Virus record (IMG/VR): IMGVR_UViG_3300045974_000132
Coordinates: 124,001-188,000 of that record
Reading direction: 5' to 3' (one strand)
DNA length: 64,000 nt
Translations under genes and position numbers: made by a program
The notes under the pieces: generated by a model
What the model was told of the DNA's origin: nothing
The model's input: the letters and a program-made list of their open reading frames with translations, nothing else
Database searches by the model: none
Part shown: positions 1 through 64,000 of the stretch, piece by piece
Layout of the letters: each line of letters starts with the position of its first letter
Numbering within the stretch: the stretch's first letter is position 1

Positions 1-199
1 AATTTCCCCATCACGCATTAGAAGGGTGAAGTTATCCCCCTGTTCAACCCACTCAGATGCCTCTCTGAGGTTCATTCGATTAACGTTATTAGACTCTTCA
101 TGAGAACGTTGGCGAAAAGCAACCAAGTCTTCAGGTGTCACCTTAGACACAGGCACAATGCTCAAAGAGCCGGCCAAACTTATACTAAATTCCATATGC

Positions 200-460
200 C
201 TACCTCAGTAGGTTGTCGAGTTCGTCAACGTGTTTAACTACATCAGCAAACCCATAAGCAGCAGGCTGTCTGTATGCAGCAACAACAAGGCGTGCCGTTA
301 CTTTCAAGGAAATGTAGTGATTGCGATCAGCACACCCCGCGAGTTCCCATCGACTAAATCCGTGTAGCTTAAACCAGCTGCCAACCTTCTCAGCAGCTTC
401 AATAATGTCAGCGGGCACTTCAGGAATTATTACCGCAATAGGCTCAGACATTTTTGTCAC
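200..460 (-). CDS. hypothetical protein
   Basis: 86 aa ORF co-oriented with and overlapping its neighbour; no recognisable motif. Confidence 0.6.
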   Translation of the reverse strand: MTKMSEPIAVIIPEVPADIIEAAEKVGSWFKLHGFSRWELAGCADRNHYISLKVTARLVVAAYRQPAAYGFADVVKHVDELDNLLR

Positions 461-833
461 CTAGCCCTTCCTCACATTGAAACGCATCCTTGAGAGCTAG
501 TTGATACTCACTAGCAGCAACCTCTCGCATGAAGGTATCTCGTATTTCAGGTTGCACGCCTTCACAATCAGGACTAGTTAGGCGCATTGCTGCCCAGTCG
601 GTCTTGAAATTGACTGTAGTAAGATGCTCTGACAGAGTAGGGTGTTCTGCCCGAGACTTGATAATACGCATCGTCACAACACCGTTAGGCTCAATTTTAG
701 TTGCACCTAAGGATTTCAGTAGCTCTGAGTAGGGCCGATCAACAGGCTTTGTACTAAGGATATACGGAGGATACCTTTTAGAGATATCCTGTAGTTCTTG
801 AAACAGCTTTTCAATATCTTCATTCTCAGACAT
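444..833 (-). CDS. hypothetical protein
   Basis: 129 aa ORF with GAGGTG Shine-Dalgarno. Confidence 0.65.
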   Translation of the reverse strand: MSENEDIEKLFQELQDISKRYPPYILSTKPVDRPYSELLKSLGATKIEPNGVVTMRIIKSRAEHPTLSEHLTTVNFKTDWAAMRLTSPDCEGVQPEIRDTFMREVAASEYQLALKDAFQCEEGLGDKNV

Positions 834-875
834 GAAATCACCTCAACGTTTTGTATTATGTTATCAAACGTAGGT

Positions 876-909
876 AGAGGGTTGGCACCTACTAAGATAC
901 CAACCCTCT
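876..909 (-). terminator. hairpin downstream of the helicase gene (probable terminator)
   Basis: Inverted repeat AGAGGGTTGG/CCAACCCTCT just after the helicase stop. Confidence 0.45.
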
Positions 910-916
910 GTGCCCA

Positions 917-2329
917 TTACTTTTGCCCTGCTTCGTAATCTACTTCAACTTCATCATCGTTTAGGTTTAGATCATGCTCACCTTTACTGCGTGAAGAAGT
1001 ACGCTTGCTACCATTGCTTACGTTAACTTCGCCACCTTCTTTTGATGAACCGTCTACTGCTTCTTCTCCGTCCATGTTCTCGACAGACATAACTTCAAAC
1101 AGCTCCTTCAATTCAAACGGGAACAGTTCTTGGTCACGCGCCTTCAACTGGCGAATCGGAAGTACCTTGCTCTCACGCTGTTCGGGCTTGTAGTAGTTCC
1201 AAGTCCAGGCTGCGTCAGCATGTTCAAGCATACCCTTAGAGTACCGAATGCGATCATCATCACTGTCAAGCTGGGCAAGAAGAATAACAAGACAATTATT
1301 CTCACCACTAAACAACTTGCATTGTCGCACGACAGCAGATAGTGCCTTCCACTGATCCTTTTCATCTATACCGTCCAGTAGTGAAATGTAGTCAATGCCT
1401 ATTACTTTGTAACCATAAGGCTTGACCAGCGTTAGCAACTGCGTAATGTTGACACCGCGCTTCGGGCAGATGAAAGAGTATTGAGCATCATACTTCTCAC
1501 CATACCGATGTAACTTACGCCAAGCGCGTTTAGCTTCTGCCCGTTCTTCGTCTGACAAGGCTTTCTTAACGAATTTCCAATACGGAATCTTCGTCAAGCT
1601 GGACAATAAGCGGCGTGTAATCTTACGCTCATTCATTTCAAGCGAAACATTCGCTACGCTGATCTTGTTGATCCTATACATATTGGTCAACATGTTCATC
1701 AATAGCGTGGACTTACCACCAGAAGTAGTTGCTGCTAACAGCATTACACCCTCTGAAGGAACACCACCATTCTTTTCATCAATGTCTTTGAAGCCGCACT
1801 TGAGTAGGGCTTCATCTTCCATACTTAAAGCATCATCAACTAGGTCTATAGCATTCGCGTCACGACCGATTGAATGCACAAGATTACCTAGTTCATGCCT
1901 AGATCGAGTTGTCGTAAGGACGTTTGTAACCTCGTCTAGTAAGTCATCTACTTCTACCTCCGGCTTTTTAAGTTCATCAATGATGTCCTTGGCCATGTAA
2001 TATAAGGCACGAGTCTTTCGATACTTATCGAGAGCTTCTATTAGACGATGCGCTCTATCAACTGTTCTACAAGCAGGCACTTCGGACTCACGTAGAAGAT
2101 CCCGATACTCTTCATTCAGAGCAGGATCTTCTAGGAGTTCAGTATAGCCCAAAATAACAGACCGCTTCTTAGCAACATTGTGTAGTCGCTGATAAGCTGC
2201 CTTGCAAGGTTCATATTGAAAGAAGGTATCGTCTAGCCCACCCAACAGCAAAGCCTGCACTTCCTCGCGCGAGGAAGCACAGATACTTTTGATTGCTGTC
2301 TGTTCCAGTTTTTGGCTAAACAGTTTAAT
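917..2329 (-). CDS. dnaB: DnaB-like (SF4) replicative DNA helicase
   Basis: Walker A AATTSGGKST, SLEM motif, Walker B IGIDYISL, LAQL and KARD motifs. Frame is open to a probable ATT start at 2329 with GGAG 7 nt upstream (ORF track starts at GTG 2260). Confidence 0.9.
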   Translation of the reverse strand: MKLFSQKLEQTAIKSICASSREEVQALLLGGLDDTFFQYEPCKAAYQRLHNVAKKRSVILGYTELLEDPALNEEYRDLLRESEVPACRTVDRAHRLIEALDKYRKTRALYYMAKDIIDELKKPEVEVDDLLDEVTNVLTTTRSRHELGNLVHSIGRDANAIDLVDDALSMEDEALLKCGFKDIDEKNGGVPSEGVMLLAATTSGGKSTLLMNMLTNMYRINKISVANVSLEMNERKITRRLLSSLTKIPYWKFVKKALSDEERAEAKRAWRKLHRYGEKYDAQYSFICPKRGVNITQLLTLVKPYGYKVIGIDYISLLDGIDEKDQWKALSAVVRQCKLFSGENNCLVILLAQLDSDDDRIRYSKGMLEHADAAWTWNYYKPEQRESKVLPIRQLKARDQELFPFELKELFEVMSVENMDGEEAVDGSSKEGGEVNVSNGSKRTSSRSKGEHDLNLNDDEVEVDYEAGQK

Positions 2330-2343
2330 TTTGGTACTCCCAC

Positions 2344-2748
2344 TTATTTCTTATGCTGATAAATAGGAGGGATGAAGATTTGCAATTCAGGCATCTTCTC
2401 TTCTGTACGTCGCAACCACTCAATGAACTCATTGGGCGGAGGCTCTGTAACAGATACCTGCATGTCTCCGATCGGGCGGCCAGGAGCCTTCCAACGTTTA
2501 ACACATGCGAACATAGACCTTGAAATCAATCCCGCGATAGCTGCATCGAGTGCTGCTTCGGAGAGCATATACTCCCCACACAATAGAGCTTTTACAGAAT
2601 TGACAGTAAGACGTTCGTTCGCCTTGATCGTGTTGTAAACCATATACACAACAATCGAATGCTTAACCGTAGAATCCTCTGACGCAAGACCACAACTGAA
2701 GCGGTGCTTCAATTCGATCTTATCTAAAACAATTGTGTCAGTGGTCAT
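2344..2748 (-). CDS. hypothetical protein
   Basis: 134 aa ORF translationally coupled to the upstream gene. Confidence 0.65.
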   Translation of the reverse strand: MTTDTIVLDKIELKHRFSCGLASEDSTVKHSIVVYMVYNTIKANERLTVNSVKALLCGEYMLSEAALDAAIAGLISRSMFACVKRWKAPGRPIGDMQVSVTEPPPNEFIEWLRRTEEKMPELQIFIPPIYQHKK

Positions 2749-3848
2749 TATGCCTCCATTAACTCACGCAAGCTTCCGAGGAAGGTTTCTACCTTGCCCG
2801 GTGTCACCTTTAGAAACTCTGCTACATACCCATTGAACTCATTTGCAGAGCAACGTGCTTGTACGTCCACGTTGTCTTCACTAGGCTTACACAGTTCTTC
2901 CTGCTTCAGCCAATCGGTGAACTCTGCGTCTTCTTTACCCATGAGCAAGGATATGAAGCGATACTTTTTCTTACGATGCTTAACTGAGTTCAACACCTCA
3001 GAGACACTGAACTCCAACTCAAACTTAGTGTGCGCATCATTGGCAACGTTTAGGATGTCGACAGGGTTGCCGTCTTCATCTACGCCCGTATGAACTTGAT
3101 TCTGTGAAACACACAACAAGCTGAATTGGTTCTCATTGTTTTTATCACTACCTACATTTACCAATCGACCACGCTTTTGTGAAGTGTGACTCTTGATAAT
3201 ATTGATGGCATGATTATGTACAGCCCTCTTAAGGTAGTTGATGATGTGAAGCTCAGTTGCTTGAGCGGGAATCAACGAGTAGAAGGATTGAAGCACCTTC
3301 GTACTAAGGTCACTGTGCATATCCTCAAAAGTAATATTGTCGGATTTAACAATGAACCGAAGCTTCTTGTAACTGATAAACTTGATGTACTTCAGAATCG
3401 AAGGATAGATACGTGTGAATAATGTGTCAATCTCCTTTGGGTCTAATAGAACATTGTTCCTACCTACTTTCCTACCTGCTTGACACAGGGCGCGACGGAA
3501 CCAACCGTTTTCACTGAACAAGGTGTACACCATGAACGTGTCGTTTCGTGTGATCCCAAGAAGCGCGCCTAAGGAGAATGCGTCTTCCTTAGTAGGGCTT
3601 TTCATTCTTGCTAGGCGTAGAGAAAACAGCTTCAGGTCGAGATTCGCATAGCGTTGATCTTGAATCGACAACCTGAATAGCTTTGCACTGTACTCACTAC
3701 AATAAGGCTTGATGTACTCCTGATATTCAAACGCAGAAGAACTACCTACGAGATACAGGATACTCTCTGCATACGTATAAACAAATGCCTCACTGTCTGG
3801 TTCAACGTACAAGCCAGCTTTTACTACCCCATATAAACCTTTTGCCAT
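2748..3848 (-). CDS. putative sigma-factor-like transcription protein
   Basis: Segment FEDMHSDLSTKVLQSF...INYLKRAVHNHAINIIKSHTSQKR resembles sigma70-family region 2; by-eye similarity only. Confidence 0.4.
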   Translation of the reverse strand: MAKGLYGVVKAGLYVEPDSEAFVYTYAESILYLVGSSSAFEYQEYIKPYCSEYSAKLFRLSIQDQRYANLDLKLFSLRLARMKSPTKEDAFSLGALLGITRNDTFMVYTLFSENGWFRRALCQAGRKVGRNNVLLDPKEIDTLFTRIYPSILKYIKFISYKKLRFIVKSDNITFEDMHSDLSTKVLQSFYSLIPAQATELHIINYLKRAVHNHAINIIKSHTSQKRGRLVNVGSDKNNENQFSLLCVSQNQVHTGVDEDGNPVDILNVANDAHTKFELEFSVSEVLNSVKHRKKKYRFISLLMGKEDAEFTDWLKQEELCKPSEDNVDVQARCSANEFNGYVAEFLKVTPGKVETFLGSLRELMEA

Positions 3849-3886
3849 ATTTTACTCCCACTGCTGATGCTGCGCTTGTTAGACAA

Positions 3887-4609
3887 TCAATAATGGAAAG
3901 TAATTTCTGCGCCTTCCTTGACGTCCTTCTTACGCTTTGCAGTGGGTGTTCGACCGATGATACCGCGTGCCATACGTGACACTATAGATACCAAGTCGTC
4001 TTCACTTGACTTCTTCTTTGTTACTTGCTTACGCATGGGTTGTTCGCTGTTGGCTACTTCATCCAACTTAGCAATATGCCCACGAATATATTCTGGCCCG
4101 CCTTCAGGGTCGTCGCGCTTCTTGGAAGCAAGCATCGCTTCACGAATAGGCTTAAACTTTGCGACAGTGAAAAGGGTATTACCTTCCTCGTCATTCAAAA
4201 CAGACAAGAACATCTTGCCAGAATCACCTACGATACGAACATACTCCTTGTCAGCATACAAAACATAACCGATCAAGAAGTTGCTAAGGTAGTTGCGATT
4301 ACTGCTACCTGTGAAACGAACATAAACTTTCTGCATGAAACGCCAGCCTGCTTTGCGCGTGTTACGCTCCGCGTGGAGTACGGCGCCTAGCGTTTGTAAT
4401 TCATTTGCAGACATGCCATGGACGGCTTCAGCCATCTTGTGCATACGATCAATCTTTTGCCCAGAACCAACCAACGTGAACATATCAGGCTTATACGTGT
4501 TGCAAGCCTTATTAGTGGGAATCTTGCCTAGATCAGAGCAGCGGCGTTCAAAACAACGCTCACGATTTAAATACAGGCAGGAACCACAGTTCAGGTTTTG
4601 TTTGCTCAT
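3887..4609 (-). CDS. hypothetical protein with N-terminal Cys cluster
   Basis: 240 aa; CxxC...C...C at the N-terminus. Confidence 0.65.
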   Translation of the reverse strand: MSKQNLNCGSCLYLNRERCFERRCSDLGKIPTNKACNTYKPDMFTLVGSGQKIDRMHKMAEAVHGMSANELQTLGAVLHAERNTRKAGWRFMQKVYVRFTGSSNRNYLSNFLIGYVLYADKEYVRIVGDSGKMFLSVLNDEEGNTLFTVAKFKPIREAMLASKKRDDPEGGPEYIRGHIAKLDEVANSEQPMRKQVTKKKSSEDDLVSIVSRMARGIIGRTPTAKRKKDVKEGAEITFHY

Positions 4610-5051
4610 TTTTGATACCCTTCTTCGCTAGAGTAAATTTGATGCAATACTCTAGAGCCTTATCTTGCGAGGTACCTAAATCTTTTGCCAGGATCTTAAA
4701 TAGGTGCCAATCCTGGTTACTTAATGTTGTACTTACAAGATGCTCCAGAGAGTCGGAGTTAGGAACATCTGTAAGGAAAGCTTGGACAAGCACTTCAACC
4801 CAGCGGGTTGCACGGGCCTCTTCTTCGGGTGTAGACCAGAAGCTTGTGGTACGGCGTATACGTTTTGGGTTGTTGATGCAGGAGACTAAATACATTGCGT
4901 TAGCATGGAGAATATTGTGGCAGCTACTACAAAGTATTATCTGTAAGCTGTCCCTACCGCCTCTAGCTTGTGGGACAGTGTGATGGCTGTGCATAACAGA
5001 TTCGTGAATATCACAAATCACACAGGAGTCATGGGTAATTAAACTCGGCAC
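4560..5051 (-). CDS. HNH endonuclease domain protein
   Basis: CVIC...HHTVPQARGG...LCSSCHN, a zinc-finger HNH signature. Confidence 0.8.
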   Translation of the reverse strand: MPSLITHDSCVICDIHESVMHSHHTVPQARGGRDSLQIILCSSCHNILHANAMYLVSCINNPKRIRRTTSFWSTPEEEARATRWVEVLVQAFLTDVPNSDSLEHLVSTTLSNQDWHLFKILAKDLGTSQDKALEYCIKFTLAKKGIKNEQTKPELWFLPVFKS

Positions 5052-5097
5052 ACTACACCTCTAACTAGGAGACTATACTACAAGGTAGGACAGAGTA

Positions 5098-6120
5098 TCA
5101 GAAGGGAAGCCCCCACTTGACGGTACTGGCGTTACGACCGGAGAGCGCGATACGCATCAATGCACTCATTTTCGGCTTTGGCAAAACCCAATACATCTGG
5201 ATGTCAGCCTTACGCGGATTACCGACTGGTTGATCGGATACAAATTCGTAATCACGACCGCTCTTTTCATTCACAAGACTAACTACACTCTCAGCATAAG
5301 CTAAGGGCGTCAAACCTACGCGCTTGGCTTTTGCTTCAGAGATAGCGACCAACACTTGGTCGAGTAGTACCGCATAGCCCTCAATGAGGACATGCTCAAT
5401 ACCTAAGTCTTTGAACGTTTTGGGGTTGTTCATTTGGTAATTGGAGAAGATGGGTACGATGGGCATACGGATCAATTGAAAATCCGTTTTGAATGTTGTA
5501 GGCAATTTCTCTCGCATTTGGGCGAGGCCATGCAATTGCGTTACAGTAGCCACATCGGTGATCTCACCTGTCGGAGGCCCGGACGTTGCATCCTGGGTCT
5601 TAACGGCTTGCTTAACAACTGTCAGTGCTTCCTTCATGTCAGCGGACTTAGACAGTGCAGCCTTTAGGGACTCTTGTTCAGCAGACAGAACAACAGCTTT
5701 AGCCTTATTGGCTTCCTCTTTTTCAATTTCGACAGAGAGACTAGAACACACGTTCGGATAGAACCGAGTACGCAGAGTGTTCAGAGTGCCACGGAATTCA
5801 CTCCGCGACATATCGCCTGAAGATAAGCCTTCAAGCGTGCCGTCAATAATATTGAAGACGGCTTTTAGATTTTTTCTTACATCAATAAACTTACGTTTTT
5901 CATTGTCCGTAAGGTGCGATAGGGTAGTGCTAACAGACTCCTTCAGGTTTGTCAGTCTCTTGCTAATGACTGAGCGTTTCTTTTCGGAAGAACACGAGGT
6001 CATCGTATCTTCAAGTAAACCGGCAACTTCTTGGATAAGTTGAACGGTAGTTTTTTTGACCATGATGATTCCAACCTTTATTCTTGGTGGCAGTTTAAGT
6101 AGATGTATAAAGCTCCCCAT
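5098..6120 (-). CDS. hypothetical protein
   Basis: 340 aa ORF preceded by the CTAATTTA motif. Confidence 0.7.
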   Translation of the reverse strand: MGSFIHLLKLPPRIKVGIIMVKKTTVQLIQEVAGLLEDTMTSCSSEKKRSVISKRLTNLKESVSTTLSHLTDNEKRKFIDVRKNLKAVFNIIDGTLEGLSSGDMSRSEFRGTLNTLRTRFYPNVCSSLSVEIEKEEANKAKAVVLSAEQESLKAALSKSADMKEALTVVKQAVKTQDATSGPPTGEITDVATVTQLHGLAQMREKLPTTFKTDFQLIRMPIVPIFSNYQMNNPKTFKDLGIEHVLIEGYAVLLDQVLVAISEAKAKRVGLTPLAYAESVVSLVNEKSGRDYEFVSDQPVGNPRKADIQMYWVLPKPKMSALMRIALSGRNASTVKWGLPF

Positions 6121-6216
6121 TACATCTACTGGTTTGTATAAATTAGAATGCCTTCATTTCAGACGAATACGTTACGATGCGCCTCTGCATCTGTACCGCC
6201 TTAGATAAGAGCTAAA

Positions 6217-7638
6217 CTAAAATGCCTTTATATCAAGAGTTTTCAGATCCCGTACTACCCGAACTGGGAGTATCTTCAACTCTTGTTGCAGCTTTTTGAT
6301 GCTAAGTTCGGCCTCCTTAATTGCCGATTTAAGTTTAGATGCCTCAAGTGACTTTAGTTGCCTTACTTTCAGATCGAGGATTTCATTTGCTTCTTCTGGA
6401 GTTATCTTCAACTTCGTTACCAGATAAGCAGTAGAGTCTTCTACCTTCAAAGATGCAATAATCACAGCAAGATTGAGGACCGCAAGCAGAGTTACGTTCA
6501 ACCTACGTAACTTCTTTTCCTCCAATGAGATTAGATAATGAACTACCTTACGTTCCATTTCGATGCGCCAGCTGCACCATTCATGAATCAAGGTAGCTAC
6601 GTCAGAACGTCGGAACGATACGCCTTTAAGTTGTCGATCCGTAACTCCTATATCATAGGATTGTGTTCGTGTTATTTCCTTCTCAACTACTGGAAGTACA
6701 TCTTCCAGCTTTAGGTTTCTCATATAGGTTATTTCAAATCTAAAGCCCTTCTTGTCTGAAACATCTGACACCGATTGGATCATCGGTTTAGCCAAAAGGT
6801 TCTTACTGAGAGTTGCCCAACTAGCCTTTGAAATCAACCCGGGTGCTGCGGATGTTAATGCGATGATGCGCTTTGCTTCATCTACTTCCAGAATCGGTCG
6901 AAATGATATACTGCCCTTGCCGGTTTTAAAGAATGCAAGTTTTGTTTTCCGATCCGATATACACTCGCCGCCGTATGCAAAGTTAAAGTCCAAGTTATCT
7001 AAGCACAGCTTTGGTGTAATCTTGATGCCTTCTAAACACATTACAACTAGGTCCAGAACACCCTTGATACCGAACGATGGGCATTCTGCGCTCATACCGA
7101 AAGCGATTGACACGCTGCCGTTCAACAACAAAACGGGAAGCTTGACAGGTAGCACTAACGGCATTCGATCATCACCGCTGAAGTTAGGCACATAGTCTGT
7201 CACCGCCAGATACGTCGGATCGAGCATGTACTTCGTTGCAAACGTTGACAACCTTGCTTCAGTATAACGGTAAGCAGCAGGAGGGTCGATGTTATCTCCC
7301 CAATTGCCGAAACCTTCTACTAAGGGAATAGGCGTGTTGCGTGTTGCCCAATCCCCTTTCTCATTCTTCGTACCTGCGATACCAACCATCGCGTCATACG
7401 TTGAAGAGTCACCGTGTGGGTGGAACTTACCTAATACCTCACCTACAGTACGAGCAGCTTTCTTGAAAGGCCCTGAGTCTTTCAACCCTAGTCCATACAA
7501 CGCCCATAGAACACAGCGATGGACAGGCTTAAGGCCGTCACGAAAATCAGGAACTGCTCGTTGCATAACAACCTCTTGTCCATAAGACAAAAGATTACGT
7601 GCTGTTATGGAAGATAAAGATTCAGTTTGGTGTGTCAC
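6217..7638 (-). CDS. gyrA: type IIA topoisomerase subunit A (GyrA/ParC-like, lacking C-terminal beta-pinwheel)
   Basis: RAVPDFRDGLKPVHR, GKFHPHGDSS, catalytic AAYRYTEARL; only 473 aa. Confidence 0.93.
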   Translation of the reverse strand: MTHQTESLSSITARNLLSYGQEVVMQRAVPDFRDGLKPVHRCVLWALYGLGLKDSGPFKKAARTVGEVLGKFHPHGDSSTYDAMVGIAGTKNEKGDWATRNTPIPLVEGFGNWGDNIDPPAAYRYTEARLSTFATKYMLDPTYLAVTDYVPNFSGDDRMPLVLPVKLPVLLLNGSVSIAFGMSAECPSFGIKGVLDLVVMCLEGIKITPKLCLDNLDFNFAYGGECISDRKTKLAFFKTGKGSISFRPILEVDEAKRIIALTSAAPGLISKASWATLSKNLLAKPMIQSVSDVSDKKGFRFEITYMRNLKLEDVLPVVEKEITRTQSYDIGVTDRQLKGVSFRRSDVATLIHEWCSWRIEMERKVVHYLISLEEKKLRRLNVTLLAVLNLAVIIASLKVEDSTAYLVTKLKITPEEANEILDLKVRQLKSLEASKLKSAIKEAELSIKKLQQELKILPVRVVRDLKTLDIKAF

Positions 7639-7665
7639 GGTATTTTTCTTATTTCAAGAAACGAC

Positions 7666-7698
7666 AAAAGGCCGAGGCTCAATTACGAGTCTCAGCCG
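7666..7698 (-). terminator. rho-independent terminator candidate
   Basis: GGCTGAGAC/GCCTCGGCC-type stem followed by TTTT on the minus strand, after the 7710 gene. Confidence 0.45.
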
Positions 7699-7709
7699 AC
7701 GAATTTTAC

Positions 7710-8138
7710 TTATCCGGCGCGCTGTGTAACGGCCGCCGTTATATCTGATACCTTTGGAGCAGCTTCTACTTGTGCTTTGGTAGCACAGTCTTCTGCACTT
7801 GTAGGGACTGCCAACAGGACGGGCGCTTCAACGTCCCCTATAAGCTTGATGCAAAGATCAATTTCTGCCAGACGAACCAACTTCGATTTGCCGAAGACGA
7901 TCTTCTCACCCAATGCAGCACCTAGCTCGCCCCGCGCTAGGTTGTAGTCTTGAACGCATAGAGCCGTTGTCTTCCCAACTTTCAGGAAGGTATCCTTTTG
8001 GAATACGAAGGGCGTTCCCACATGCACATACTCGAATCGCACCGACGTTGCCGACAGCTTGCCGTTCAGGAGGAGCAACTTAGGTTCAGGAACTACAACC
8101 TTACGTGCTTTGGAGGATTCCTTTTTGTTCTTTGCCAT
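7710..8138 (-). CDS. hypothetical protein
   Basis: ORF with AGGATG SD, downstream of a consensus sigma70 promoter. Confidence 0.65.
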   Translation of the reverse strand: MAKNKKESSKARKVVVPEPKLLLLNGKLSATSVRFEYVHVGTPFVFQKDTFLKVGKTTALCVQDYNLARGELGAALGEKIVFGKSKLVRLAEIDLCIKLIGDVEAPVLLAVPTSAEDCATKAQVEAAPKVSDITAAVTQRAG

Positions 8139-8267
8139 TTTGTTACATCCTAGGATGTTTTCCATTTACAAAGGAACTTGGCATTTGCGAAACGGAAAAA
8201 ATTCAAATGTCAAGTTTGCAGATCACACGCATGATTTCGCTTCTCTTCGAGACCTGTGCGTGTCGTA

Positions 8268-8296
8268 ATTATACAGTATTCTTTACAGTTTGTCAA
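8268..8296 (-). promoter_or_regulatory. consensus sigma70 promoter
   Basis: TTGACA-N17-TATAAT on the minus strand; the spacer contains the recurrent AACTGTAAA box. Confidence 0.85.
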
Positions 8297-8317
8297 GCCC
8301 GTTGTAAGTCATTGATT

Positions 8318-8788
8318 TTAAAGACTTTTAGAAACTAGCTTTTCGTCATGCGCTATAAGGAGCAAGTCTTTGATGATCGAGCCCACGCTTTCCTTATCGG
8401 TACTGAGAACATGGCATATGAAATCCTTGCCGTATTCCTTAATCCGGGAAGCTGCCAATTCATGTGCCTTCCGATTGCTTAGTTCAACCCGTTTCTTCAA
8501 ATGGGAATACCTGGGATCACGATGGATGGACTTTATGCTAGTGGGTAGAATCTTACTCGCATCCTCATACATTTCCAAAAGGGTTTTCTGAGCATTAGCT
8601 TCGCCCCGGACTTCCTTCATACGCTTTGCATAGTCAATAAAGGCCGGTAGTACATGCTTCAGTTCATCCTCGGCGGTCTTGCTGTCCGTAAGATAGACAC
8701 GGACGAAAGACATGAATACCTGAAACAAAATAGAGGTTGCTTCTGAGGGATGTTCTTTGTCAGACGACGTAGAGATTATGATCTCCAT
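8318..8788 (-). CDS. hypothetical protein
   Basis: 156 aa ORF with AAGGAAG SD between gyrB-C and gyrA. Confidence 0.65.
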   Translation of the reverse strand: MEIIISTSSDKEHPSEATSILFQVFMSFVRVYLTDSKTAEDELKHVLPAFIDYAKRMKEVRGEANAQKTLLEMYEDASKILPTSIKSIHRDPRYSHLKKRVELSNRKAHELAASRIKEYGKDFICHVLSTDKESVGSIIKDLLLIAHDEKLVSKSL

Positions 8789-8797
8789 GATACTTCC

Positions 8798-9523
8798 TTA
8801 TAGGCCAAGTAGCTCCTTACGAGCAATAGTTTCACTACCTACAAGCCGTTCAAAGTATTGTAGTTCTTTTCCTTTTGGCGGTGTTACTTTGATGACTGTC
8901 CGTGTAGCAGGATTGAATGCTACGTGTTCCAACATCTGAGGACTGATTTCACCCCAGCCCTTAGCTCGACCAATTATGTTTGAATTGGCTCCCTTGGGTA
9001 GCTGCTTCTTTACTTCCAAGAAGGTATCCCCGAAGTAGCGTTTGTTCTTGAAGAAGGCTGAATACAGAGGCGCGTCGACAACGTAGATCATGCCCTGTTC
9101 AAACAGTCTGGGCATCAGACGCCAATACAGAGTTAGCAGCAATACGCAAATGTGACGACCGTCTTCGTCAGCATCAGGAAGCAAGAATATCTTACCTACT
9201 CGAAGCTTGCTGTACGCATCTCCTTTGGCTTCCTTACCCACATCAGCTTTGTGAATATCAAAGTTGTAGCCGGTTGCCATTAAGATGTTCTGGACCTTAT
9301 CTGATTCCAGAATCTTGTGGAGCTTCTGCTTTGCAACGTTCATAATCTTACCGTCGAGCTTCATCAACTCTTGGTATTTACTGTCACGCGCATTCTTCCC
9401 AGTGTTGTGGACATACACCCCGTTTCCTAAAGCAAAGTTATGGTACTCAGGTACAGTAGCATCATATACCGGTACAGACTTTTCTAACTTTATTCGACGA
9501 ATAGACTTAACAAAAACACCCAT
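8798..9523 (-). CDS. gyrB: GyrB/ParE C-terminal half fused to split-intein C fragment (IntC, 40 aa, 9404-9523)
   Basis: Intein blocks F/G VYDATVPEYHNF...VHN followed by +1 Thr, then TOPRIM GKIMN, PDADEDGRHI and KGWGE; own SD GAAGGTG. Confidence 0.93.
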   Translation of the reverse strand: MGVFVKSIRRIKLEKSVPVYDATVPEYHNFALGNGVYVHNTGKNARDSKYQELMKLDGKIMNVAKQKLHKILESDKVQNILMATGYNFDIHKADVGKEAKGDAYSKLRVGKIFLLPDADEDGRHICVLLLTLYWRLMPRLFEQGMIYVVDAPLYSAFFKNKRYFGDTFLEVKKQLPKGANSNIIGRAKGWGEISPQMLEHVAFNPATRTVIKVTPPKGKELQYFERLVGSETIARKELLGL

Positions 9524-9575
9524 TAAATCACCTTCTACTAAATACTAATTTAATTGTGTTATAAAGGAGAACATA

Positions 9576-10631
9576 ATGAAATTAGCGGATTTTAAACAAA
9601 ACCTAACTTTAATCAACCGAGAGCAAGTAGCTAATTTTCGTGAGCTATTTCCTTCTAAGTTTACAGAATTACTAAACAAACAAAATGAAGGAAGGGCCAG
9701 GAAAGAGGGTAGATTAAAAGCTCAGATTTTACATGATTTCTTATTCAAAAAACCAAAATGTTCTTGTGGAAAACAAACAAACTGGATGCCTGAAGGCAAA
9801 TATGCAAAGTTTTGTTCGCGTGAATGTGCAGATGGTTCACAAGAAACCGTAGATAAAAGAAGGGCTACTTCTAAGGAAAGATTTGGTGGTGAACCAAATC
9901 TGCATCCTACTATACAAAAGAAAAAGAAGAAGGTATTCCTTGAGAAATACGGTGTAGACAATCCTTCAAAATCAGAAAAGATCAAACGCAAAAAGCGTAA
10001 AACGTCCTTAAGTAATTTTGGAGTAACGCATTGGACTAAAACAGAAGAAGGTCGGCAGTTTATGTCTGAAGAAAATCCGATGTATCTTGCAGCTTCGCTT
10101 GAAACCTTAAAGAAGACGAATCTAAGTAAATACGGTTGCGAGTTTGCTTCTCAGCATAGATCCGTAAAAGCTAAAATGAGAAGGACTAGCTTAAAGCGAT
10201 ACGGTGTTCCTAACGCAGGCGTACTACCGAAATTTCATAGAAAAATATGCTCCGATAGATTTGGTACAACGCATACAGTTCAGGGCTATGAACCCAGAGC
10301 CATTGAATGGCTGTCTAATAGGAAAACCGTTGTAAGCATAAGTTCTTCCAGAAATAGCATACCGGTAATATACTATAAAAGCAATCGTAGCTACTATACT
10401 GACCTAGTCGTTAGTATGAAGTCTGGGTTAAAAAGAATAATAGAAGTAAAGGGCTCCTATCCTCTTAGGTGCTGCTTTGAAACAAACGTTCAGAAATTTA
10501 AAGCTGCTTCAAAGTATGCTAAATCTATAGAGCAGGAGTTTTGGCTGTTCTACTATACAGACAGAGGGCGACTTATAAAGGTTCGGTCGCCCTCAAGAAA
10601 AGACTTAACAAGGCTGCTATCGAGTCTGTAA
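9576..10631 (+). CDS. free-standing putative homing endonuclease (KYG repeats + C-terminal PD-(D/E)xK domain)
   Basis: CxC...CSxxC zinc motif, repeated KYGVxNP-type motifs, C-terminal QGYE...YYTD...IIEVKG; AT-rich; only plus-strand gene; AAGGAG SD and upstream CTAATTTA. Confidence 0.8.
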   Translation: MKLADFKQNLTLINREQVANFRELFPSKFTELLNKQNEGRARKEGRLKAQILHDFLFKKPKCSCGKQTNWMPEGKYAKFCSRECADGSQETVDKRRATSKERFGGEPNLHPTIQKKKKKVFLEKYGVDNPSKSEKIKRKKRKTSLSNFGVTHWTKTEEGRQFMSEENPMYLAASLETLKKTNLSKYGCEFASQHRSVKAKMRRTSLKRYGVPNAGVLPKFHRKICSDRFGTTHTVQGYEPRAIEWLSNRKTVVSISSSRNSIPVIYYKSNRSYYTDLVVSMKSGLKRIIEVKGSYPLRCCFETNVQKFKAASKYAKSIEQEFWLFYYTDRGRLIKVRSPSRKDLTRLLSSL

Positions 10632-12245
10632 CTCTATGCCTTCTTTAAGGTCCTGTGCTTCTGTATAAATACCATCTATCTGCAACCAAGGATGGTCTAT
10701 AGTACATATCCAAGTAGTCCCGTCAGACAGTTCTACTTCAATCAATTCGTCAACCCATTTAGTGAGTCGAGGTTCATCAAAAATGACCTCGACTTCTTTT
10801 TTGGTCTTTAAATTGAAAGCGAAGCCTTTAAACTGTTCTCCAGCTTCCGTACGCTTTGCCATTTCTTCAAAAAGTATAGTAGAGCCGTCAGAAAGAAGAA
10901 CTGGTGTATTTCCAATGAAACAGCCCGCAGCAGAGTCACCTTCAACTAGATACAGCTCACGGGCAGCCACAGGGCATTTCGGAGCAGCAACTAGAGAAGA
11001 AGGAAGCGAAGATTTAGCACGTCCCTTAGCATCAGCAATTGCTGACAACGTTTTCTTGAAAGCTTCCTTTGATACCTTAACAGCCATCGCACGTTTGACA
11101 ATAGCCCGTGCAAGAGGTTTGTTCTTGTCGAAGAATAGTTTCAACTGAGGAAGTAGCAAAGCTTCAACCTGCTTTGACACATTGGAAGTCAGTCGATCCT
11201 TTGTCTGACCGCTGTACTCAGCATGGTGCATCTTCCAGTCAAGAATACCTACAAGTCCCGAGTACGCATCTTTCGGAGCAAACTTCTGGGTCTTCTTCTT
11301 GAAAGGAGCAAGTGCAGCATTCAAAGAATTGCGGAAGCCAAGTTCATGCTCACCGTCATCCCGAGTACGTCCAGAACAGACATAGGTTTCAAGCGCATCA
11401 TCGTCAGAGTAGGTCGACCATTGCAGAGCAACAGACATATCATCATGGATGAAAGAGAACATACGACCTGTTGCAGTTACATCCCGTTCGGCCAACCGTT
11501 GCTTGATAATAGATTCAAGACCGCCCTTATTCAAGAAGGTCTTAGACTTTCCATTAGCACTAAACGTTACTTCCAACCCCGGATTGAGATTAGCAAACGA
11601 CTTCATCCAAGCAGCCGTATAACCAAGATCGAGAGTTGCTTTCGTCTTACCCTTGTCAGTCGATACGATTGTTTGATCTGTTGACCAAAGAACGATTGTC
11701 CCCGATACAGGCTTGTAAGGCATGATCTTAGTAACGCGCACAGGAGGCTTCTCTTTGAGCAACTCTGTTACAGGTTTGCCCTTAGAGAACTTCTGATAGT
11801 GCCAAGCTTTGTCCCGAAACGTCCATACTTCAAAAGAAGAGGATACAGCATTAACACCTGCTGCTCCTACTCCGTGAACACCGCGCGACTTCTTGTAAGC
11901 ACTGTCATTGAACTTACCACCTGTGTGCAGTTCAGTAAAGATCAATGTCAGGGTTGATGCTTTCTTGCTTCTAGGATTCTCGGGATCAACGACCTTTAGG
12001 CCAACAGGGATACCTTGAGCTTTGTCTGCTACAAGATAAACGTTGGCCTTATTGTCAGCATAGACGAAGATGGACTTATTACGACCAGCCATAAATTCGT
12101 CAGCAGAGTTGTCGAAGATTTCCTTGACGCATTGAAATACCATTGAACGACCGCGCTCACCTAGGTACATCCCAGGGTTTTCACGCACATTATCTGGAAA
12201 CTTTAATCTAACAATATTTGCTTCACTGTATGAAGACCTTGCCAT
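10617..12245 (-). CDS. gyrB: GyrB/ParE N-terminal half (GHKL ATPase, transducer) fused to split-intein N fragment (IntN, 101 aa, 10617-10922)
   Basis: VRENPGMYLG, EIFDNSADE, GIP, LHTGGKF, GVHGVG; TOPRIM VEGDSAAG followed by intein block A CFIGNTPV and block B TIDHPW, then a stop. Confidence 0.93.
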   Translation of the reverse strand: MARSSYSEANIVRLKFPDNVRENPGMYLGERGRSMVFQCVKEIFDNSADEFMAGRNKSIFVYADNKANVYLVADKAQGIPVGLKVVDPENPRSKKASTLTLIFTELHTGGKFNDSAYKKSRGVHGVGAAGVNAVSSSFEVWTFRDKAWHYQKFSKGKPVTELLKEKPPVRVTKIMPYKPVSGTIVLWSTDQTIVSTDKGKTKATLDLGYTAAWMKSFANLNPGLEVTFSANGKSKTFLNKGGLESIIKQRLAERDVTATGRMFSFIHDDMSVALQWSTYSDDDALETYVCSGRTRDDGEHELGFRNSLNAALAPFKKKTQKFAPKDAYSGLVGILDWKMHHAEYSGQTKDRLTSNVSKQVEALLLPQLKLFFDKNKPLARAIVKRAMAVKVSKEAFKKTLSAIADAKGRAKSSLPSSLVAAPKCPVAARELYLVEGDSAAGCFIGNTPVLLSDGSTILFEEMAKRTEAGEQFKGFAFNLKTKKEVEVIFDEPRLTKWVDELIEVELSDGTTWICTIDHPWLQIDGIYTEAQDLKEGIELQTR

Positions 12246-13092
12246 GTTTTTTCTCGAAGTGTTTTATTTTCAAAAGGAGTTCTTCTAAAGACAGATGACT
12301 TGTACTATTTTTCTTCATATTAGTTGTACAAGGCATTAGTTTTAGATTCGCGGGATGGCATATAATGTGCAAGGGTACTATGGGTGACCGCTTCACATAT
12401 CTATTCTTTGCTTGTGAATAAATATTCCAACCGTCAAACAAACTTAACTGATGGTCAACATGGTGATCATAAGACCTTAAACTTTTAGTGTCAATAAGGT
12501 CGCCCCACACGACTAAGACGCTCTCAGTAACTTTTCGTACCGCATATTTGTAAGAAGACTGTGTAGTAAAAGTCTTCCTAAAAGCATTGCGTAAACTTTC
12601 TTGATTTCTTTTTACACAATTAGCAGTGCCTAATTCCAAGGAACGCTGAAATGCTAAGTTGACACGCTCTGAGGTAGACCTTAAAGCAATGCCCTCTTCT
12701 TGCAATACATTCTTAACATGTAGAGGGTCCCGTAAAGCCACGCATTCTGTAATTTCCTGAATACTAGCACTATCCTTAACGTACATTCTTATTATTTTTT
12801 GCCTATTTTTCTGTACAATTTGTTTATGATGCTTTATGAGGTCGGCTTTACCTTTAGATACGCCTTCTTCATTAACAATAGCTTGTACAGTAGACATAGA
12901 CAAACCTACTTCCTCTGATATATCTCGGAAGGTCTGATTTTTGTATAAACGTACTACTTTCTTTTTTAAGCGATCTGGGATTATTAAAGCCCACTTACCG
13001 TTTTTGGATTTAGTGTAACTATATCCATTTTTCCATTTAACCGTATCCCCTACGTTTCCGGGATAGGTTCTAGGTATAACATTTTGTAGCAT
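12223..13092 (-). CDS. putative homing endonuclease (HTH + HNH-like)
   Basis: HTH (TFRDISEEVGLSMSTVQAIV) and C-terminal HVDHQ...HPANLKLM...NMKK; AT-rich; overlaps the gyrB start. Confidence 0.7.
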   Translation of the reverse strand: MLQNVIPRTYPGNVGDTVKWKNGYSYTKSKNGKWALIIPDRLKKKVVRLYKNQTFRDISEEVGLSMSTVQAIVNEEGVSKGKADLIKHHKQIVQKNRQKIIRMYVKDSASIQEITECVALRDPLHVKNVLQEEGIALRSTSERVNLAFQRSLELGTANCVKRNQESLRNAFRKTFTTQSSYKYAVRKVTESVLVVWGDLIDTKSLRSYDHHVDHQLSLFDGWNIYSQAKNRYVKRSPIVPLHIICHPANLKLMPCTTNMKKNSTSHLSLEELLLKIKHFEKKHGKVFIQ

Positions 13093-13099
13093 AGTAGAC

Positions 13100-13139
13100 T
13101 CCTAGATACATACACATCTAAATTAGTATGTATCTAGGA
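13100..13139 (-). promoter_or_regulatory. SD-sequestering hairpin containing the CTAATTTA promoter motif
   Basis: 14 bp inverted repeat TCCTAGATACATAC/GTATGTATCTAGGA covering AGGA of the AGGAG SD of the HNH gene; motif at 13119-13126. Confidence 0.75.
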
Positions 13140-13165
13140 CTTCAGTTTATTGTGTATCTTTACAG

Positions 13166-13600
13166 TTATTTGAGAAAGCGCAATTGGTATAAAGTCCCGC
13201 AGATCAGTTCTGAAATCTCAGCAACAATGTTCTGGAGAGCCGGTTGCTCAATACTAGGATATACCGCAGCCGTAAGGGACTTAAGGCTTTCAAAGTAATT
13301 CAGTAGGAAGTCATTGGCCAATTCATTTGACGGTGGGAAGGTAAAATTGAAACTACCGTATTGTAGAATCTCCCCGTAGCAACCTTGTGCGGTTTCAACC
13401 AGACGATCTACTAGATCAACAATACCGTCGTAGTACGCATTCAAAGCCTTGTGCGCTTCATACGCGCCCGGGCCAGTGACACTAAGATGTGCCAGATGTG
13501 CCCAAGTACGACTGTGCATTAGTGACATAACATAGTCACTACCTGCACAGCTAAGAGATTCTTCCTTACGAATAAAGATTTGAGCCATTTGTTTCTCCAA
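13166..13600 (-). CDS. ferritin/Dps-like four-helix protein (phage DUF5856-like)
   Basis: HLAHL...YEAHKALNAYYD...DRLVETAQGCYG...LQNIVAEI...LYQLRFL pattern. Confidence 0.75.
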   Translation of the reverse strand: MEKQMAQIFIRKEESLSCAGSDYVMSLMHSRTWAHLAHLSVTGPGAYEAHKALNAYYDGIVDLVDRLVETAQGCYGEILQYGSFNFTFPPSNELANDFLLNYFESLKSLTAAVYPSIEQPALQNIVAEISELICGTLYQLRFLK

Positions 13601-14908
13601 TTACATAATGATTATGCCCGTTGTTGGGCGAGTCCCGCAGACATACAAGCACCGCAAAGCTTCCAGCTTATCTCGATTGCTCATAATGTCGCCCATGTCA
13701 ATAAACACATTTCTAAATGTGCTACCTTGACCCCGGTGGGCTGTTAAACCATAGCTATGACGTATCTTATGGAAGTTGTTTTTCAACGCCCAGAAGAATT
13801 TCCATTTAGTACGATCTTGCTTTGCAACACCTGCAAGTTCATTCAATTGCTTGGCTAGATCAGAAGCACTACTCTCATGGATTACACTTACTTCCAATTC
13901 GCCTTCATTGTCATCTAGCTGGATCACAATGTTGTAGCACTTTAGGTCTTTGTAGTAGGTGTTATGTGTAACGACAACAGACTTGATACTACCTTCGTCG
14001 TCGATGTTTGCTTTAATACCCTTGTCACCTGTAACAGGTTCTGCAACCATTACACGATCACCTACAATCCAAGGTTCATTGTACGCATGGCGTCCAAACG
14101 TATGGCCTCGAATCGTATCATTCAATTGATTGACAGTTGCATTACGCCAAGCTAATGCTTTAGTGTGGTCAATCTCATTGAATAATCCCTGCTTACTTGC
14201 TTTTTCCAGATAGTGAAGGAAGTCACGTTGTTTAACTCGCCAGACACCTTCTTTGTACTTATGCCTACTACGAATGTCAAGCTGCCAGTCAGGATAGTGG
14301 ATAATCTGCTCCCGTATGTTCGTAGCAAGATTCAGAATCTGGTTGTCGTAACGAACAACTTCTGTCAGTTCAACGCTGGGCATCTTGCGCTTCCAAATAA
14401 GTGATTCATCTTCACCTATAGGATTCAACTGAGCGCGGTCGGCCGAATAAACCCATTTTACTTGTGGGTATAGTTTGGAGATATACTCAATGTACGTCAC
14501 CATATCTACGCACAACATACTACCTTCGTCGATATAAACAATATCCCATCTATTCATATCAACTGGCTTGTGCGGAAACTCAAGCACTAAGCGATCTTCA
14601 TCTGCTACCATCCTAACGCCTAGGACAGAGTAAATGGTCTTACAAGAACCGTTCGGTACCTTCTTAGAAAATACCTTTGTTGCTTTGTTAGTTGGGGCGC
14701 TATTGATCTGAGCTTTGTAGCTGTACTTCTCATTGACACAACCGAGTAAGTACGTCTTGCCAGTTCCAGCATAGCCTGCAAGTCTAAAGAAGCGTTGAGT
14801 AGGATGCTCTAGGAAAGCAGCAATCTTTGTGAAGGCTTCTCTTTGCGGTTGTATTAGTGTATTGAAGTCCAAAGCCGACACCCTAAATAGTAAAAGGTAG
14901 CAATTCAA
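13601..14908 (-). CDS. dda: Dda/RecD-like SF1B DNA helicase
   Basis: GYAGTGKT, APTNKA, IDEGSM, DRAQLNPI, TAHRGQGSTF, LYVCGTR. Confidence 0.9.
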   Translation of the reverse strand: MNCYLLLFRVSALDFNTLIQPQREAFTKIAAFLEHPTQRFFRLAGYAGTGKTYLLGCVNEKYSYKAQINSAPTNKATKVFSKKVPNGSCKTIYSVLGVRMVADEDRLVLEFPHKPVDMNRWDIVYIDEGSMLCVDMVTYIEYISKLYPQVKWVYSADRAQLNPIGEDESLIWKRKMPSVELTEVVRYDNQILNLATNIREQIIHYPDWQLDIRSRHKYKEGVWRVKQRDFLHYLEKASKQGLFNEIDHTKALAWRNATVNQLNDTIRGHTFGRHAYNEPWIVGDRVMVAEPVTGDKGIKANIDDEGSIKSVVVTHNTYYKDLKCYNIVIQLDDNEGELEVSVIHESSASDLAKQLNELAGVAKQDRTKWKFFWALKNNFHKIRHSYGLTAHRGQGSTFRNVFIDMGDIMSNRDKLEALRCLYVCGTRPTTGIIIM

Positions 14909-14930
14909 AAGAAAAGCTACCTTTTATTCA

Positions 14931-15710
14931 TTACTTGTATATTGATACCAAGTTGGAGAACCTATCTTTGTTACTCTTTACAATTTTGTCAAATTCATCA
15001 AAGGGAACTAAGATGTTGGCACACTCAGTTTTATCCAAGTAGCAGTGTATGTATTTTAGAATCTCACCATACATGCCCGGATCACCGTTGATAGCTTCTG
15101 CAAAACTAGAAGGGAGGCCCCATTCCTTCATCAAAGAAACTGATATAAGGGAAGCTATCTCTTCAGAAACCTTAGCATACTCTACAATAGGCGTAGAGGT
15201 TTGCTCGAAGTAATCAATGATCGGAAGGCAACCTATGCTGTGCAAGATACCAATAATCATTGCAACGTTCGGATCATAACGACGATCCTCAAGATGGGCT
15301 GTAAGCAAGTGAGACAGAGCACCTACTTCTACACTATGATGCCATGTCTCTTCGAGCAACACCTTAAGATCAAAGTTCTTAGACCTGAACATATCCCTAA
15401 TTGCGATGCTGATAGCCAAGTTCTTTACCAACACAATACCTAGAATCGACAAAGCTGTATATAGCGATGTGATGGGCTTGATGGGCTTAAGAGCGGGGCT
15501 ATTTACCACCTGAAGTAATCGAGCAGCTAAGGTTTGATGCGATTCAATAGCGGCTGAAATATCTACCAAGCCCTTAGTGTCGTCATTCATCAAAGCATTG
15601 ATCTTCAAAACTACTTCAGGTGAAGCAGGTAGCCTCAAACTCTTTGCAGAAAGGCGCTCAATAATGTCTTGAGATAATACACTTATTCCATCACTGGGCA
15701 GAGGGGACAT
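14931..15710 (-). CDS. HDOD domain protein
   Basis: LPASPEV...LAARLLQVVNSP...ALSILG...WHHSVEV...GILHSIG...WGLP. Confidence 0.88.
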   Translation of the reverse strand: MSPLPSDGISVLSQDIIERLSAKSLRLPASPEVVLKINALMNDDTKGLVDISAAIESHQTLAARLLQVVNSPALKPIKPITSLYTALSILGIVLVKNLAISIAIRDMFRSKNFDLKVLLEETWHHSVEVGALSHLLTAHLEDRRYDPNVAMIIGILHSIGCLPIIDYFEQTSTPIVEYAKVSEEIASLISVSLMKEWGLPSSFAEAINGDPGMYGEILKYIHCYLDKTECANILVPFDEFDKIVKSNKDRFSNLVSIYK

Positions 15711-17178
15711 CGTCAGGTACTCCCAAAAATTCATACAGTTGAGTTAGAGGTAGAGGCTTAGATATGTAGTAGCCTTGAACTAGGTCGCACTTTAAAGCGC
15801 GTAGAGCATCCTCTGTTTTTTGATCTTCTACACCTTCTGCACACACTGTACAACCTACGCTATGTGCCAACTGAATGATAGAACTTATGATATTGTAGTC
15901 CTGCTTATTCTCAAGCATCAAGGCTACGAAGGACTGGTCAATCTTAATTTCCTTAACAGGCAGACTCTTTAGATACACAAGAGAAGACTGACCAATACCA
16001 AAGTCATCAATCGAGATTGACAAGCCTAGCATGTCTAAACAAAGGAGAATCTTGATGAATTCCTCACTACCTTGATTCAGGGAAGTTTCAGTTACTTCCA
16101 ATATCAAGTTTTGTGGATCAATCGTATGTGTAGCAAGCTCTTTTGATATATGGAGTATCAAGTCACCCTGTGCTAAACTATACGGTGAGATATTGACAGA
16201 CACATTGGTAAGTACGCCTAACTCACTCAACTTAACAAAGTCGTCTAGTGCTTGATGCACAACCCAGTTTGTTAAGGTCTTAATCAGGCCAGTATGCTCG
16301 GCAATAGGTATAAACTTACTAGGAGGTATTTCACCTAGTAGAGCATGCGTCCATCTAGCTAAAGCTTCGATACCTACAATCTTACCAGTCGTAAGACTCT
16401 TCTTAGGTTGATAGTGCAGTTTGAGTTCACCTGCTTCAACTGCTTGCCTTAGATCAGCCCGCAGAGTAAGAGACTCGATTGAACTCACGTCCTGGTCCTT
16501 ATCATAGATAAAGAATCCTAGACGGCCATTCTTCGCCGTGTACATTGCAACGTCTGCACACTTAACTAGATCAACGGCTGTAACACCGTGTGCTGGGTAT
16601 AAAGCGATACCCAAGCTTGCACCTACTTCCGAGATACTCTCATTGAGTTTAAACGGAGCATCAAAAGAATGCAGCAATCGGTTGGCAATAGAGGAGAGAT
16701 TTACATCACTCTCAAAATTGGTAAAGATGAAGGCGAATTCATCACCGCCTATACGAGCTAGGTAGTCATGATTACGTAAACCTTTTGACAAACGATGGGC
16801 AACTTGCTTTAGGAGTTCATCTCCTACTAAGTGCCCCATTGTGTCATTCACGATTTTAAACTTATTCAGATCCAACAACATCACAGCTATTGTTTTATTT
16901 TCAGGAGAAGCTAATATCTTTTGTAGGATGTCATTGTATGAAGATCGGTTTAGCAAGCCTGTTAAAGGATCGTGCCTTGCTTTATACTCTAATACCTTAG
17001 TTTTCTTATATAGTTTTTTAAGGTAGAGGCCAAATAATACGGTAACGATTAAACTTGATACAGCTACAGCTATAGCAAGCTGCCTATCACCTACGGCTAA
17101 AGCGGCACTTGAAACTATTACGTTTAGTACCACAGAGCCTATAGGTAGGACTTTTCTGTATATATCTTCGGAAAGCAT
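15691..17178 (-). CDS. membrane-anchored GGDEF-EAL diguanylate cyclase/phosphodiesterase
   Basis: Two N-terminal TM helices, HDPLTGLLNR, DLNKFKIVND, RxxD I-site, GGDEF, EALARW, EVTE, DDFG, KID, EGVE, QGY. Confidence 0.95.
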   Translation of the reverse strand: MLSEDIYRKVLPIGSVVLNVIVSSAALAVGDRQLAIAVAVSSLIVTVLFGLYLKKLYKKTKVLEYKARHDPLTGLLNRSSYNDILQKILASPENKTIAVMLLDLNKFKIVNDTMGHLVGDELLKQVAHRLSKGLRNHDYLARIGGDEFAFIFTNFESDVNLSSIANRLLHSFDAPFKLNESISEVGASLGIALYPAHGVTAVDLVKCADVAMYTAKNGRLGFFIYDKDQDVSSIESLTLRADLRQAVEAGELKLHYQPKKSLTTGKIVGIEALARWTHALLGEIPPSKFIPIAEHTGLIKTLTNWVVHQALDDFVKLSELGVLTNVSVNISPYSLAQGDLILHISKELATHTIDPQNLILEVTETSLNQGSEEFIKILLCLDMLGLSISIDDFGIGQSSLVYLKSLPVKEIKIDQSFVALMLENKQDYNIISSIIQLAHSVGCTVCAEGVEDQKTEDALRALKCDLVQGYYISKPLPLTQLYEFLGVPDDVPSAQ

Positions 17179-17259
17179 TGGATTACCTCAGTCGCTTATC
17201 AAGCGAAACTTGACATGCGTATAAATTAGAAAGTAGCACAATGCAGAAATTCATTTGTG

Positions 17260-17670
17260 TTAATAGTGTATAGGATACGCTAAAGCATTTGCGTATTTAA
17301 GCAACGACTGCTTATACGCATCAGCATACCCCGGATTGTATTTTTGTTCTGCAGGTGAACAGGGCCCATACTGACCTTTTACTACTACGACTTCCCTAGA
17401 ATTAGCTTCATCTTTTAGGATGTGTGCCCACTCATGGGATTGGGTTTCACGACTGTAGTAAGCAAAGCTACAAATAACAATACCTGTGTTAGAAGTATAT
17501 GAATACCTAGTACCAAACAGGGTATCTTCATTTTCATAGTTCAGCATAGTACCGGCAACTAGCCGTGGCCCAGTCGGTAGACCTTTTGCATCACATATAC
17601 AAGCTTCCGTGTAATCTTCAAAAGGAGTTAAACATACGCAGCATTTGAATACGTTTGTAGGAATAGGCAT
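17260..17670 (-). CDS. hypothetical protein
   Basis: 136 aa ORF. Confidence 0.55.
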   Translation of the reverse strand: MPIPTNVFKCCVCLTPFEDYTEACICDAKGLPTGPRLVAGTMLNYENEDTLFGTRYSYTSNTGIVICSFAYYSRETQSHEWAHILKDEANSREVVVVKGQYGPCSPAEQKYNPGYADAYKQSLLKYANALAYPIHY

Positions 17671-17697
17671 TATATTATCTCGTATAGGTAGATTGTA

Positions 17698-18276
17698 TTA
17701 CCAACGGCCGCCTAGGAGTTTTAAGTTCTCAACTAGCACAGCAGGTACTTGAGGCTTAAACGCTTCAAGCTCTAAATCAAAATCCGCTTTTTCAATGTAG
17801 GTAATTTGTTGAATCTTAGAAGTCAACAAAGCAATAGGGTCGACTTGATTAGTCCCTGTCGGAGGGTAGGCATATGTAGCATACGGTTTATTTATAATCA
17901 GCAAACCCACAAAATAAGCTAGGCTTGTTTCTGTTGTGTATATGCTACCGCGCGTGATAAACGGTTGAACTTTTTGAGGGATGTCTTGCCCAAACATTAG
18001 GGAATAGAATATCTCAATACATACCCTATTCAAAGAGTTCTCGACCTTAACAAAACTCGGACTTCGCCAAAAGCCCGGTACATCTTTCAACAGAATCAAG
18101 TTGTCTGTCGGGGAGTTTAGCATATAGTGCTCCAGTTTGATGGGAAGGTATATTGGTAGCCCATTACTACCTAGAGGAGGCCTTAAACGTGCACCGAGCA
18201 GACCTACCCTACTCACGGTTAAGACGGGATAATTATCACCGGTCAGATATACCAGCCATACGGATCTATCCCACAT
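17698..18276 (-). CDS. hypothetical protein (true start may be downstream)
   Basis: ORF; no motif recognised. Confidence 0.5.
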   Translation of the reverse strand: MWDRSVWLVYLTGDNYPVLTVSRVGLLGARLRPPLGSNGLPIYLPIKLEHYMLNSPTDNLILLKDVPGFWRSPSFVKVENSLNRVCIEIFYSLMFGQDIPQKVQPFITRGSIYTTETSLAYFVGLLIINKPYATYAYPPTGTNQVDPIALLTSKIQQITYIEKADFDLELEAFKPQVPAVLVENLKLLGGRW

Positions 18277-18500
18277 GATGTGAAACGTAGGGTATATTCA
18301 GTTCTTTTAAATTACTATGCAGCCTACTTCTTCGACAAACTTAATGTCTTCCAGTCGGTAGACCGTAGGCTCTATAAAACTAGTCCTACGGAACTCTGCG
18401 TTGTGCAGTCTGCCCATGATTATATGTACCGTTTTTTCCGTCTTATCAACTACCTTAACAAGTGTCAAAGCACTTGAGTAAGGAAGTAGCACATAATAAG

Positions 18501-18584
18501 CCTTATTTACGATAGGCTCTAAAGATGCTTGATTATCAGCCACCTTATTTACGATAGGCTCTAAAGATGCTTGATTATCAGCCA
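18501..18584. repeat. perfect 42 bp tandem duplication
   Basis: CCTTATTTACGATAGGCTCTAAAGATGCTTGATTATCAGCCA twice, in frame within ORF 18307-18600. Confidence 0.95.
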
Positions 18585-19099
18585 CCTTTTTCATCCTCAA
18601 TAGGTTGTGCGTTCATCAGCAAGAAGTGAGGTTGATCGTCAATCCAGATGTGCGGTTTAATACCGAACTTCAACAGAAACGGTAGCTTTGCTTCACGCGC
18701 AGTAGGGACAATCCTATGTACAAGTTCGGTAAGTCTGTCACACATGTCATCTGTTTCTTCAAAGGTACGCATAGTTGCGATCAACACTTCATGTCCACGT
18801 GATTGTGCAAGTTTGATTACCTCAAGCCAGAAGTCAGGATCCCGCGTATAGGTGCCATCATAGTCTAGGGCAAGAGTTATGGGAGGTACTTTGGCCTTCG
18901 GTGCCGCCTTAGGCGCCTTAGCAGCTTGCCAAATTTCCCAAGCAAACTGTTTGGAGGACATTTTAGTATAGCGGCCGTTAGGGTACGTAGCACTATCAAA
19001 CAACGTATCGGCCGGATGCCAAGTAGCAATCTGGTCTCTACTATACTGAGTAACGTACCACGCTTCAAACTCCTGACGCAGAAGATCAAGATTCGACAT
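18578..19099 (-). CDS. HAD-superfamily phosphatase domain protein
   Basis: ALDYDGT motif I, IATMR motif II, Lys, WIDDQP motif IV. Confidence 0.75.
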   Translation of the reverse strand: MSNLDLLRQEFEAWYVTQYSRDQIATWHPADTLFDSATYPNGRYTKMSSKQFAWEIWQAAKAPKAAPKAKVPPITLALDYDGTYTRDPDFWLEVIKLAQSRGHEVLIATMRTFEETDDMCDRLTELVHRIVPTAREAKLPFLLKFGIKPHIWIDDQPHFLLMNAQPIEDEKGG

Positions 19100-20982
19100 T
19101 TGCCACCTCTTCATCCATCGGGCAAATAGAGCAGCCCTTATTAATTAACGGACAAACTTCATAGTCACCGACTGGGTTTAGCTCATTGAGCTTTTCAGCA
19201 TCGGACTCAGCATATGCATGATCTTCATACACAGGTAGAATGCCTGCTGTACTACCTGTGTGCGTCCATGAAGCAGAGTTACACTGACATACACCTTGCT
19301 TTGGGTCTTCTTGCCAGTAGTGCGTCCATGAAGGGCCAGCATGTTTTACAATCGCATACTTTAAAGAATCCTCAGCCATTTTCTTTTCCATCCAGGAAGC
19401 CAACTAACATAAATAACTTATTAGCAGCTTGTTGAAATTGAGTTGCAGCGGTACGCAAAGCTTGCATATCTTTTAAGGAAAGTTCAGCAGGCAGTTCATC
19501 CGTGATTTCTTTTCCACTCTTTATACACCTATGCACGTTCTTAATTCTTAGTAACGCGGGTGACATTACTTATCTCCGAATTTTTGCTGAGTCAAAGAAC
19601 CCAAGATTCGATTAGCTTCAGCCGCTGCTTGAGCAGATTGAGTGGCAACCAAAGTTAGTCCATGAATATCATCAGGAGTCAAAGGGCGTTTTGATAAACG
19701 GACGGCTGTTTTCTTTGCTGCAAGTATAGACGTAACAAGCTCTACCATTGCTCGATCATTACGGGTAGCCATTTTAGTGACCCAAGACACGCATACAGTA
19801 AAAGAAAGAATTTGTCTCTCGACACTCGTTCCACATACTTACTTCATACCATATAGCGAGAGCAACTACTAAAGCAGTACCTACAATTGGGAGGACATTT
19901 TTCATTTGCGATTCCTTTGTTTGGATTTCTTAGCTGCTTTACGCTTTGCCTTAGCATCAGACTTCTTTACGTGCTTACGGTTGTTACCGAAGCGAATAGG
20001 TTGGTCATCACCGTTGAAGTCATCGTCTGAAGACTGACAAGGAGCAGTCTCGTCCTCTCCAAAGTAGTCATCTTCAGGTTCTTTATAAGCAGGCTCAGAA
20101 GTGGATTGTTCTGCCTTCTGTGCTTCTTGGTATAGTCTAGCCGACTGCGAATCAAGATTAAACCACGGTTCATTGTTCATTTTCTATTCCTACGCTTTGA
20201 CTGTTTCGCAATCTTTGCCTTACGACGTTTCAACTCAGGATCGTACCACGGCTTGTTGTTACCCCCCTCTACGTGAAGGAGTAGGTCCAAAATTAGGTAC
20301 AATCTTGCTGGGCTCATATATCTTAGTAGCCGGAAAATCATTTTCATTCCAACCACTTAAAGCAGCAGGCATCAATGAAGAAAGAATACCTGGACCCGCA
20401 CCTATAACTAATGGGCCGTTCTCTTTATTTCTTCTGGCGAGTTCTTCATCTTCAGGTAGAACTATCGTTATACCTAAGTCACGTAGATGCGTAATCTCTT
20501 CTTCAGGCATATGGTGAAGTAAATCGTGAGGCAGCATTATCGTGAGCCCTATAGCTTCTTCAATATCTGCGGCCTCTCCATCTATCGTAGCACGAAGGTG
20601 TTTCAGTATATCAAGACTGAGTTTGCTGCCCTCTTTGGGTGCATCAAAAGCAAGTAACGGATCAGAGGAAACGTTAATCATCATAGTAATCCTCAATTGT
20701 AGGAGTGCCTCGCCCTGAGCAAGGTCCAAATTCAGGCCAGCAATGAGTGCGTTTCATTTCTAACCACATTGCAGACATGCACATTTCAATAAACCAGTAT
20801 TCCCAACGGCCCCCGTACCACTTACGATACCACTTGAATCGACTAAGAGGGACACGCACTAAAGACAAACGCATCCAAGTAGGCATCGACATATTCATGC
20901 AATACAGAATCACAGCACAACACAGTTCTAGGATTACAATGGCAGCTACCGCAAGTGCGAGTGTCTTTAGCGTTTCCACGAT

Positions 20983-21378
20983 TTACACTCCGTATTTTTG
21001 CAGGTTCAGCATCACATTACTTACCATATTGGCAATGACCTTGTTGAAAATAGTATGCCCATATTTCTCACAGATTTCCTGAACAGTAGCAGAAGCGACT
21101 TGCTGACCCATACCATCCCACATACTCTGATATTCAGACTTGTTGAGTTCTGCTTTGATAAGTTCTTTAGCACGGGCTGCAATATCAGCAAGGATCAGTT
21201 CTTCCAAATCAGAAGTATAACGTTCTTCTTGGTACTGGCCGCGCTTCTTTTTCGTTGTAAATTGTTGTACTACACCATTAACTAGTTGAGTCCAATTCTC
21301 AACAGGGATTAAGGAGACAAAGTCCTTTTGAATACGGTCACGAACGAGTTCATTGATAGTTGCGGGCATGTCAGCCAT
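20983..21378 (-). CDS. hypothetical protein
   Basis: 131 aa helical ORF with AAGGAG SD. Confidence 0.65.
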   Translation of the reverse strand: MADMPATINELVRDRIQKDFVSLIPVENWTQLVNGVVQQFTTKKKRGQYQEERYTSDLEELILADIAARAKELIKAELNKSEYQSMWDGMGQQVASATVQEICEKYGHTIFNKVIANMVSNVMLNLQKYGV

Positions 21379-21408
21379 TTCATACTCCTTGTATTATTTA
21401 AGATAGAA

Positions 21409-21430
21409 TAGGAGGCCCGAAGACCTCCTA
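21409..21430 (-). terminator. terminator hairpin after porin gene
   Basis: TAGGAGG-TCTTCGGG-CCTCCTA followed by an AT-rich tract. Confidence 0.6.
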
Positions 21431-21439
21431 CGTTTTACT

Positions 21440-22075
21440 TTAGAACTTGTAAGTGTATTCGACGATCAAAGCTGTCGAATGCAACTCGTTGGTACCAAGA
21501 TCAATGAAACTCTTGTTTGCATCCCACGCAGGAACATAGCGCAACTCAAACCCATTATGCTTGTCCAGATCGAAGTTTGGGCCAATGCGAAGTTTGTTCA
21601 CGTTGTGTCCTTCACTTCCATCAATGCTGCGAACAACACGGTAGGCAGTAGTGAAACTCCACTGATCGTTAAACGAGTATTTGATACCCGGTTCCCAATA
21701 CAGATAGTTGAAGTTCTTTTCACTGTTTGCTGAATGCCCGATCAATACACGAAAGTAACCACTGAAGCTATCGCTGATCTTGAAGTCCTTGCGAACTCGA
21801 ACACCGACTTTAGTTTCAGTTGCCGTGCTACCGTGACTGTCTTGGTTGCCCTCAAGATACAGTTCATAGCGGTTGATGAAACACTCTTTGCACTGGATGC
21901 CAGGAATAATAGAGAAGGCGTCATTGACAACAGTGCTACCGTGTGACTTCTCATGTTCATACTCGAAACCAACGCGCGGGGTGTATTCCGCTGCGCCTGC
22001 CGGAGAAGCAAAGCTCCAGAGAAAGGCGATTATGAAGAGGATGGTGAGAAGTAAACCTTGTAAAAATTTAATCAT
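21440..22075 (-). CDS. outer-membrane beta-barrel protein (KdgM-like small porin candidate)
   Basis: Signal peptide, alternating amphipathic strands, C-terminal VEYTYKF Bam signal. Confidence 0.8.
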   Translation of the reverse strand: MIKFLQGLLLTILFIIAFLWSFASPAGAAEYTPRVGFEYEHEKSHGSTVVNDAFSIIPGIQCKECFINRYELYLEGNQDSHGSTATETKVGVRVRKDFKISDSFSGYFRVLIGHSANSEKNFNYLYWEPGIKYSFNDQWSFTTAYRVVRSIDGSEGHNVNKLRIGPNFDLDKHNGFELRYVPAWDANKSFIDLGTNELHSTALIVEYTYKF

Positions 22076-23103
22076 AGTGACACCTTGACGAAAGTAACAC
22101 AGAAAGCTATCAGTGTAATGAACAGTCCCCAGCTAGTTAAAACAGCCATGTAAGTCTTAACAGGAGTACCGAAGTAGCGATTACCGATTGCTACACACTT
22201 ATGAGTAGGACTAATCAAATACCCAGCAAAGTCCACTGCGAAAAACCATAGGAAGTATTCAATGCCAAACACTTGACTGAGCATTACTGCAATGGCTGCA
22301 AACTTACCGCTGCTGCCCATTGCGAATGAAGCCCAGAAGCTCAAGAGTGATACCCATGCGATAGCTTTAAAACTGCTACCGTCTGTTGAAGCAGACCTCA
22401 CCAATGTTTCAACCTCTGCACTATGTGCCTTCACGAAGTTACCGAAGATCATAACGCAAGCAACTACAAGAAGAACTTGGAAGTTTACATAGGTGAAGAG
22501 CTTTGAATGGGCCCACTGCTGTGTCAAGAACATGTAGTACAGAGCTAACGTCCCGAAGCACCATACATGATCTACACCGTATATGTAAGCCCCGATAGCA
22601 GCAACCATTGGGAATACATTACGGATGACATTCGACAAGTTTACCTTCATTGGCGTGATTGCTATCTGCTCATCCTTGATCGTCGTCCAGATATAGACAA
22701 AGATGAAGAAAAAGCTTGCAATCAATAACGGCCAAATAACTCCCAGCCATTGCCAATACGACAACCCAAATGCAGCGATTGGTAGAATGACAGTCTTCTC
22801 AAGCGGCGACCACATGTAGTAGTGGTGAGTCGCAAGATAATCGACAATGCCAAACTTAGCACGATGTTCACCATCTTTGGGAGCAACCGTATCAAGCAAA
22901 CCTGCTGACACAGTTACACGACCTTCGATAGGTAGAACACCACCGATTGCACTGAGTAGAACAACTACAAATTTGTTACTGCGGAATACACTCTTAACAT
23001 AGGCGTAAGCAGGGGCGAAGAGTGCGTACTCTTTTGCTAGTCCGGCAACGATCATAATGAAGAAGATCATCCACAAGTAGGACAAGTCTTTCAGTAAATA
23101 CAT
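22072..23103 (-). CDS. multi-pass inner-membrane permease (DUF401/ion-transporter superfamily-like)
   Basis: About 10 hydrophobic segments, GGVLPIEGR, HHYYMWSPLE and SPTHKC motifs; overlaps the porin start. Confidence 0.75.
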   Translation of the reverse strand: MYLLKDLSYLWMIFFIMIVAGLAKEYALFAPAYAYVKSVFRSNKFVVVLLSAIGGVLPIEGRVTVSAGLLDTVAPKDGEHRAKFGIVDYLATHHYYMWSPLEKTVILPIAAFGLSYWQWLGVIWPLLIASFFFIFVYIWTTIKDEQIAITPMKVNLSNVIRNVFPMVAAIGAYIYGVDHVWCFGTLALYYMFLTQQWAHSKLFTYVNFQVLLVVACVMIFGNFVKAHSAEVETLVRSASTDGSSFKAIAWVSLLSFWASFAMGSSGKFAAIAVMLSQVFGIEYFLWFFAVDFAGYLISPTHKCVAIGNRYFGTPVKTYMAVLTSWGLFITLIAFCVTFVKVSL

Positions 23104-24277
23104 TTTGTTTCCTTGAGAGTTGAAACGGTTATTTGTTCATGCTAGTTTTTCCTTTGAGTCCTTTGGTTGAGTTGAGAATTAGGTAGTCAAGTCTCGGTCT
23201 ATAGCTGCACGGTCGGCGGCGGTAAGCGGACTGACTTTGCAATGATCGTAGTCAACAGACCAACCTTGGTAGTGCTGAACTACTTGCGATAGCAATCGTT
23301 GCCAGTTACCGTCAGTGCAGCCGTACGCTTTCGCTAGTTGCGTAACAGCAGATTGGCTTGAGTAGTTTGGTGCAGAGTCTTTAGCCCACTCGTTGAGTGT
23401 TCCAGTTCTCCACATGCCACGAATTTCATCTTCGTTGTACGAGCAAGCCAAGAAGTCCTGCGATATGTCACCAAGGAGTTCGCACAGGTGAATTTCCTCA
23501 CCAGACTCGGAAATGTAAGGCGTTAGCATACTTCAACTCCAGTTAAGCAGAAACGTATTTAACTACGTCGCCTGAAATGCAATCATGTTCAATGCAGGTA
23601 TTGACCAATGTATATCCGTGACGCTGCAAGAGTTCCTGAATGTCGTAATACGTCGATTCATTTTCCTTAGTTGTGTTGTCATCTGTATCGTAACGGAGAT
23701 ACATTGTACCGTCTAGGATGCACACGTGGCCTTCGAGATAGGTACCTGCAACTCGTTCGCGGATGTCAGCGAAAGACTTTTCCAATGAATCTACAAGAAA
23801 AGCCGCGATGTGTGTTACTTTGCGTTTTTTAATCATCTTTGACCAACATGGAAGTTTGTATTTCAGAAATCGGGAGTAGCAACCAGTAGGCTCGGGATTC
23901 ATATTCATATTGGGCTCTTCCCAATACTTTGCCATCTGACGCGGAGACATGCACAGTTCTTTTTTCTGTTGAATGCAAGCGGCCACATAGTGAAACTGGT
24001 AGCCACGTGCAGCAGAGAAATCACGCTTGCTTCGTTTGTTTCGGTGCATTAAGACTCTCCAAGAAAGACATTGCTTCATGAACTTCGTGAAGGTTGTTTG
24101 GATTTACATCGCGCCAAGCTTCCATACCACAGACTTTCCAGTCTTTATCAAGCCCATGGACTGTAAGCTGCTCTCTACGGATCTGTATAACAGCAAAGGC
24201 TTTAAACAACCAACGTTTCCGAGTGAGGCGTACTTTTACAATAGCCCCTGACTTATAGTAGTTTGGTATTTGAGCCA

Positions 24278-24832
24278 TTATTTCTTTTCTTTCAACAACT
24301 TCAAAGCTTCGTGGATTGAATCATCCGACCAGTCCTTAAGACAGTCGTTCAAAATGACTTCGAGTTTCTTTTCACGTTCTTCTGCTTCAACAAGGCGACG
24401 AGACAGCCAACGAATACGATCTTTGACAGCCGTCATCCAAGCGATTGGCGAAAAAGCTTTACCGTCAATGATTGATTGAATCGGTGGGCGTACATCATAG
24501 TTCATGAAGGCGCCATTAGCTAGTTCATCGTCTGTAAGCTTACCCATGCAGAGCTTGGCACGTTCGCAATCATATGATGAACCATGTGGATCAGGCTCGC
24601 CATTCAAACGCCATTCAGCAGCAGGTGTAGATTCAATACAATTTGCATCGGGTTGTTCAGCGTGTGCTGCTTCCGCTTCCAACCGTTTACGCATGTTGTG
24701 GCTCAGACCGTCAGCGTTTGGTAAAGCACAGTCATCAACGATCTTGCAATACTTGCAGTTCCACGTATCGGAAGCTGGGCAATCTTTAGGTGGCTGGGCA
24801 TGTACATCGACAGCTATTTTAGGTTGTGTCAT
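24278..24832 (-). CDS. hypothetical phage protein
   Basis: 184 aa; GEPDPHG...LTDDELAN...AVKDRIRWLSR. Confidence 0.65.
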   Translation of the reverse strand: MTQPKIAVDVHAQPPKDCPASDTWNCKYCKIVDDCALPNADGLSHNMRKRLEAEAAHAEQPDANCIESTPAAEWRLNGEPDPHGSSYDCERAKLCMGKLTDDELANGAFMNYDVRPPIQSIIDGKAFSPIAWMTAVKDRIRWLSRRLVEAEEREKKLEVILNDCLKDWSDDSIHEALKLLKEKK

Positions 24833-25371
24833 TTTAGGTTGTCAATCATCATTGGGTTGTGGGAGTCGGCATTCACAAAATTTAGTAAGGGGTTCACCGT
24901 CTGGCCAAGTCTTTCCAGAAGATTCAAGTAAGCCACCGTAGTCTAAACAAATATTGCACTTGTATTCTTTTCCTTCTTCACGCGCAATAAAAGGAACATA
25001 TTCAGCTTCAGAGTCAGGCATAGAAAACTCCTTATTGTATAATGTATATTTACATTTTTAAAAAGCAAAAGGGAAAGGGCCACGAGAATAAACCCGCAGC
25101 CCTTGTTTTAGTACAACCCGTCTTCTATCTGTTTCTCAATTGCTATCGCGGCATTCTTATTTACCTGCCGTCGCAAAAACCTGACTTCTTCAATCCAGCC
25201 GTCACTACTGTTATCACGACGATAGTTTTTATACGCGTCTTCCAGTTCGTGATACTTAGCTTTCCAGTAGGTTGCCCGAATCGTATTAACTCCAAACAGG
25301 GCAAGCACTATAAGGAAGACCAAAGAAAGCATGTCAGGTTCTATTACTAGCATTTAAATCTCCAGATAAGG

Positions 25372-26436
25372 TTAGTCAGTGTATTTCCAATAGTACGGCA
25401 GCCAAGAACGATCCCTAGTGTATAGGTTTAAACGAGAACTATCTTCAAGCACCAGCTTTGGATACTTGTAGTCATTCTTGATGTTGGCGACAAAGTCATC
25501 ATCGACTTCTCGTATAAAAGTACCGAGGTGCTGCTCACCTTCTAGGGTATCAAAGCGTACTTCCAACTTACGACCTTCGTCTGGATAACGATCACTACTC
25601 CAATTCCACTCAGGGATGTCTGCTAATGATATGCGGACATACACTTGAGCACCTGGTTGCAACCAAGAAGCTTTCGATGCAGGTGCTGTCTTGCTAATAT
25701 CCATTGAGAAGAAAGCACTCGGCGTTGAATCCGAGAAGCACTTATTCTCACTATCTGGGCGTGAAGAATATACTGCACCCATTTCAACACGAACAGAGCT
25801 ACCGACATCCTTGATAGCATTGATGTTCATCTTGCAACGAAGGGTACCAATGTCCATGCTATCTTTTAGTGAGCCTTTCTCATGGAAGGGCCCAACCATT
25901 CCTTTATCTTTCAGGTCATCTATGATCTTTGTGACAACCTTACTAGTTTCTGCTTCCTGCTCTTGGTCTTTCCTATATTGGCGTTTCGCTTCATCCAAGT
26001 TAGATTCGCAGTTATAGCACCACAGTTTGTTCAGACAGCTTATTACACCTTTAGTGCAGGGCTTACCGCAGTTTGAACATAAAGGGAAAGCTAAAGGTTT
26101 ACTGCTAACGGCGGCCCGGAACTCGTCTAAAGACCATTGCTTTTGCCATTTAAGCAAAAGCTTGGCTACTTGAATACCTAAGTCATATTCGTCTTGAGAC
26201 TCAAGGCTTTCCAATTCAAGGTTTTCATATATAATTCTGGCAGTATGCACATCAGAACTGCCGTAGCCTTTAATAGTACCATGAACAACTTGAATCAAGG
26301 GATTGAAAATAGATTCCATTTTTACTACTCCTATGTCGATTAAAAGGCATAGGCTTTTGTGTTTCAGTGTTACGGCCTTGCAACTGTCGCAAAGTACAAC
26401 AGTTTGAGCGACTTCCTTGCTCAAGAAGTCCGACAA
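25372..26436 (-). CDS. hypothetical protein with Cys motifs
   Basis: Long ORF, probable start near 26319. Confidence 0.6.
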   Translation of the reverse strand: MSDFLSKEVAQTVVLCDSCKAVTLKHKSLCLLIDIGVVKMESIFNPLIQVVHGTIKGYGSSDVHTARIIYENLELESLESQDEYDLGIQVAKLLLKWQKQWSLDEFRAAVSSKPLAFPLCSNCGKPCTKGVISCLNKLWCYNCESNLDEAKRQYRKDQEQEAETSKVVTKIIDDLKDKGMVGPFHEKGSLKDSMDIGTLRCKMNINAIKDVGSSVRVEMGAVYSSRPDSENKCFSDSTPSAFFSMDISKTAPASKASWLQPGAQVYVRISLADIPEWNWSSDRYPDEGRKLEVRFDTLEGEQHLGTFIREVDDDFVANIKNDYKYPKLVLEDSSRLNLYTRDRSWLPYYWKYTD

Positions 26437-26437
26437 A

Positions 26438-26728
26438 CTATTTTATATAGAACAGCTTACCGAAGTTGGCAATGTTCAAAGCTTTAAGAACGTCGCCTTT
26501 AGCATTAATCAACCTGATATTAACTCCAGGGAATCGGTCACGCGCTATTAAGATCATTCCTAAAGCGGAACTATCTAAATAGGTACATTCTGTTAGGTCT
26601 AAGTCTAAGGTAGTGCAACCAATTAATTTTAAAAGATTGGTTCTAAAATCATTATGGCAATTAAAGGTAAATCTACCTTCAGTGTATAAGGTAGCTGATC
26701 TACCCTCAAAACGAGTACGAAATTGCAT
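26438..26728 (-). CDS. STAS domain anti-sigma-factor antagonist
   Basis: LDLTECTYLDSSALGMIL with the phosphorylatable Ser; LNIANFGKLF. Confidence 0.88.
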   Translation of the reverse strand: MQFRTRFEGRSATLYTEGRFTFNCHNDFRTNLLKLIGCTTLDLDLTECTYLDSSALGMILIARDRFPGVNIRLINAKGDVLKALNIANFGKLFYIK

Positions 26729-26793
26729 GATACTTCCCCTTTATTGTTCTTAAGGCTAAATTAGTATCATGCAAATGTCGCGGTCTTGTACGT

Positions 26794-27186
26794 TTAGGAA
26801 GCTACATGGATTACCAGGTAGTTAATCACATCCTGGCAGGTCTTCCAACCCATTGCTGTGTCATCGTCAACTTCAATATCGAAAGTCTCTTCAATGTCCA
26901 TCAGCATTTCAATCTGATCTAAAGAGTCGGCACCTAGTGAATCAAAGGTCGCATCCAGCTTTAAGTCAGTAGTGCCCATCCATTCCTTTGCACAACGTTT
27001 GAGTTCAGTAAAGAGGCGCTCCTTCTTTATTTCAAACTCTTCAATACCTACGGGTGCAACAGAAGGGTCTTCAGCAACTTCGTATTTGGGTTTTTGTTCT
27101 TCTTTCTTGCCCCAAATACGTTCATAGCCCTCGCGGGAGGCATCATTAGCAGCTTTGGAATGTATTGTCATTTCTGGTTGTACCAT
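26794..27186 (-). CDS. acyl carrier protein with N-terminal extension
   Basis: LGADSLDQIEMLMDIEETFDIEVDD; phosphopantetheine Ser in DSL. Confidence 0.85.
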   Translation of the reverse strand: MVQPEMTIHSKAANDASREGYERIWGKKEEQKPKYEVAEDPSVAPVGIEEFEIKKERLFTELKRCAKEWMGTTDLKLDATFDSLGADSLDQIEMLMDIEETFDIEVDDDTAMGWKTCQDVINYLVIHVAS

Positions 27187-27392
27187 TTAGAACGAAGTAA
27201 AACGGCTGCATTGAAATTGCTAAGGCAGTTGGCCATGTAGTCAGCAAGAATGAAGTCAGGAGTATTGCTACCGTTCTCTTTAGAGTAACGGTTTATCAAA
27301 CTTTGAAGTTCCTTTTCAAAGCCGGGTCTTTCATCTTGCGTTACAAGTTGGAGATCAAGATTTTCATCATTTGCGTCAGCAGGTACACTCAT
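27168..27392 (-). CDS. small helical phage protein (ENGSNTPDFILA motif)
   Basis: 74 aa ORF with AGGAG SD. Confidence 0.65.
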   Translation of the reverse strand: MSVPADANDENLDLQLVTQDERPGFEKELQSLINRYSKENGSNTPDFILADYMANCLSNFNAAVLLRSKWYNQK

Positions 27393-28090
27393 GTAATACT
27401 CCTTTATTTCCTACCTATTAAAGTAAGATCCATATCGTCAGAGAGGTATTGGTAGGCACTTTTGTGAGCAACTACTGCAACCCGCTTGCGCTTCTTAGAA
27501 ATCTCTATCTGGGCAATCCGTTCGCGCTCTTCCATTTCAGCAGACATACGCTTTGCTACACGCAGTTCCGTCCTAGTGAAGCCTACGTCCATTGTAATGA
27601 GACTTTTAATCTCACGAGTTTCACGGACATAATGTTTTAGATTCAAAACACACCCGGGAGAGGGCTTTGCGGATTCATTAGATTTAGATGCAGAGACTCT
27701 ACCTGTTACGGTGCCTTCAATTGAGAAGCCACCTACTAAAGACTTCAACCTCAAAGCGTTTGCTTTCAACCGTTCTGCTTCGCGTTCAGCGTATGCTTGG
27801 TTTTCAATTCGTTGTCTATCAGCCCGCAACTGGCGTTTCGATTTGATTTTCGACATCAGAGCAATGTACCTGTAGAATACCATCTGACATAAAAGGAAGT
27901 GAGTCAGCCTTAAACATATATCGGCCGTCTGTTGTTGTATATAGCGCCTCATTATCGTACAGCTTAAATACATCCCCGATATGGATTGCTTCAAACGAAC
28001 AGGGAAACCATTTATCCCCTATTAGCTTTTTAACGCGACGACCACTACTTGTTTTTACGGCTTTCTCACTTGTAAACATGTTGCTGTCCT

Positions 28091-28492
28091 TTAGACTACA
28101 AAACCGTTTTCAAATACAGCCTTCAGCTTTTCGCTGATACACTCTTGACCAGGAAGCAGCTTAAACAGGACTGTATGGCCGTTAACAAAGTATTGTGCTG
28201 CACGAAAACGACCCTCAATCTTGTCAAAGCGTTCATTGTCATGACACCAAGCGATGGACACTTCAAGCATTCGAGCATAGGGCTTCTCCGGCATTTGCCA
28301 GCAGACAACAGCCCCACCGAATTGATACGGTTGCTCCGAGTCTTCATCAAAATTTCGGATGTACGTGAATTCAAGGGCATGATCTGCAACCATTGTCTTC
28401 AGTTCATCATGGCGTTGCTTGCGCTCACGCCGAGCTTGTTCCTTTTTGGCAATCTTTTCAGTCAAAACAGCATTATCCAGCATCAAAGACAT
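28091..28492 (-). CDS. hypothetical protein
   Basis: 133 aa ORF with AAGGAG SD. Confidence 0.65.
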   Translation of the reverse strand: MSLMLDNAVLTEKIAKKEQARRERKQRHDELKTMVADHALEFTYIRNFDEDSEQPYQFGGAVVCWQMPEKPYARMLEVSIAWCHDNERFDKIEGRFRAAQYFVNGHTVLFKLLPGQECISEKLKAVFENGFVV

Positions 28493-29592
28493 GTGATACT
28501 CCTTGGTTGATCGTCGTTTGTGTTATTTAGTTTTTACAGTTTCTTCATCAAGCATCCCCAACCAGCGTAGCGTTTTCAGATGCTGATTCCATAGAGCGGC
28601 CATCGGAGGGTTAACATACGTTCCCCGCATGTGATGCTGTGTCAAGTTACGACCACTCTGCATTTCTTCAAAAGCAATTCGTGCAGTTGCAATTGTTATC
28701 TTCGTAGGAAGAGTACGAAGGGAATTGTCATTGTGACAAACTGGACAACTACCTTGTATAGATGAATAGGTCATCCTCCTCCTCGTCATCATCAATATCA
28801 GGGAGCTCGATCTTGCTGTAAGGGCCGCAGTTGCTCTCGTACATCACCCCATTGATTTCTACCTTCAAACCCATTTCAACAAGCAAGTCCCGCAATAGCG
28901 TATTGATAGTACCGTCGGGCTTACGAAGCTTCTCCATGTAATTAGGATATAGCTCCTGAGCTTGGTCTATTATAATAATATTACCTTGAACTGAAATACG
29001 CATAATCAAAGCTCCTTATAGACTGGCACACTCATTGAGCATTGTATTAAAGCCTAGCTCTGTTATGTGCCATAACTTAGGTCTTACCTTACCTTTAGCA
29101 GGGCCACGTATATGATAGCAGAAACCTTTACATTCAAGTTGCTGCAACATACTACCTATCACATGAGCAGGTGTAAAAACAGAAGCGTGTCTAAACCCAG
29201 ATACAACACCAGGCACAAGCTTGTTAGCTAGGTTTGGGCCCTCTGCTAAATTCGAGAGTAGCTTAATTTGCTTTGGTGTCATTAGGAGGAACCTCACCAC
29301 ATACAACTATACCATCAACGATAACAGTAAGCTTGATTGTGCCGTATTCGCTGGCTAGAAGTTCATCCTTACCATCCCAGCGATTCCAAAGTTCCCAGCC
29401 ACCCATACGAGTGCAAGTAAGCATAAGGCCATAACTAACATCGAACAGTCGATAGCGATTACCGCCAAACTCCACTTCCACATCATGGTAGCTGCGTACT
29501 TGAGGAATAACTTTAGGGACATCCGACATGCTAGTCTCCGAACGTGACAATAGGCGCTTCGGCGCCTACTAAGTTTTAAATACTTCAGTAAT

Positions 29593-29677
29593 TGGTGCCC
29601 AGGAAGGGACTCGAACCCTTACACCTTTCGATACCAGAACCTAAATCTGGCGCTTCTACCAATTTAGCCACCTGGGC
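29593..29677 (-). tRNA. tRNA-Leu(UAG)
   Basis: Cloverleaf GCCCAGG/CCTGGGC, loop TTTAGGT, long variable arm, TTCGAGT, ACCA. Confidence 0.95.
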
Positions 29678-29683
29678 ATTGAT

Positions 29684-29856
29684 GCTGATGTTGGGCGCTA
29701 CTCCAACTCCGGTACTCCACGTCAGTTACAGTGTCCTTCGGGTGTTCGACGCTTCGCCAACACATACGTGCCGCTACTGGTGGTCTACAATGTGCCCTTC
29801 GCTGCTTACTGCTCCGGCCTTGTTCTCTGACAGGTCTGCTTTCCCTGTAGATCAGC
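29684..29856 (-). ncRNA. putative structured ncRNA immediately upstream of tRNA-Leu
   Basis: Intergenic, closed by GCTGAT/ATCAGC, with internal hairpins and a T-arm-like GTTGG-AGTAGCGC-CCAAC. Confidence 0.45.
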
Positions 29857-29865
29857 TAAACTATT

Positions 29866-30120
29866 TTACTTTCCAAACAAACGATCATGCAGCTTTATAG
29901 AGATATACATACCTATAGCAGCACCCGTGCCACAGTAGGGTATCAGTACCCATCCGTCTCGCACAATCAAACCTACTAGCCAAACATCAGCACAAGCCAT
30001 AAAGTAGGATGTAATAACAATAGAAGCCATCTTGTTTGCTATTACGTTTTTGTGCTGAAAGCCTTTGAGGAAGACAGAAGCAAATGTCGCCAATGCTGCC
30101 AGCAAATAACTTGTACTCAT
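29866..30120 (-). CDS. small membrane protein
   Basis: Three hydrophobic segments. Confidence 0.65.
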   Translation of the reverse strand: MSTSYLLAALATFASVFLKGFQHKNVIANKMASIVITSYFMACADVWLVGLIVRDGWVLIPYCGTGAAIGMYISIKLHDRLFGK

Positions 30121-30395
30121 ATTAAACACAGATGATCGTAAGATTGCCGACGATCATACTTTCGGAATTCTAAATTGAAGCCGTCTGTTACAGGAGTAGG
30201 TGTTTTAGGGTACTCGGCATCCGGTGACAAAATCCGTCGCATTAAACCAGGCATGTTCATATGCACCTTCATACACTCTGCAAATATATCAACAGCTGGG
30301 TACTTTTTGTACAGACGATCAACGAAAGCACGATAGCTTTTACTTTTGTACCGTTTCTTGTTCCGGGTCTTGTGCGTTTTCATTATATTCTCATT

Positions 30396-30534
30396 AGTGA
30401 AAGGGATACACGATTCCCCTAAGTCCCTGCTTTCCATCGTGCTACCTCGCAGCGATACCGAGGAGGTTATGCAGGGTGCTTTGCGTTTAGGATTTAACCC
30501 TACTTCCACCGACTTATCTGAGCAGAATTTCACT
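30396..30534 (-). ncRNA. putative structured RNA / leader
   Basis: Nested stems AGTGAAA/TTTCACT, AAGTC/GACTT, CCCTGC/GCAGGG, ACCTC/GAGGT; downstream gene probably starts at 30383. Confidence 0.4.
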
Positions 30535-30593
30535 GCATTGTTTCAGCGTTACGGTGCGATGTGGCGTCTACGGCCCTAAACTTATTGCATTGG

Positions 30594-30974
30594 TCAATCA
30601 ATGATCTGCCAAATCTTACCTTGTGCACGGATTTCAGATACCGTGTCCAGCGAGACTGTACGATATTGAGCCAACTTAATATCGAACACTGTCAAGTACG
30701 GACGTTCGTCTTTCTCAACATTGTTTTGACCGCCCTTTAAGAAAGCCTTGACTCCAAGGCGACCTGTGAGGGTGCGCTTCTCTCCACTAAGCTTGATATA
30801 GTCCACAGAAACGAACAAGCCGTTCTGACGAACAATGAAAGTGCGAAGATTGACACGATTAAGCTGTTTGACCTCTTTCGGCATCTTCTTGGAAGCTTTA
30901 GGCTTGTGGCTGTTAGCGACTGAAGTGGACACCGAAAGATTTTGAGCAGTAGTAAAAGCAGATTGAACTTGCAT
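30594..30974 (-). CDS. SH3/Sm-like beta-barrel protein (DUF2693/WYL-like)
   Basis: VDYIKLSGEKRTLTGRLGV...VFDIKLAQYRTV pattern. Confidence 0.6.
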   Translation of the reverse strand: MQVQSAFTTAQNLSVSTSVANSHKPKASKKMPKEVKQLNRVNLRTFIVRQNGLFVSVDYIKLSGEKRTLTGRLGVKAFLKGGQNNVEKDERPYLTVFDIKLAQYRTVSLDTVSEIRAQGKIWQIID

Positions 30975-31128
30975 GATATTTCTCCGAAAAGTAGTTGCAT
31001 GTGAAAGTAATCGGGACACCCCAACTACTAGCGATCAACCTGCTACAGTTGACCCGCCGTAAGCCTCGTCACACATAACAACCTATCTAGCAAATCTCTA
31101 CTACTGGCTACAAAACTTGTTTACAGTT

Positions 31129-31317
31129 TTACTTAATCATTACATTGCAGGAACAGATTCCTGTATCACCTTTAGGGCCTATTAAACCCTGAGGCCCAGT
31201 AGGACCCGGAGGACCCGGCTGGCTAGGGGGCAGTTTACGAAGTGCTTTCTTCACTGCCTTAGCAACCAATTTCTTGATCTGCTTTTTACTAAAATGAGTG
31301 CATCCGCAGGGAGTCAT
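31129..31317 (-). CDS. small collagen-repeat protein with terminal Cys pairs
   Basis: GPPGPTGPQGLIGPKGDTG; CGC and CSC at the termini. Confidence 0.6.
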   Translation of the reverse strand: MTPCGCTHFSKKQIKKLVAKAVKKALRKLPPSQPGPPGPTGPQGLIGPKGDTGICSCNVMIK

Positions 31318-31319
31318 GC

Positions 31320-31520
31320 TTACACCTTCTCAGTAACGGAAACTACATTTGCACTCTTCCCAGGGACATGCGTAACAGTTGCCTGGGTATAAGACTTACC
31401 TACCGCTTTGAGTGCAGCGTTCTTGATTGTATCTTTGCTTGAGTCTTCCCGAACGGTAATCTTCTTTACGAATACTCCGTCCAGTGTTACATCAAGACTT
31501 GTATGGCCACCGTCATACAT
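31320..31520 (-). CDS. stand-alone LeuRS C-terminal-domain-like protein
   Basis: VTLDGVFVKKITV...IKNAAL...HVPGKSANVV matches the bacterial LeuRS CTD pattern VQVNGKxRxxIxV...YVPGKLxNxV; GGGAG SD. Confidence 0.6.
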   Translation of the reverse strand: MYDGGHTSLDVTLDGVFVKKITVREDSSKDTIKNAALKAVGKSYTQATVTHVPGKSANVVSVTEKV

Positions 31521-31521
31521 G

Positions 31522-32007
31522 TTAGCTGTACTCCCCTGTTGATTGAGCTTCTGAGGTAAGCTGGTCGAGAACTTCTTTCTGATAGACAACCGGATCAAAA
31601 GCAGCAATACGCTCGCCCAAGACTTTGGAGTATTCAGTCATATGGATACGCTGTTTCACCAAACGGGCACGTTCACCGTCTGTGATAAAAGAAGCGTGGA
31701 ACGTAGGATTGTACTCGATAAAGTTATTGATCGCTTCAACCTTCTTATCGAGTTCGGCTTTCTCGTTAACAACCCGTTGTTGGTGCGGTTCAAGCTTTTG
31801 GGCAGATTGTTCCGCAGCACGTTCTTCTTCAAGCCTAGCGAGTTCCATATTGTTTCCTTGAGGGATTGTATAAACAGCATCGCTACCCTTGAAAGAAGCG
31901 GCAGCTTTCTTCAAAGCTTCAGAAGGTTCAGGCGGGCTATCAATAAGGGCCGAAAGATGGGCAGCAGCTTTCTCAGGGAGATTAACCGATTCACTGTCTT
32001 GACTCAT
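31522..32007 (-). CDS. crAss001_48-related domain protein
   Basis: PHQQRVVNEKAELDKK...LVKQRIHMTEYSKVLGERIAAF. Confidence 0.6.
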   Translation of the reverse strand: MSQDSESVNLPEKAAAHLSALIDSPPEPSEALKKAAASFKGSDAVYTIPQGNNMELARLEEERAAEQSAQKLEPHQQRVVNEKAELDKKVEAINNFIEYNPTFHASFITDGERARLVKQRIHMTEYSKVLGERIAAFDPVVYQKEVLDQLTSEAQSTGEYS

Positions 32008-32654
32008 TTTGCTTCCCTTGTGTAAGTAGTTTGTCTTTAGCGTCAAGTTCCTTCATAAGCTTTTCAAGCTGTTGACGCGCTTTAGGATCTTTACTGTGGT
32101 ACAACTCAAAGCATTGACTGCCTGGAGCCAACCAAGAATCTTTGAATTTTACAGCGTTGCGATACATCAGTGAGCTTTCTTAGAAAGGTATTCTTTACAA
32201 ATATGGAGTTTCTTCTTTTTCTTAGACATAAGACGCCAACCCGCTGAAGTATTTACCCAACGCAACTTTTTCTTACCGCAATACTGACATGTTACCTTTT
32301 TTGGTTTGTGAAAGTTTGTAGAGTTTTCACAACCAGGGTAACTTGAATAGAGAGGGCGTTCATCCTGTCCGTCAGCGCTTCTCCCGCACATCAAATCATC
32401 CCAAGCATCTGCTTCATGGTCAAAACAATCACTCACAGAAGTTCTCCTAACCAGACCCCATTGCAAAGCTACCCACTACACGTAGCTCTTTTGTCTCAAC
32501 AAGCTCTGTGCAGGTTGTACGGGATTTATCGTCCCAGATACCCGGATAGTCACTGCTCGGGAATTGAATATCTGCCCAACCGCAGGCACCACTTTCATTA
32601 CCTGCTTCGACTAGCACCATATGAGTACGGTCATACGGCATTTCGTTGAACTCT

Positions 32655-33107
32655 TTATCTGTTATCTGCAACAAGAAGAAAGGCATTTTGATGCTCCGAC
32701 GTTTGGGTAGAGTGGCTCTTAAGCCAAGGTATAAATTGTGCGTCATCTACTAGGATGTGCTTTGTCAGCCAGTCAACAACAAGAGTACGCAACTCTTCTA
32801 GGATGCACGTACTAGCATCAATGAACAAAGGTCGAGAAATCTGCTCGAACAGGTTGTCAAGCTGATACGTCAAGGCACGATGTTGCATTACATGACTAGC
32901 GTATCCTTCCCACCCTTTAATTAGTTCTTCTTCATGTTTAAGATGCGTCCATACGTATTCGTACAACTCTGCGGCAATATCAAAAGAACTTAGCAAAGAA
33001 GTTCCGTTTAAGATAGCTTCCAGCCTATTACTAAGGTAGAACAACTTGATATGTTCTTCGTCAATAACAGGAACACCTAAAAGGTAGCTTTCGACAGAGA
33101 TAGTCAT
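32655..33107 (-). CDS. bacteriohemerythrin
   Basis: IDEEH, HLKHEE, HVMQH, WLTKHILVDD: full di-iron ligand set. Confidence 0.9.
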   Translation of the reverse strand: MTISVESYLLGVPVIDEEHIKLFYLSNRLEAILNGTSLLSSFDIAAELYEYVWTHLKHEEELIKGWEGYASHVMQHRALTYQLDNLFEQISRPLFIDASTCILEELRTLVVDWLTKHILVDDAQFIPWLKSHSTQTSEHQNAFLLVADNR

Positions 33108-33205
33108 TTTATTATGTCCTTAAACACACTTACAGTAGCACACTATCTTAGTTTGAATGTCGGCTCTTATAACAATCTATATAGATAATGTGCTTTCGTA
33201 AGTGT

Positions 33206-33590
33206 GCCGCTCACCTATTTTGGTAATAAGGACTCCGTCATTATCAGGAGAGTGAGCGGCTTAACAAACCAAAGTCTGTTAGTGACCCCATCCGTTTAGG
33301 TGCTGTTAGGCAGCCTTCCGGAAAGACGCATCATTCGCGGCAATTACAAGTTTAGCCCGGTTTAACGAGAGTACAATGCTCGGATCGTTCTTTATCAACT
33401 ACTCATGCCCAATCGAAACCAGGTCAGGCCCATCAGGATCGTTCTATGTATCACCCACCCCGGTGACCTCAGCCTTGCGGTAGGACCTTTCGGCACACAG
33501 AACGATTTTGGTGGACCTGGGGAGAATCGAACTCCCGTCTTGAACACTTTTATTTCAAAAGTCTCATAAGCAAAGTTGTTCCGGTAGCTA
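33206..33590 (-). ncRNA. ssrA: circularly permuted (two-piece) tmRNA
   Basis: T-arm and CAGGTCC-ACCA (33509-33540) lie upstream of the 5' strand GGGCCTG (33431); G3-U70 pair; tag ORF (A)ANDASFRKAA* at 33306-33341; outer boundaries approximate. Confidence 0.9.
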
Positions 33591-33646
33591 ATCGGCTTTA
33601 CTTACATACGATCATATTCCTTAACACGCCAATGATTACGTGTTAG

Positions 33647-34180
33647 TTAAGACCTACGCTTGATTGACATAAAGCCGATCATACCAAGGCCGGCAAACAT
33701 CATAGCGTAGTTCTCAGGTTCGGGCACAGAAGAAATGACGCTTGCTGCGATAGGAGCAACAAGTGACGCATCAATGTGACCGCCCAAAGCTTGGAAGGCA
33801 CCTACTTGATTACCATATAGTGTCAGCACAAACGGTGACTTGGTATTAACAGAGATAACACCAAAGTCAAAGCCCGGACCAGTAAGGATAGGGGCGCCGA
33901 AAGCACCATTCAGATTAGTCTTAGACCAATCAATGTTCAAGCCAGAACCACCGAAAGAGGATACAACATGATACGTACCCAGAACAGCAGTAGTCGGTAG
34001 CGTAAACGTAAATACGTCAGAGCCACCATCAAGAACAGAAGGTCCAAAGTTGGCGAAGTCAGCAACGTAACTCTTGGAAGCTGTGTCAAAAGACAAGCCA
34101 GAAGAACTATCCGATGCCCAAGCGCCTTGCAAACCCATTGACAGAACAAGGGCAACAAGCAGAGTTTTAAACCACTTCAT
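33647..34180 (-). CDS. PEP-CTERM exosortase-target surface protein
   Basis: Signal peptide MKWFKTLLVALVL...AWA; C-terminal VPEPENYAMMFAGLGMIGFMSIKRRS. Confidence 0.9.
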   Translation of the reverse strand: MKWFKTLLVALVLSMGLQGAWASDSSSGLSFDTASKSYVADFANFGPSVLDGGSDVFTFTLPTTAVLGTYHVVSSFGGSGLNIDWSKTNLNGAFGAPILTGPGFDFGVISVNTKSPFVLTLYGNQVGAFQALGGHIDASLVAPIAASVISSVPEPENYAMMFAGLGMIGFMSIKRRS

Positions 34181-34237
34181 TAAGAAATACTCCCTAGGTG
34201 AGTTGAAAAGAAATTTTATTATGTAAGTAAAATTGGG

Positions 34238-34450
34238 GAGAAGTGCTTGCCCTACTACTAAGAGGCTCGAAATGGACGATGAAACCAAAGCGAGATACAG
34301 GCTATTTTGAAAGTCGCCGAGACGACTTGTTAGCAAGCACTTCTCTTACACGGGTGAGAGGTATTGAACGTTTTCCACCGAAAGGAAAACCAACGAGGCA
34401 CAACGTACAGGCTATTTATCGTCGCCGAGACGACTAGTCCAATACCTCTC
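34238..34450 (-). ncRNA. two tandem related structured RNA modules
   Basis: 13 bp and 11 bp perfect closing stems; both contain AGTCGTCTCGGCGAC and AAATAGCCTGTA. Confidence 0.65.
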
Positions 34451-34455
34451 AAAAC

Positions 34456-34530
34456 TGGTTGAGGATGACGGGATCGAACCGACGACCCTCTGCTTGCAAG
34501 CAGAGGCTCTCCCAACTGAGCTAATCCCCA
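34456..34530 (-). tRNA. atypical tRNA-Ala(UGC), possibly pseudo
   Basis: U1-A72, G3-U70, ACCA; palindromic anticodon arm with a 6-nt loop TTGCAA. Confidence 0.75.
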
Positions 34531-34631
34531 AACACTTGCAGTCTACTGCCGGACTTCAGGACTTAGTATAAGTCGTCCTCGGCTCCGCATCTTTTTAACA
34601 CAAGTCCTGCGGTTGCTTGTGAGCAAGTGTT
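34531..34631 (-). ncRNA. putative structured RNA abutting tRNA-Ala
   Basis: Closing stem AACACTTGC/GCAAGTGTT. Confidence 0.45.
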
Positions 34632-35055
34632 TTAAACTTTATTTCGTAGGTAGAGGAGGCAACACAATAGTTATTGCCGCGTAGTGGCCGTGATGTACGG
34701 CGTTATAAGCTTTTTGCAATTCAGGCTCTTTCAGAAGTCTGTCAGTGGCAGAACGCAGCTTCTCAAGCTTTCTGCCTCTAGGCTTCCTACCATAAATTGA
34801 AATGTCGGTAAGATGCGGGTGCAAATCTGTAAACGTAATTGGGCACTTTGCTGGTGAACCTACAAAATCAATATTTACCGAACTAGTTCTACCGTAATCA
34901 CACTTGTTAAATGTTATTACAAGCTCCCGCTGTGCAAGCCCAGGTGATAGGTGGTTGGATACGTCTAAGATACTATCAACAAACTCAGCATGTGCGGTCA
35001 AACTGACGGGACTGCTCTTTTTTGACATTTTAGTTTACCTTTGACTTGAGAAACT

Positions 35056-35097
35056 TGATGGGTTGTGACAAGCTAGTGCCGACTGAGCTAAAACCCG
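35056..35097 (-). pseudogene. internally deleted tRNA remnant
   Basis: CGGGTTTTAGCTCAGTCGG...AGC joined to AACCCATCA; anticodon and T arms missing. Confidence 0.45.
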
Positions 35098-35433
35098 AAA
35101 CTTTATGACGCACCCTTTGCAATCTTCTCAAAGTGACGAGTCAAACTTACAGTGAGCGATTTTTCTATCTGCTGCACAGGCTCAAGTAAAGGATCATTAG
35201 AAGCATAATAAAAAGAACCTCGAAGCCTGTAAGCATGTATAAGGGAAGCGATTAACTTTAGAGCCTCTGCATCACCTTTACAGTACGCACGAATTTCCTT
35301 AATAGCTTTTTTCTCTTTTACTATGTTATCCTTAGACAGTATAGTACCGCGAAAGCGGCAAGCATACATCAAAGTTCGGAGCAGTTCGTACTGCTCCCGC
35401 GTCATCTTATTTCGCTTAGGTATCATAATAGCT

Positions 35434-35748
35434 CTAGCACCACTCTATCTTATTGTTTCGGATGAAGTAATGACTCTTGCAAGGAAACTGCATGTTGCCG
35501 ACAGAAGGGCTAAACGTAACACTGACTGAATCAGTAGCTACCCAAGTATAGTCCCAGCCGAACGTAGTCATTGTGCCGTCTTCTTGCTTGTAGTTTATAG
35601 GCATCACAGTCTTAACACGACACCCACAAGCACACATATGGATTGCACAACTATACTTTTCAGATATGTAGATCACGCCGTCTTTCAGTTCGTCATCAGG
35701 CGGTACAGTATCTACAAACTCAGGTGTTATCGTTGTCAGTCTTGGCAT
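35434..35748 (-). CDS. DUF6527-like protein
   Basis: GVIYISEKY...HMCACGCR...W...TFSPSVGN...CKSHYFIRNNKIEW; start moved to ATG 35748. Confidence 0.75.
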   Translation of the reverse strand: MPRLTTITPEFVDTVPPDDELKDGVIYISEKYSCAIHMCACGCRVKTVMPINYKQEDGTMTTFGWDYTWVATDSVSVTFSPSVGNMQFPCKSHYFIRNNKIEWC

Positions 35749-35755
35749 AGCACAT

Positions 35756-36069
35756 ACCCTTAAATATTTAGAACAACACCCTGACCTCCAGTGTAACTGC
35801 CGGGTGAGAGAAGGGTTTACCGTCTGCTGGTCGGGCACTTGGCGTTGAAGACTAATCAACAACGTTGAGTCCAAGTGTCTCACTCCCGTTAATCGTCGCC
35901 AAGGGCGTTGATCTAAATATTCGTAAGGGTCTTGTACAGGCATTACTCACCATATGTCAGTCAGGCCGTACTCATAGAGTGACGCTGGTCCAACCCATGT
36001 ATGTTGTTTGGTCCCTGCTTCGGAGAATGACTTTTTCGACGGTATGCATTCCGTCCCGAAATACAAGAC
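35756..36069 (-). ncRNA. two adjacent stem-closed structured RNA modules
   Basis: Long imperfect closing stem 35756-35930 and GTCTTGTA/TACAAGAC closing 35929-36069. Confidence 0.55.
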
Positions 36070-36081
36070 TTTAAACTTAAA

Positions 36082-36546
36082 CTACTCCATCAATTCAGCA
36101 GTAGCAATTACTGAACTTACATCAAGGTCGTAATACTCATGAGACTCCTTACCCAGTGGCCCATAACAAGCACTACTTTCAGGATACATCAAGTACAAAC
36201 CGGCTCTACTAGAAGACAAGGTTCGTGTCTTTATAATACCTTCGTCTTCAGGATCCAAAGAATCGTCAGCTTCTAAAACATAATTAAGCTTATGGCCTTC
36301 GGGGAGCCGTTCAAAATACATTTCAGTATCGGCAATGTATTCAGCAATACTTTTATGAAACCAAAACTGCGAAATAGCTCCAGTCACACCTAAGCTGAGA
36401 ATTTCATCCCCTCCTTCAGGTTGTTCAGAGATTTCTCCAGCTTCATCAGTATCAAGCGCAAGCTCATGTAAGTAACTAACAAGATCAAAAGCTTCTGCAA
36501 CAGAAAGAGCAACTTCCGAAAACTTTAAAGGTGTATTTGTGGTCAT
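36082..36546 (-). CDS. acidic hypothetical protein
   Basis: 154 aa ORF with GAGGA SD. Confidence 0.6.
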   Translation of the reverse strand: MTTNTPLKFSEVALSVAEAFDLVSYLHELALDTDEAGEISEQPEGGDEILSLGVTGAISQFWFHKSIAEYIADTEMYFERLPEGHKLNYVLEADDSLDPEDEGIIKTRTLSSSRAGLYLMYPESSACYGPLGKESHEYYDLDVSSVIATAELME

Positions 36547-36562
36547 GTTATATCAGTCCTCG

Positions 36563-37238
36563 AATAGAAATTGTAATAGACGCGATTACCTAGTATTAGT
36601 CTATTTGCACTTCACTTCACTTCATCCTAGTATGGGTAGTGTTACGTTCTCGCTACCAACGCCTGAAGATCACACTCTACAGGTAGTGTTTTATATACAT
36701 CTACTTCTATTGACTTTCAATAAGTGAAGGTTCTACATTCGCTACACCCTAACGCTCTCGTGTCATAGCCTCCGCGCATTCGGGCAGGCCGTCTGGTTGC
36801 AAGAGTAGGTGGTTAAATACAGAACCTTCACGTATTTAAAGTACATGCTACTTATTTACACTTTTGTTTAAGGGTGCCCAGGCTTGATTAGGGCTCAGCA
36901 ACACACTGGCAGTTGCCTCCGGTGAGTCGTGCGTCCACGTTGCTCACACCATTTCCTATCAATGCCTTCGCAGCACAAGCTAGTGTATTTCCCGCAAAGA
37001 TGAATGGTTAGACCAAGCAGAGCTTTTACCCTATAGACCATGTGAAAGCGTGAACGGGGTTAACGGACTTGTGTTTCATGTTTCTGCATCACATCTAGCG
37101 TGTCCATCCACGCCGACCCTTAAACAAAAGAAGTATATATTGCCACACTCACTAACGGCAGCTATGATTTTCTTGCTTACATTGACGCAGCCTAGGCTTT
37201 TGAGGCATCTGCGGGTCATCAGTGAGTGTGGGAATATA
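36563..37238 (-). ncRNA. array of four stem-closed structured RNA modules downstream of tRNA-Thr(AGU)
   Basis: Closing stems at 36563/36711, 36714/36841, 36861/37130 (15 bp perfect) and 37143/37231 (11 bp perfect); no credible ORF. Confidence 0.6.
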
Positions 37239-37242
37239 AACT

Positions 37243-37318
37243 TGGTGCCCTGTGTCTGAATCGAACAGACGACCTCTCGCTTACTAGGCGAGTGCTGCTA
37301 CCTCTGAGCTAACAGGGC
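37243..37318 (-). tRNA. tRNA-Thr(AGU)
   Basis: GCCCTGT/ACAGGGC acceptor, CTCGC-CTAGTAA-GCGAG anticodon arm, ACCA. Confidence 0.92.
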
Positions 37319-38109
37319 TTTTGTTACTTGAAACTTTTTACAGTTTTACTTTCGACCGTAGTATTTTAGCTTACGCTGGGTAAACCGATAGTTGTACCGA
37401 TAAGCAGAAGCTAGATCCTTCAATAAGAAACTAAACCTACGTTGCACTATACGTTGCTGCGTTCGGACTGTACGAAGTTTGCTCCTGATCGAAGTTGTCG
37501 AACGATTGTAGTACAACCTCTTCGACCAAAACTTACGAACATAAGGAGACCAATATTCACCAGCACGAATTACATAGGTGGCCATTATGTTTTCACCCAT
37601 TGGGCTAAGAGAGGGCCGTTCGTTGAGTTGTCCAAATAACGCTGATACTGAAACAGAAGATTATCCAGCCAGCTATTACGACTTCGCAGGTTTATCTTTT
37701 TCATAAGCCTCTGCATGTCATCACTCTCTGGCGCAAGCTCTAAGAGTTTTGCAATTGCGGGTGCATATCGAGTATAGTCCGTACGCAGCGGCATAGGAAA
37801 CTCGGGCATTTCGTATATGCGATCATCTTGCACTGCCGAAAGAAAAACCTTAGCAGTATGGACGAAGCCGTTGTACACGTTTGCAAAGCACGGGAAGGTA
37901 ACTATGTAGCAGTCAGTGTCAAGCATCTTTCCTGTATGCTTTACCCAAACATTAGCATAACGCAAGGCAGATTCTTGATTACGCAAATTGGACTTCAGAT
38001 GAAAGTCTTTGCAGTTGTGAATACCCATGTCCATAGAACGGACTTGGTAGCCACCTGCTCCCGCAACGAAATAAACAAGAATCATTTTAGCCTACCTTGA
38101 TACAAAAGT

Positions 38110-38145
38110 TGGTGCCCCCGGTCGGAATCGAACTGTTAACTGAGC
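38110..38145 (-). pseudogene. 3' remnant of disrupted resident tRNA (Thr-like)
   Basis: AGCTCAGTT...GTTCGATTCCGACCGGGGGCACCA; acceptor strand complementary to GCCCCCG at 38882-38888. Confidence 0.85.
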
Positions 38146-38154
38146 TTGTGTATA

Positions 38155-38239
38155 TGGTGCTGAGGGCGGGACTCGAACCCGCGTGTCCTTTCGGAGCCGG
38201 ATTACAAATCCGGTGCTGTCGCCACTGAGCCACCTCAGC
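38155..38239 (-). tRNA. tRNA-Thr(UGU) with long variable arm
   Basis: GCTGAGG/CCTCAGC, CCGGA-TTTGTAA-TCCGG, variable arm TCC-GAAA-GGA, ACCA. Confidence 0.9.
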
Positions 38240-38242
38240 AAT

Positions 38243-38839
38243 TTAAACTTTCCTACCTCTAAAATAATCGAATGGGTTTATACCATAAGCTATAGCCCAT
38301 TTACGCACTGCGTTATCACTAACGCCGTAATGCTCACCCACCGCTACCCATGATTGCCTACTTAGGCGTTTCATAAGGTTTGCTTTACTTGGTTTTTTCT
38401 GAGTGCTACCCGCAATGAAACATTCTCGGTGAGAACTCTGACATACCGATCCGCAGTAGCTACTGTTGTCCGTAGGCATTTGACAGACTTTACAGCGGGT
38501 ACATTTTGCAAGAACTTTATCAATACAGCCGTTGTGTCGATACGAATAAATGCGGTGCTCAGAAAAGTACCCAATCGAATCAAGCCACCCATGAAGTTTG
38601 GCATGACTAGCACGGCTAAGAACTAGCAGGTTTGAAGGTGCATTATTTACCTTGTTAAGATCAAGATGGTGTACGTGTTCCGTGCGCTTTAGAGGTCGTC
38701 CTAGCGCCCGCTCTGCCACCAAGATATGCTCATAGACATACCCTTCATAAGCACCTGACTTATCGGCCCGGTCGTGAGTCGGCTGCCAAACTAGCAAGTA
38801 GCCCACATTATTTACGATCCGAACACGGTTGCGTATCAC
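38243..38839 (-). CDS. HNH homing endonuclease with C-terminal HTH
   Basis: YVYEHILVAERALGRPL...VHHLDLNKVNN...NLLVL...H; C-terminal SWVAVGEHYGVSDNAVRKW. Confidence 0.9.
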   Translation of the reverse strand: MIRNRVRIVNNVGYLLVWQPTHDRADKSGAYEGYVYEHILVAERALGRPLKRTEHVHHLDLNKVNNAPSNLLVLSRASHAKLHGWLDSIGYFSEHRIYSYRHNGCIDKVLAKCTRCKVCQMPTDNSSYCGSVCQSSHRECFIAGSTQKKPSKANLMKRLSRQSWVAVGEHYGVSDNAVRKWAIAYGINPFDYFRGRKV

Positions 38840-38877
38840 AGCGTTTCCTCTTCAAAATCAACTGCACGAATCTTCAT

Positions 38878-38888
38878 GCTACGGGGGC
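38878..38888 (-). pseudogene. 5' remnant of disrupted resident tRNA (Thr-like)
   Basis: GCCCCCGTAGC, 25 nt downstream of an AACTGTAAA box. Confidence 0.7.
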
Positions 38889-38925
38889 AAATCGTTGACT
38901 ATATGTATTATTTTTACAGTTTGTA

Positions 38926-39231
38926 TCAGCTTGCCTTCGAGGATTTACTATAGTTATTCAAGGAAGTAAGCATATCATGCCACATACCCGAACCACCGCT
39001 TGTCGCCAGCGCCACGACTACAATCAGTACGTACTCGTTAAGCTTCAGGAATGTAAACTCAGGAGGACTAGCATAACAAAGTAATCCGCCTACAATGCCA
39101 GCGATGATCTGATACACAACACCGGGAACTTCGATCTTGGCTAGATGGACGCGCTTTAGAATATCGGTTACGCGCTCGGCTGCTACGCTTGTAACTGCAA
39201 AGTATGTTATAAGCTGAATAAGATGATCCAT
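38926..39231 (-). CDS. holin-like small membrane protein
   Basis: Three hydrophobic helices; AAERVTDILK. Confidence 0.5.
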   Translation of the reverse strand: MDHLIQLITYFAVTSVAAERVTDILKRVHLAKIEVPGVVYQIIAGIVGGLLCYASPPEFTFLKLNEYVLIVVVALATSGGSGMWHDMLTSLNNYSKSSKAS

Positions 39232-40491
39232 AGTTCCACCTTTAGGGCATATCAAAGAAAGTATCTGACAACCCAATTGCTTTTGCTTTAGCTCTTAGTT
39301 CATCACTAATGCCCGGTTCGAGCGTCCAAAAATCTTCAGGAGACTTAACTACTAGATCAGCCTTAGCAAAGCAAGGTTGTCCATAGATAGCAGTAAGCTG
39401 CTTTTCAGAGCTTACATACAAGGGCTTAGAAAAGAACTTCTTGGCACCACGACGGGTCTTAAACAACAATGAGTTAGGAACGCATGTTGCATCTACCTGC
39501 TCACTTGTGTAATATCGGCCTACGAGCTTAATACGAAGTTTAGGTTTGTATCGTGCATCACCCTTAGTGATACGAATGTTGCTTATAGTGCCTATGCTGC
39601 ATGTGAGGAATTTAGTATCGGCACCTGGTATCATAACGCTATGGTCAATTTCACGAACGTAGATTACACTCATTTGAAGCCTGCATCAAAGAAGGTGTTT
39701 AGCAGCCAGCGTTGAAACCAAGACTTGGCCTGAACTAACTTCCACCCTTCTTGCTGGGCACGCCAGGACGGATGAAACACGCCGGTGTTGCACTCAATCA
39801 CAGCAGATCGTATGTCGGCACCCGAGTGATAAACACAACAAGCTTGATTGTGTTCGACAACGATACCTAGGTCGAGAAACTCAGGCTTGCGAGGTTGTAG
39901 ATTGCCGTAAGCTAGTTTTAAATTGTTAGTCATGACAACCTCTGAACGTTGTATAAAGTATGCCCATCATACTTGTAATAGTAAGGACCATAGTCAGGCA
40001 GAAGAGAGGGCACCCAGATTTTAACAACTGTCTCACCGTCATCATCGGAATACCCAAGTAAAGCTAAAGCTGCTGCCGCTGCTAGATAGTAGTTACCTGT
40101 TTTAACTGAGACCTGTTGTTCAGCACCCTCATTAATCCTAACATGAAAGGTGTTGAGTTTTAGTTTGAGTTTTTCTTCGTCATCATCAGAAGCCATCTTG
40201 AGCCTCACGTTCACGTTTATAGTATGTTAGTACCGCATACTCTTTCGATTACCCGGTAGATTCTTTAAGCCTTCACGCAACTGTTTAGCTCTAAGCTTCG
40301 GCTTCTCAGTAGGCTCAATAACTTCAGATTTAGGCAAATAGAAAGTTTGAATTCGATTGTCACGGTGGTGTGGACAATTGTAGCAACTACCTGTGATAGT
40401 TAGACTCTCGCTTTGCTTAAAGCAAGGTCCTGTGTATGCGCACCCAGTAACAGATATAGGAGAAGAACAAAACATACACTACCTCATGTGT

Positions 40492-40581
40492 TGGCGGGAG
40501 CGGTGGGATTCAAACCCACGAATGTGTTTCCACATTGCCGGTTTTCAAGACCGGTGTATTCAATCGCTCTACCACACTCCC
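40492..40581 (-). tRNA. tRNA-Ser(UGA)
   Basis: CCGGT-CTTGAAA-ACCGG, long variable arm, G73-CCA; A19/U56 instead of G19/C56. Confidence 0.92.
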
Positions 40582-40588
40582 TAAAACT

Positions 40589-41713
40589 TTATGCCACTAG
40601 AACATCCCGCAATTTTGTTAGCATTTCAACCTGATGCTTGTAATGAGCTATCTCGAAGTCCAGTTGTTGAACAGCGAGTGTTATCTTGTTGCCTGCGATA
40701 GAACTAGGCGGAAAGTATTCGCTATTTTCAAACATCGTAACGCCAGGACTTTTAAGTACAGGACGTTCAAGAGTAGCATGACCCGCAACACAGCAACCTG
40801 ATGCTTCACCGATGGGACCTAAACTAGAAAGAGTCGTTTGTTGCCACTTAGGATCAGCTGCGATCATTGCATCATCAGCGGCAGTGAAGTCTTTATGTAC
40901 AACGGGCTCAATCTCTACCTTAGGCCGCTTTGAATCATAGTAAGCAGCAACAGTAGGGTACGGAAGCAACTCAGTGTCAGTAGCGAGTGTCTTATCAAAG
41001 GGATACGCAAACTTGTTAGACCACTTGAAGTAGGGCTTACGGAAGTCTGTATCGTTCTTGTCAGCATACCCTTGCTCTACAAGCTTGGTCATAACCGAGT
41101 ACAAAGAAGTCTTTGGACATTGCGTAATGGCAACCATATCGTCAAGTGTAAGAGCAGGCTCAGCACGGAACTTGAACAGAGCAAGAGCAGCAGCCCCCAG
41201 GCTCTTAGAGCGATGCAGATCACCGAATGGGAGACGCTTGTCACCTTGCACAACCTGTGTAGAGGCTTGAACTTGCTGGGTAGACATAGTTGCAATCTCC
41301 TTCAGAACGTCAGTAGGGCTTTCTACAACAAGAGCTACTTTAGTATTTGGGCCACTATCCGCAGGAACTTCATCATGCTTACCCGGAACTACTTTGAAAG
41401 AGGTTTCAGGAAAGGTCTCACGCAAACTCTTCGGTTCAAACTTAGCTTTGGATGCAGCCCAAGGGTCTTCTTTGCTACTAGTAGGAGTGGGCTGAATAGT
41501 GTCAGCATAATCCTTAGAGGTAGTGACAAGGAAGTGTAAGCCACTCTTGTTATACATCCAGCCTTGATGCTTGGCTGCATGAAGACCTAGAGACAGTTCT
41601 TGCTTCTCCCCAAAGGTCTTACACTTGGCCCAAAGAGCTTCGGTACTAATACCGATAGGATGTTGAGCTAAGACACTACGGAGTTCATCTTCTTGATCGG
41701 TAGAAAGTTCCAT
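40589..41713 (-). CDS. hypothetical protein with putative winged-helix domains
   Basis: LTLDDMVAITQCPKTSLYSVMTKLVEQGYA is wHTH-like. Confidence 0.6.
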   Translation of the reverse strand: MELSTDQEDELRSVLAQHPIGISTEALWAKCKTFGEKQELSLGLHAAKHQGWMYNKSGLHFLVTTSKDYADTIQPTPTSSKEDPWAASKAKFEPKSLRETFPETSFKVVPGKHDEVPADSGPNTKVALVVESPTDVLKEIATMSTQQVQASTQVVQGDKRLPFGDLHRSKSLGAAALALFKFRAEPALTLDDMVAITQCPKTSLYSVMTKLVEQGYADKNDTDFRKPYFKWSNKFAYPFDKTLATDTELLPYPTVAAYYDSKRPKVEIEPVVHKDFTAADDAMIAADPKWQQTTLSSLGPIGEASGCCVAGHATLERPVLKSPGVTMFENSEYFPPSSIAGNKITLAVQQLDFEIAHYKHQVEMLTKLRDVLVA

Positions 41714-41964
41714 AACAACCCCTGTTTATTATTTTTTTGAGTATTGACGACGCTGATTAGGGCGCGTTAACACCCGTACAGCTACCTCCAGCGGAACACC
41801 CAAACAGCCACAAACTAAGGCAGCATCTTGAACAAAGCCCATTTCAGCTATTCGGATCGCTTTTTCAACTTCCCGTGCAGTTTCAAAATCAGTACGTTTC
41901 ACTTTAGCAGATTTCATAGTTATACCACATAAATTTTCTATAGAGCCTTAAATTAGAAAGCTTA

Positions 41965-42297
41965 TGTGGTAAGACTCAGAAGTGCTTAACACCGTCTGAG
42001 TCAAACCGGTGTAGCTTGCGTTGTGCCAAGCAGCAATTCTCGATGGGATAGTATTGAGAAAAGCCGCATTGACTGCACCTTGCAAACTACTGATTATTCT
42101 CGCCTAAAGCGCATGGTCATCACCCTTATATAATGTTCTATATGTATGCTTGTATATAGAACCCTACTTAGATTTAAGAACTATATTAGACGTAACATTA
42201 AGTTACCCTCCAAAAGAGTTCGCTATGAGCGTAGCGGGAGCTTCTGTTCACAAGCTTGCCGGCCCGACTCTCACGGGCAGTACCTAGGGCGAAGAGT
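41965..42297 (-). ncRNA. putative structured ncRNA region
   Basis: Non-coding, hairpin-dense (GACTCAGA/TCTGAGTC, TTCTC/GAGAA, GTTCTATAT/ATATAGAAC, CGCTA/TAGCG). Confidence 0.45.
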
Positions 42298-42303
42298 TAA
42301 AGA

Positions 42304-42738
42304 CTACTTCTTCTTTTTGCTACCGAACGTCATCTTCTTGTAGTCAGAAGGAACGACCAGAGCTTCGGGTTTGATACCACGCAACGAAGGCAGAGGCATC
42401 ACGATACCAGCCAGAGGCAAGTAGTTGGACGACTCGTTACCGTAGTCAATAGCAGTGTCAATATGAGCAAGCATACGCTGGGCTTCAGCGATAGAAGCAC
42501 GGGCATTACGAATCGCCACAACTTGCTGAAACTTGACCGTCTCTGCCTGGTCGATGATAGCGATGATCGAATCAGCAGCACGTTCTGCCTTTTCAACGTC
42601 ACGCTGCTCCAGACGCTTCTTCATAACCGCTTGCAAATGCTCAGGAAGCTTCTCGCTGACTTTGGCTTCCTTCGACAAGTCGGTGTCAGCCAGCATTGCC
42701 AAAGCTTCGAGATTGATTTGGTTGGTACAACACGACAT
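42304..42738 (-). CDS. hypothetical coiled-coil protein
   Basis: 144 aa ORF with AAGGAG SD. Confidence 0.65.
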   Translation of the reverse strand: MSCCTNQINLEALAMLADTDLSKEAKVSEKLPEHLQAVMKKRLEQRDVEKAERAADSIIAIIDQAETVKFQQVVAIRNARASIAEAQRMLAHIDTAIDYGNESSNYLPLAGIVMPLPSLRGIKPEALVVPSDYKKMTFGSKKKK

Positions 42739-42757
42739 ACGTTTTCTCCTTGGAAAG

Positions 42758-42973
42758 TTATGTTTGCATTTCAGTTAAGATTACCTTAACGCCTTTAAGA
42801 CGTTCAGCAATCTCAGGATCAGACTTAGCCAATTTCTTAGCATTGTGAGTCTCACCTAGCTGGACTACAACTTCGCAGCCTAGAGACTCTAAATAATGAG
42901 CTATAGCAGCCATTGCATAGCCTTTACCGGACTTATCAGGCCCTTCAATACTCACTCTTAGAGTATCGGGCAT
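42758..42973 (-). CDS. small P-loop protein (thymidylate-kinase-like N-terminus only)
   Basis: VSIEGPDKSGKG; only 71 aa. Confidence 0.55.
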   Translation of the reverse strand: MPDTLRVSIEGPDKSGKGYAMAAIAHYLESLGCEVVVQLGETHNAKKLAKSDPEIAERLKGVKVILTEMQT

Positions 42974-42983
42974 ATTAAACTCC

Positions 42984-43802
42984 TTATGAAGTAGCTGCCA
43001 CTATATGAATAGAAGGAGCAGCAAGTTTTGCATACAACTCAGTCACACCGTTTTCTTTATACAAGTGCGACAAGAAGGAACGAACAAAGCCTGAACGAAC
43101 AATGTCTTCTAACTGAAAGACTGTTATTGGGATGTCAAAGCCATTACGTTGGGCAAAGGCATGCAACCACAAAAGCCCACTTTCTCCCTTTAGATCGTTT
43201 TGGAAGGGATCTCCAAGAAGTACAATACGACCTGACTCATAGCGAGTAATGATTGCGATCATGTCCTCTTCGTCAAGGTTTTGAGCTTCGTCAATGATTA
43301 CAAACTTGTTGATGAATGAACGCCCACGTACATACTCAAAGGGAAGCATTTCAATCTGCCCTTTGTTAAGCATGTAATCTACTTTAGGACCAAGATGGCG
43401 ACGTAAGCTATCAAGAATAGGCATTAGCAAAGGAGTCATCTTATCTTCTTTGCTGCCTGGCAAGAAACCTACTGTTTCACCGCGCAACACATTAGCGCGT
43501 GTTAGAACAAACCCATCAACAAGGTCTGCTAAAAACATCTGAGCAGCAACCCCTGCTGCACAGTATGTCTTACCTACGCCCGCTGGCCCAATTGCCGCAC
43601 ATACTTCACTGTCCTTAAGAGCATTGATAAAATGACGCTGATTAACAGTCTTGGGAAGGAGTTCAACACGCCACGATTCGCGCTCACGAAACTTTTTATG
43701 CTTCTCACTTTCGGCTATACGCTCAAGATCCCGCTGCGTGTCACGGAGTCGACTCTTATTAGAGGACTTAGGGATACTCTTGACCTTATTGCTGCGCGCC
43801 AT
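42984..43802 (-). CDS. phoH: PhoH-like ATPase
   Basis: GPAGVGKT, GFLPG, RGRSF, IIDEAQN, GDPFQND, DIVRS. Confidence 0.95.
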   Translation of the reverse strand: MARSNKVKSIPKSSNKSRLRDTQRDLERIAESEKHKKFRERESWRVELLPKTVNQRHFINALKDSEVCAAIGPAGVGKTYCAAGVAAQMFLADLVDGFVLTRANVLRGETVGFLPGSKEDKMTPLLMPILDSLRRHLGPKVDYMLNKGQIEMLPFEYVRGRSFINKFVIIDEAQNLDEEDMIAIITRYESGRIVLLGDPFQNDLKGESGLLWLHAFAQRNGFDIPITVFQLEDIVRSGFVRSFLSHLYKENGVTELYAKLAAPSIHIVAATS

Positions 43803-43842
43803 ATTGAACCTTTGATGATATGGGAGGAAGAAACTTTAAACT

Positions 43843-44340
43843 CTGTACGACTCTCAGGTGGGGTCTAGCTTGCAAGGCCAAACCACACGAGGCAGTCGTG
43901 CACAACTACTTCTATTCACTAGAGCAAGGTAATAGCTTACCTATTAATCTATGCTAGGTTGCTCTAGCTAACCGTCCGACCTTTGGCTGTCGTCCCCGCT
44001 CAAGCTGGCTTCACTGAGTTTCCTCTCCACTGTCTCGATCTGCTGCTCCGAAGAGCTTCAACAAGGACACGCTTGACCCACTGTGCAATCTAAATACTCA
44101 GCTAGACACCTAAGGGGATAGGTACCGGCTTATGCTAGACCGTTACAAGTATTCGATAAGATTAACAACTTTCCATCGACGTACCCTAGCGCGTATAACG
44201 AAATCACGGCTCCAACATTGTAAGACTTTCCAATCATTGCTTAAACCGCTGTACCCTGGCCGGGGCCTTCAATTCTGCTATACTCGGGCTATTCGGTAAC
44301 TGACTACACAGACTACTCTTGCATTTTTCGGTGGTGGCCT
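43843..44340 (-). ncRNA. large ornate ncRNA candidate (ROOL-like)
   Basis: About 500 nt ORF-free, multi-hairpin region between tRNA-linked genes; family assignment from recalled resemblance only. Confidence 0.5.
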
Positions 44341-44601
44341 TTAATGTGCGCCTCACGGCGTTAAGGTTTCTGCAATTTTTGTATTTCTTCAAATCTACCT
44401 AAAGCTGTGGCCAGTTCAGCGCGAGCTTTACCCACTTGCTTTTCAGCAACACCGTATAGGTGCGCATGAGCAGCATCCCAAGTGTCGAAGCGTAAAATTT
44501 CGCGCATCGCAGGAGGATTAAAGTCAGACGCAACCTCTTCACGACTTATATTAGTTGATATACCTGGGTAGCGTAAAACAAATTGAATTTTAGTATCCAT
44601 G

Positions 44602-45180
44602 TTAACTACCTGCGCGTCGTTTTGCATCGTTAAACTTAGATAACTGATCTTCAGTTAAGAACTGTTCCCAGCCCTCTAAGATTAGATCCGGATGAGAAGA
44701 CAAGATTGAAACAATGTCATTCAAGTCTTTGAACTCGCGCTTCAACGTGTTAGCACCAAACAACTTTAGAACAACCATTGCCTCCTTAGAAGCAACAAGT
44801 ATCCCGTCATGGTTTACTGCGGTGTGTATCACCTTCTTAGCAACGGGTATAGGTAGTTCAATTGAAGCAGGTGTTGTAAGCTCAATATCAACCTGCGTTT
44901 TGTTTTCTTGAAAGGCACCTGGCCTATAACGCTTGAAGCCCTTGACTTCAGTAGGTACTAAAGCTTTACTAAGAAACAGAAGGTCTACGTCTTCAGTGTA
45001 ACGAGGCTTTGCATAGAAAGACATTGCAAGTCCGCCGATTAAAACACCGGGAGCTTCTGTACCTACTTTAGATTTAATCCAAGCAAGTAAAGCATGTTGC
45101 ACTTCAGGAACTAAGGCTACATGCTTTACCTCAGATACTGCCGACGCATACACAGACATGTTACGAAGTATCAGTTCCAT
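44602..45180 (-). CDS. AbiEii/MenT-like nucleotidyltransferase
   Basis: LIGGLAM...PRYTEDVDL and LKL...KDLND motifs of the DNA polymerase beta-like NTase fold. Confidence 0.75.
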   Translation of the reverse strand: MELILRNMSVYASAVSEVKHVALVPEVQHALLAWIKSKVGTEAPGVLIGGLAMSFYAKPRYTEDVDLLFLSKALVPTEVKGFKRYRPGAFQENKTQVDIELTTPASIELPIPVAKKVIHTAVNHDGILVASKEAMVVLKLFGANTLKREFKDLNDIVSILSSHPDLILEGWEQFLTEDQLSKFNDAKRRAGS

Positions 45181-45193
45181 CGTTGCTCCTAAA

Positions 45194-45274
45194 GAAAGAA
45201 GACCGGGCTTCCACCGGCAGCAAGATTAAGCCGAAGCAACCTCTCTGCGTCAGATTTGGTATCCGACGACTTTC
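45194..45274 (-). ncRNA. tRNA-like cloverleaf RNA
   Basis: GAAAG/CTTTC closing stem, CGTCGGA/TCTGACG arm, TTCG-capped arm, GCCGG-TGGAAGC-CCGGT T-arm-like. Confidence 0.45.
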
Positions 45275-45309
45275 TGGTAGGCCCGGTCAGACTTGAACTG
45301 ACGACCAAA
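45275..45309 (-). pseudogene. 3' half of disrupted resident tRNA (Ile2-like)
   Basis: TTTGGTCGTCAGTTCAAGTCTGACCGGGCCTACCA. Confidence 0.9.
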
Positions 45310-45323
45310 TACTTAAACTAACT

Positions 45324-45401
45324 TAGTGGGCCCAACTGGATTTGAACCAGTGACCCTCCGGTTATGAGCCGGGCGCTGCTAACCAACTGAGCTATAGGCC
45401 C
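45324..45401 (-). tRNA. tRNA(CAU), probably Ile2 (or elongator Met); encoded end CTA not CCA
   Basis: GGGCCTA/TGGGCCC, CCCGG-CTCATAA-CCGGA, TTCAAAT. Confidence 0.88.
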
Positions 45402-45402
45402 T

Positions 45403-45993
45403 CTAAGTAAGCTTTCGTCCTCTACCTAGCTTAGGCAATAGAGTACGGCAAATTTTGGTATAGCTGCTTTTAACATGACTATAAGTATCACCGCGCAACA
45501 TTGAGAACAGGGTAAGAGGATGCACATCTAACTCTTCTGCTAGTTCATGATGGGACAATTCATACTCAGAAAAGTATTTCCTAAGGCGTTTAACTTCACT
45601 ATCTAAAAACTTTGAATTAGGTCTAAGCTCACCTCGAGGATCAACGCGCAAACCTGTTGCCAGTGCGTGTTTCACATTACCGGAATTAGTTGTCAATTCA
45701 AGATTTGTTAATCGACAGTTAGCTTTAATCCCATCACGATGGTTTAACTGTAGTTCAGAGTCCTCTGGTATCCCCTTAAAGTGCGCCCATACAAGCCGGT
45801 GCAATTGTATCTGACGAATCTTTTTAGAGTTAGGATCTTGCCAAGATAGCTTTCGATATCCTTTTGAAGAAGGAGTCTTAGCTACTTCCTTACCTGAAAT
45901 CAAATTAAAAGCTTTACCAGACTTCGTAACTTTTAACTTACCTGAGTTTATCAGGCTAAGAAAGAAGCGTTCATTTCTAAGGTTTGCCGCCAT
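45403..45993 (-). CDS. HNH homing endonuclease with C-terminal HTH
   Basis: LHRLVWAHF...NHRDGIKANCRLTNLELTTNSGNVKHA; GELRPNSKF; LSHHELAEELDV. Confidence 0.9.
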   Translation of the reverse strand: MAANLRNERFFLSLINSGKLKVTKSGKAFNLISGKEVAKTPSSKGYRKLSWQDPNSKKIRQIQLHRLVWAHFKGIPEDSELQLNHRDGIKANCRLTNLELTTNSGNVKHALATGLRVDPRGELRPNSKFLDSEVKRLRKYFSEYELSHHELAEELDVHPLTLFSMLRGDTYSHVKSSYTKICRTLLPKLGRGRKLT

Positions 45994-46033
45994 GAGGTTA
46001 GAGCAGAGTAGTGGTATAGCTCATAAATTAGTA

Positions 46034-46065
46034 TCCTCTGCTCTGACCAACTGAGCTACAGGCCT
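46034..46065 (-). pseudogene. 5' half of disrupted resident tRNA (Ile2-like)
   Basis: AGGCCTGTAGCTCAGTTGGTCAGAGCAGAGGA; acceptor pairs with CGGGCCT at 45279-45285. Confidence 0.9.
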
Positions 46066-46074
46066 AAAACTTTA

Positions 46075-46226
46075 TAAGGTTGCTTACATTCTCGATCACC
46101 TACCACCAGTAAGTCAGTGTCGATAGTTGTGATACGCTCAACGTGCAGCCCACAACTCCTATGCACGTTAAAGCTCAACTTCATCTGGACTATACATCGA
46201 CCAGTCTAGGTGTTAAGCAAACCTTA
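46075..46226 (-). ncRNA. putative stem-closed structured RNA
   Basis: TAAGGTT(T)GCTTA(A)CA closing stem; internal AACGTGCA/TGCACGTT. Confidence 0.5.
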
Positions 46227-46496
46227 TTGGGTAGCAGCAGCTTCGTAATAATATTCCTTGAAGTGCTTTAAGAAATCTGACAGCGTAGATTTGATAGTCA
46301 CCTTAGGGCGGAAGCTATCGTCAAGCATCGTATTAAAGGTTTCTTCAACAAGAAGGATTAACTCAAACATGTCCATCGAGTCTAAATCTAAGCCTTCTAA
46401 AGTATCAGACAGACTTGCTTTGCAGGAACGATCATCTGAAAACAGTTTCAGGAATTGCTCTTGCAAAACATCTTCTTTCAGTTTTAAATTAGTCAT
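46224..46496 (-). CDS. second acyl-carrier-protein-like protein
   Basis: LDLDSMDMFELILLVEETF. Confidence 0.75.
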   Translation of the reverse strand: MTNLKLKEDVLQEQFLKLFSDDRSCKASLSDTLEGLDLDSMDMFELILLVEETFNTMLDDSFRPKVTIKSTLSDFLKHFKEYYYEAAATQ

Positions 46497-46507
46497 AGCA
46501 CAAATGA

Positions 46508-46537
46508 AGAAACAGGATGACCGAAGCCACCCTGTTT
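46508..46537 (-). terminator. terminator hairpin
   Basis: AAACAGG...CTTCGG...CCTGTTTCTT after the histone-like gene. Confidence 0.55.
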
Positions 46538-46553
46538 ATCAATACCTCGAAGG

Positions 46554-46928
46554 TTACTGACGGGACTTGCGTGAAGACTTCTTGCCATCCTTGGAACCGC
46601 GCGAAGACTTTTCGGCCTTCTTCGGTTCAGCAGCAGCGGCCGCTTTCTTAGCAGCACGGGTAGAAGTCTTGGCCGGAGCAGCAGCCTTAGCAGGAGCAGC
46701 TTTGGCAGCAGCAGCAGCAGCTTTGGCCGGGGCAGCTTTGGCGGTTGCCGCAGCAGCACGGGTAGAGCGAGCCGGAGTCTTTTCGCCAGCGGTGCCGATT
46801 GCCGAAGATTGAGCAATAGTTTGATTGACAGCTTCGACAGCATCAGCAACAGCCTTCTTGGCAGCGTCGATAGCTTTGTTGGCAGCAACCAGAGAAGAAA
46901 TAGCCTTCTTGAGAGTACGAGAATTCAT
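46554..46928 (-). CDS. histone H1-like Ala/Lys-rich protein
   Basis: AKAAPAKAA repeats. Confidence 0.75.
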   Translation of the reverse strand: MNSRTLKKAISSLVAANKAIDAAKKAVADAVEAVNQTIAQSSAIGTAGEKTPARSTRAAAATAKAAPAKAAAAAAKAAPAKAAAPAKTSTRAAKKAAAAAEPKKAEKSSRGSKDGKKSSRKSRQ

Positions 46929-47016
46929 TGTTGTATTCCTTATATATGTAAAGTTGGGGAGAACATTACGCCCTCCCCTTTAAAACAGACTACTTGGTTA
47001 GTGCAATGAGACGGAA

Positions 47017-48111
47017 TTACTCGTCGTCATCACCCCAATCTTCGTCATCTTCTTCATCATCTTCTTCATCATCTTCTTCGTCGTCGGAGTCTTCATCATC
47101 CTCGTCATCTTCTTCGTCGTCGTCGGAGTCTTCATCATCCTCGTCATCACCTTCTTCGTCATCTTCTTCATCATCTTCTTCGTCGTCGTCGGAGTCTTCA
47201 TCATCCTCGTCATCACCTTCTTCGTCGTCGGCATCTTCATCATCGCCGTCTTCGTCGTCATCACCTTCTTCTTCGTCGTCCTCGTCTTCTTCCTCAGCAG
47301 CCTTACGACCTCGCTTGGCTTTCGGAGCAGCGACTTCAGCAGCAGACGCATCTTCTTGGGAGAAGACTTGAACTTCGACGCCTGCATCATTGTTGGTGTT
47401 GATGATAACGGTTTCGCCATCAGTCGTCGTAACCTGAATCAGGCCGCCTTCCAGTTGCGAAACTTCGCCTTGATACTCGGCCAGCGTGACCGTCTTGTAA
47501 ACGTACAGCGTTGCGTCTTCACCTTCGTTGCCCTTGATAGAGACAACATCCTTCAGCGGGAAGGTAGAGACTTGGACACGCTTGCTGCGTTCCTTAGCAT
47601 GACGGAACACGACATTCTCGGTAGAGAACGAAACGAGTTGACCTTCAAGCTGAACAACCAGGCGGCTGACAAGAGCGATTTGCTGACCTTCGTCAACGCC
47701 CTTGGAAGCCTTGGAACCGCGACGCGGAGCCTTGGTAGCTTTTTCGGTTGCAGCAGCGCCTCGACGCGAAGACTTCGCCGGAGCAGCTTTTGCAGTACGT
47801 GTAGTCTTGGCAGGAGCTGCCTTTGCAGCAGCGGCACCACGACGGCCACGAGCCGGCTTTTCTTCAACTTCTTTTGCAGCACGACGACCACGTGCCGGCT
47901 TTTCAGCGGCAGCAGCCTTGCTTGAGCGAGTAGAGCGTGCCGGCTTTTCAGCAGCGGCAGCAGCGCCACGACGACCACGAGCCGGTTTTTCTTCAACTTC
48001 CTTTGGTGCGCGACGACCGCGAGTAGAGGTCTTTTCAGCGGCAGCAGCGCCACGACGGGTTGAGGTCTTTGCCGGGGCAGCCTTGGAACTACGGGTTGAT
48101 GCACGAGCCAT
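47017..48111 (-). CDS. basic-repeat / acidic-tail nucleoid-like protein
   Basis: N-terminal EKPARGRR repeats, central beta domain, C-terminal Asp/Glu tract of over 80 aa. Confidence 0.8.
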   Translation of the reverse strand: MARASTRSSKAAPAKTSTRRGAAAAEKTSTRGRRAPKEVEEKPARGRRGAAAAAEKPARSTRSSKAAAAEKPARGRRAAKEVEEKPARGRRGAAAAKAAPAKTTRTAKAAPAKSSRRGAAATEKATKAPRRGSKASKGVDEGQQIALVSRLVVQLEGQLVSFSTENVVFRHAKERSKRVQVSTFPLKDVVSIKGNEGEDATLYVYKTVTLAEYQGEVSQLEGGLIQVTTTDGETVIINTNNDAGVEVQVFSQEDASAAEVAAPKAKRGRKAAEEEDEDDEEEGDDDEDGDDEDADDEEGDDEDDEDSDDDEEDDEEDDEEGDDEDDEDSDDDEEDDEDDEDSDDEEDDEEDDEEDDEDWGDDDE

Positions 48112-48219
48112 TTGTTACTCCTTGTTGATAAAGGTTTGTTGTATTACGTTTGTTACAACTGTTATTTACAGTTTTCGGGAAAACCCAAATTGTACTTCGG
48201 GTAGAACTACATCGGACAA

Positions 48220-49290
48220 TTATTCGTTGTCGTCTTCTTCACCGGCAGCTTCTTCTTCCTCGTCCCCTTCGTCTTCATCTGCAAAGACATGAGAGAACAG
48301 AAGAATATCAGTACCGTTGACGAACAAGCTGTCAGCGTCCTTCGGACTGATCCACGGTTCCTTGCCAAGAGACACAGAATTACGTGACACCAGAGCAAAG
48401 CCTTCTTCCGGAGAAAGAAGGATGTCAAGCAATTCACGATTTTCAGGTTCTTGCAAAGAGTCGCTAGAGATAGCAACACCGACGTATGGGTTTAGAACTT
48501 CTTCGCCCATCTTTTCCAGGATACCGCGAACGAACGAGATAGCACGGATGATGAACTTGTGCGGTTCAGGCGAATCGTACAGCGCCGCTGCATTGATGAC
48601 CAAGTTGAGATTGATAACCGAATTGACAACGCTGGTCTCTTCGTCGAGAGCAACAACTGTCCAGGTCTTCAACGTGAACAGGTCTCCGAACTTGAGGTCG
48701 AAGTCAGTGCCGTCCACGACCAGTTCAAGAAGTGTTTCATCTTGAGAAAGCGGGAACTTGCGAAGAATATCACGTACCAGGCCTTCAGCGACTTGCTGCA
48801 CGATAGGTTGCAGATCGACGGGCTTGCCGATATACGAGACTTCACGATTTTGTGCAGCACGAACGATATTGACGATCTTGCCGAAGACACGACGCAGAAC
48901 GCCTTCGCTCAGATTCTTGGCGCCGTTTGCCTTCAAGAACGGATTGTGAAAGTTGAAAGTTTCTTCGGTGCCCGGTGTTACTTCCAGCGTAACAGACTTC
49001 AGTTCTTTCAAACCCTTCATGTACGGAGTACCGTAGCTGAGGGTAACGAACGGAAGAACCGTGATCGTATTGATCGAAGGAGCATTGAGAAACTTCAGCT
49101 CCTGCGCGATTTCTGCGTCGAGCGGATCGACAACAACAACGGGTACGGGAGTAGCAGCACTGATACCGCCGATAGTAGCAATCGGCTTTTCAGGAGCAGC
49201 ATCAGCAGCTTGAGCAGCCAGCTGTGCGTCAACCTTCACGAGACCCGCGTCAAAATTCACGGCACCTTGATGATGTTCAGTTTGAGACAT
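48220..49290 (-). CDS. hypothetical protein with acidic tail
   Basis: 356 aa; strong SD, biased codon usage. Confidence 0.75.
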   Translation of the reverse strand: MSQTEHHQGAVNFDAGLVKVDAQLAAQAADAAPEKPIATIGGISAATPVPVVVVDPLDAEIAQELKFLNAPSINTITVLPFVTLSYGTPYMKGLKELKSVTLEVTPGTEETFNFHNPFLKANGAKNLSEGVLRRVFGKIVNIVRAAQNREVSYIGKPVDLQPIVQQVAEGLVRDILRKFPLSQDETLLELVVDGTDFDLKFGDLFTLKTWTVVALDEETSVVNSVINLNLVINAAALYDSPEPHKFIIRAISFVRGILEKMGEEVLNPYVGVAISSDSLQEPENRELLDILLSPEEGFALVSRNSVSLGKEPWISPKDADSLFVNGTDILLFSHVFADEDEGDEEEEAAGEEDDNE

Positions 49291-49360
49291 TTAAAACTCC
49301 TTGTCGGTAAGGATAAACAAAATGTTACTAGACGATATTTACAGATTTTACTACCTGCCG

Positions 49361-49999
49361 TTATTCAATAAGAAAACGGTAATAATGCCCACTATAGTTT
49401 TCGCCGGTAGTGTAGTATTGACCCATATCAGCGATAGACTTCACAGAGGTTACAGCTAAAACTTTTATTACAAAACCTACTTCGTCGACTTCAATAGCAG
49501 ATACGGTTTTTCCTTTCTGCAAAGCTTCACCTATTCGACGAACCCAAAAGCCACGACCCCGTGTAGATTGCGTGTTGTCGCTAATAATCTTAGAATACTT
49601 CGGATAGAGTCGATTGGTAAACAACCATTCAGGCAGGTTGGTAGTAAGATCGTAAGCTCCGTTTCGCCACACACTAACTTGGCCACACGCTTTGCTATGA
49701 AGCTTCCCTGTAAGATCGTAGTGTCGAACTCGTGCACCGTATTGAATCATGTCGGGGTCGTCACCTATATTAGCATGAACAAAATAGAAATCGGCTCCAC
49801 CATCCTCCACCAGCAACACAGGTACCTTGCCACCTGTTGCAGTATAGGTTGCAACTACTTCGGCACGTTTAAGCAAAGACTTCAACTTTGCTGCGTTCTT
49901 TGCCTTGGACCTAGACCATTCTGGCTTGTACGTTCCTTCAAGCAAGTACGGCATAGAAAGAGATATGTGAGGAGTAGCAACAGTGAGAGATAGTTCCAT
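49361..49999 (-). CDS. hypothetical protein, possible GNAT-like fold
   Basis: ISDNTQSTRGRGFW motif. Confidence 0.55.
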   Translation of the reverse strand: MELSLTVATPHISLSMPYLLEGTYKPEWSRSKAKNAAKLKSLLKRAEVVATYTATGGKVPVLLVEDGGADFYFVHANIGDDPDMIQYGARVRHYDLTGKLHSKACGQVSVWRNGAYDLTTNLPEWLFTNRLYPKYSKIISDNTQSTRGRGFWVRRIGEALQKGKTVSAIEVDEVGFVIKVLAVTSVKSIADMGQYYTTGENYSGHYYRFLIE

Positions 50000-50018
50000 A
50001 TTGCATCCTTTAAATAAG

Positions 50019-50030
50019 TGGTGCCCGTAG
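50019..50030 (-). pseudogene. 3' remnant of disrupted resident tRNA (Leu-like)
   Basis: CTACGGGCACCA; CGGGC pairs with GCCCG at 50625-50629. Confidence 0.6.
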
Positions 50031-50038
50031 CACTTTAT

Positions 50039-50123
50039 TGGTGGGCGGAAAGGGACTCGAACCCTTACACCTTGCGGCTGCGGGTTTTAAGCCCGCTGCG
50101 TCTACCGATTTCGCCACCCGCCC
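50039..50123 (-). tRNA. tRNA-Leu(UAA)
   Basis: GGGCGGG/TCCGCCC, GCGGG-CTTAAAA-CCCGC, variable arm, ACCA. Confidence 0.95.
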
Positions 50124-50595
50124 TTAACATCTATAGCCAGTTAGAGCATTACCGTACTGGTTTGCTTTGAAGTACCTAGAGCGGCATGAGTGGGAGCAGA
50201 ATGCAACCTTAACACGCTTCTTAGAATAAACTTCTCGAACAAACCCAGAACACTTTGCACAATAAAGCTTTACTGGTTTTCCGTAAAGCTGGACTTGCTG
50301 CTTTTTACGATTCTTAGTTCCAGATAGCAACTGAAGATTACGAAACTTATCATTTCTAAAGTTGCCGTCTTTGTGATCTACTTCTTCAGCGGAAGTTAAA
50401 AACCGACCAAGCTTTATTTCCAACTCTAGCATATTGCCTAGCTGTCCGTTTCACGCTATCGTACAGGATAACGATCTTTCGTCCATCTTTTCTTTTATAC
50501 GGGCCGTACACCTTAAACGCATTTCCGTACAAAGCAACAAAGTCAGTGTAAAAAGTTGAGTACGGCTTACACTTTGTTTTAGACTTTGCTGGCAT
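50124..50595 (-). pseudogene. frameshifted HNH homing endonuclease
   Basis: N part GPYKRKDGRK...QYAR (50595) and C part LEIKLGRFL...VDHKDGNFRND...NLQLL are in different frames, shifting near 50425. Confidence 0.8.
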
Positions 50596-50608
50596 TTTGG
50601 TCCTTTGT

Positions 50609-50629
50609 TACCAATTTCCCCACCCGGGC
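50609..50629 (-). pseudogene. 5' remnant of disrupted resident tRNA-Leu
   Basis: GCCCGGGTGGGGAAATTGGTA, a Leu-type acceptor and D-arm start. Confidence 0.75.
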
Positions 50630-50733
50630 AGTCAAGGAAGCTCTAACTCTTTTCATCTAAATCAGATGTAACGAATTAGTATTTACAAGTTGAAAGAAAC
50701 TACCTTGTATTTCATTCCCTTTGTTTACAGTTT

Positions 50734-51789
50734 TTAAACGCGGGGACGACGAACCGTTTGAGCAGCAGCCCGTACCTTAGTAGCGTCCATGCGGTCTTCA
50801 ACTTGAACGCGACGGACGGTAGTTTTGGCAGGACCTACAACCTTACGAATCTTGGCAATAGCCCCTTCTACTTTATGTCCCTTATTTACAGTTTTTCCGG
50901 GAACACCGGGGCGGTTGGATTTGGCCTTTGCGGTCGGCTTTTCGTCATCCTCGAAGTCCATTTCTGCCGGGACGGCCTTGATACGCGGTTTGACGACAGT
51001 GGAGGCCCCGGTACGACCGCGGCGGGTCGGCTTCGATTCAACCAGCTTACGACTGCCGCGACGGGTTGGCTTTTCGTCGGCTTCGTCTGCATCTTCGACA
51101 ACGGGTTGGGCACCGCGGCGGCCACGGGTAGAGGGCTTTGCATCAGCTTCAGTAGCACGACGGCCACGGGCAGGCTTTTCTTCGTCGTCTTCACGGCGGC
51201 CGCGTTTGGCTTTTTCCGCAGCTTCAAGACGCCGCTGGGCACGTGCGCTCAAAGGCTTGTCTGCGCTACGACGGGTTGGGGCAGCTGTAGAAGCAGCGGA
51301 AGCACGGCGCGAAGTGCGCGTAGGCTTTTCTTCAATGTCAGCCCCGAATTCTTTCACGAACTTTGCCGGAGCATCTTCACGTTCAGACAAGTCCTTCAGA
51401 GTACGGGCAGACAAGCTTTCGCTGTACGCAACGATCATCGTCCAAAGACGATTGGAGATTTCAGTGTAGTTGATTGCCCGTTTGACCAACAGATGAATGT
51501 CATCTTCATCCTTGAGCTTGATGATTGCATCTTGGGCAGCGACAACGGGATCGACAAGAACAGAGGCCGACTTTTCATCGAGCTTGGCGTACGCTGCAAT
51601 AAGGCCAGCATGACGGGCTTGGTTGCCGTTTGCTTTCATCCAGGTACGAACCTGACGTTCAAGCTTGCTGGGAAACTCTTCGTTGTCCCAATGATCGACA
51701 GCAAGTTGCACGTTGGCCGAAGTGAGGGTTGCTTTTGCAGTAAGAGCATGAAGCTTGGTGAGGGTAGAATTTTGACGCGAGATTGCCAT
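50734..51789 (-). CDS. basic low-complexity protein (EKPTRRG repeats)
   Basis: Helical N-terminus plus a long Arg/Lys/Ala-rich disordered region. Confidence 0.75.
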   Translation of the reverse strand: MAISRQNSTLTKLHALTAKATLTSANVQLAVDHWDNEEFPSKLERQVRTWMKANGNQARHAGLIAAYAKLDEKSASVLVDPVVAAQDAIIKLKDEDDIHLLVKRAINYTEISNRLWTMIVAYSESLSARTLKDLSEREDAPAKFVKEFGADIEEKPTRTSRRASAASTAAPTRRSADKPLSARAQRRLEAAEKAKRGRREDDEEKPARGRRATEADAKPSTRGRRGAQPVVEDADEADEKPTRRGSRKLVESKPTRRGRTGASTVVKPRIKAVPAEMDFEDDEKPTAKAKSNRPGVPGKTVNKGHKVEGAIAKIRKVVGPAKTTVRRVQVEDRMDATKVRAAAQTVRRPRV

Positions 51790-51855
51790 GACGTTTCTCC
51801 GAGAGAAAGAATTTGGATACTGAAGATTGAAAGTTTCAAACTTTGAGAAGGCTTG

Positions 51856-52278
51856 TTAGCCGCCGACAGCGGGCACCGGAATGCGCTTCGGGTGTAACGA
51901 ATAGACCTGGTTTTCTGTATGAAACTCGATTTCAGCCCAGTCTGTCATATCGCGCTGAATACCGTAAGTCATCAAAGCTGACTCAAAGGAATCGAGCTTG
52001 TCTGAGGTGAAAGTAGTAGTGCTTTCTTCACCAACGACATGATCGCCAGCTTTGACAATGAAGTACGAGGCAGGACGTACATCGCTGCCGCGCAGTTCAT
52101 TGAATCGACGGAGAGCTTCTGCTTTGGGAGCAAATGCCATTGTCAGAAGTTTTTGTACGGGCTTGGGTACGTTACGGCCTGCTTCATAGCGAGAGCCGCC
52201 GCTTTGAGTAACACCAAGACGCGACCAGAAAGCCACTTGATTGAGGCCGAGTTTTTTGCGGAGTTCAGTTGCGTTCAT
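51856..52278 (-). CDS. XRE-family HTH transcriptional regulator
   Basis: LRKKLGLNQVAFWSRLGVTQSGGSRYEAGR. Confidence 0.85.
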   Translation of the reverse strand: MNATELRKKLGLNQVAFWSRLGVTQSGGSRYEAGRNVPKPVQKLLTMAFAPKAEALRRFNELRGSDVRPASYFIVKAGDHVVGEESTTTFTSDKLDSFESALMTYGIQRDMTDWAEIEFHTENQVYSLHPKRIPVPAVGG

Positions 52279-52293
52279 TTTGAAAGTGTCCTT

Positions 52294-52782
52294 TTACAGA
52301 GAGGTTTGCTTGACCCAAACAGCATCATTGAAGGTTGCGACACGGCGTTTCTTGACATTCTTGCTGAAGACGTAGAACTTATCGACCAGTTCATAGTCCC
52401 CAAGGAAGGCAAAGATAACATCACCTTCAGCCTTCTTGCGGTACTTCTTGGCTTCCACGTAGCTTTCAAAGATGCGGTATTCTGCAATCTTCAATTCACG
52501 ATTCAGCGGGCGATCAGCTTTGTCAGCCGGCAGCAGAACGTAGAGCTTGGGCGTGTTCATGTCGTCACGCACTTTGCCGAAGACTTCAAGCTGCTTTAGC
52601 ATTGCCGCAGCAACAGCTTCAACCTGATCGACGGGCACCATAATGCCCTTCGGCGTCGGCTTGAACTCTTCGCCGGCCAGATAGAAGTTGCGAACGTCGA
52701 TGTAGTCCACGTTTTTGAAACGAGTACCCACGACTTGAATGCAAGCTTTGCCACCGGGCTTTTTCAGAACGAGTGGTTTCAT
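52294..52782 (-). CDS. PC4/YdbC-like ssDNA-binding protein
   Basis: YIDVRNFY...FKPTPKGIMV. Confidence 0.8.
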   Translation of the reverse strand: MKPLVLKKPGGKACIQVVGTRFKNVDYIDVRNFYLAGEEFKPTPKGIMVPVDQVEAVAAAMLKQLEVFGKVRDDMNTPKLYVLLPADKADRPLNRELKIAEYRIFESYVEAKKYRKKAEGDVIFAFLGDYELVDKFYVFSKNVKKRRVATFNDAVWVKQTSL

Positions 52783-53975
52783 GTTGTGAATCTCCTTAAG
52801 GCCGTATGCCTGCGTTGCTGTGGAATTTCTCCACTGCGTCAAGAACGATCTTTTCAAGAACGTCCTTGTGTAAAACAGGTTGCAGGATACAGTCGATTAT
52901 CTGAGCGTAAAGATGCTCAAGTGTATGCTTGATTGTCGGATACGAATACATGAAGGTGCTCTCTGTCACCAAAGGTTTGTACTCGGGCTTACCGATAACG
53001 TTGGTCATCCAATTACCCAAGCAAGAGTGGTACTCGCCGAAGTAATTCCTGTGCAGAGTTTTTAACAACCAGTCCTTCTTGATGCGCTTGTTTCCCTTGA
53101 TAAGGGAGAATTGATAAACACGCGCAAGAGGAGCAAGAACACCGTTGTTTAGCCAGTGATGACTATCAACACAGGGAGGCAGTCCGAGCAGTAGGCATAT
53201 ATGCTCCTGAATAACAGGAGTGAGGGCTTCGATTTTGTTTTCAGCATCTTTCTTGGGAAGAGACATGCCCAAAGAAATCAGAACATGCTTTACCATTATT
53301 TAAACCTTTCACACAGGGCCGCAATATCAAAGAACGGTTTGCGGCGAATTTCTTCAGAATCAGGTAGTGCTGCGCGGAAGTCCTTCCACATCAAGATAAG
53401 CTGACGCTCACGAAATTCGTGCTGGTCAATAGACGCAGTGGACATGTTGTGCTTACCGAGAATGGGCAGAAACAGGTTTTCGTAATACTTCTTCTCAAAA
53501 ACCTGATTCATAACTTCTGCCGACTTTGATTTTATATCAAGCGGCATGGTCGTCTACCCCAATGAAGCAAACATCGTACGGAGCAGCGTCACAGCACTGT
53601 TGGCCGCAGCAAACGCTTCAATACGAGAGGCAGGCAGAGCGATGGCAAACAGTTCAAGTGCTTGCCCTTCAACCTGCATGTTGAGAAACAGACGGCTTTC
53701 AACCTTCTGCGTTTCATCGACGATCAGAACATTGACGTCCTTGATTTCGCAGCCTTCTGTGACCATGTCGTAGTCAGCAACAACCCCGTCGGCCAATTTC
53801 TTGGACGAGAAGAAGGTTGCTTCTTCCAACTTCTCGACGAAGCCTATGCTGTTTGGGTATTGAACAACGAAACCCTGATTCGGGATGAAGATAGAGTGAA
53901 ACAGTTTCAGCTTGGGCATGATGTGCCTCCAACGTTTATTTAAGGTGTAGAGCTTAGAGCCTTTGAGCAAGACTC

Positions 53976-54494
53976 TTAATGAGCAAACTTGGCTTGAAGG
54001 GCAACAAGCTTGTTATCAGAAACAGTCCTGCTGTGTAAGCGGTTTAAGGATTCCGAAAGAAACTCACGAAAACCTTCGCTTGCTTGAACGGCGCGATTGA
54101 TGACACACGGAACACGATGCCCTCTAATCGTTTGATACTGAACCTTCAGAACACGCGTGGCTTTCAGAATAGCGGGATTCAAAAAGCCTTCCTCAAAGGC
54201 AAACAGCTTCGGCTCGACCTGTTCGATCTTGCGAAGAGCCATGTTCTTTATACGGACAGCAAGGAAGTTGACCGTGGACAACAGATCACTACCCTTGCTC
54301 GACAATTCGCCATAAATGCGATACCAGCCAAAGCCGCTAGGATAGACAGTCATACCTCGAACACGGAAAGCACCGGACTTCTTCCCACCGCGAAGATGGG
54401 TAGCGATTGCCTTGTTGATTTGCAGGACTGCATACGAAACGGTTTTGTGAACGTGCATAAAATAGCGCATTTTGTTTTCCTCACGAATTGTCAT
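53976..54494 (-). CDS. hypothetical early protein
   Basis: First gene after the consensus sigma70 promoter. Confidence 0.65.
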   Translation of the reverse strand: MTIREENKMRYFMHVHKTVSYAVLQINKAIATHLRGGKKSGAFRVRGMTVYPSGFGWYRIYGELSSKGSDLLSTVNFLAVRIKNMALRKIEQVEPKLFAFEEGFLNPAILKATRVLKVQYQTIRGHRVPCVINRAVQASEGFREFLSESLNRLHSRTVSDNKLVALQAKFAH

Positions 54495-54538
54495 TAATCA
54501 AGTTGTCGATCATAGAGGTGTGACTTCTACGTGTACGT

Positions 54539-54567
54539 ATTATAGCACAAAAATCAAAACTTGTCAA
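54539..54567 (-). promoter_or_regulatory. consensus sigma70 promoter
   Basis: TTGACA-N17-TATAAT with extended -10 TG. Confidence 0.9.
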
Positions 54568-54785
54568 GCCTGCTCTAGGTCTTCAGATTAGGCCGCTTTT
54601 CGTAAAAATGTTGAAACACGAGTTTTCGAGGATTGCAGAAACGCCCTGCTTTTGAAGACTTTTCTGATATGACAGGTATGTGCAAAAACTTGATCCCTTC
54701 TATATGCACAACACGTATAGAATCGTCATAAGGGGCGTGCCCTCTAACACGCCACCCTTCTTTCTTATCAAACGTTACGAGCAGG

Positions 54786-55559
54786 CTAGTAAAGGCCATT
54801 TTCGATTATCACTGGTTTCACAGTGAGCACCCAAATGTCAGGGTTTTCTTCATCCGCATCAGACACACCCCATTTGTAAGCATCAATGACAACAGCCCGG
54901 AATGACTTTGAAGAAATCAGTTTTTCGGTTTGAACGACAAGCGGAACACGAAACCCTTTCTTGAAACTTTCGACAATCGAGTTCAGTTCATCGACAAGCC
55001 CTTTCGGTACGGCACCGAGGTCGTCAACAGGCCATTCAAATTTGGCTTTCTCAGGGCTTTGCTGCCAAACGAACTTGCGATTCTCAGATTCCGGCGCTGC
55101 TTGAGCTACCGAGTAGCGAGTGACATTCAGTAGCCCGTGCATTGCAGTCAGCCACTCATTCAGGGAAGTAGCGGACTTGCACTTAGCTTGAAGCTCCTTC
55201 CATTCTGCACGAATACGTTTGCTGCCGACTTGAATCTTGCGTGTGTTGGTCGTATCATCGACGGGCACTTCAAGAGTAGTGACTTTCGGAGGAAGCGGTA
55301 CTACTTTGCAGTTATGGGTATGCGGAAGATCAGCCATGCCTTCATGCGTAAAGAAAGCATAGCTAGAAGGTAGTTGAATGTCGTCAGACCCAAGAAGTAC
55401 ATTGATGCCTTCAAGGGCAGTAGAAGCAGTAATGCCCCCGCGATCAATGAAAGGTAGGCTGTATTTCAAGCACAATTGCGTGACAGTATATTCTGCATCA
55501 GCAGACCAGCGATCACCTACAACGCGAATTTTCAGAGAGCTTTCAGTTGTTGTGTTCAT
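54786..55559 (-). CDS. hypothetical protein (paralog of 58795-59388)
   Basis: Shares GxxRxRxEWKxL...LxxxHxL...Y. Confidence 0.7.
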   Translation of the reverse strand: MNTTTESSLKIRVVGDRWSADAEYTVTQLCLKYSLPFIDRGGITASTALEGINVLLGSDDIQLPSSYAFFTHEGMADLPHTHNCKVVPLPPKVTTLEVPVDDTTNTRKIQVGSKRIRAEWKELQAKCKSATSLNEWLTAMHGLLNVTRYSVAQAAPESENRKFVWQQSPEKAKFEWPVDDLGAVPKGLVDELNSIVESFKKGFRVPLVVQTEKLISSKSFRAVVIDAYKWGVSDADEENPDIWVLTVKPVIIENGLY

Positions 55560-58500
55560 GTTTGTTTTCGATAGGTAGTTTGGAGGACTTGATAAGAGGG
55601 AAGGCTATCTTGTTTGCTTTGTGTTCAAGAGCTTTAAGAACAGCTTCTTCAAGGATGCGATCCCAGTTTGCTTCAACGATCTTGCTGATTTTGGTAACGG
55701 CAGCATCGGAGCAGATCAATGCGGTTACCGTTTCTTCAACGGCCCCATAAGCAATGCCCTTAGTACCGCTGTACTTACCGTCATTGAATTGCGAGTTGAT
55801 TATTTGGATAGCTGTCGTCCGAGCTTCTTGCTCAATCTTTGCCTGAAGGTCTTTCTCGTTGATAGAGATAGCGATTGGGATCTTAACTTCCATTTTCGTC
55901 ATCCTTGTTATAAGGGCCGGCATTACGCAAGCAGCTATTAATTTTGAAACCGATTACCCTAGTGTCTTCTTGAGCGAAGAGGTCTTCACGCAAAGATACA
56001 ATGTTATTGGTAATCTTCAGCAGGTTCTTGATCCAGCGAGACATGATAGCTGTATGGCTTGAAGACACCATTGCATCTTCTGGGAAACCAAGCAGCGGCT
56101 CAGAATGACGATTGGTAAAAGCTTCTTGCGTCCATTCTGTCTCAGCGCAGATTTCACCCAGGCGCTTACTACAGTCATGGGCCTTGTACATCAAGCAAGC
56201 AAGTTCTTCGGCTGACACAGATACCGTCATGTTCTTGATCTTACGGATTTCTTGCAGCTTGGCAGCACTGTCTTCAAAGTGTTCATCTGCAAGACTGAGG
56301 ACTCCAATGTACTCGCCTGGATTATCAGACCAGTCAGAGCAGTCATCGACAAGAACGCGCATGTCGTAACCAGTGTCACGATCAAAATCTTTTGTGATCC
56401 AAACGTCACCCATGCGAGAAGCGCCGGTCATGCGAAAACGTTTACCTTCATACGTGCAAAACAACTTGTGTTTTTTAATCCACTCAGGCCAATCCATTTG
56501 AAAGACAGCGGCCAGCCTGTATAAGAACAGACAGAAACGAGCATACTTTTGTCCAACAGATTGTTTGCCCGTATCAAAAGCATCCACCCAGTCATCTACA
56601 TGAGTAGGATCTTTCTTTTCTGCACTACTTTTGTTCTTTGTCATTTTGTTCTTTCAAGTTCACGTTTGAAGTAAAGTTAGGTTTGAGCTTTTCCAGAAGT
56701 TCTGGTGTAAACTCAATAATTTCAACAGGCTTACGTATGCAAGTACGAAAAATCCGTGACTGAGATTGAAACTCCTCGAGCGAAGAACCGTAGCCTGTTT
56801 TATAAAACTTTTCGCCAGGTGCAGTTTTTAGTATCTGCTCAATAGACTTTGAAAGGTCTACCTTCGCACGACTATTAACAATGCCTAGACCGTAACGCTT
56901 GTTCCACTTTTTTTGAATACGCTTGTGGTACGTTTCAGACATCCAGCGTTTCTTTTTGTGTTGCCTGCCGTACATTGAATAGTACGCATTCTTCATTGAC
57001 TGGTCACGTATAGAATGACCGTGCAACCGCTTTACAACTGAAGCTTTCCCAGCTTGATTGGGAATATGGAATACTGCTTTTCCTCCCATTGCACGAAGAT
57101 CAGCAAGCATCTTTTCTTGATAAGGATGAAGAGGGAATGAAGTACCTATGTCAGCAATCATCTTCGTCATCGTCATCATCCTCGATTTCAATCTCTTCAT
57201 CGTTTTCATCTTCTTCGGATTGAAGCATGTCTGTTACGAACTGAAGAGTTTCAGGTGTTGCACGACTAACTAGTTCAAGGTGTTCTGGATCATACCAAGA
57301 ACAACCGTTAACGGCATACTGCAAGCAACCGCCGTCAAGGGAAGCATCTGACACAACAAAAAAGTCACCACTAGGTGTAAACTTCCTGTCAGTAGTTGAT
57401 TGCTCAGTGAAGTTGACAACGTCACCGATTGCAAGAGATACACAAACTTCAGGCATTTTAATTACTCCCAATATAGGAATTCAGAAGAGTACGTGCATGT
57501 AAAACAGATGTATTCCACTCACCTGCAATGGATACATACAGTAAGTCTTTAGCACACTCACGGAGGCGCGTTTCAGACAGATCATACGCCAGACACCAAT
57601 ACAAACGAGCAGGTGTCTTTGTCCAGTATTCGCCAAATTGATGTTCAAGTGTTACAGCATTCCACTTTGCAAGAAACTCTTCAGGCGTCTTTACTTCACC
57701 GGCCATACTAGTCTCCTGTGATGAAAGCGATTTCGTGAATGATAGGATGAACGATACGCACAGGCCATACGTCAGAGTCACCGTCGATGTATCGAATAGC
57801 ATCTTCCACCGTATTGAAATCACCTACGTGATTCTCGTAATAGCCTTCGCCGTCAGGTTGTGAGAAGATAGCGATAGGTGAGCGACAAGCACCTTCGCTT
57901 ACGCCTATCGTACTCATTGAAACTTGATACCCTTTGTAAGCAAACTGGGCACACGCATCAATGGGATTGTTCTTGTCGAGAATGACAAAGTCCTGAACAG
58001 GTCGATAACGTGCAAGCCAACGATCTTGCAATTCATTGTAGTTATATCGTTCATTCAAAAATTTGAAGTGAGGAGTGTCATCATCAGCCCAAGTATAAGT
58101 AGCAAAGGGCTCCTTGGAGTAATGAATCGTTACACCGTCACCTGCAAACATAACGGTTTCAACAATATGAAGAGGGATGCCGATTTTGCTGAGTTGATAC
58201 AAAAGCTTGCCTGCACAGCGACCAGCACTGCGATATTCACCATAAGCCATTTTGTTTTCTTCCAAAATTGTTTTGTTGACCTTTGAGGCGCCGGGCGTCA
58301 GATTCGAGTTTGAGGATACGCTTTTCCAACGCTTCTTTATCTTCCTTGAAACTCGCTTCTGCTTTATCGACAGATGAACCTGTCCCGCAGTCTTGTTGCC
58401 ATCCATACTGCTTTGCAGATTCTTCAAAAGAGTCAACAAGCTTTTGTGAAGTCTTACTGAGTTTGATTTTCGCAGCCATTTTGTTTCTCCTCTTAGTAGT

Positions 58501-58794
58501 CGATGCTTTCGCCAAGGCCAGAAAGAGCGCAGGCCAAGGTCATGTAGTTGCTACCAAGCTTTGATATAGCTGCCGACAGCTTGATTGCAGAGTGAGCAAT
58601 GTCACTACCTGAAAGAGGCACCTGAAACCCTTCATGGCCTGCAAGAGCTTTACTCATGGTATTCAAGTAGATTGACGTAGTTTGGTGTGCGCAGGCTGCT
58701 TCACCCTGTGCTTCCTTGATTGCAGTAACGATTGCTTGCACTGTTGTATCCTTATCGTGCCAACTAGCAATTGTAAGGAGTTCAGCTTGAGTGG

Positions 58795-59388
58795 TCATAA
58801 GAAAGCATTCCCAGGAAGAGTTTCAAGAATAAGAATTACGGGAGTGATAACAACAGCCGTCGCATACGATATTGAATCGTTGTGCCCACCACCCGTCGAT
58901 ACTTCCTTGAAAGAGACAGTCAAGCATCTGGGCACTTCTACTGTACCCTTAGTCATATAAAGAGAAGCTTGAACAATCCCCATTTCATAGTCTTCAAGGA
59001 AGTCGCGCATCCGCTCTTTGAATAATTCAGGGAACTTAATTTCAGAAGTTTGCCCATCGACAAAAGCAAATGTACCCATGCCTGCTTTGTCACGTACCCA
59101 CTTAACTTCAGTAGGCTTACCGGAAGCTGGATCGAAAGCAGAAGCTTTTGCAGTTGCGTACTTGGGAGTTTCAATAAGATCGTGCAACAGCGCAAGAACT
59201 TCATCGAAGTTGGAAGACTTCTTAATCTGGTCAGCAAGAGCTTTCCACTCCTTGCGAACCCTCCTCGTACCGATAGTGGGAAGAAGAGTCTTCACTTCTT
59301 CAACAGACGGTTTGATCTTTGGAGCGGGCACAGCTTTCAGAATTTTAAAAGCGTCAACCAGAACATTGGGTTTCTTAGTAACAGGCAT
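58795..59388 (-). CDS. hypothetical protein (paralog of 54786-55559)
   Basis: GTRRVRKEWKAL...LLHDLIETPKY. Confidence 0.7.
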   Translation of the reverse strand: MPVTKKPNVLVDAFKILKAVPAPKIKPSVEEVKTLLPTIGTRRVRKEWKALADQIKKSSNFDEVLALLHDLIETPKYATAKASAFDPASGKPTEVKWVRDKAGMGTFAFVDGQTSEIKFPELFKERMRDFLEDYEMGIVQASLYMTKGTVEVPRCLTVSFKEVSTGGGHNDSISYATAVVITPVILILETLPGNAFL

Positions 59389-59406
59389 GGTAAATCTCCA
59401 GACGTT

Positions 59407-60276
59407 TTATTGTTGCAGTTTGCGACGCAGATAAGGATACTCAAGGGCTAAGATTTCGCGCAACTCGCGGTCATCATTCAGCCTAAACCAATTCGCTTGT
59501 TTCAAAATCATTTCTTCAGAGCCGCTCTTGATAAACATCGCAACAGCAAGCACCTGATCTAACATAGGCGTGTCTTTCATATACACGCACAGGTTTGCTA
59601 CATGCACATCAGACTTAGTGTGCAGAGACAAAGCATAGGGTGTGCTATGCCCAGGCCGCTCTGTTCTGTCCATTACGCTATGATACGCTTTCTTGATTAC
59701 AAACTTGAACAGACTTTCAGGGTGTGCAACTTCTACAGTGTCACCCTTCAAGAATATTCTTGCTTCTTCCTCAAAGCCTACGTTCAGCATAAGCTTCAAG
59801 GCACGCTTGATCGAACTCTTTGTTCTACGCTCTCTCGCAAGTGCAACCTTCTTTGCAATCTGGAAGCCAGCCCTGTTAATCGGCGGACTAACTCCTGCAT
59901 TGTATATGAAATAGTTTGTACCATTGATTGCAATACTACCTTGAACAATTGCAGTGCTGCTAGTAGTGGTGGGTACGAATATCCCACTACCACCTGAAAC
60001 ATAAAAGCCGTTAGTCGTAGCAGCAGTTGAAGTAGTGCTTACAAGGATGTTAGTCGAAGTGGCTGTCTGATAAAAGCGAATGTCAGTACCGTTTGAGGGA
60101 ACTAGCATATAGCCATTTACAACCAAGTTGCTGCCTGGAGTAGTTACACAAGCTGCTTCTATCTCAGGTGGAATCCTACTCGATACTATCTGAAGTGAAT
60201 TCGCTTCAATAGCAGCATTAAACAACCCAGCAGCTACTGGCGGATTTTGATAGGTTGTTTGTGCTTGAACAGGCAT
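59407..60276 (-). CDS. hypothetical protein with C-terminal LCV...PxxDxxLA...AN domain
   Basis: Thr/Ser-rich N-terminus; starts 1 nt after the stop of the GG-ending gene. Confidence 0.7.
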   Translation of the reverse strand: MPVQAQTTYQNPPVAAGLFNAAIEANSLQIVSSRIPPEIEAACVTTPGSNLVVNGYMLVPSNGTDIRFYQTATSTNILVSTTSTAATTNGFYVSGGSGIFVPTTTSSTAIVQGSIAINGTNYFIYNAGVSPPINRAGFQIAKKVALARERRTKSSIKRALKLMLNVGFEEEARIFLKGDTVEVAHPESLFKFVIKKAYHSVMDRTERPGHSTPYALSLHTKSDVHVANLCVYMKDTPMLDQVLAVAMFIKSGSEEMILKQANWFRLNDDRELREILALEYPYLRRKLQQ

Positions 60277-60277
60277 A

Positions 60278-60787
60278 CTAGCCTCCTGCGAGTGGCCTTA
60301 CTGCAAGGCTTTGCTCTTCCATAACATCTTCTGCTTTGCTGAGGCGCTTGATAGCGTCCATCGTGCGATTCTTGGACTGACGTTTGCTCAAATGCGCGTG
60401 GCCGTCACGAACGGCAGACGCAACATCAACGTCGTCCATTGCTTTGGTGAAGCGTTCAAAATCTTCGTCGGAGATGATAAGCGATTCGAGCTTATCCAGA
60501 TTCTTCTCAGTGACCTTGACTTCACGGTACATACGAAGAAGCGGAATCTTTCTCGTAGTGAAGAACGTAAAACCCTCAGCCATTTTCTTGCGAACCATTT
60601 CGAGAATCTTTTCACGGTTCTGTTCGTCCCAGGTGAGCGTAATGTCACCGGACATATTCATAAACGTGATACACGGAATGTCCTTCAGATGCTCTTGAGC
60701 AACCTGCTCGGCATCACAATCAGGGCAGACAACATTGTTAGTACGACCATGCTTTTCACAAGACATTTGGAACTCCTTCAAGGACAA
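60278..60787 (-). CDS. putative ubiquitin-like protein with C-terminal diglycine
   Basis: Ends SLAVRPLAGG, a MoaD/ThiS-like tail. Confidence 0.5.
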   Translation of the reverse strand: MSLKEFQMSCEKHGRTNNVVCPDCDAEQVAQEHLKDIPCITFMNMSGDITLTWDEQNREKILEMVRKKMAEGFTFFTTRKIPLLRMYREVKVTEKNLDKLESLIISDEDFERFTKAMDDVDVASAVRDGHAHLSKRQSKNRTMDAIKRLSKAEDVMEEQSLAVRPLAGG

Positions 60788-60794
60788 TGAATAA

Positions 60795-60824
60795 TGCCCA
60801 GCTAAAATGAACTCTAGCTGGGCA
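60795..60824 (-). terminator. hairpin (terminator or processing site)
   Basis: TGCCCAGCTA/TAGCTGGGCA inverted repeat. Confidence 0.5.
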
Positions 60825-61800
60825 ATTTTACTACACTATCTATTTACAGTATTAGCGGTCTTCCGCTGCAATCAAGTCCTTGTGGATTTCAATTGACAGC
60901 TTACCCGTCACACTGAGCTTGCAGGTTGCAATCAGAAAGCCGAAATTGGAATTGCTGAACTCCACAACGTCCCCCGGCTGGCCTTCCAGAATTGCCAGTC
61001 CTACTGCGCGAGGGATTGCTGTGGAGATTTTCACGTAGTAACGTGACCAGACAAGTTCTTTACCGCGATGCAGTTGTGCCAAAATGGGACGCTTGTGATG
61101 CTTAACAGCAGGCATTTTATTCTTCCTTGACGTTGTGGGAGTGAAAGTGAAAGTTTCAACAAAATGATGTAGGATACTCGATACTGACTTGAATACCCTA
61201 CCGCGTTTGTCAACTACCTGATCGACTCAACGTTACGTGATACGGTTCTTTGGGATGATTCTCAAAGCAGGTAGCACAGAATAACACGCGCCATTCAAGC
61301 TGCACTTCAATAACAGCAGCAGACTCCGCACTGACCAGCCACGCAAGGAGCAACTTGCTATCAAGACTGCTTCCATCTGTATAGAAAGCGGGATCAAAAG
61401 CCCCATTCATTTCCAGATACAGTGCAGTTTGCTCCTTCAGCTTGGTTTGAAATGCTGCAAGCTTAGGTGAGCGTAAGATCGCTTTGTCTGCAATTTTTCT
61501 AGCACCTGCTACAATCTCATCCCAATTCATCGGGGGCTTTTCCATTTCAAAACTCCTTTTTAGGGTTACGATACACCACTTGTTCCAGAAGCGGTGCAAT
61601 GTCTGCATCAAGAGCAACTTCGCGCATTTCAAGTTCGTCGCGCTTGGCCAACAACGGCGCAATTTGCTCAACCATGATTATTCGGATTTGAAGATCAACT
61701 GCTCTACGTGCAGCAGCAACCCTTTGACGCTCAGAATCCAGGATTGCAATCTTCAGCCCTTCTGCACTAACTTTTGATTCCTGGATAACATAATTCACAG

Positions 61801-62256
61801 TTAGTCCTTCCACTTATTGTTAACAGCATCCACCTGACGTTCACCCCACTGCAATTCAATGGCACCTTCTTTCACAGCAGGGAGTTCAGACATAGGCACA
61901 ACATAAACGGGATACATAGTAATACCCATTTTGTAAAACTTCACCATACGATGATGGCCGTCTATTGGGCACATACCACCACCGCGTTCTTCTGATAAGG
62001 GTGTAACAAACCCAGGTAGCTTATAATGATCTATGTTAAGCTGCTCAACCCGAGCTTCGTCGATTTCACGCTTCTCATACAAGAAGTCAATTACCTCTTT
62101 AGACAAGAAGATATTTGTTTGTGTCCACTTATCAGGGTTTGCACTCACAGCTTCCCGCAAACTGCTAACATCAACGACAAAGGGAATGTCAGAGGATGTG
62201 AATGTCTCTCTTGCCAGCCCAGCTTCGATCAAAGCCATTGCTTCACTTTTAGTCAT
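61801..62256 (-). CDS. ParB/Srx-like domain protein
   Basis: PIDGHHRM...GITMYPVYVV. Confidence 0.65.
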   Translation of the reverse strand: MTKSEAMALIEAGLARETFTSSDIPFVVDVSSLREAVSANPDKWTQTNIFLSKEVIDFLYEKREIDEARVEQLNIDHYKLPGFVTPLSEERGGGMCPIDGHHRMVKFYKMGITMYPVYVVPMSELPAVKEGAIELQWGERQVDAVNNKWKD

Positions 62257-62970
62257 TATGCCACCTCTTAGAAAGACTTAATCAAGTAGCCTGTTTCCAA
62301 GCTACTCTGTTAAATAGTTCTACGGCTTTTGGTCAGATCGGAGTACTACCATTTGTTCTGACATACCATAGTTATGAAGAATAACACGGCATTGCGATTG
62401 AGCATAGTGAGATTGTAAAAACTCACATGTAACATCCCGCGTATCGAGCCATCTTGGGCCTTCTTTACTAAACCACTTCTTGCGCGAACTGGAATAGATA
62501 GCGTAGGTGAAGGGCTGTTCAGCGGCTTCATAAAGATCGTCAGCAGGGCCACCTTCTGCATCAGTTTCATTCAATGCGAGTTCGGCTGCACAGTCTTCAG
62601 CAACCTCACGACCGAATTCTTCGCAATACAGAATACCGACGCGCTCATACGAGTCAGGCAGGCCTTCTGCTTCTTTCACAACAAGGCAGCCTTTGTGGTC
62701 GGGCGTATCGTAGTGAATCTCGAAAGCGCCGTCTGTTTCAAACAACTCGACGCGCAAAGCTTGCCCAGGCTTCAGAGTAACGACAACAGGTTCAAGTTTC
62801 ATTTACTTCCCCTTATTAAGTAATGGACTTATGTCCAATGTACCGCCTGCTTCAACTACGGCACGCATTAAAGTCAACCAACTAGGAACTACCCAGCCTT
62901 CGGGTGTAAATTTTGCAAACACACATTCGAGTCTGTCTACCTGCTCTATGGTACAGTGCAATGTAATCAT

Positions 62971-62999
62971 AGTATATCATATTTCGTCAGAAATGTCAA
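62971..62999 (-). promoter_or_regulatory. sigma70 promoter
   Basis: TTGACA-N17-TATACT. Confidence 0.75.
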
Positions 63000-63442
63000 G
63001 CCCTTCAATATCGCACTCATAGACGACGTAATGCCCAGCATTCTTGTAGTCAATAGACATGAAGACCACAACATGGTTGAAGTTGTAGAACAGCATATCG
63101 CAGGGAATCAGGTCTGTAAAGACAACCTGAAAAGGAAGCTTAGGAATTACTTCCTTTATCTTTGCCAGAAATTCTTTACGCCCTTGATGCGGATCACTAT
63201 GAACGAGTTGCTCAACCAACTCCGAAAGTTCGCGTGCTTTTACTTCAATCCAAGAGGCTGCCATGATAAAGTCCTCAGAAAACCAACGTTGCAAGCAAAG
63301 CAATACCGGGCAAAGGTTTGCCGGCAACAATAAGGTATATAGCAATTATAAGTTGTACTACGACACGAAGTGTCATTTTGTTTCTCCTAGAAAACTTAAT
63401 CAGGTGCTCGATAAAGAACACCCTGTTAAGCCTACTAGAACT

Positions 63443-63847
63443 CTAGTCAAACAGCTTGCCCAAAGAAGGGAAGTCTTCATTGCTGCGAAGCATGCGGTGC
63501 ATCAAACGCTGATGGTGCAGAGCAATACGCAGGCCGTTAAGCATCTTGAGTTCTTCGACAGAGACTTTACCGTCCTTGCCGTCAGCAGAATAACTGTAGA
63601 TGTAGAACGTCCCCTTCGTTTGCCCGATCTTGAGTTTGGCACAAGAAGTCAGGCAGTATTCAAAGAACGATTCTTTACCAGAGCGGTAAGCACGGAACTG
63701 CTGTTCCAGACGTTCTGCTTCCCACTTCGGAAAGCGATGGGTGACGCTCAGAATTTCGGCCATCATCTTGTCAGTGCAGTCGATCTTGATAGCACCAAAC
63801 TGCTCGACACGCTGGCCCTTCTTGTAATGAATTTTCATTTTATCCAA
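63443..63847 (-). CDS. hypothetical protein
   Basis: 134 aa ORF in the early-gene block. Confidence 0.6.
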   Translation of the reverse strand: MDKMKIHYKKGQRVEQFGAIKIDCTDKMMAEILSVTHRFPKWEAERLEQQFRAYRSGKESFFEYCLTSCAKLKIGQTKGTFYIYSYSADGKDGKVSVEELKMLNGLRIALHHQRLMHRMLRSNEDFPSLGKLFD

Positions 63848-64000
63848 AATCCTTGAGGAGTTAAGTGGTCGTCATTCAGAAAGTGATCGCTACCTGCGAC
63901 TAACGGAAAAGAACCGATCACGTATTGCTTACGGCGAGCAGGCCCATAGCGTGCTTGTTCATGGCAGTTATGAATCGTCACAACATTCGTCCAACGATTG

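Follow-up and report, generated by a model that had tools for sequence, protein, structure and literature searches.

Evidence for a naturally split intein and an opposite-strand endonuclease gene in a fractured jumbo-phage GyrB-like gene

Layout of the locus and its host gene

The locus spans positions 8798-12245 of the window (the whole 64,000-nt stretch of DNA that was analysed), where the minus-strand halves of a GyrB-like gene flank a plus-strand endonuclease gene (Table 1). The N gene and C gene ORFs are separated by 1093 nt. The N-terminal intein half, IntN, closes with TAG, and its C-terminal counterpart, IntC, opens with ATG preceded by a Shine-Dalgarno sequence. The last 15 nt of the endonuclease ORF overlap the end of the N gene, within IntN, tail to tail. 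The phage is uncultured and known from a metagenome assembly.

Table 1. Features of the locus in window coordinates (slashes mark extein-intein junctions)
Feature	Position	Strand	Description
N gene	10617..12245	-	542 aa; ends ...YLVEGDSAAG/CFIGNTPVLL...ELQTR, stop
N-extein	10923..12245	-	Topoisomerase II large-subunit residues 1-441; GHKL ATPase, transducer, first TOPRIM motif; ends ...VEGDSAAG
IntN	10617..10922	-	101 aa, Cys1 ... TIDH ... ELQTR; TAG stop at 10619-10617
Endonuclease ORF	9576..10631	+	351 aa
Cys4 Zn-ribbon of endonuclease	about 9759-9827	+	C62, C64, C80, C84
DUF7487 YGVxNP repeats of endonuclease	about 9834-10220	+	Pfam DUF7487 1.5e-26
PD-(D/E)xK nuclease domain of endonuclease	about 10239-10595	+	E239, D276, E290, K292; Pfam Tn7_TnsA-like_N (PF08722) 2.5e-6
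Divergent spacer	9524..9575		52 nt, AT-rich; two back-to-back ribosome-binding sites, read from sequence
C gene	8798..9523	-	241 aa; begins MGVFVKSIRRIKLEKSVPVYDATVPEYHNFALGNGVYVHN/TGKNARD
IntC	9404..9523	-	40 aa, MGVFVKSIRRIKLEKSVPVYDATVPEYHNFALGNGVYVHN; block F (D, H), block G (HN)
C-extein	8798..9403	-	201 aa + stop; Thr+1, GKNARD..., remaining TOPRIM (DxD), GyrB C-terminal domain; Pfam Toprim, DNA_gyraseB_C
GyrA-like partner, topoisomerase II medium subunit	6217..7638	-	473 aa, uninterrupted; Pfam DNA_topoisoIV 9e-71, phrog_551 2e-84

A preliminary description had called the host gene gyrB. Profile matches support a GyrB/ParE homologue, but one that is the topoisomerase II large subunit of a jumbo phage and not bacterial gyrB. 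The N gene covers positions 7-436 of the GyrB profile NF004189 and 20-452 of phrog_543 (1e-76), and the C gene covers positions 436-628 and 449-635, respectively; the N-extein also matches Pfam DNA_gyraseB (8e-19) and HATPase_c. The domains of a type IIA topoisomerase B subunit (GHKL ATPase, transducer, TOPRIM and C-terminal) are thus divided between the two genes, and an A-like partner is present. Because the C gene matches Pfam Toprim from profile position 15 onwards, the break lies inside TOPRIM, as had been proposed.

The exteins join without a seam. Together they comprise 642 aa (441 + 201), compared with 644-651 aa in most uninterrupted close relatives, to which they are 74-78% identical. 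In the alignment with P0152, an uninterrupted protein, the N-extein covers residues 5-444 (75.7% identity) and the C-extein residues 445-645. P0152 and P0153, also uninterrupted, read EGDSAAG/TGKNARDSKYQE, the same junction as in the window, and the isolated phages JA29 and NCTB read EGDSAGG/TGKNARD and EGDSAGG/TAKDARN. Relative to P0152, removal of the intein restores the host protein in frame with an identical junction sequence.

Intein halves and the opposite-strand nuclease

IntN begins with Cys1 (codon at 10922-10920) directly after EGDSAAG, has T74-I-D-H77 as its block B and is acidic (pI 4.4, net charge -10). The N gene scores 26.9 bits against the NCBIfam model intein_Nterm (TIGR01445; cut-off 24.5) over residues 442-519, in agreement with the acidic 101-aa half with Cys1 and TxxH recognised earlier from the letters. 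The C gene scores 32.9 bits against intein_Cterm (TIGR01443; cut-off 15.6) over residues 18-41; IntC also matches positions 120-155 of Pfam Intein_splicing, and has PDB sequence matches to the Pho CDC21 and RadA inteins. It carries blocks F and G of a class 1 intein, VYDATVPEYHNF...VHN/T, with Asp and His, the penultimate His, the terminal Asn and Thr+1. The length of IntC, its HNF and VHN motifs and the identity of the +1 nucleophile (Thr codon at 9403-9401) are as first described, but the half proves only mildly basic (pI 9.3, net charge +2), not strongly so.

The divergent spacer contains AAGGAG for the endonuclease gene on the plus strand and GAAGGTGA for the C gene on the minus strand. 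The latter lies 4 nt upstream of the ATG and is the Shine-Dalgarno sequence previously ascribed to the C gene. Just upstream of it is the motif AAATTAGTATTTA, with 3 matches in the window compared with 0.42 expected; a promoter scan gave results at chance level. The spacer layout is shared by the related loci L003, L009 and L011.

The opposite-strand protein consists, in order, of N-terminal helices, a Cys4 Zn-ribbon, DUF7487 YGVxNP repeats and a PD-(D/E)xK nuclease domain. It matches phrog_3339 'homing endonuclease' (2e-18), and its phage homologues carry homing endonuclease annotations; in other proteins, DUF7487 is joined to Vsr-like DUF559, T5orf172 or HNH homing-type nuclease domains. In an alignment of 20 homologues, E239, D276, E290 and K292 are invariant. 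The best Foldseek matches of the AF2 model (pLDDT 87.8) are all PD-(D/E)xK nucleases: Cas4, TnsA (probability 1.00), Hjc and RecU. Pfam, alignment, model and structure search together substantiate the antisense endonuclease noted between the halves as a nuclease of the PD-(D/E)xK type in which the E/D/ExK residues are intact. In the window copy, however, YYTD replaces the YYPD of the family, placing T for P before the catalytic Asp, so that its activity is not certain. The gene has a GC content of 0.38, compared with 0.46 in the exteins.

Related alleles and mobility

Contiguous inteins occupy exactly the same site in bacterial-type GyrB proteins (SAKQGRD, Ser+1); the preliminary description had placed one at the equivalent site of Synechocystis GyrB. 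Cys1 and HN are present in all of P0022-P0026, whose identity to the window is 36-43% across residues 425-542, a stretch made up of IntN and the 17 extein residues before it. Contiguous mini-inteins, with Thr+1, also occur in the phage alleles P0018 and P0020, of which P0018 is 52% identical to the window over the same residues. A model of P0018, which represents that allele and not the window halves, has a pLDDT of 93.9 and TM-scores of up to 0.83-0.87 against inteins; for the contiguous-allele model, these are 0.83-0.85 with NrdJ-1 and 0.79-0.85 with Npu DnaE, at sequence identities of 15-22%. By sequence, the best PDB match of the window intein has E = 5e-4, and NrdJ-1 has E = 0.59. The sequence distance is large, and the window intein may be orthogonal to Npu DnaE or gp41-1. 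Window IntN aligns to P0018 residues 1-106 and IntC to 117-153, and the break maps to a loop (107-116) predicted to lie between strands, which is the loop of the HINT fold that canonically holds an endonuclease insertion. The fragment lengths of 101 and 40 aa compare with the ~100 and ~40 aa expected of canonical split inteins (PMC11923092). Curated intein models, canonical break and seamless exteins uphold the initial reading of a fractured gyrB-type gene with a naturally split intein and an antisense endonuclease.

We found 23 split alleles in metagenomic phages. Their IntN sequences are 28-84% identical in pairwise comparison, and all 23 have Cys1, T74 and H77; D, H, HN and Thr+1 are kept in each of the nine sequenced C-halves. 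The intein halves are better conserved (44-78% identity) than the exteins (35-62%), and the nuclease is the least conserved part (29-52%). Net charge in the split alleles runs from -4 to -16 in IntN and from 0 to +3 in IntC, whereas the contiguous alleles show no segregation (-5 to +3 in the N part, -5 to +1 in the C part).

The same full-length antisense endonuclease is present in eight distinct loci, namely the window, L003, L006 (found again as L007 and L019, and counted once), L008, L009, L011, L020 and L022. Endonuclease and IntN overlap tail to tail by 12-36 nt in five loci, and L011 has a 130-nt gap instead. With the split intein intact, the endonuclease has been reduced in situ to a 115-aa remnant on the opposite strand in L015 and is absent from L004, L016 and L024. 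Such persistence, together with the conserved splicing residues and the better-conserved intein halves, speaks for selection to keep splicing.

Intein presence changes at least 16 times on an extein tree of 72 proteins, 14 of these changes being forced by well-supported branches, on a sampling that is biased in that split alleles were found through the intein and the others through similarity to the window. These changes indicate a mobile element. The window falls within a supported clade of eight, the other seven of which have no intein, and P0003 and P0192 combine near-identical exteins with divergent IntN. Although the kind of element is already known, the sequence comparisons indicate that this split-intein family is new, widespread and mobile. 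The split topoisomerase intein is not a one-off, with at least 23 split alleles, and close relatives of the window phage are without it.

Mechanism, alternatives and known systems

We consider the locus very probably to be a fractured jumbo-phage GyrB-like gene whose products are joined by a trans-splicing split intein, the opposite strand encoding a free-standing homing endonuclease. From sequence we infer trans-splicing, the endonuclease target and homing. The two topoisomerase halves would be translated separately, and the acidic IntN and mildly basic IntC would associate into one class 1 HINT domain. Trans-splicing would then proceed via Cys1, the block-B Thr and His, the block-F Asp and His, the terminal His-Asn and Thr+1, yielding a subunit of 642 aa in which the native junction, ...EGDSAAG-TGKNARD..., falls within the metal site of TOPRIM. 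The spliced subunit would then partner with the adjacent GyrA-like subunit. During co-infection, the endonuclease would cut intein-less alleles at or near the site, and repair of the cut would copy the whole cassette, that is, the end of IntN, the endonuclease gene and the start of IntC. A point against this mechanism is that splicing by natural split inteins is often poor in vitro (PMC11923092).

Must the halves be joined by protein splicing at all? When the MobA element splits phage Topo2L in TOPRIM, the two resulting proteins function together with gp52, and the split NrdA of phage Aeh1 assembles via element-derived tails (bioRxiv 10.1101/2022.08.31.505936). The halves here might similarly never be spliced, with the intein pieces or the exteins holding the polypeptides non-covalently in an active complex. 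Because T4 gp39/gp60, split nearby in TOPRIM, works in this way, covalent joining is not strictly proven necessary. However, we regard a non-covalent enzyme as quite unlikely: C1, T..H, D, H, HN and Thr+1 are kept in all alleles, down to 28% pairwise identity, and mere dimerisation tags would not need such residues. An unspliced HINT domain of 141 aa, placed between the Glu and DxD motifs of TOPRIM, would occupy the metal site, and alleles with a contiguous intein at that site can work only if they splice. Most likely, the sequence suggests, the active enzyme has to be joined by protein trans-splicing. RNA-level joining, whether through an intron, trans-splicing or translational bypass, would have precedents in the group I introns of phage genes and in the bypassing used by T4 gene 60 (bioRxiv 10.1101/2022.08.31.505936), but no Rfam intron or other RNA family was found in 8700-12300, even at E up to 1, and the insert encodes true intein halves in frame with both exteins, which leaves this explanation next to no probability. 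The physical interruption might instead mark a decaying pseudogene, broken by insertion in a phage that uses host gyrase. This is highly improbable, given that both halves are full-length, without frameshift or stop, and share 76-78% identity with intact relatives, that both possess a start codon and a Shine-Dalgarno sequence, that the split state is kept in 23 diverged alleles and that the partner subunit is intact. As the contig comes from a metagenome assembly, the true arrangement could conceivably be a contiguous intein with an in-frame endonuclease domain, the middle piece being mis-oriented or invertible. That is extremely improbable, since the orientation and the tail-to-tail overlap recur in independent assemblies (different samples and the ENA, JGI and Logan pipelines), no inverted repeat was found flanking the middle segment, IntN is closed by a stop codon and IntC is provided with a start and a Shine-Dalgarno sequence of its own.

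Is the opposite-strand ORF, then, a homing endonuclease? It might not be, or might no longer be, but instead a domesticated or unrelated nuclease, or one whose gene acts mainly through antisense control of a read-through transcript. Its orientation is unlike that in all the fractured genes of Dassa et al. (PMC2677866), it is the least conserved part of the element, the window copy has the YYTD substitution, and the phage relatives of its nuclease domain include gp4-like head-completion proteins (weak phrog_218 match; PMC7824862). Against this, the endonuclease occurs only between intein halves in eight loci and is decayed or gone in others, as expected from the life cycle of homing endonuclease genes. 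The element is also patchy among close relatives on the extein tree, DUF7487 is paired with homing-type nuclease domains elsewhere, phage homologues are annotated as homing endonucleases, and the four catalytic residues are invariant. We therefore think a function other than homing unlikely, and favour a homing endonuclease.

The antisense arrangement may also have a regulatory effect. Transcription of both halves necessarily gives antisense RNA across the whole endonuclease gene. A broader reading is possible but rather doubtful: that the locus preserves every life stage of a split intein, and that the conserved opposite-strand, tail-to-tail layout is not incidental. The antisense RNA would in that case make the element self-limiting and couple C-half expression to silencing of the nuclease. 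The stages, if so, would be the empty site, the contiguous mini-intein, the in-frame HNH intein, the split intein with an opposite-strand endonuclease, the split intein with a remnant and the split intein alone. P0018, contiguous but nested among split alleles, would then record either re-fusion or a second independent fracture.

The contiguous bacterial and archaeal GyrB inteins at EGDSAGG/SAKQGRD, of which we take the Ssp GyrB intein to be an engineered example, share the insertion point and homologous intein sequence with the window element. Unlike it, they are single polypeptides, either mini-inteins or with an in-frame endonuclease domain, without charge segregation and, in the cellular ones, with Ser+1. 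Among natural split inteins, the +1 residue is Cys in DnaE and Ser in gp41-1, NrdJ-1 and IMPDH-1, whereas in the window it is Thr. The negative IntN and positive IntC have counterparts in NrdJ-1 and DnaE, and modelling of the contiguous allele P0018 predicts the same fold and split position as in NrdJ-1, Npu DnaE and gp41-1 (solved structures include 8ubs and 4kl5).

In keeping with the earlier remark that a naturally split GyrB intein is not known, our literature search found no paper on a naturally split GyrB or topoisomerase II intein. The nearest is a single sentence in a 2022 preprint on the metagenomic MGS5, a T4-like Topo2L ORF 'split by a homing intein', given without site or strand (bioRxiv 10.1101/2022.08.31.505936). 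There too, a phage Topo2L ORF is interrupted by Hint and HintC pieces with an endonuclease between them, but the endonuclease is VSR-type and the lineage, T4/Campylobacter-phage-like, also carries the MobA-type split. In T4 gene 39/mobA/gene 60, the same enzyme is split inside TOPRIM by a mobile endonuclease cassette, which is missing in close relatives and shows endonuclease decay (bioRxiv 10.1101/2022.08.31.505936). The T4 element, however, has no intein: its halves bear element-derived tails and function non-covalently, and its same-strand HNH endonuclease is accompanied by a 50-nt bypass. Its split site is further downstream, the gp60-like profile phrog_7229 beginning at residue 88 of the window C gene.

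The closest parallels are with the fractured genes of Dassa et al. 2009 (PMC2677866). In these, as here, a single locus holds a broken phage DNA-metabolism gene with its original order kept, canonical intein halves of ~100 and ~40 aa flank the break and have complementary charge, the gene of a free-standing endonuclease sits between the halves and overlaps with one of them, and some loci have lost the endonuclease. The host genes listed there (gp41-1, gp41-8, NrdJ-1, IMPDH-1, NrdA-2, DnaE, ligase and terminase) include no gyrase or topoisomerase. All coding regions are on the same strand in those loci, whereas the endonuclease is on the opposite strand in the window family (eight loci and the L015 remnant). 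Overlap there is between the 3' end of the endonuclease gene and the start of IntC, rather than tail to tail with the end of IntN, and the nucleases are GIY-YIG or Vsr-like (EDxHD), rather than TnsA-like PD-(D/E)xK. The window locus is thus a fractured gene as Dassa et al. use the term, but with a new host gene, a different endonuclease family and an endonuclease encoded on the opposite strand.

A topoisomerase gene broken within an intein

The window belongs to a viral contig of 286 kb, IMGVR_UViG_3300045974_000132. Megablast with the region returned zero matches among GenBank phages, indicating a phage without a close cultured relative, and the nearest relatives of its topoisomerase proteins are those of the jumbo phages NCTB, Dickeya JA29, Lu11 and PaBG (38-42% identity). 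The two topoisomerase genes divide the profile NF004189 at positions 7-436 (N gene) and 436-628 (C gene), with no gap and no overlap, and phrog_543 at positions 20-452 and 449-635. The preliminary description, a fractured gyrB with a split intein and an antisense endonuclease, is right in all particulars apart from gene identity and IntC charge. Both intein halves pass curated intein models, the plus-strand ORF between them has TnsA-like and DUF7487 Pfam matches, and the C gene has its own ATG with the Shine-Dalgarno sequence GAAGGTGA directly before it. Despite its matches to GyrB-type profiles, the gene codes for a phage topoisomerase II subunit and is not a bacterial gyrB. IntN is acidic as described (pI 4.4, net charge -10); IntC, described as basic, is only mildly so (pI 9.3, net charge +2).

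Features of the fractured topoisomerase locus and other features of the window
Feature	Position	Strand	Description
N gene	10617..12245	-	542 aa; residues 3-442 match GyrB/topoisomerase II large-subunit profiles (Pfam DNA_gyraseB, phrog_543, NF004189)
IntN	last 101 residues of N gene	-	starts with Cys; TIGR01445 26.9 bits (cut-off 24.5)
C gene	8798..9523	-	241 aa; IntC, then Thr-Gly-Lys-Asn-Ala-Arg-Asp, remaining TOPRIM, GyrB C-terminal domain
IntC	first 40 residues of C gene	-	TIGR01443 32.9 bits (cut-off 15.6)
Endonuclease gene	9576..10631	+	351 aa; overlaps final 15 nt of N gene
ORF beside N gene	12223-13092	-	289 aa; overlaps N gene start by 23 nt; helix-turn-helix matches, HNH-like motif (DHHVDH...N...N), weak PHROG HNH-endonuclease match
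AAATTAGTATTTA motif	9539-9551	-	
AAATTAGTATTTA motif	13120-13132	+	
AAATTAGTATTTA motif	50673-50685	+	
Seven tRNA genes	29593-50123	-	Leu x2, Thr x2, Ser, Met, one odd
Odd tRNA of the seven	34456-34530	-	four-base 'tgca' anticodon assigned by ARAGORN
Permuted (two-piece) phage tmRNA	33215-33601	-	Rfam RF04321, 89 bits; tag peptide AANDASFRKAA (ARAGORN)

The motif AAATTAGTATTTA has three matches in the window against 0.42 expected, one of them just upstream of the C gene Shine-Dalgarno. Similar AT-rich motifs occupy the same position in four loci of relatives (L003, L009, L011 and the endonuclease-less L004), and AAATTAGTATTTA may be a promoter of the C half. A scan for sigma-70 promoters and terminators found sites no commoner than in shuffled sequence. 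The tmRNA elsewhere in the window might hint at the host group.

The position of the break within the intein fold was assessed on a predicted structure of P0018, a contiguous homologue that serves as a stand-in for the two pieces of the window (pLDDT 93.9, pTM 0.87). The top structural match to this model is the NrdJ-1 split intein (8ubs; TM 0.83/0.85, 22% identity), followed by the RadA, CDC21, RecA, DnaB and DnaE inteins. By sequence, all solved inteins are distant from the halves (best, the Pab PolC intein, E = 5e-4; NrdJ-1, E = 0.59). Because IntN maps to residues 1-106 of the model and IntC residues 4-40 map to residues 117-153, the break is predicted to lie in loop 107-116 between two strands. 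Judged from the model, this is the usual position of endonuclease insertion and splitting, where a split yields fragments of about 100 and 40 aa (PMC11923092).

The opposite-strand endonuclease and its decay

The endonuclease matches DUF7487 (1.5e-26), a TnsA-like endonuclease N-terminal domain (2.5e-6) and two PHROG families annotated as homing endonucleases. Phage homologues (23-34% identity) are annotated as endonucleases, HJR-family nucleases or homing endonucleases. Across 20 aligned homologues C62, C64, C80 and C84, repeated YGVxNP modules, and E239, D276, E290 and K292 are invariant, the last four making up a classical PD-(D/E)xK set; the window protein has YYTD where most members have YYPD. 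A sequence search of the PDB gave nothing meaningful, and a fold search was needed: the AF2 model (pLDDT 87.8) combines an all-helical repeat region with an alpha/beta domain at the C-terminus, and its top PDB matches are all PD-(D/E)xK nucleases (Cas4 SSO0001, TnsA, Hjc and RecU; for TnsA, probability 1.00 over 130 columns). Since DUF7487 is elsewhere fused to Vsr-like DUF559, MTES_1575, T5orf172 or HNH domains, it fits a putative portable DNA-binding module of homing endonucleases; the term 'DUF7487' was found in no paper. The GC content of the endonuclease gene is 0.38, versus 0.46 for the exteins. Where the window has the ORF that overlaps the N gene start, the intein-less syntenic locus L017 carries an unrelated ORF of 123 aa, so the window ORF may be a second free-standing homing endonuclease beside the same gene.

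The order of N half, opposite-strand DUF7487-PD-(D/E)xK gene and C half recurs in L003, L006, L008, L009, L011, L020 and L022, which include contigs of 199 kb (L003), 47 kb (L006), 268 kb (L020) and 287 kb (L022). L007 is the same DNA as L006 over the aligned cassette region, and L019 is a contig of the same IMG sample. An apparent difference in endonuclease and IntC length between L006 and L007 was discarded: the DNA is identical and the gene calls alone differ. The endonuclease 3' end overlaps the IntN end by 12-36 nt in five loci (the window, L003, L006, L008 and L009), with a 130-nt gap instead in L011, and both ribosome-binding sites lie in a divergent spacer of 12-58 nt. A gene with a weak Pfam match to AbiEii, the toxin of an abortive-infection pair, directly follows the C half in L006 (7176-7811).

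Other alleles form a decay series. In L015 the endonuclease is reduced to a 115-aa opposite-strand remnant (HMM E = 5e-20) with the Zn-ribbon and repeats deleted, and it is absent from L004, L016 and L024, where the halves lie 51, 7 and about 180 nt apart, respectively. The intein halves are intact in all four.

Gain, loss and splitting among relatives

An intein-directed search with query residues 425-542 (the end of the N-extein plus IntN) recovered 15 further N halves of 539-577 aa, ending 101-111 residues past Cys1, as well as longer proteins with contiguous inteins at the identical site; an extein search added seven split N halves. Two of the contiguous alleles are phage-type mini-inteins with Thr+1 (P0018, 153 aa; P0020, 149 aa), and the remainder are cellular-type GyrB proteins that read SAKQGRD with Ser+1 and have inteins of 144-482 aa. 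Pairwise IntN identity among the 23 split alleles is 28-84% (median 47%), with Cys1, Thr74 and His77 kept in every one. VYD..., H-N-(F/Y/L) and VHN|T are likewise kept in all nine C halves read (the window, L003, L004, L006, L008, L009, L011, L015 and L016). Between phages, the intein halves (44-78% identical) are better conserved than the exteins (35-62%), and the endonuclease is lowest (29-52%). Charge is segregated in split alleles (IntN -4 to -16, IntC 0 to +3), as reported for natural split inteins (Dassa et al. 2009, PMC2677866), whereas the equivalent parts of contiguous alleles carry -5 to +3 and -5 to +1. Searched with IntN alone, GenBank phages gave only 26-36% tblastn matches to inteins of other genes, indicating that the element is absent from isolated phages.

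Variant arrangements also occur. In L012 (1419-5068) and L021 (1100-7176), IntN is extended in frame by an HNH-like region (P0017, 771 aa), and IntC with the C-extein is on the following ORF, overlapping by 4 nt and about 49 nt, respectively; this is either a frameshift-broken large intein or another mode of splitting. In L021, L022 and L025, the topoisomerase II large-subunit gene contains a second, contiguous intein farther upstream (about 1500-3100 in each).

The nearest relatives by extein, P0148-P0155, are 74-78% identical, uninterrupted and 644-666 aa long (mostly 644-651 aa), compared with a summed extein length of 441 + 201 = 642 aa in the window. In P0152, from the syntenic L017, residues 5-444 align with the N-extein and residues 445-645 with the C-extein; both P0152 and P0153 read EGDSAAG|TGKNARDSKYQE there, letter-for-letter the joined window exteins. 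Thr+1 is the native residue of the clade, since the isolated jumbo phages JA29 (EGDSAGG|TGKNARD) and NCTB (EGDSAGG|TAKDARN) also have Thr at the site. The highest nucleotide similarity between the window and L017 falls in the 40 extein codons directly 3' of the insertion site (9283-9403), with identity of 0.93 and 0.85 where the gene as a whole averages 0.71, synonymous positions included, in this single comparison. The tract could be an endonuclease recognition region or a recombination tract, and its identity predicts endonuclease recognition there.

On an extein tree of 72 proteins (23 split, 1 contiguous, 48 without intein), the distribution of the intein requires a minimum of 16 changes (14 forced by well-supported branches), compared with an average of 20.4 for shuffled labels; the sequences came from two routes, each biased, and on this unrooted tree gains are indistinguishable from losses. 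In the supported clade of eight that contains the window, none of the other seven proteins has the intein, and P0003 and P0192 have nearly identical exteins and strongly diverged IntN sequences. Both the extein and the intein tree place contiguous P0018 amid split alleles, so the split or contiguous state switched at least once within the phage clade. Patchy distribution of the intein and stepwise decay of the endonuclease jointly form the signature of a homing element repeatedly gained and lost.

The most likely account of the locus, judged from sequence, combines trans-splicing with nuclease-driven spread. The two halves would be translated separately and find each other through their charged intein halves, class-1 splicing chemistry using Thr+1 would ligate the exteins, and the opposite-strand nuclease would bring the cassette into alleles that lack it. 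In the main rival account the halves assemble non-covalently and are never spliced, as in the precedents T4 gp39/gp60 and Aeh1 NrdA; this account leaves unexplained why all alleles, the endonuclease-less ones too, keep every catalytic residue. There is direct evidence against joining at the RNA level: Rfam searches of the region found no intron, either at the gathering threshold or with the E-value limit relaxed to 1. Direct evidence also contradicts a pseudogene: both halves are full length, free of frameshifts and stops, and share 76-78% identity with uninterrupted relatives. An assembly artefact or invertible segment was dropped because the same layout occurs in several other loci, and a search for inverted and direct repeats found none flanking the endonuclease gene.

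Comparison with known split inteins and fractured genes

The GyrB intein site is already known, and the window intein is one of its alleles. Searches of the openly accessible literature found no account of a natural split intein in GyrB or topoisomerase II; one preprint refers briefly to a metagenomic T4-like Topo2L ORF interrupted by Hint/VSR/HintC (bioRxiv 10.1101/2022.08.31.505936). The GyrA-like partner subunit is also an intein target, being a 945-aa protein with a contiguous intein in L006 (10821-end; also L007). In L035 (3767-6461) a GyrA-like gene is fractured, with a same-strand DUF7487 endonuclease. Other fractured genes in IMG/VR (L026, L028, L030 and L031) have split inteins 37-41% identical to the topoisomerase family; an HNH_3 endonuclease lies between the halves on the same strand in L026, L028 and L031, and in L030, where the host is an AAA ATPase, Pfam gives no match for the 341-aa middle ORF.

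Natural split inteins are scarce and valuable protein-ligation tools. At least 23 natural alleles are available in the topoisomerase family, all Cys1/Thr+1 and diverged to pairwise identities as low as 28%. Because its sequences share only 15-22% identity with the split inteins in current use, the family is a plausible source of orthogonal pairs. Close relatives carry a mixture of empty, contiguous, split and endonuclease-less alleles, providing a concrete test system for the origin and persistence of split inteins. A fractured topoisomerase locus is unsurprising in principle; the family is rich and well populated, of use to intein engineering as well as to the question of split-intein origin.

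The 26 loci from which fractured genes were defined have all three coding regions on one strand, GIY-YIG or Vsr-like endonucleases, and no topoisomerase among the host genes (Dassa et al. 2009, PMC2677866). The window locus would work alike, but with a new host gene and with an endonuclease that lies on the opposite strand and belongs to another nuclease family. This opposite-strand PD-(D/E)xK/DUF7487 layout lies outside the original fractured-gene definition, and with it a type II topoisomerase probably becomes one more phage enzyme put together by protein trans-splicing.

Follow-up and report, generated by a model that had tools for sequence, protein, structure and literature searches.

An antisense endonuclease gene between the halves of a split intein in a jumbo phage topoisomerase II gene

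Fractured genes and other homing arrangements

Fractured genes, known from 26 loci (Dassa 2009), represent the closest described counterpart of the locus reported here. In every one of them all coding regions are on the same strand; the endonucleases are GIY-YIG or Vsr-like, with a 3′ end that overlaps IntC, and the broken genes encode eight host enzymes, topoisomerase not among them. The 64,000-nucleotide stretch of DNA that we analysed (hereafter the window) contains a locus that shares much with this arrangement. In both cases the gene for a conserved enzyme is split where it stands, with its halves retained in the original order and locus; the intein itself breaks at the canonical site; IntN is fused in frame to the N-terminal part and IntC to the C-terminal part; and the gap holds a free-standing gene for an endonuclease, which has a control element of its own (a predicted one in our case) and overlaps an intein half with its 3′ end. 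Both collections consist of phage-borne, metagenomic examples, and each includes one locus lacking the endonuclease (gp41-7 there, L051 here). On the other hand, the endonuclease gene described here is antisense in all 13 loci, whereas the fractured genes are strictly same-strand. In addition, its 3′ end meets that of IntN tail to tail instead of overlapping IntC, its product is a DUF7487/TnsA-like protein and not a GIY-YIG or Vsr-like one, and the host gene encodes the large subunit of topoisomerase II. The antisense layout is a new twist on the fractured genes, not a separate kind of element.

An endonuclease separate from the splicing element is reportedly also a feature of collaborative homing by F-CphI and the cyanophage psbA intron, in which the free-standing endonuclease would cleave alleles that lack the element, and the group I intron is said to interrupt the target and keep the host gene working. 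That pair differs in that a group I intron is reportedly combined with an endonuclease encoded beside the gene, whereas here the endonuclease gene lies within the split-intein gap, on the other strand. Closer in protein architecture are the EDxHD/Vsr-like homing endonucleases, which occur in phage introns and fractured genes and of which I-Bth0305I combines an N-terminal DNA-binding region with a C-terminal nuclease of the restriction-enzyme fold (PMC3239194). The same combination is predicted for the protein encoded in the window, but with a canonical ExK lysine site in place of the Vsr-type His-based active site. As to the host gene, the Toprim region of Topo2L is likewise split by a homing endonuclease in the MobA cassette of the T4-type gene 39/60 (10.1101/2022.08.31.505936; PMC2988022). 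However, MobA is an HNH enzyme, its insertion does not involve an intein, and the resulting pieces, which have extra tails and a ribosomal bypass, function as separate subunits. The preprint also records one metagenomic ORF for Topo2L that is divided by a Vsr endonuclease with Hint domains on both sides, and its text does not describe an antisense endonuclease (10.1101/2022.08.31.505936).

The split intein and the gene in its gap

On the minus strand of the window, a split intein interrupts the Toprim motif EGDSAGG, immediately before the Thr that follows it, in the topoisomerase II large-subunit gene of a jumbo phage. The N-extein (10923–12245) comprises the GHKL ATPase, the transducer and the start of Toprim, ends in ...EGDSAAG and matches Pfam DNA_gyraseB (8e-19) and PHROG 543 (1e-76). 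It is followed by IntN (10620–10922), which starts with Cys1, carries the block B sequence T-I-D-H, matches Pfam Intein_splicing weakly and hits PolII intein structures at E 5e-4. The other half of the intein, IntC (9404–9523), covers Intein_splicing positions 120–155 and ends in ...VHN; the C-extein with its stop codon (8798–9403) then starts at Thr+1 (TGKNARD...) and supplies the remaining part of Toprim and the GyrB C-terminal domain (Pfam Toprim and DNA_gyraseB_C; PHROG 543, 2e-42). The two minus-strand ORFs, gyrB-N (10617–12245) and gyrB-C (8798–9523), cover PHROG 543 positions 20–452 and 449–635, respectively. All the intein motifs are in place, from Cys1 within C-F-I-G-N-T through T-I-D-H and V-H-N to Thr+1, and the break, into 101 residues of IntN and 40 of IntC, falls at the usual endonuclease position, just as the initial annotation had proposed. 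The ORFs on either side of the gap carry a split intein of canonical type within a gyrB-like phage gene. Farther downstream, also on the minus strand, lies a gene for the A-type subunit of topoisomerase II (6217–7638; Pfam DNA_topoisoIV, 9e-71), and the same order, large subunit followed by A-type, is repeated in related loci.

Structural modeling predicts that the two intein halves pair. The IntN/IntC complex reached an ipSAE of 0.86 against 0.01 for the best control, with 204–208 confident contacts and a partner pLDDT of 83, and three runs shared at least 96% of contacts. Among solved complexes 51 of 78 passed the ipSAE mark applied, and among mismatched pairs 2 of 108; the pass may in part reflect memory of solved split inteins. 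The two gene halves would be translated separately, whereupon IntN and IntC would associate and trans-splice, yielding an intact topoisomerase, so that the insertion would cost little.

The gap itself is occupied by a free-standing endonuclease gene (9576–10631, plus strand; 351 residues plus stop), antisense to all its neighbours. Its product falls into PHROG 3339, 'homing endonuclease', and a word search found 216 homologues. Codon usage is atypical (score 0.049 versus a genome mean of 0.238 ± 0.092). The view that this is the sole plus-strand gene holds up well: all other plus-strand ORFs of at least 120 aa shadow better-scoring minus-strand ORFs, two of 102 aa overlap a minus-strand ORF or a tRNA gene, and all eight tRNA/tmRNA genes of the window are on the minus strand. 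This check covered ORFs of at least 120 aa and the two of 102 aa, a range above very small genes. The convergent overlap between the endonuclease frame and the stop-proximal end of gyrB-N is likewise exactly the 15 nt originally claimed (10617–10631). The start previously given for the gene, 9541, is a margin drawn to take in CTAATTTA.

That octamer is indeed present on the plus strand at 9545–9552, 23 nt upstream of the ATG, and the sequence AAGGAG, which reads as a ribosome-binding site, follows at 9564–9569, 6 nt before the ATG. There are eight copies of CTAATTTA in the window against 2.6 expected (none of 100 shuffles reached eight), the other seven being on the minus strand. Across the whole 286-kb genome we counted 27 copies, 21 of them intergenic, 26 co-directional with local genes and about 19 located 6–71 nt upstream of an ORF start. 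Moreover, four related loci (L003, L004, L008 and L009) have an exact or one-mismatch copy 35–49 nt upstream of the endonuclease start. These motif statistics point to CTAATTTA as a putative promoter of the endonuclease gene. A scan for sigma-70-type promoters returned eight, compared with 9.4 expected, and a terminator scan 3′ of the endonuclease gene found nothing above chance. The 5′ UTR of the window can form a hairpin in which the promoter-like motif pairs with codons 2–4 and the ribosome-binding site sits in the loop; we rejected it as a conserved regulator, its z-score of −1.7 being marginal and the hairpin being absent in nine relatives. Judging by geometry, the endonuclease transcript would be antisense to the gyrB operon and might interfere with it. 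None of the RNA runs searched contained DNA of this stretch.

A zinc knuckle, basic repeats and a TnsA-like nuclease domain

Two Pfam families, and these two alone, match the endonuclease: DUF7487 (1.5e-26) and Tn7_TnsA-like_N (2.5e-6). Near the N-terminus, four cysteines (C62, C64, C80 and C84; 9759–9827), invariant in 15 homologues, form a knuckle of small beta hairpins in the AF2 model. Similarity to YacG, a gyrase inhibitor family with a zinc finger of this kind, was considered and dismissed, as the YacG/FCS-like match (E 0.11) is below the cut-off; we treat the motif as a generic FCS-type knuckle. It is followed by a region of six basic (K/R/N)(Y/F)G repeats (residues 89–235; 9840–10280). 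The repeated (K/R)(Y/F)GV motifs noticed initially correspond to six [KRN][YF]G occurrences at residues 102–230, spaced 20–38 aa apart. In AF2 models each repeat consists of a 15-residue helix and a YG(V)xNP-type turn. The region is strongly basic (35 K+R versus 14 D+E; pI 10.3), the number of repeats differs between homologues, and the repeats would presumably bind DNA. Searches with the repeat region alone found no solved structural counterpart (best VIA Z 2.9, best Foldseek E 1.9), and a match to STPR-DNA (Z 2.4) was too weak to be of use. NUMOD3 (PF07460), which we take the KYG repeat to resemble, gave no match in residues 1–220 even at E up to 10.

The C-terminal part (residues 236–351; 10281–10628) is a PD-(D/E)xK nuclease domain, modeled with a pLDDT of 88–97 over residues 220–345. 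The C-terminal nuclease motif of the initial annotation resolves into D276 (10401–10403) and E290-V-K292 (10443–10445 and 10449–10451), joined by the upstream E239 (10290–10292); all four are invariant in 15 aligned homologues, 26–52% identical to the window's protein, as are Q236, G237 and K307. In the window copy the P of the 'PD' motif, a common Pro before D276, is Thr; this residue is non-catalytic. Absence of a nuclease fold had been named beforehand as grounds for abandoning the endonuclease interpretation, and the predicted structure does have such a fold, closest to TnsA and complete in its catalytic residues. The best VIA match of the domain is TnsA 1f1z_A (Z 9.9, rmsd 2.5 Å over 107 residues, 18% identity), followed by Hjc, tRNA-splicing endonuclease and RecU (Z 6.5–8.3 for Hjc, RecU and EndA). 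Foldseek with the whole model gave weak E-values (best 1.5e-3), its top matches all being PD-(D/E)xK nucleases. The Tn7_TnsA-like_N profile (PF08722) scored 28.4 bits with the whole protein and 30.4 with the domain alone, above the curated cut-off of 26.5, while Vsr and DUF559 profiles did not match the protein, the active site of which is of the E/D/ExK and not the Vsr-type Asp/His/Asp kind. With TnsA, the endonuclease subunit of the Tn7 transposase (PDB 1f1z, 1t0f), the protein thus shares the fold and the E...D...ExK pattern. However, it lacks the TnsA C-terminal domain, its N-terminal zinc knuckle and repeat array are absent from TnsA, and it is found in the context of an intein instead of a transposon, with neither TnsB/TnsC partners nor transposon ends nearby.

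A more far-reaching interpretation, about which we are rather doubtful, is that the reverse orientation is part of the element's design and that, at the same time, the KYG array is an unrecognised modular DNA-reading repeat. Transcription from the endonuclease's promoter would run head-on into that of the topoisomerase operon and might then couple the nuclease to host-gene expression, in either direction, through RNA polymerase collision or a sense/antisense RNA duplex of about 1 kb. The KYG unit would be one basic helix, of which each protein has 5–9; the array would be found in combination with at least four kinds of nuclease domain and might set target specificity by repeat number and sequence.

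Related loci and the case for homing

The arrangement is not confined to the window. Twelve further metagenomic phage loci have the same layout (13 with the window), a count affected by ascertainment bias, as occupied loci were mostly found via the endonuclease itself. The nine closest endonuclease homologues with contigs examined (29–51% identical) are all antisense between gyrB-N and gyrB-C; three further occupied loci are L009, L013 and L043. In these phages IntN is about 100–113 aa and IntC about 38–45 aa long, residue 1 is Cys or Ser and residue +1 is Thr, Ser or Cys; the intein motif pattern is kept in 12 of 12 related loci, L009 having Ser at residue 1. Near-identical DNA was not found in deposited phages, and no deposited phage record contains IntN together with the extein end; PaBG, Motura and similar isolates match the extein only.

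Could the endonuclease be dead or decaying, retained only because its deletion would harm IntN, whose end it overlaps, or gyrB-C expression? Decay is what the homing cycle predicts once an element is fixed; the endonuclease is gone entirely from L051, and the window copy has the Thr before D276. Yet all catalytic and zinc-binding residues have remained invariant in homologues as divergent as those aligned here, and no frameshifted or truncated copy was found among the 12 related loci. Furthermore, although the tails of the endonuclease and IntN overlap by 12–53 nt in all 12 related loci having DNA, the overlap is confined to the variable tails of both proteins. Retention of a non-functional gene is therefore improbable.

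How the intein came to be split is another matter. Rather than having been broken by the endonuclease, it may already have been split, or have lost an earlier in-frame endonuclease domain, before the DUF7487 gene entered the spacer. Such an order of events, which concerns origin only, is possible though not probable. It would agree with L051, where a split intein at the same site has a 180-nt spacer without the endonuclease, and with L013, whose intein is close to that of the window (64%) but whose endonuclease is distant (35%), suggesting endonuclease turnover in a resident split intein. L013 at any rate shows that the two sometimes move separately. Contiguous HNH-bearing inteins at a second site of the same topoisomerase gene point in the same direction. 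However, L051 is equally well explained by later loss, and L009 has a contiguous mini-intein at the same site, homologous to the split intein, exactly as required if an endonuclease split a mini-intein. The orientation and the tail overlap, being common to all endonuclease-bearing loci, also fit a single founding insertion.

Homing predicts that alleles without the element exist alongside occupied ones, and this is borne out by the distribution. The topoisomerase gene is uninterrupted in most related phages, and 63 intact alleles could be aligned at the insertion site. Two of them are sisters of occupied alleles: L017, which of all relatives is nearest to the window (59% identical), has a single 641-aa ORF, and L064 is intact yet 87% identical to the occupied L008. 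The analysis covered 80 of 357 related IMG/VR loci. On an extein tree computed by a quick method from 80 genes, 10 of the 80 rows are occupied, requiring at least 7–8 gains or losses. The endonuclease tree tells a different story, grouping the window with L003, L004 and L005 (support 100/98). Exteins reject a clade of the window, L003 and L005 (p-AU 0.0003), and endonuclease data in turn reject the extein-like grouping of the window, L003 and L013 (p-AU 0.0002), the groups for both tests having been picked post hoc with the trees already seen. Intein halves are conserved above exteins (mean identity 46.5% versus 37.1%). Mantel tests gave no significant correlation among endonuclease, intein and extein distances, most pairs having reached saturation at 30–40% identity. 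Four metagenomes mapped to the region revealed neither an element-free variant nor a joint. Even the closest pair of an empty and an occupied allele shares only about 75% of its DNA sequence, so that the comparison captures no recent instance of homing. The scatter of occupied alleles and the tree conflict fit a composite split-intein/endonuclease element that would home into empty alleles. Taken together with the empty alleles themselves, they lend indirect comparative support to the idea that intein-less alleles are the target of the endonuclease.

We therefore favor the interpretation that this is probably a free-standing homing endonuclease, encoded in reverse between the halves of a split intein, and one that homes into uninterrupted topoisomerase alleles. 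The endonuclease would be expressed from the promoter-like phage element in front of it and, in a mixed infection, would cleave, at the insertion site or close to it, the uninterrupted alleles that related phages carry. Repair templated by the occupied allele would then copy the IntN tail, the endonuclease and IntC as one unit, while the intein in the target site would shield the carrier from cutting. A free-standing member of the endonuclease family was also seen among other homing endonuclease genes.

Alternatively, an intact nuclease might serve the phage as a weapon or a host shut-off device, cutting the DNA of rival phages or the host gyrB/parE at the EGDSAGG-coding site, with the phage's own gene shielded by the intein. 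EGDSAGG is a universal Toprim motif, and the target is near-invariant at codon positions 1 and 2 in the 63 intact phage alleles, as this explanation would have it; the layout also lasts across very divergent phages, which could mean that it is kept for its benefit. Patchiness and tree conflict, however, are expected of a selfish mobile element, and most relatives manage without the endonuclease. A phage-serving role is accordingly quite unlikely.

The fractured-gene model proposes that split inteins can arise through the action of homing endonucleases, and the antisense layout extends it. The extension consists of a conserved lineage with the endonuclease on the opposite strand, a position unreported among the 26 original loci (Dassa 2009) and impossible for an in-frame intein endonuclease. 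All the predicted stages, namely the empty site, a contiguous mini-intein, a split intein with the endonuclease and a split intein without it, are found at one site of one gene, which makes the model testable on a single system. For Pfam DUF7487, so far an uncharacterised family, a probable function can now be named, along with a probable target site, the EGDSAGG-coding site of Toprim. Finally, the loci add roughly a dozen natural split inteins that are new and of canonical size, and these may serve as orthogonal protein-ligation tools.

Nuclease and split intein in the topoisomerase gene

The gene for the large subunit of the phage topoisomerase II is divided into two minus-strand halves. gyrB-N, at 10617-12245(-), encodes the N part, whose extein ends in ...EGDSAAG and runs in frame into 101 residues (IntN) that begin with Cys, contain T-I-D-H and are matched by solved inteins. 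gyrB-C, at 8798-9523(-), supplies 40 residues (IntC) ending in V-H-N, then Thr and, after it, the remaining Toprim and the GyrB C-terminal domain. Structure prediction joins the two intein halves into a single domain (ipSAE 0.86 versus 0.01 for the best control; at least 96% contact agreement between runs; partner pLDDT 83). Among solved complexes 51 of 78 attain the ipSAE mark, compared with 2 of 108 among mismatched pairs; that this pair passes may be partly owed to the model's memory of solved split inteins. Computation shows a complete split intein placed at a catalytic Toprim motif. The canonical split position of inteins is also the usual seat of their endonuclease domains, and the 101/40 division falls there, as the initial annotation had proposed for this endonuclease.

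The endonuclease ORF (9576-10631(+), 351 aa) runs against both halves and shares 15 nt with the 3' end of gyrB-N. Pfam assigns its product to DUF7487 (1.5e-26), a profile covering the repeats and the nuclease core together, and to Tn7_TnsA-like_N (28.4 bits, cut-off 26.5); the PHROGs label is 'homing endonuclease'. The AlphaFold model (mean pLDDT 85.8) consists of 15-residue helices strung between YG(V)xNP-type turns and, C-terminal to them, a compact alpha/beta domain. The best structural match of this domain is TnsA (Z 9.9, rmsd 2.5 Å over 107 residues), followed by Hjc, tRNA-splicing endonuclease and RecU, all restriction-endonuclease-fold nucleases. The model thus gives the nuclease fold on which the initial reading of a PD-(D/E)xK enzyme depended. 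Across 15 homologues (26-52% identity) the zinc-knuckle residues C62, C64, C80 and C84 are invariant, as are Q236, G237, E239, D276, E290, K292 and K307. The repeated (K/R)(Y/F)GV motifs noticed initially correspond to six repeat units, and some relatives have more. The repeat region is strongly basic (K+R 35 versus D+E 14), and our structure search found no solved counterpart for it; because of its charge, modularity and position, it presumably binds DNA. By computation the product is, as modeled, an intact PD-(D/E)xK enzyme joined to a basic repeat array.

KYG-type repeats are also paired with other nuclease domains (DUF559, MTES_1575, T5orf172 and others); one example is a 521-aa sense-strand protein encoded right after the topoisomerase gene in locus L050. 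The four-cysteine knuckle (9759-9827(+), residues 62-84; C-x-C-G-K ... W ... F-C-S-x-x-C) is probably a generic FCS-type finger. Its similarity to the zinc finger of the DNA gyrase inhibitor YacG is non-significant (E 0.11), and one homologue, P0064, has a precomputed YacG Pfam match. Just outside the window, L002 1426-2613(-) (genome 118,481-119,668) encodes a 395-aa protein that has the same nuclease core (V-Q-G-F-E-P ... P-D ... E-V-K) and matches the C-terminal part of DUF7487 at 2.7e-16, with five zinc-ribbon repeats in place of KYG repeats. Judged by these motifs, a single catalytic module is combined with two different putative DNA-binding arrays within one genome. Directly upstream of gyrB-N and overlapping its start by 23 nt, a 289-aa ORF (12223-13092(-)) combines N-terminal helix-turn-helix matches with a C-terminal H-x-x-D-H...N...H-P-x-N-L pattern, matches the PHROG 'HNH endonuclease' at 1e-5 and has a low codon score (0.087). 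It probably encodes a second free-standing homing endonuclease at the gyrB locus; no HNH gene was found at the matching position in L003.

Strand setting and control elements

The record (286,393 bp, with direct terminal repeats; the window is bases 124,001-188,000 of this IMG/VR virus record) is the genome of a jumbo phage, likely from a pond metagenome, and pieces identical to the window DNA occur in a second pond study. The window is enclosed in a minus-strand transcribed block of about 155 kb. Other plus-strand ORFs of at least 120 aa in the window score below the minus-strand ORFs that they shadow and lack any family match; two 102-aa plus-strand ORFs overlap a minus-strand ORF or a tRNA gene, and the minus strand carries all eight tRNA/tmRNA genes. 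Therefore, as far as these tests reach, the endonuclease gene is the only plus-strand gene in the window, as first claimed. The RNA genes, seven for tRNA and one tmRNA-like, span 29593-50123(-); ARAGORN flagged the tmRNA-like gene (33215-33601) with an asterisk and called a four-base anticodon (tgca) in a tRNA-like gene at 34456-34530. The 155-kb block contains only one other solid plus-strand gene, L093 508-1449(+) (genome 83,507-84,448). It encodes an endonuclease with three treble-clef zinc-finger repeats (PHROG 559/681 at 3e-45) and a C-terminal motif that looks Vsr-like by eye, with no Vsr profile match. The reversed genes of this phage seem to be homing endonuclease genes. The codon score of the window endonuclease, about 2 SD below the genome mean, is as expected of a mobile gene.

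The reverse orientation, the 15-nt 3'-3' overlap with gyrB-N and the octamer CTAATTTA at 9545-9552(+) were all borne out. The octamer precedes a ribosome-binding site (AAGGAG, 9564-9569(+)) upstream of the endonuclease start. It occurs 8 times in the window versus 2.6 expected (0 of 100 shuffles reach 8) and 27 times genome-wide, where 21 copies are intergenic, 26 point in the same direction as local genes and about 19 have an ORF start 6-71 nt downstream. Given this enrichment, intergenic placement and co-direction, the octamer behaves like a phage promoter element, and the endonuclease ORF comes with a copy of its own. It is retained 35 nt before the endonuclease start in the window's two closest relatives, exactly in L004 and with one mismatch in L003. 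A 15-bp hairpin at 9545-9585(+) (z -1.7) pairs the promoter-like motif with endonuclease codons 2-4, leaving the ribosome-binding site inside the loop; it resembles regulatory hairpins of T4-type endonuclease genes and is not conserved in the nine relatives checked. Since no minus-strand copy of the octamer lies between 13119 and 6139, gyrB-C is probably read from a transcript crossing the endonuclease gene in antisense. If the octamer is indeed used as a promoter and this antisense transcript exists, the two RNAs would share about 1 kb of complementary sequence.

Distribution and mobility of the layout

In the contigs of all nine closest endonuclease homologues (29-51% identity), the gene lies antisense between gyrB-N and gyrB-C; a tenth homologue (31%) is free-standing, with GIY-YIG and HNH genes around it. 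IMG/VR added three further occupied loci. Each of the 12 related loci that have DNA shows a tail-to-tail overlap of endonuclease and IntN, 12-53 nt long and confined to the variable tails of the two proteins. That orientation and overlap are common to these loci argues for a single origin of the layout. We found no such split-gene arrangement in deposited phage genomes.

An N-extein profile scan, in which 80 phage loci of 357 confirmed relatives were examined, found the insertion site uninterrupted in most of the 80. The window's nearest relative, L017 (59% identity), is empty, with a single 641-aa ORF and Thr already at +1. Empty L064 is 87% identical to occupied L008 and has Ala, not Ser, at +1; their DNA is only about 75% identical, and no very recent homing event was caught.

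Several loci carry other intein arrangements. L051 (6333-6931) has a split intein at the window's site whose halves share a strand and are separated by a non-coding spacer of 180 nt; it lacks an endonuclease, a state that is either post-loss or pre-invasion. L009 (4004-8495, same contig as L042) has three inteins within one topoisomerase gene: a split intein (Ser1) with an antisense endonuclease; immediately after it a homologous contiguous mini-intein, its Cys1 doubling as the +1 residue of the first; and a third mini-intein at the downstream Toprim site D-x-D-G. This second site, about 70 residues downstream, holds contiguous inteins that include an HNH domain in frame in L050 (5001-9715) and L087 (4992-7997), and mini-inteins in L052, L053 and L063.

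The distribution of the insertion is sporadic and tree-incongruent. On the 80-sequence extein tree, built by a quick method, the 10 occupied alleles require at least 7-8 changes, hardly fewer than random labels (shuffled mean 9.6; 27 of 500 shuffles as low). The occupied loci as a whole were mostly found via the endonuclease itself. The endonuclease tree groups the window with L003, L004 and L005 (100/98), as does the intein tree with weaker support, whereas in the extein data L005 falls into the other major clade and a window+L003+L005 group is rejected (delta lnL 123, p-AU 0.0003). With the endonuclease data it is the extein-like set window+L003+L013 that is rejected (p-AU 0.0002); the tested groups were named post hoc, with the trees already seen. 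Mantel tests were not significant. Mean identity is 46.5% for the intein halves versus 37.1% for the exteins. This sporadic spread, tree conflict and intein conservation, taken with the common orientation and overlap, indicate that IntN-tail, endonuclease and IntC are transferred between phage lineages as one unit; L013 shows what appears to be occasional replacement of the endonuclease. Window segment 10555-10852 (endonuclease 3' end and IntN) has 0-6 differences in short contigs of depth 2-3 from two other metagenomes, freshwater (X7) and wastewater (X3), with neighboring pieces of those runs about 88-89% identical, and at this depth may be a recently exchanged segment.

Proposed mechanism and relation to known systems

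The initial interpretation is supported overall, except that its order of events (the endonuclease splitting a mini-intein), its promoter and its antisense transcript stay at the level of inference. During co-infection the endonuclease would cut related phages at the EGDSAGG|T/S-coding site where it is uninterrupted, and subsequent repair would copy the element. Trans-splicing of the intein would restore the topoisomerase, and the insertion would abolish the target in the carrier.

This layout belongs to the 'fractured genes' of Dassa et al. 2009. Their examples keep the three frames on a single strand, have GIY-YIG or Vsr-like endonucleases and include no topoisomerase among the hosts; here, in contrast, the endonuclease is antisense, TnsA-like and inside a topoisomerase gene. 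The Topo2L gene region is a known hotspot of the intein-less MobA cassette, and one metagenomic Topo2L is split by a Vsr endonuclease with flanking Hint domains (preprint 10.1101/2022.08.31.505936). A literature search, with most subscription journals outside it, found nothing that names DUF7487 and no TnsA-like homing endonuclease or antisense endonuclease in a split intein. The layout extends the established fractured-gene model in a clean way that recurs and can be tested. These loci add a set of new natural split inteins, and DUF7487, an uncharacterized nuclease family, gains a probable function.

Follow-up and report, generated by a model that had tools for sequence, protein, structure and literature searches.

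Here, we report a pair of overlapping genes in the genome of a large pond phage that very probably represents a functional, phage-owned cassette for c-di-GMP turnover. One gene encodes an enzyme of the bifunctional type, in which a predicted membrane hairpin is followed by a GGDEF and an EAL domain, and the other encodes a stand-alone HDOD protein. With somewhat more confidence than doubt, and judging from sequence features and from analogy with characterized bacterial proteins, we take the net activity of the enzyme to be that of a GTP-gated phosphodiesterase that would lower c-di-GMP in the host, together with its HDOD partner. All positions refer to the window, that is, the entire stretch of 64,000 nucleotides that was analyzed (positions 124,001 to 188,000 of the IMG/VR virus record IMGVR_UViG_3300045974_000132), and all features described lie on its minus strand.

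Gene organization and phage ownership of the locus

The enzyme gene (15691..17178, 495 aa), delineated by its open reading frame, Pfam matches and alignment, is followed by the HDOD gene (14931..15734), a 267-aa open reading frame detected with Pfam. The second ATG of this frame, at 15710, has GGGAG 9 nt upstream, and the N-termini of related proteins align to the corresponding M9, so that translation more likely starts here, yielding a protein of 259 aa and an overlap with the enzyme stop codon (TGA 15693-15691) of 20 nt (15691..15710), not 44 nt. The overlap of the two genes, one of the claims of the original prediction, stands when counted from this start. In related loci, it amounts to 8-23 nt (L004, L006, L007, L010, L110, L111 and L179) or 4 nt (L124), and in L009 and L109, the two genes are separated by 9-nt gaps; such a junction probably couples the translation of the two proteins. 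Immediately downstream, in the same orientation, lies a gene for a Dda/PIF1-type helicase (13601..14908; Pfam AAA_30, PIF1 and UvrD_C_2) with 38% identity to an annotated dda product, and the placement of the cassette directly upstream of a Dda helicase had, accordingly, been recognized correctly.

The recurrent motif that had been noticed ahead of the enzyme gene is borne out as well. The CTAATTTA box (17222..17229), located 44 nt before the enzyme ATG, occurs 8 times in the window against 2.6 expected copies, a count reached by no shuffle, and 27 times genome-wide, with 18 of the 27 copies being intergenic in a genome that is ~94% coding (gene positions for these statistics come from a crude longest-ORF caller). 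The intergenic copies are mostly found 12-45 nt upstream of an ORF on the same strand, and in the closest relative, L004, the box TTTCTAATTTATAC precedes the orthologous enzyme gene. By enrichment and position, the box is a candidate phage promoter element of a -10-like type; sigma-70-like promoters and intrinsic terminators show no excess within 13000-19500. A 5' leader hairpin (17193..17219; RNA fold -13 kcal/mol, z -2.6) is predicted downstream of the box, ahead of the Shine-Dalgarno sequence, and L004 has a predicted hairpin in the same place that differs in sequence and is weaker (z -1.4).

The virus record is a genome of 286,393 bp, bounded by terminal repeats and estimated to be 100% complete, in which the cassette occupies 139-141 kb. 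Because the closest homologs outside phages are bacterial (41-46% identity), one might suspect that the cassette is host DNA that was misjoined to the phage contig or inserted very recently, but the probability of this scenario is negligible: the locus lies deep inside a terminally redundant genome, and a single contig of 56,851 nt spans 13000-18500 with zero differences and even depth. Moreover, the base composition is native to the phage, with GC, GC3 and codon adaptation of the cassette at most 1 SD away from those of the other phage genes, identical synteny is seen in three or more further phage lineages that come from different samples, and in the tree, the phage proteins form a deep group of their own. 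Fragments identical to the cassette region are also present in a second pond sample. Read coverage, which had been proposed as the test of contig membership, thus speaks for the phage; assembly chimerism is effectively refuted, and the best explanation is that the cassette is genuine and long resident in the phage. Conserved synteny and the lineage-specific promoter-like box likewise uphold the earlier suggestions that the module is phage-owned and forms part of the gene organization of the phage, possibly including its transcription.

The genome encodes tail sheath, baseplate and fibre genes, and the closest phages are NCTB, PaBG and Lu11. The tail sheath is 42-43% identical to those of NCTB and PaBG and the DnaB-like helicase is 40% identical to that of PaBG, suggesting a distant kinship to PaBG/NCTB-like jumbo myoviruses, at the family level at best. 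A search of the genome for a T4 gp23-type capsid gave no match, nor did the control of that search. An integrase search of the genome recovered nothing above threshold, which is why we call the phage apparently virulent. The nearest cultured phages infect Pseudomonas and Erwinia, and these relatives, along with a permuted tmRNA, give hints at a possible host.

The gene order of enzyme, HDOD, Dda, DUF5856 and topoisomerase II is also found in L004/L005, L006 and L007/L008, with 54-75% identity. Elsewhere, an HDOD gene directly follows the enzyme gene in P0010, P0011, P0013, L109, L110, L111, L124 and L179, including contigs of 250 kb (L111), 191 kb (L124) and 167 kb (L179); L108 has the enzyme without HDOD. 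Because the enzyme-then-HDOD arrangement also appears in large phages where its genomic position is a different one, the pair moves as a unit, and it has spread in this way among large phages of several environments. In the tree, the phage clade is set apart by a well-supported branch (SH-aLRT 99-100) and lies outside the bacterial GAF-GGDEF-EAL group, with the ungrouped protein P0099 at the base in an unresolved placement. The nearest bacterial homologs, from a genome scan with a narrowed HDOD alignment (that of all HDODs being too divergent for this purpose), come from Gammaproteobacteria, where a few loci (a Thiogranum MAG, L040, and L068 and L082) resemble the phage locus in that a separate HDOD gene of ~277 aa adjoins a GGDEF-EAL gene, with both in one orientation. 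Identity to the phage proteins is 42-43% for the enzymes and ~30% for the HDOD proteins; unlike in the phage, the HDOD gene comes first, there is no overlap, and the enzyme, which carries a GAF sensor, lacks the membrane hairpin. Given the reversed gene order and the placement of the phage clade outside that group, direct descent of the phage pair from the gammaproteobacterial one was rejected. Among the 80 nearest bacterial HDOD loci, only 3-4 have HDOD beside GGDEF-EAL.

The original prediction held that complete cyclase/phosphodiesterase genes are rarely reported in lytic phages. This is correct inasmuch as none of the isolated phages in a collection of 50,697 records has a full GGDEF-EAL protein plus HDOD; full-length matches in this collection turn out to be either bacterial records or short fragments without annotation that are filed under phage, and a DNA search with the locus against the same records gave zero matches. 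The claim fares less well with metagenomic viruses: 68 loci in IMG/VR encode GGDEF and/or EAL relatives, and diguanylate cyclase genes have been described on Mu-like viral contigs (PMC7785012). When IMG/VR was scanned with single proteins, close relatives did not come up, and a scan of IMG/VR with an HDOD alignment did not confirm any. Other viruses that act on the c-di-GMP network of the host include PB1-like lytic phages, with YIP peptides that bind YfiN, raise c-di-GMP and reduce motility (PMC8085984), and Bacillus phage G, with a GGDEF-only match under gp350. However, the YIPs are small peptides activating a host cyclase, the other viral cases are single GGDEF genes, mostly on temperate elements, and none of these is a full GGDEF-EAL plus HDOD cassette conserved across large virulent-type myoviruses.

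Conserved features of the enzyme and its HDOD partner

The N-terminus of the enzyme is solely a hydrophobic hairpin of two helices (aa ~10-54, 17020..17151), with hydropathy maxima at aa 10 and 34; a sensor domain, whether periplasmic or cytoplasmic, is absent. Within the clade, the hairpins share only ~20-25% sequence identity, with the architecture retained; by way of this bare hairpin, the enzyme would sit in the host inner membrane. The GGDEF domain (aa 67-217, 16528..16980, Pfam E 1e-41) has its active-site motif at 144-148, the same in 13 of the 13 clade members. The residues that contact GTP and Mg2+ (D103, N111, D120 and K216) are invariant, and R219 is present; we take these five to be the equivalents of D327, N335, D344, K442 and R446 of PleD. 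Five residues before GGDEF, R135-N-H-D138 makes up an RxxD I-site that is found in P0001-P0010, turns into KxxD in P0011 and is gone from P0012 and P0013. The EAL domain (aa 241-475, 15754..16458, Pfam E 3e-69) contains the EAL (271-273, E271..R275), DDFG (391-394) and EGVE (448-451) motifs and the catalytic set E271, L273, R275, N329, E361, E364, D391, D392, K412, E448 and Q468, which is identical in all 21 sequences compared. Loop 6 reads DFGIGQSS (clade consensus DFG[IVTM]GQSS), with Q in place of the Y of the canonical DFG(T/A)GYSS known from the RocR literature. Both domains had been described as apparently intact, and with these residues in place, both cyclase and phosphodiesterase activities are predicted.

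The two domains differ in their constraints. Mean pairwise identity is 59% for EAL versus 50% for GGDEF, and two cassette lineages show a decayed GGDEF domain next to intact EAL and HDOD: in L110, the motif is degenerate (GVDEF) and the Pfam score is down to 99 bits, and L124/L125 combine GDDEF with a 1-nt frameshift, possibly a sequencing error.

The HDOD protein matches PF08668 (E 1e-33, aa 35-215) and the solved structures 3i7a (1e-14) and 3hc1 (2e-12), the latter of which holds two iron ions via five His and one Asp (PMC12075610). In the phage protein, the H...HD...D metal-binding set of the HD superfamily is absent: the HD dyad is replaced by H165-S166 in the near clade and by S, E, D, R or L at the second position elsewhere, and H165 is the sole invariant residue of the set. 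A non-catalytic product is the best explanation of this pattern. Among the partner domains of EAL-only proteins, HDOD ranks first (128 of 1805; PMC2952852), and the EAL-HDOD proteins ZpdA and CdgJ are active phosphodiesterases favoring the low-c-di-GMP state (PMC12607878, PMC4624765); in a CdgJ-like enzyme from Aeromonas, an HDOD point mutation yields an in vivo phenotype (bioRxiv 10.1101/2022.07.25.501442). In Vibrio cholerae CdgJ/VC0137, ZpdA/VC0515 and VC1851 as well as the Aeromonas protein, EAL is followed by a C-terminal HDOD, the same order as in the phage pair; however, proteins of the CdgJ/ZpdA type are single polypeptides with neither GGDEF nor a membrane anchor, whereas the phage has two overlapping genes in different frames. 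Zinc inhibits ZpdA. Among the 150 best matches to the phage HDOD profile, none is long enough to be an EAL-HDOD fusion; the best are stand-alone or N-terminally extended proteins, and the two checked that had a recognizable domain carry a cNMP-binding one. Some 30 clusters of stand-alone HDOD proteins match the profile over its entire length. The argument from fusion is therefore valid only at the level of the domain family, as the phage HDOD is not closest to the EAL-fused ones. Phage NCTB has a lone HDOD with no enzyme beside it.

Such a lone HDOD in a related phage is what one might expect if enzyme and HDOD acted mainly as a non-catalytic trigger or scaffold, binding host c-di-GMP effectors or regulators, with the catalytic residues kept for ligand sensing only. 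E. coli has GGDEF-EAL proteins of the trigger type, YciR being one example. Furthermore, the HDOD of SadB is a proteolysis adaptor without ligand binding (PMC12075610). Nevertheless, the full invariance of the metal-binding and general-base residues of EAL, down to 38-40% identity, exceeds the usual needs of ligand binding, and we regard a scaffold role as very improbable.

The likely direction of c-di-GMP turnover

The best PDB match of the enzyme is 5m3c (E 2e-91, aa 68-479), followed by 4rnh (8e-83) and 5xgb (4e-57). The search output labels 5m3c only as 'Diguanylate cyclase'; it is, presumably, RmcA/PA0575. RmcA, RbdA and MorA of Pseudomonas aeruginosa are membrane-bound and, like the phage enzyme, tandem GGDEF-EAL proteins with an intact GGDEF motif and all EAL catalytic residues, and RmcA also has an RxxD I-site (RDVD, from the alignment). 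They differ in having large sensor modules (periplasmic, PAS and others) where the phage enzyme has only its hairpin (~60 aa), and the phage protein, which is at most ~40% identical to them, is virus-encoded and has an HDOD gene behind it. GGDEF-EAL hybrids usually have one active domain, intact motifs often going without cyclase activity, and RmcA, MorA and RbdA act as GTP-dependent phosphodiesterases (PMC7825114). The five best NCBIfam partial matches of the phage enzyme are all phosphodiesterases as well (DibA, PRK10060, the Tlr1612 family, DosP and GepA).

We infer the net direction of turnover, the membrane location, the coupling, the interaction of HDOD with the enzyme and the benefit to the phage as follows. 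The hairpin would anchor a sensorless GGDEF-EAL enzyme in the host inner membrane, and, the sensor domain missing, the enzyme should act once made and not upon a signal. The EAL domain would hydrolyze c-di-GMP, and specifically c-di-GMP, to pGpG, and the GGDEF domain would mainly be an allosteric gate that binds GTP, combined with an I-site module sensing c-di-GMP, as in RmcA, RbdA and MorA. The HDOD protein, presumably made in step with the enzyme, would most likely bind or regulate it and play the role of the HDOD fused behind EAL in CdgJ and ZpdA. During infection, c-di-GMP in the host would then be expected to drop, with the sensors of the host overridden and the cell kept motile and low in matrix. 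Since the phage genome contains no PilZ gene that we could find and no c-di-GMP-I or c-di-GMP-II riboswitch above threshold, the target is likely to be the effectors of the host.

The assignment as a phosphodiesterase is suggested by the persistence of EAL in all 21 sequences while GGDEF decayed in L110 and L124/L125, by the stronger conservation of EAL, by the RmcA-type PDB match along with the NCBIfam matches, and, at the level of the domain family, by the HDOD partner. An opposite reading, which we consider possible but doubtful, would make the enzyme a diguanylate cyclase in net terms, or a clamp working both ways, that raises c-di-GMP up to the feedback level of the I-site, with EAL and HDOD trimming it. 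Flagella and pili would then be stopped and surface polysaccharides changed, and the phage could gain from superinfection exclusion, from keeping the infected cell in a dense patch of hosts, or from diverting host resources. The invariant cyclase site, GTP contacts and I-site of the near clade fit a working cyclase too, and the hairpin runs nearly straight into GGDEF, a short link that could enforce a productive dimer. MorA and RbdA can, under some conditions, be active as cyclases (PMC7825114), and the viral precedents are cyclase genes on Mu-like contigs (PMC7785012) and, in lytic phages, the YIP peptides, with an effect opposite to that of a phosphodiesterase (PMC8085984). Also counting against the phosphodiesterase are the non-canonical loop 6, the suspicion of sequencing error that attaches to the L124/L125 frameshift, the distance of the phage HDOD from EAL-fused ones, and the absence of HDOD from L108 and of the enzyme from NCTB. 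For the cyclase, the difficulties are that GGDEF appears dispensable in two cassette lineages that retain EAL and HDOD, that P0012 and P0013 have no I-site, that EAL is the more constrained domain, and that the best-matching characterized relatives are phosphodiesterases; in addition, the phosphate-binding segment K216..R219 is one residue shorter than that of RmcA in the alignment. A further scenario, which we find rather unlikely, is a phage-specific timed switch, a bifunctional enzyme whose mode is flipped between cyclase and phosphodiesterase by the HDOD subunit or by GTP falling in the course of infection, so that c-di-GMP would first be high, with receptors and motility shut and rivals excluded, and then low, favoring dispersal and release.

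The original prediction left a choice between rewiring of host lifestyle and degradation of an immune signal, and the former fits better. For the latter, the EAL domain would destroy the c-di-GMP alarm of a CBASS system with a STING-like effector and so prevent cell suicide. In its favor, phages are known to encode nucleases that act on immune nucleotides, the c-di-GMP-specific EAL domain has an intact catalytic site here, and a distant cassette contig (L009) has an Apyc1-like metallo-beta-lactamase ~6 kb from the cassette. However, the conserved cyclase site and I-site in the same protein would make the alarm signal, a diffusible cytosolic signal would be more simply cleared by a soluble enzyme than by a membrane-anchored one, and the sole Apyc1-like match in this genome is sub-threshold and ~87 kb away. 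Matches of the cassette proteins are confined to GGDEF, EAL and HDOD and do not include the folds of Acb1 or Apyc1 (2H-phosphoesterase and metallo-beta-lactamase). To our knowledge, STING-CBASS systems sit in bacteria without housekeeping c-di-GMP signaling, which makes for a poor fit to hosts like Pseudomonas and Erwinia, where c-di-GMP is a housekeeping messenger, and it is such bacteria that the nearest cultured relatives infect, the nearest bacterial homologs being gammaproteobacterial. The PADLOC defense-system models had zero matches to the cassette proteins, which is weak evidence here, given that PADLOC covers defense and not anti-defense proteins. All told, an anti-CBASS role seems unlikely.

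Implications for a possible phage control of host signaling

In most bacteria, c-di-GMP sets the choice between swimming and settling, as well as the surface structures displayed, many of which are phage receptors. As far as we know, interference of phages with this messenger has been documented mainly as small peptides acting on host enzymes and as isolated cyclase genes on temperate elements. The cassette described here indicates that a large, apparently virulent phage lineage carries its own complete c-di-GMP turnover enzyme, stripped of all sensors. It thus offers a compact natural system for testing what a phage gains from fixing the c-di-GMP of its host and what HDOD does for EAL enzymes, and the sensorless enzyme could serve as a genetic tool for clamping c-di-GMP. 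Should the timed switch prove true, HDOD, a widespread domain, would for the first time have a defined function, namely that of a subunit setting the mode of EAL enzymes.

A c-di-GMP cassette native to a large phage

The enzyme gene (15691..17178, minus strand) encodes a 495-aa protein whose first 60 residues form two hydrophobic helices separated by a four-residue turn; no sensor domain was found in the protein, and the hairpin leads nearly straight into a GGDEF domain (aa 67-217, Pfam E 1e-41), followed by an EAL domain (aa 241-475, E 3e-69). All the motifs named in the original prediction are present, namely, GGDEF (144-148), the RxxD I-site five residues upstream of it (135-138), EAL (271-273), DDFG (391-394), and EGVE (448-451), as are the other canonical residues D103, N111, D120, K216, R275, N329, E361, E364, K412, and Q468. 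Both active sites of this phage enzyme are intact, and the direction of activity is not decidable from the sequence alone. For the HDOD gene behind it (14931..15734, minus strand; 267 aa, Pfam HDOD E 1e-33), the second ATG (15710) is the most likely start: it has GGGAG 9 nt before it, and relatives have N-termini that align to M9. With this start, the noted overlap of the two genes amounts to 20 nt, across the TGA of the enzyme gene, and a Dda/PIF1-type helicase gene indeed comes next downstream, followed by DUF5856 and the topoisomerase II large subunit.

The recurrent motif noticed before the cassette, CTAATTTA, is real and oriented: the genome holds 27 copies, mostly intergenic (18 of the 27) and typically 12-45 nt before a start on the same strand. 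It precedes the cassette both here and in the closest relative, inside a longer shared box, and looks like a candidate phage promoter element. In both phages, the box is followed by a leader hairpin, with differing sequences; that of the closest relative is not statistically distinct from shuffled sequence (z -1.4).

The source of the DNA is a pond metagenome. The IMG/VR virus record, whose bases 124,001-188,000 make up the window, is a 286,393-bp genome with direct terminal repeats, estimated to be 100% complete, that encodes a tail sheath, baseplate wedge, collagen-like fibres, a DnaB-like helicase, and topoisomerase II, and its nearest cultured or named relatives are NCTB, the Pseudomonas phages PaBG and Lu11, and Erwinia jumbo phages (32-43% protein identity). 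The proposed read-coverage check supported phage ownership: one 56,851-nt contig spans 13000-18500 with no mismatch and flat depth, and a second pond sample yielded identical low-depth fragments scattered over the Dda, HDOD, enzyme, and upstream genes. The GC, GC3, and codon adaptation of both cassette genes are within one standard deviation of those of the other phage genes. Because of the complete record, the spanning contig, the second sample, and this native composition, assembly chimerism and recent capture from a host are both ruled out for practical purposes.

Several other features of the genome deserve mention. Many collagen-like repeats matching phage tail-fibre families occur in a 961-aa protein (genome 28334-31219; L017:8334-11219). 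No integrase above threshold was detected in the genome, the sole integrase-like signal being a segment of a 547-aa ORF outside the window (genome 102136-103770; locus L176) that resembles tyrosine recombinases at a score below threshold (22 bits, E 1e-5). A permuted, two-piece type tmRNA (33215-33601, minus strand, by Rfam and ARAGORN; RF04321, 89 bits, 33306-33571; tag AANDASFRKAA predicted over the longer span from ARAGORN) lies among seven clustered tRNA genes (29.6-50.1 kb) and is possibly a clue to the host. At 34456-34530 (minus strand), there is a tRNA-like gene, to which ARAGORN assigns a four-base anticodon (tgca) and no amino acid (Rfam tRNA, 49.7 bits). Searches of Pfam, NCBIfam, and PADLOC gave no match for either of the two ORFs upstream of the cassette (17260-18276, minus strand; 136 aa, its N-terminus rich in cysteine, and 192 aa); similar-sized ORFs occupy this position in the closest relative. 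The topoisomerase II large-subunit gene, a single intact gene of 645-647 aa in relatives, is broken here (8798-12245) into an N part of GyrB type with an intein-like segment at its end (10617..12245, minus strand), a homing endonuclease ORF (phrog_3339; 9576..10631, plus strand), and an intein C-terminal splicing segment with Toprim and GyrB_C (8798..9523, minus strand); the arrangement resembles a split intein whose halves are separated by a free-standing endonuclease. Between DUF5856 and topoisomerase II lies a 289-aa ORF (12223-13126, minus strand) with weak N-terminal helix-turn-helix matches, where relatives have no gene or only small ORFs (61-125 aa); a perfect inverted repeat of 13 nt, CCTAGATACATAC / GTATGTATCTAGG, surrounds its CTAATTTA box (13119-13126). 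The ORF may represent a further mobile insertion, for instance a homing endonuclease, though this is a guess.

Conservation and spread of the cassette

A database search with the enzyme recovered twelve proteins that share its length and architecture (45-75% identity) and, beyond these, only sensor-bearing bacterial GGDEF-EAL proteins (46% identity or less). A maximum-likelihood tree places all thirteen phage enzymes on the same side of a branch with strong support (SH-aLRT 99-100), with one ungrouped protein, P0099, in an unresolved position at their base. The order enzyme, HDOD, Dda, DUF5856, topoisomerase II recurs on the contigs of 3 of the 12 proteins (36-76 kb, from different samples). 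Distant members are found elsewhere, by Laminin_G-type fibre-like genes, by queuosine-type genes, or directly upstream of the tail sheath gene, and whatever the neighbourhood, their enzyme gene is still followed directly by the HDOD gene, in most cases with an overlap of 4-23 nt (L009 and L109 have 9-nt gaps instead). A phage-HDOD profile searched against 1.84 billion representatives matched about 30 distinct stand-alone clusters end to end (245-290 aa, E < 1e-50), and for both of the clusters looked up, the gene immediately in front ends in EAL, one of these pairs being on a 167-kb phage-like contig. Taken together, the synteny, the varied neighbourhoods with HDOD retained, and the tree indicate that the pair is an old cassette whose two genes travel together among large phages. 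The exceptions are the viral contig L108, with the enzyme and no HDOD gene, and phage NCTB, with HDOD alone. Among the 80 nearest bacterial HDOD loci, only 3-4 are beside a GGDEF-EAL gene, and there, unlike in the phage cassette, the two genes stand in the opposite order and the enzyme carries a GAF sensor.

The stand-alone 282-aa HDOD protein of NCTB, the nearest named relative, is annotated as hypothetical (L026:7031-7879; LT598654.1 127011-127859); no GGDEF or EAL gene is near it, the neighbours being thymidylate synthase, Dam methylase, and DHFR. Just upstream of the distant cassette in L009 (3369-9655) are genes for an Apyc1-like metallo-beta-lactamase, a ResIII helicase, GTP cyclohydrolase I, and a PTPS-like protein, which suggest 7-deazaguanine-type DNA modification; PTPS adjoins the cassette in L124 as well.

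Phosphodiesterase or cyclase

Several independent observations lean towards net phosphodiesterase activity. None of the EAL catalytic residues varies among the 21 sequences compared, and EAL is the more conserved domain (mean pairwise identity of 59% versus 50% for GGDEF), whereas in the membrane hairpin, hydrophobicity alone is conserved. The alternative, a net diguanylate cyclase that raises c-di-GMP, is in keeping with the near clade, where the cyclase residues and the I-site are retained as a working cyclase would need, and the way in which the hairpin joins the GGDEF domain could promote a productive dimer; furthermore, YfiN-binding peptides of PB1-like lytic phages raise c-di-GMP (PMC8085984). 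In two cassette lineages, however, the GGDEF domain has decayed while EAL and HDOD are retained. In L110, the motif is GVDEF, several GTP-contact residues are gone, and the Pfam score falls from about 140 to 99 bits; in L124 (a 191-kb viral contig; L124:6340-6420) and in L125, from another sample, it is GDDEF, with a one-base insertion at the motif that splits the gene, leaving a 324-aa EAL ORF and the HDOD gene intact, with the tail sheath gene next.

All five of the best NCBIfam partial matches of the enzyme are named phosphodiesterases. Its closest solved structure is 5m3c, which we take to be the GGDEF-EAL core of RmcA, with MorA, DosP, and RbdA next. RmcA, MorA, and RbdA act as GTP-dependent phosphodiesterases in which the intact GGDEF domain binds GTP and gates EAL, and in hybrid GGDEF-EAL proteins, as a rule, only one domain is active (PMC7825114). 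EAL-only proteins are partnered by HDOD more often than by any other domain (128 of 1805; PMC2952852), two Vibrio cholerae proteins of EAL-HDOD type, ZpdA and CdgJ, are active phosphodiesterases (PMC12607878, PMC4624765), and an HDOD point mutation in a CdgJ-like enzyme of Aeromonas gives a phenotype (bioRxiv 10.1101/2022.07.25.501442). In the phage cassette, EAL likewise comes before HDOD in the N-to-C direction, but in two probably coupled genes rather than one protein. Against this analogy, the nearest bacterial relatives of the phage HDOD protein, mostly from Gammaproteobacteria, lack an EAL fusion and either stand alone or carry an N-terminal extension, cNMP-binding in both cases with a recognisable domain.

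The phage HDOD protein itself is unlikely to be a hydrolase, since H165 is the only invariant histidine in the alignment and the HD dyad is HS here and variable in relatives; the iron-binding HDOD structure 3hc1, in contrast, employs five histidines and one aspartate as ligands (PMC12075610). Given this, and the precedent of SadB, an HDOD protein that acts as a protein adaptor without c-di-GMP binding (PMC12075610), we treat it as a putative regulatory or adaptor subunit of the enzyme.

What the phage might gain

The genome encodes no PilZ gene and no c-di-GMP riboswitch; therefore, the messenger has to act through host effectors. A sensorless membrane-bound enzyme would override host inputs from the moment of its synthesis and, by lowering c-di-GMP, would keep the cell motile and matrix-poor, possibly altering c-di-GMP-dependent receptors, as we infer from general c-di-GMP biology. 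Destruction of a c-di-GMP immune signal of CBASS would call for phosphodiesterase activity as well, but fits poorly with a conserved cyclase site in the same enzyme and with its membrane anchor; moreover, the cassette matches no defence-system model, and the relatives of the phage infect Pseudomonas and Erwinia. In these bacteria, c-di-GMP is a housekeeping messenger.

The GGDEF, EAL, and HDOD domains are ordinary members of well-known families, and c-di-GMP genes have been reported on mobile elements and in viral contigs (PMC7785012). Full-text literature searches turned up no description of a complete sensorless GGDEF-EAL protein whose obligate HDOD partner is conserved in large virulent-type phages. 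The rarity originally claimed holds for isolated phages, none of which in the searched collection has a complete GGDEF-EAL protein with HDOD, but not for uncultivated viruses, with relatives encoded at 68 IMG/VR loci. The cassette is a compact natural system for asking how HDOD serves EAL enzymes and what benefit a phage draws from fixing the c-di-GMP of its host.
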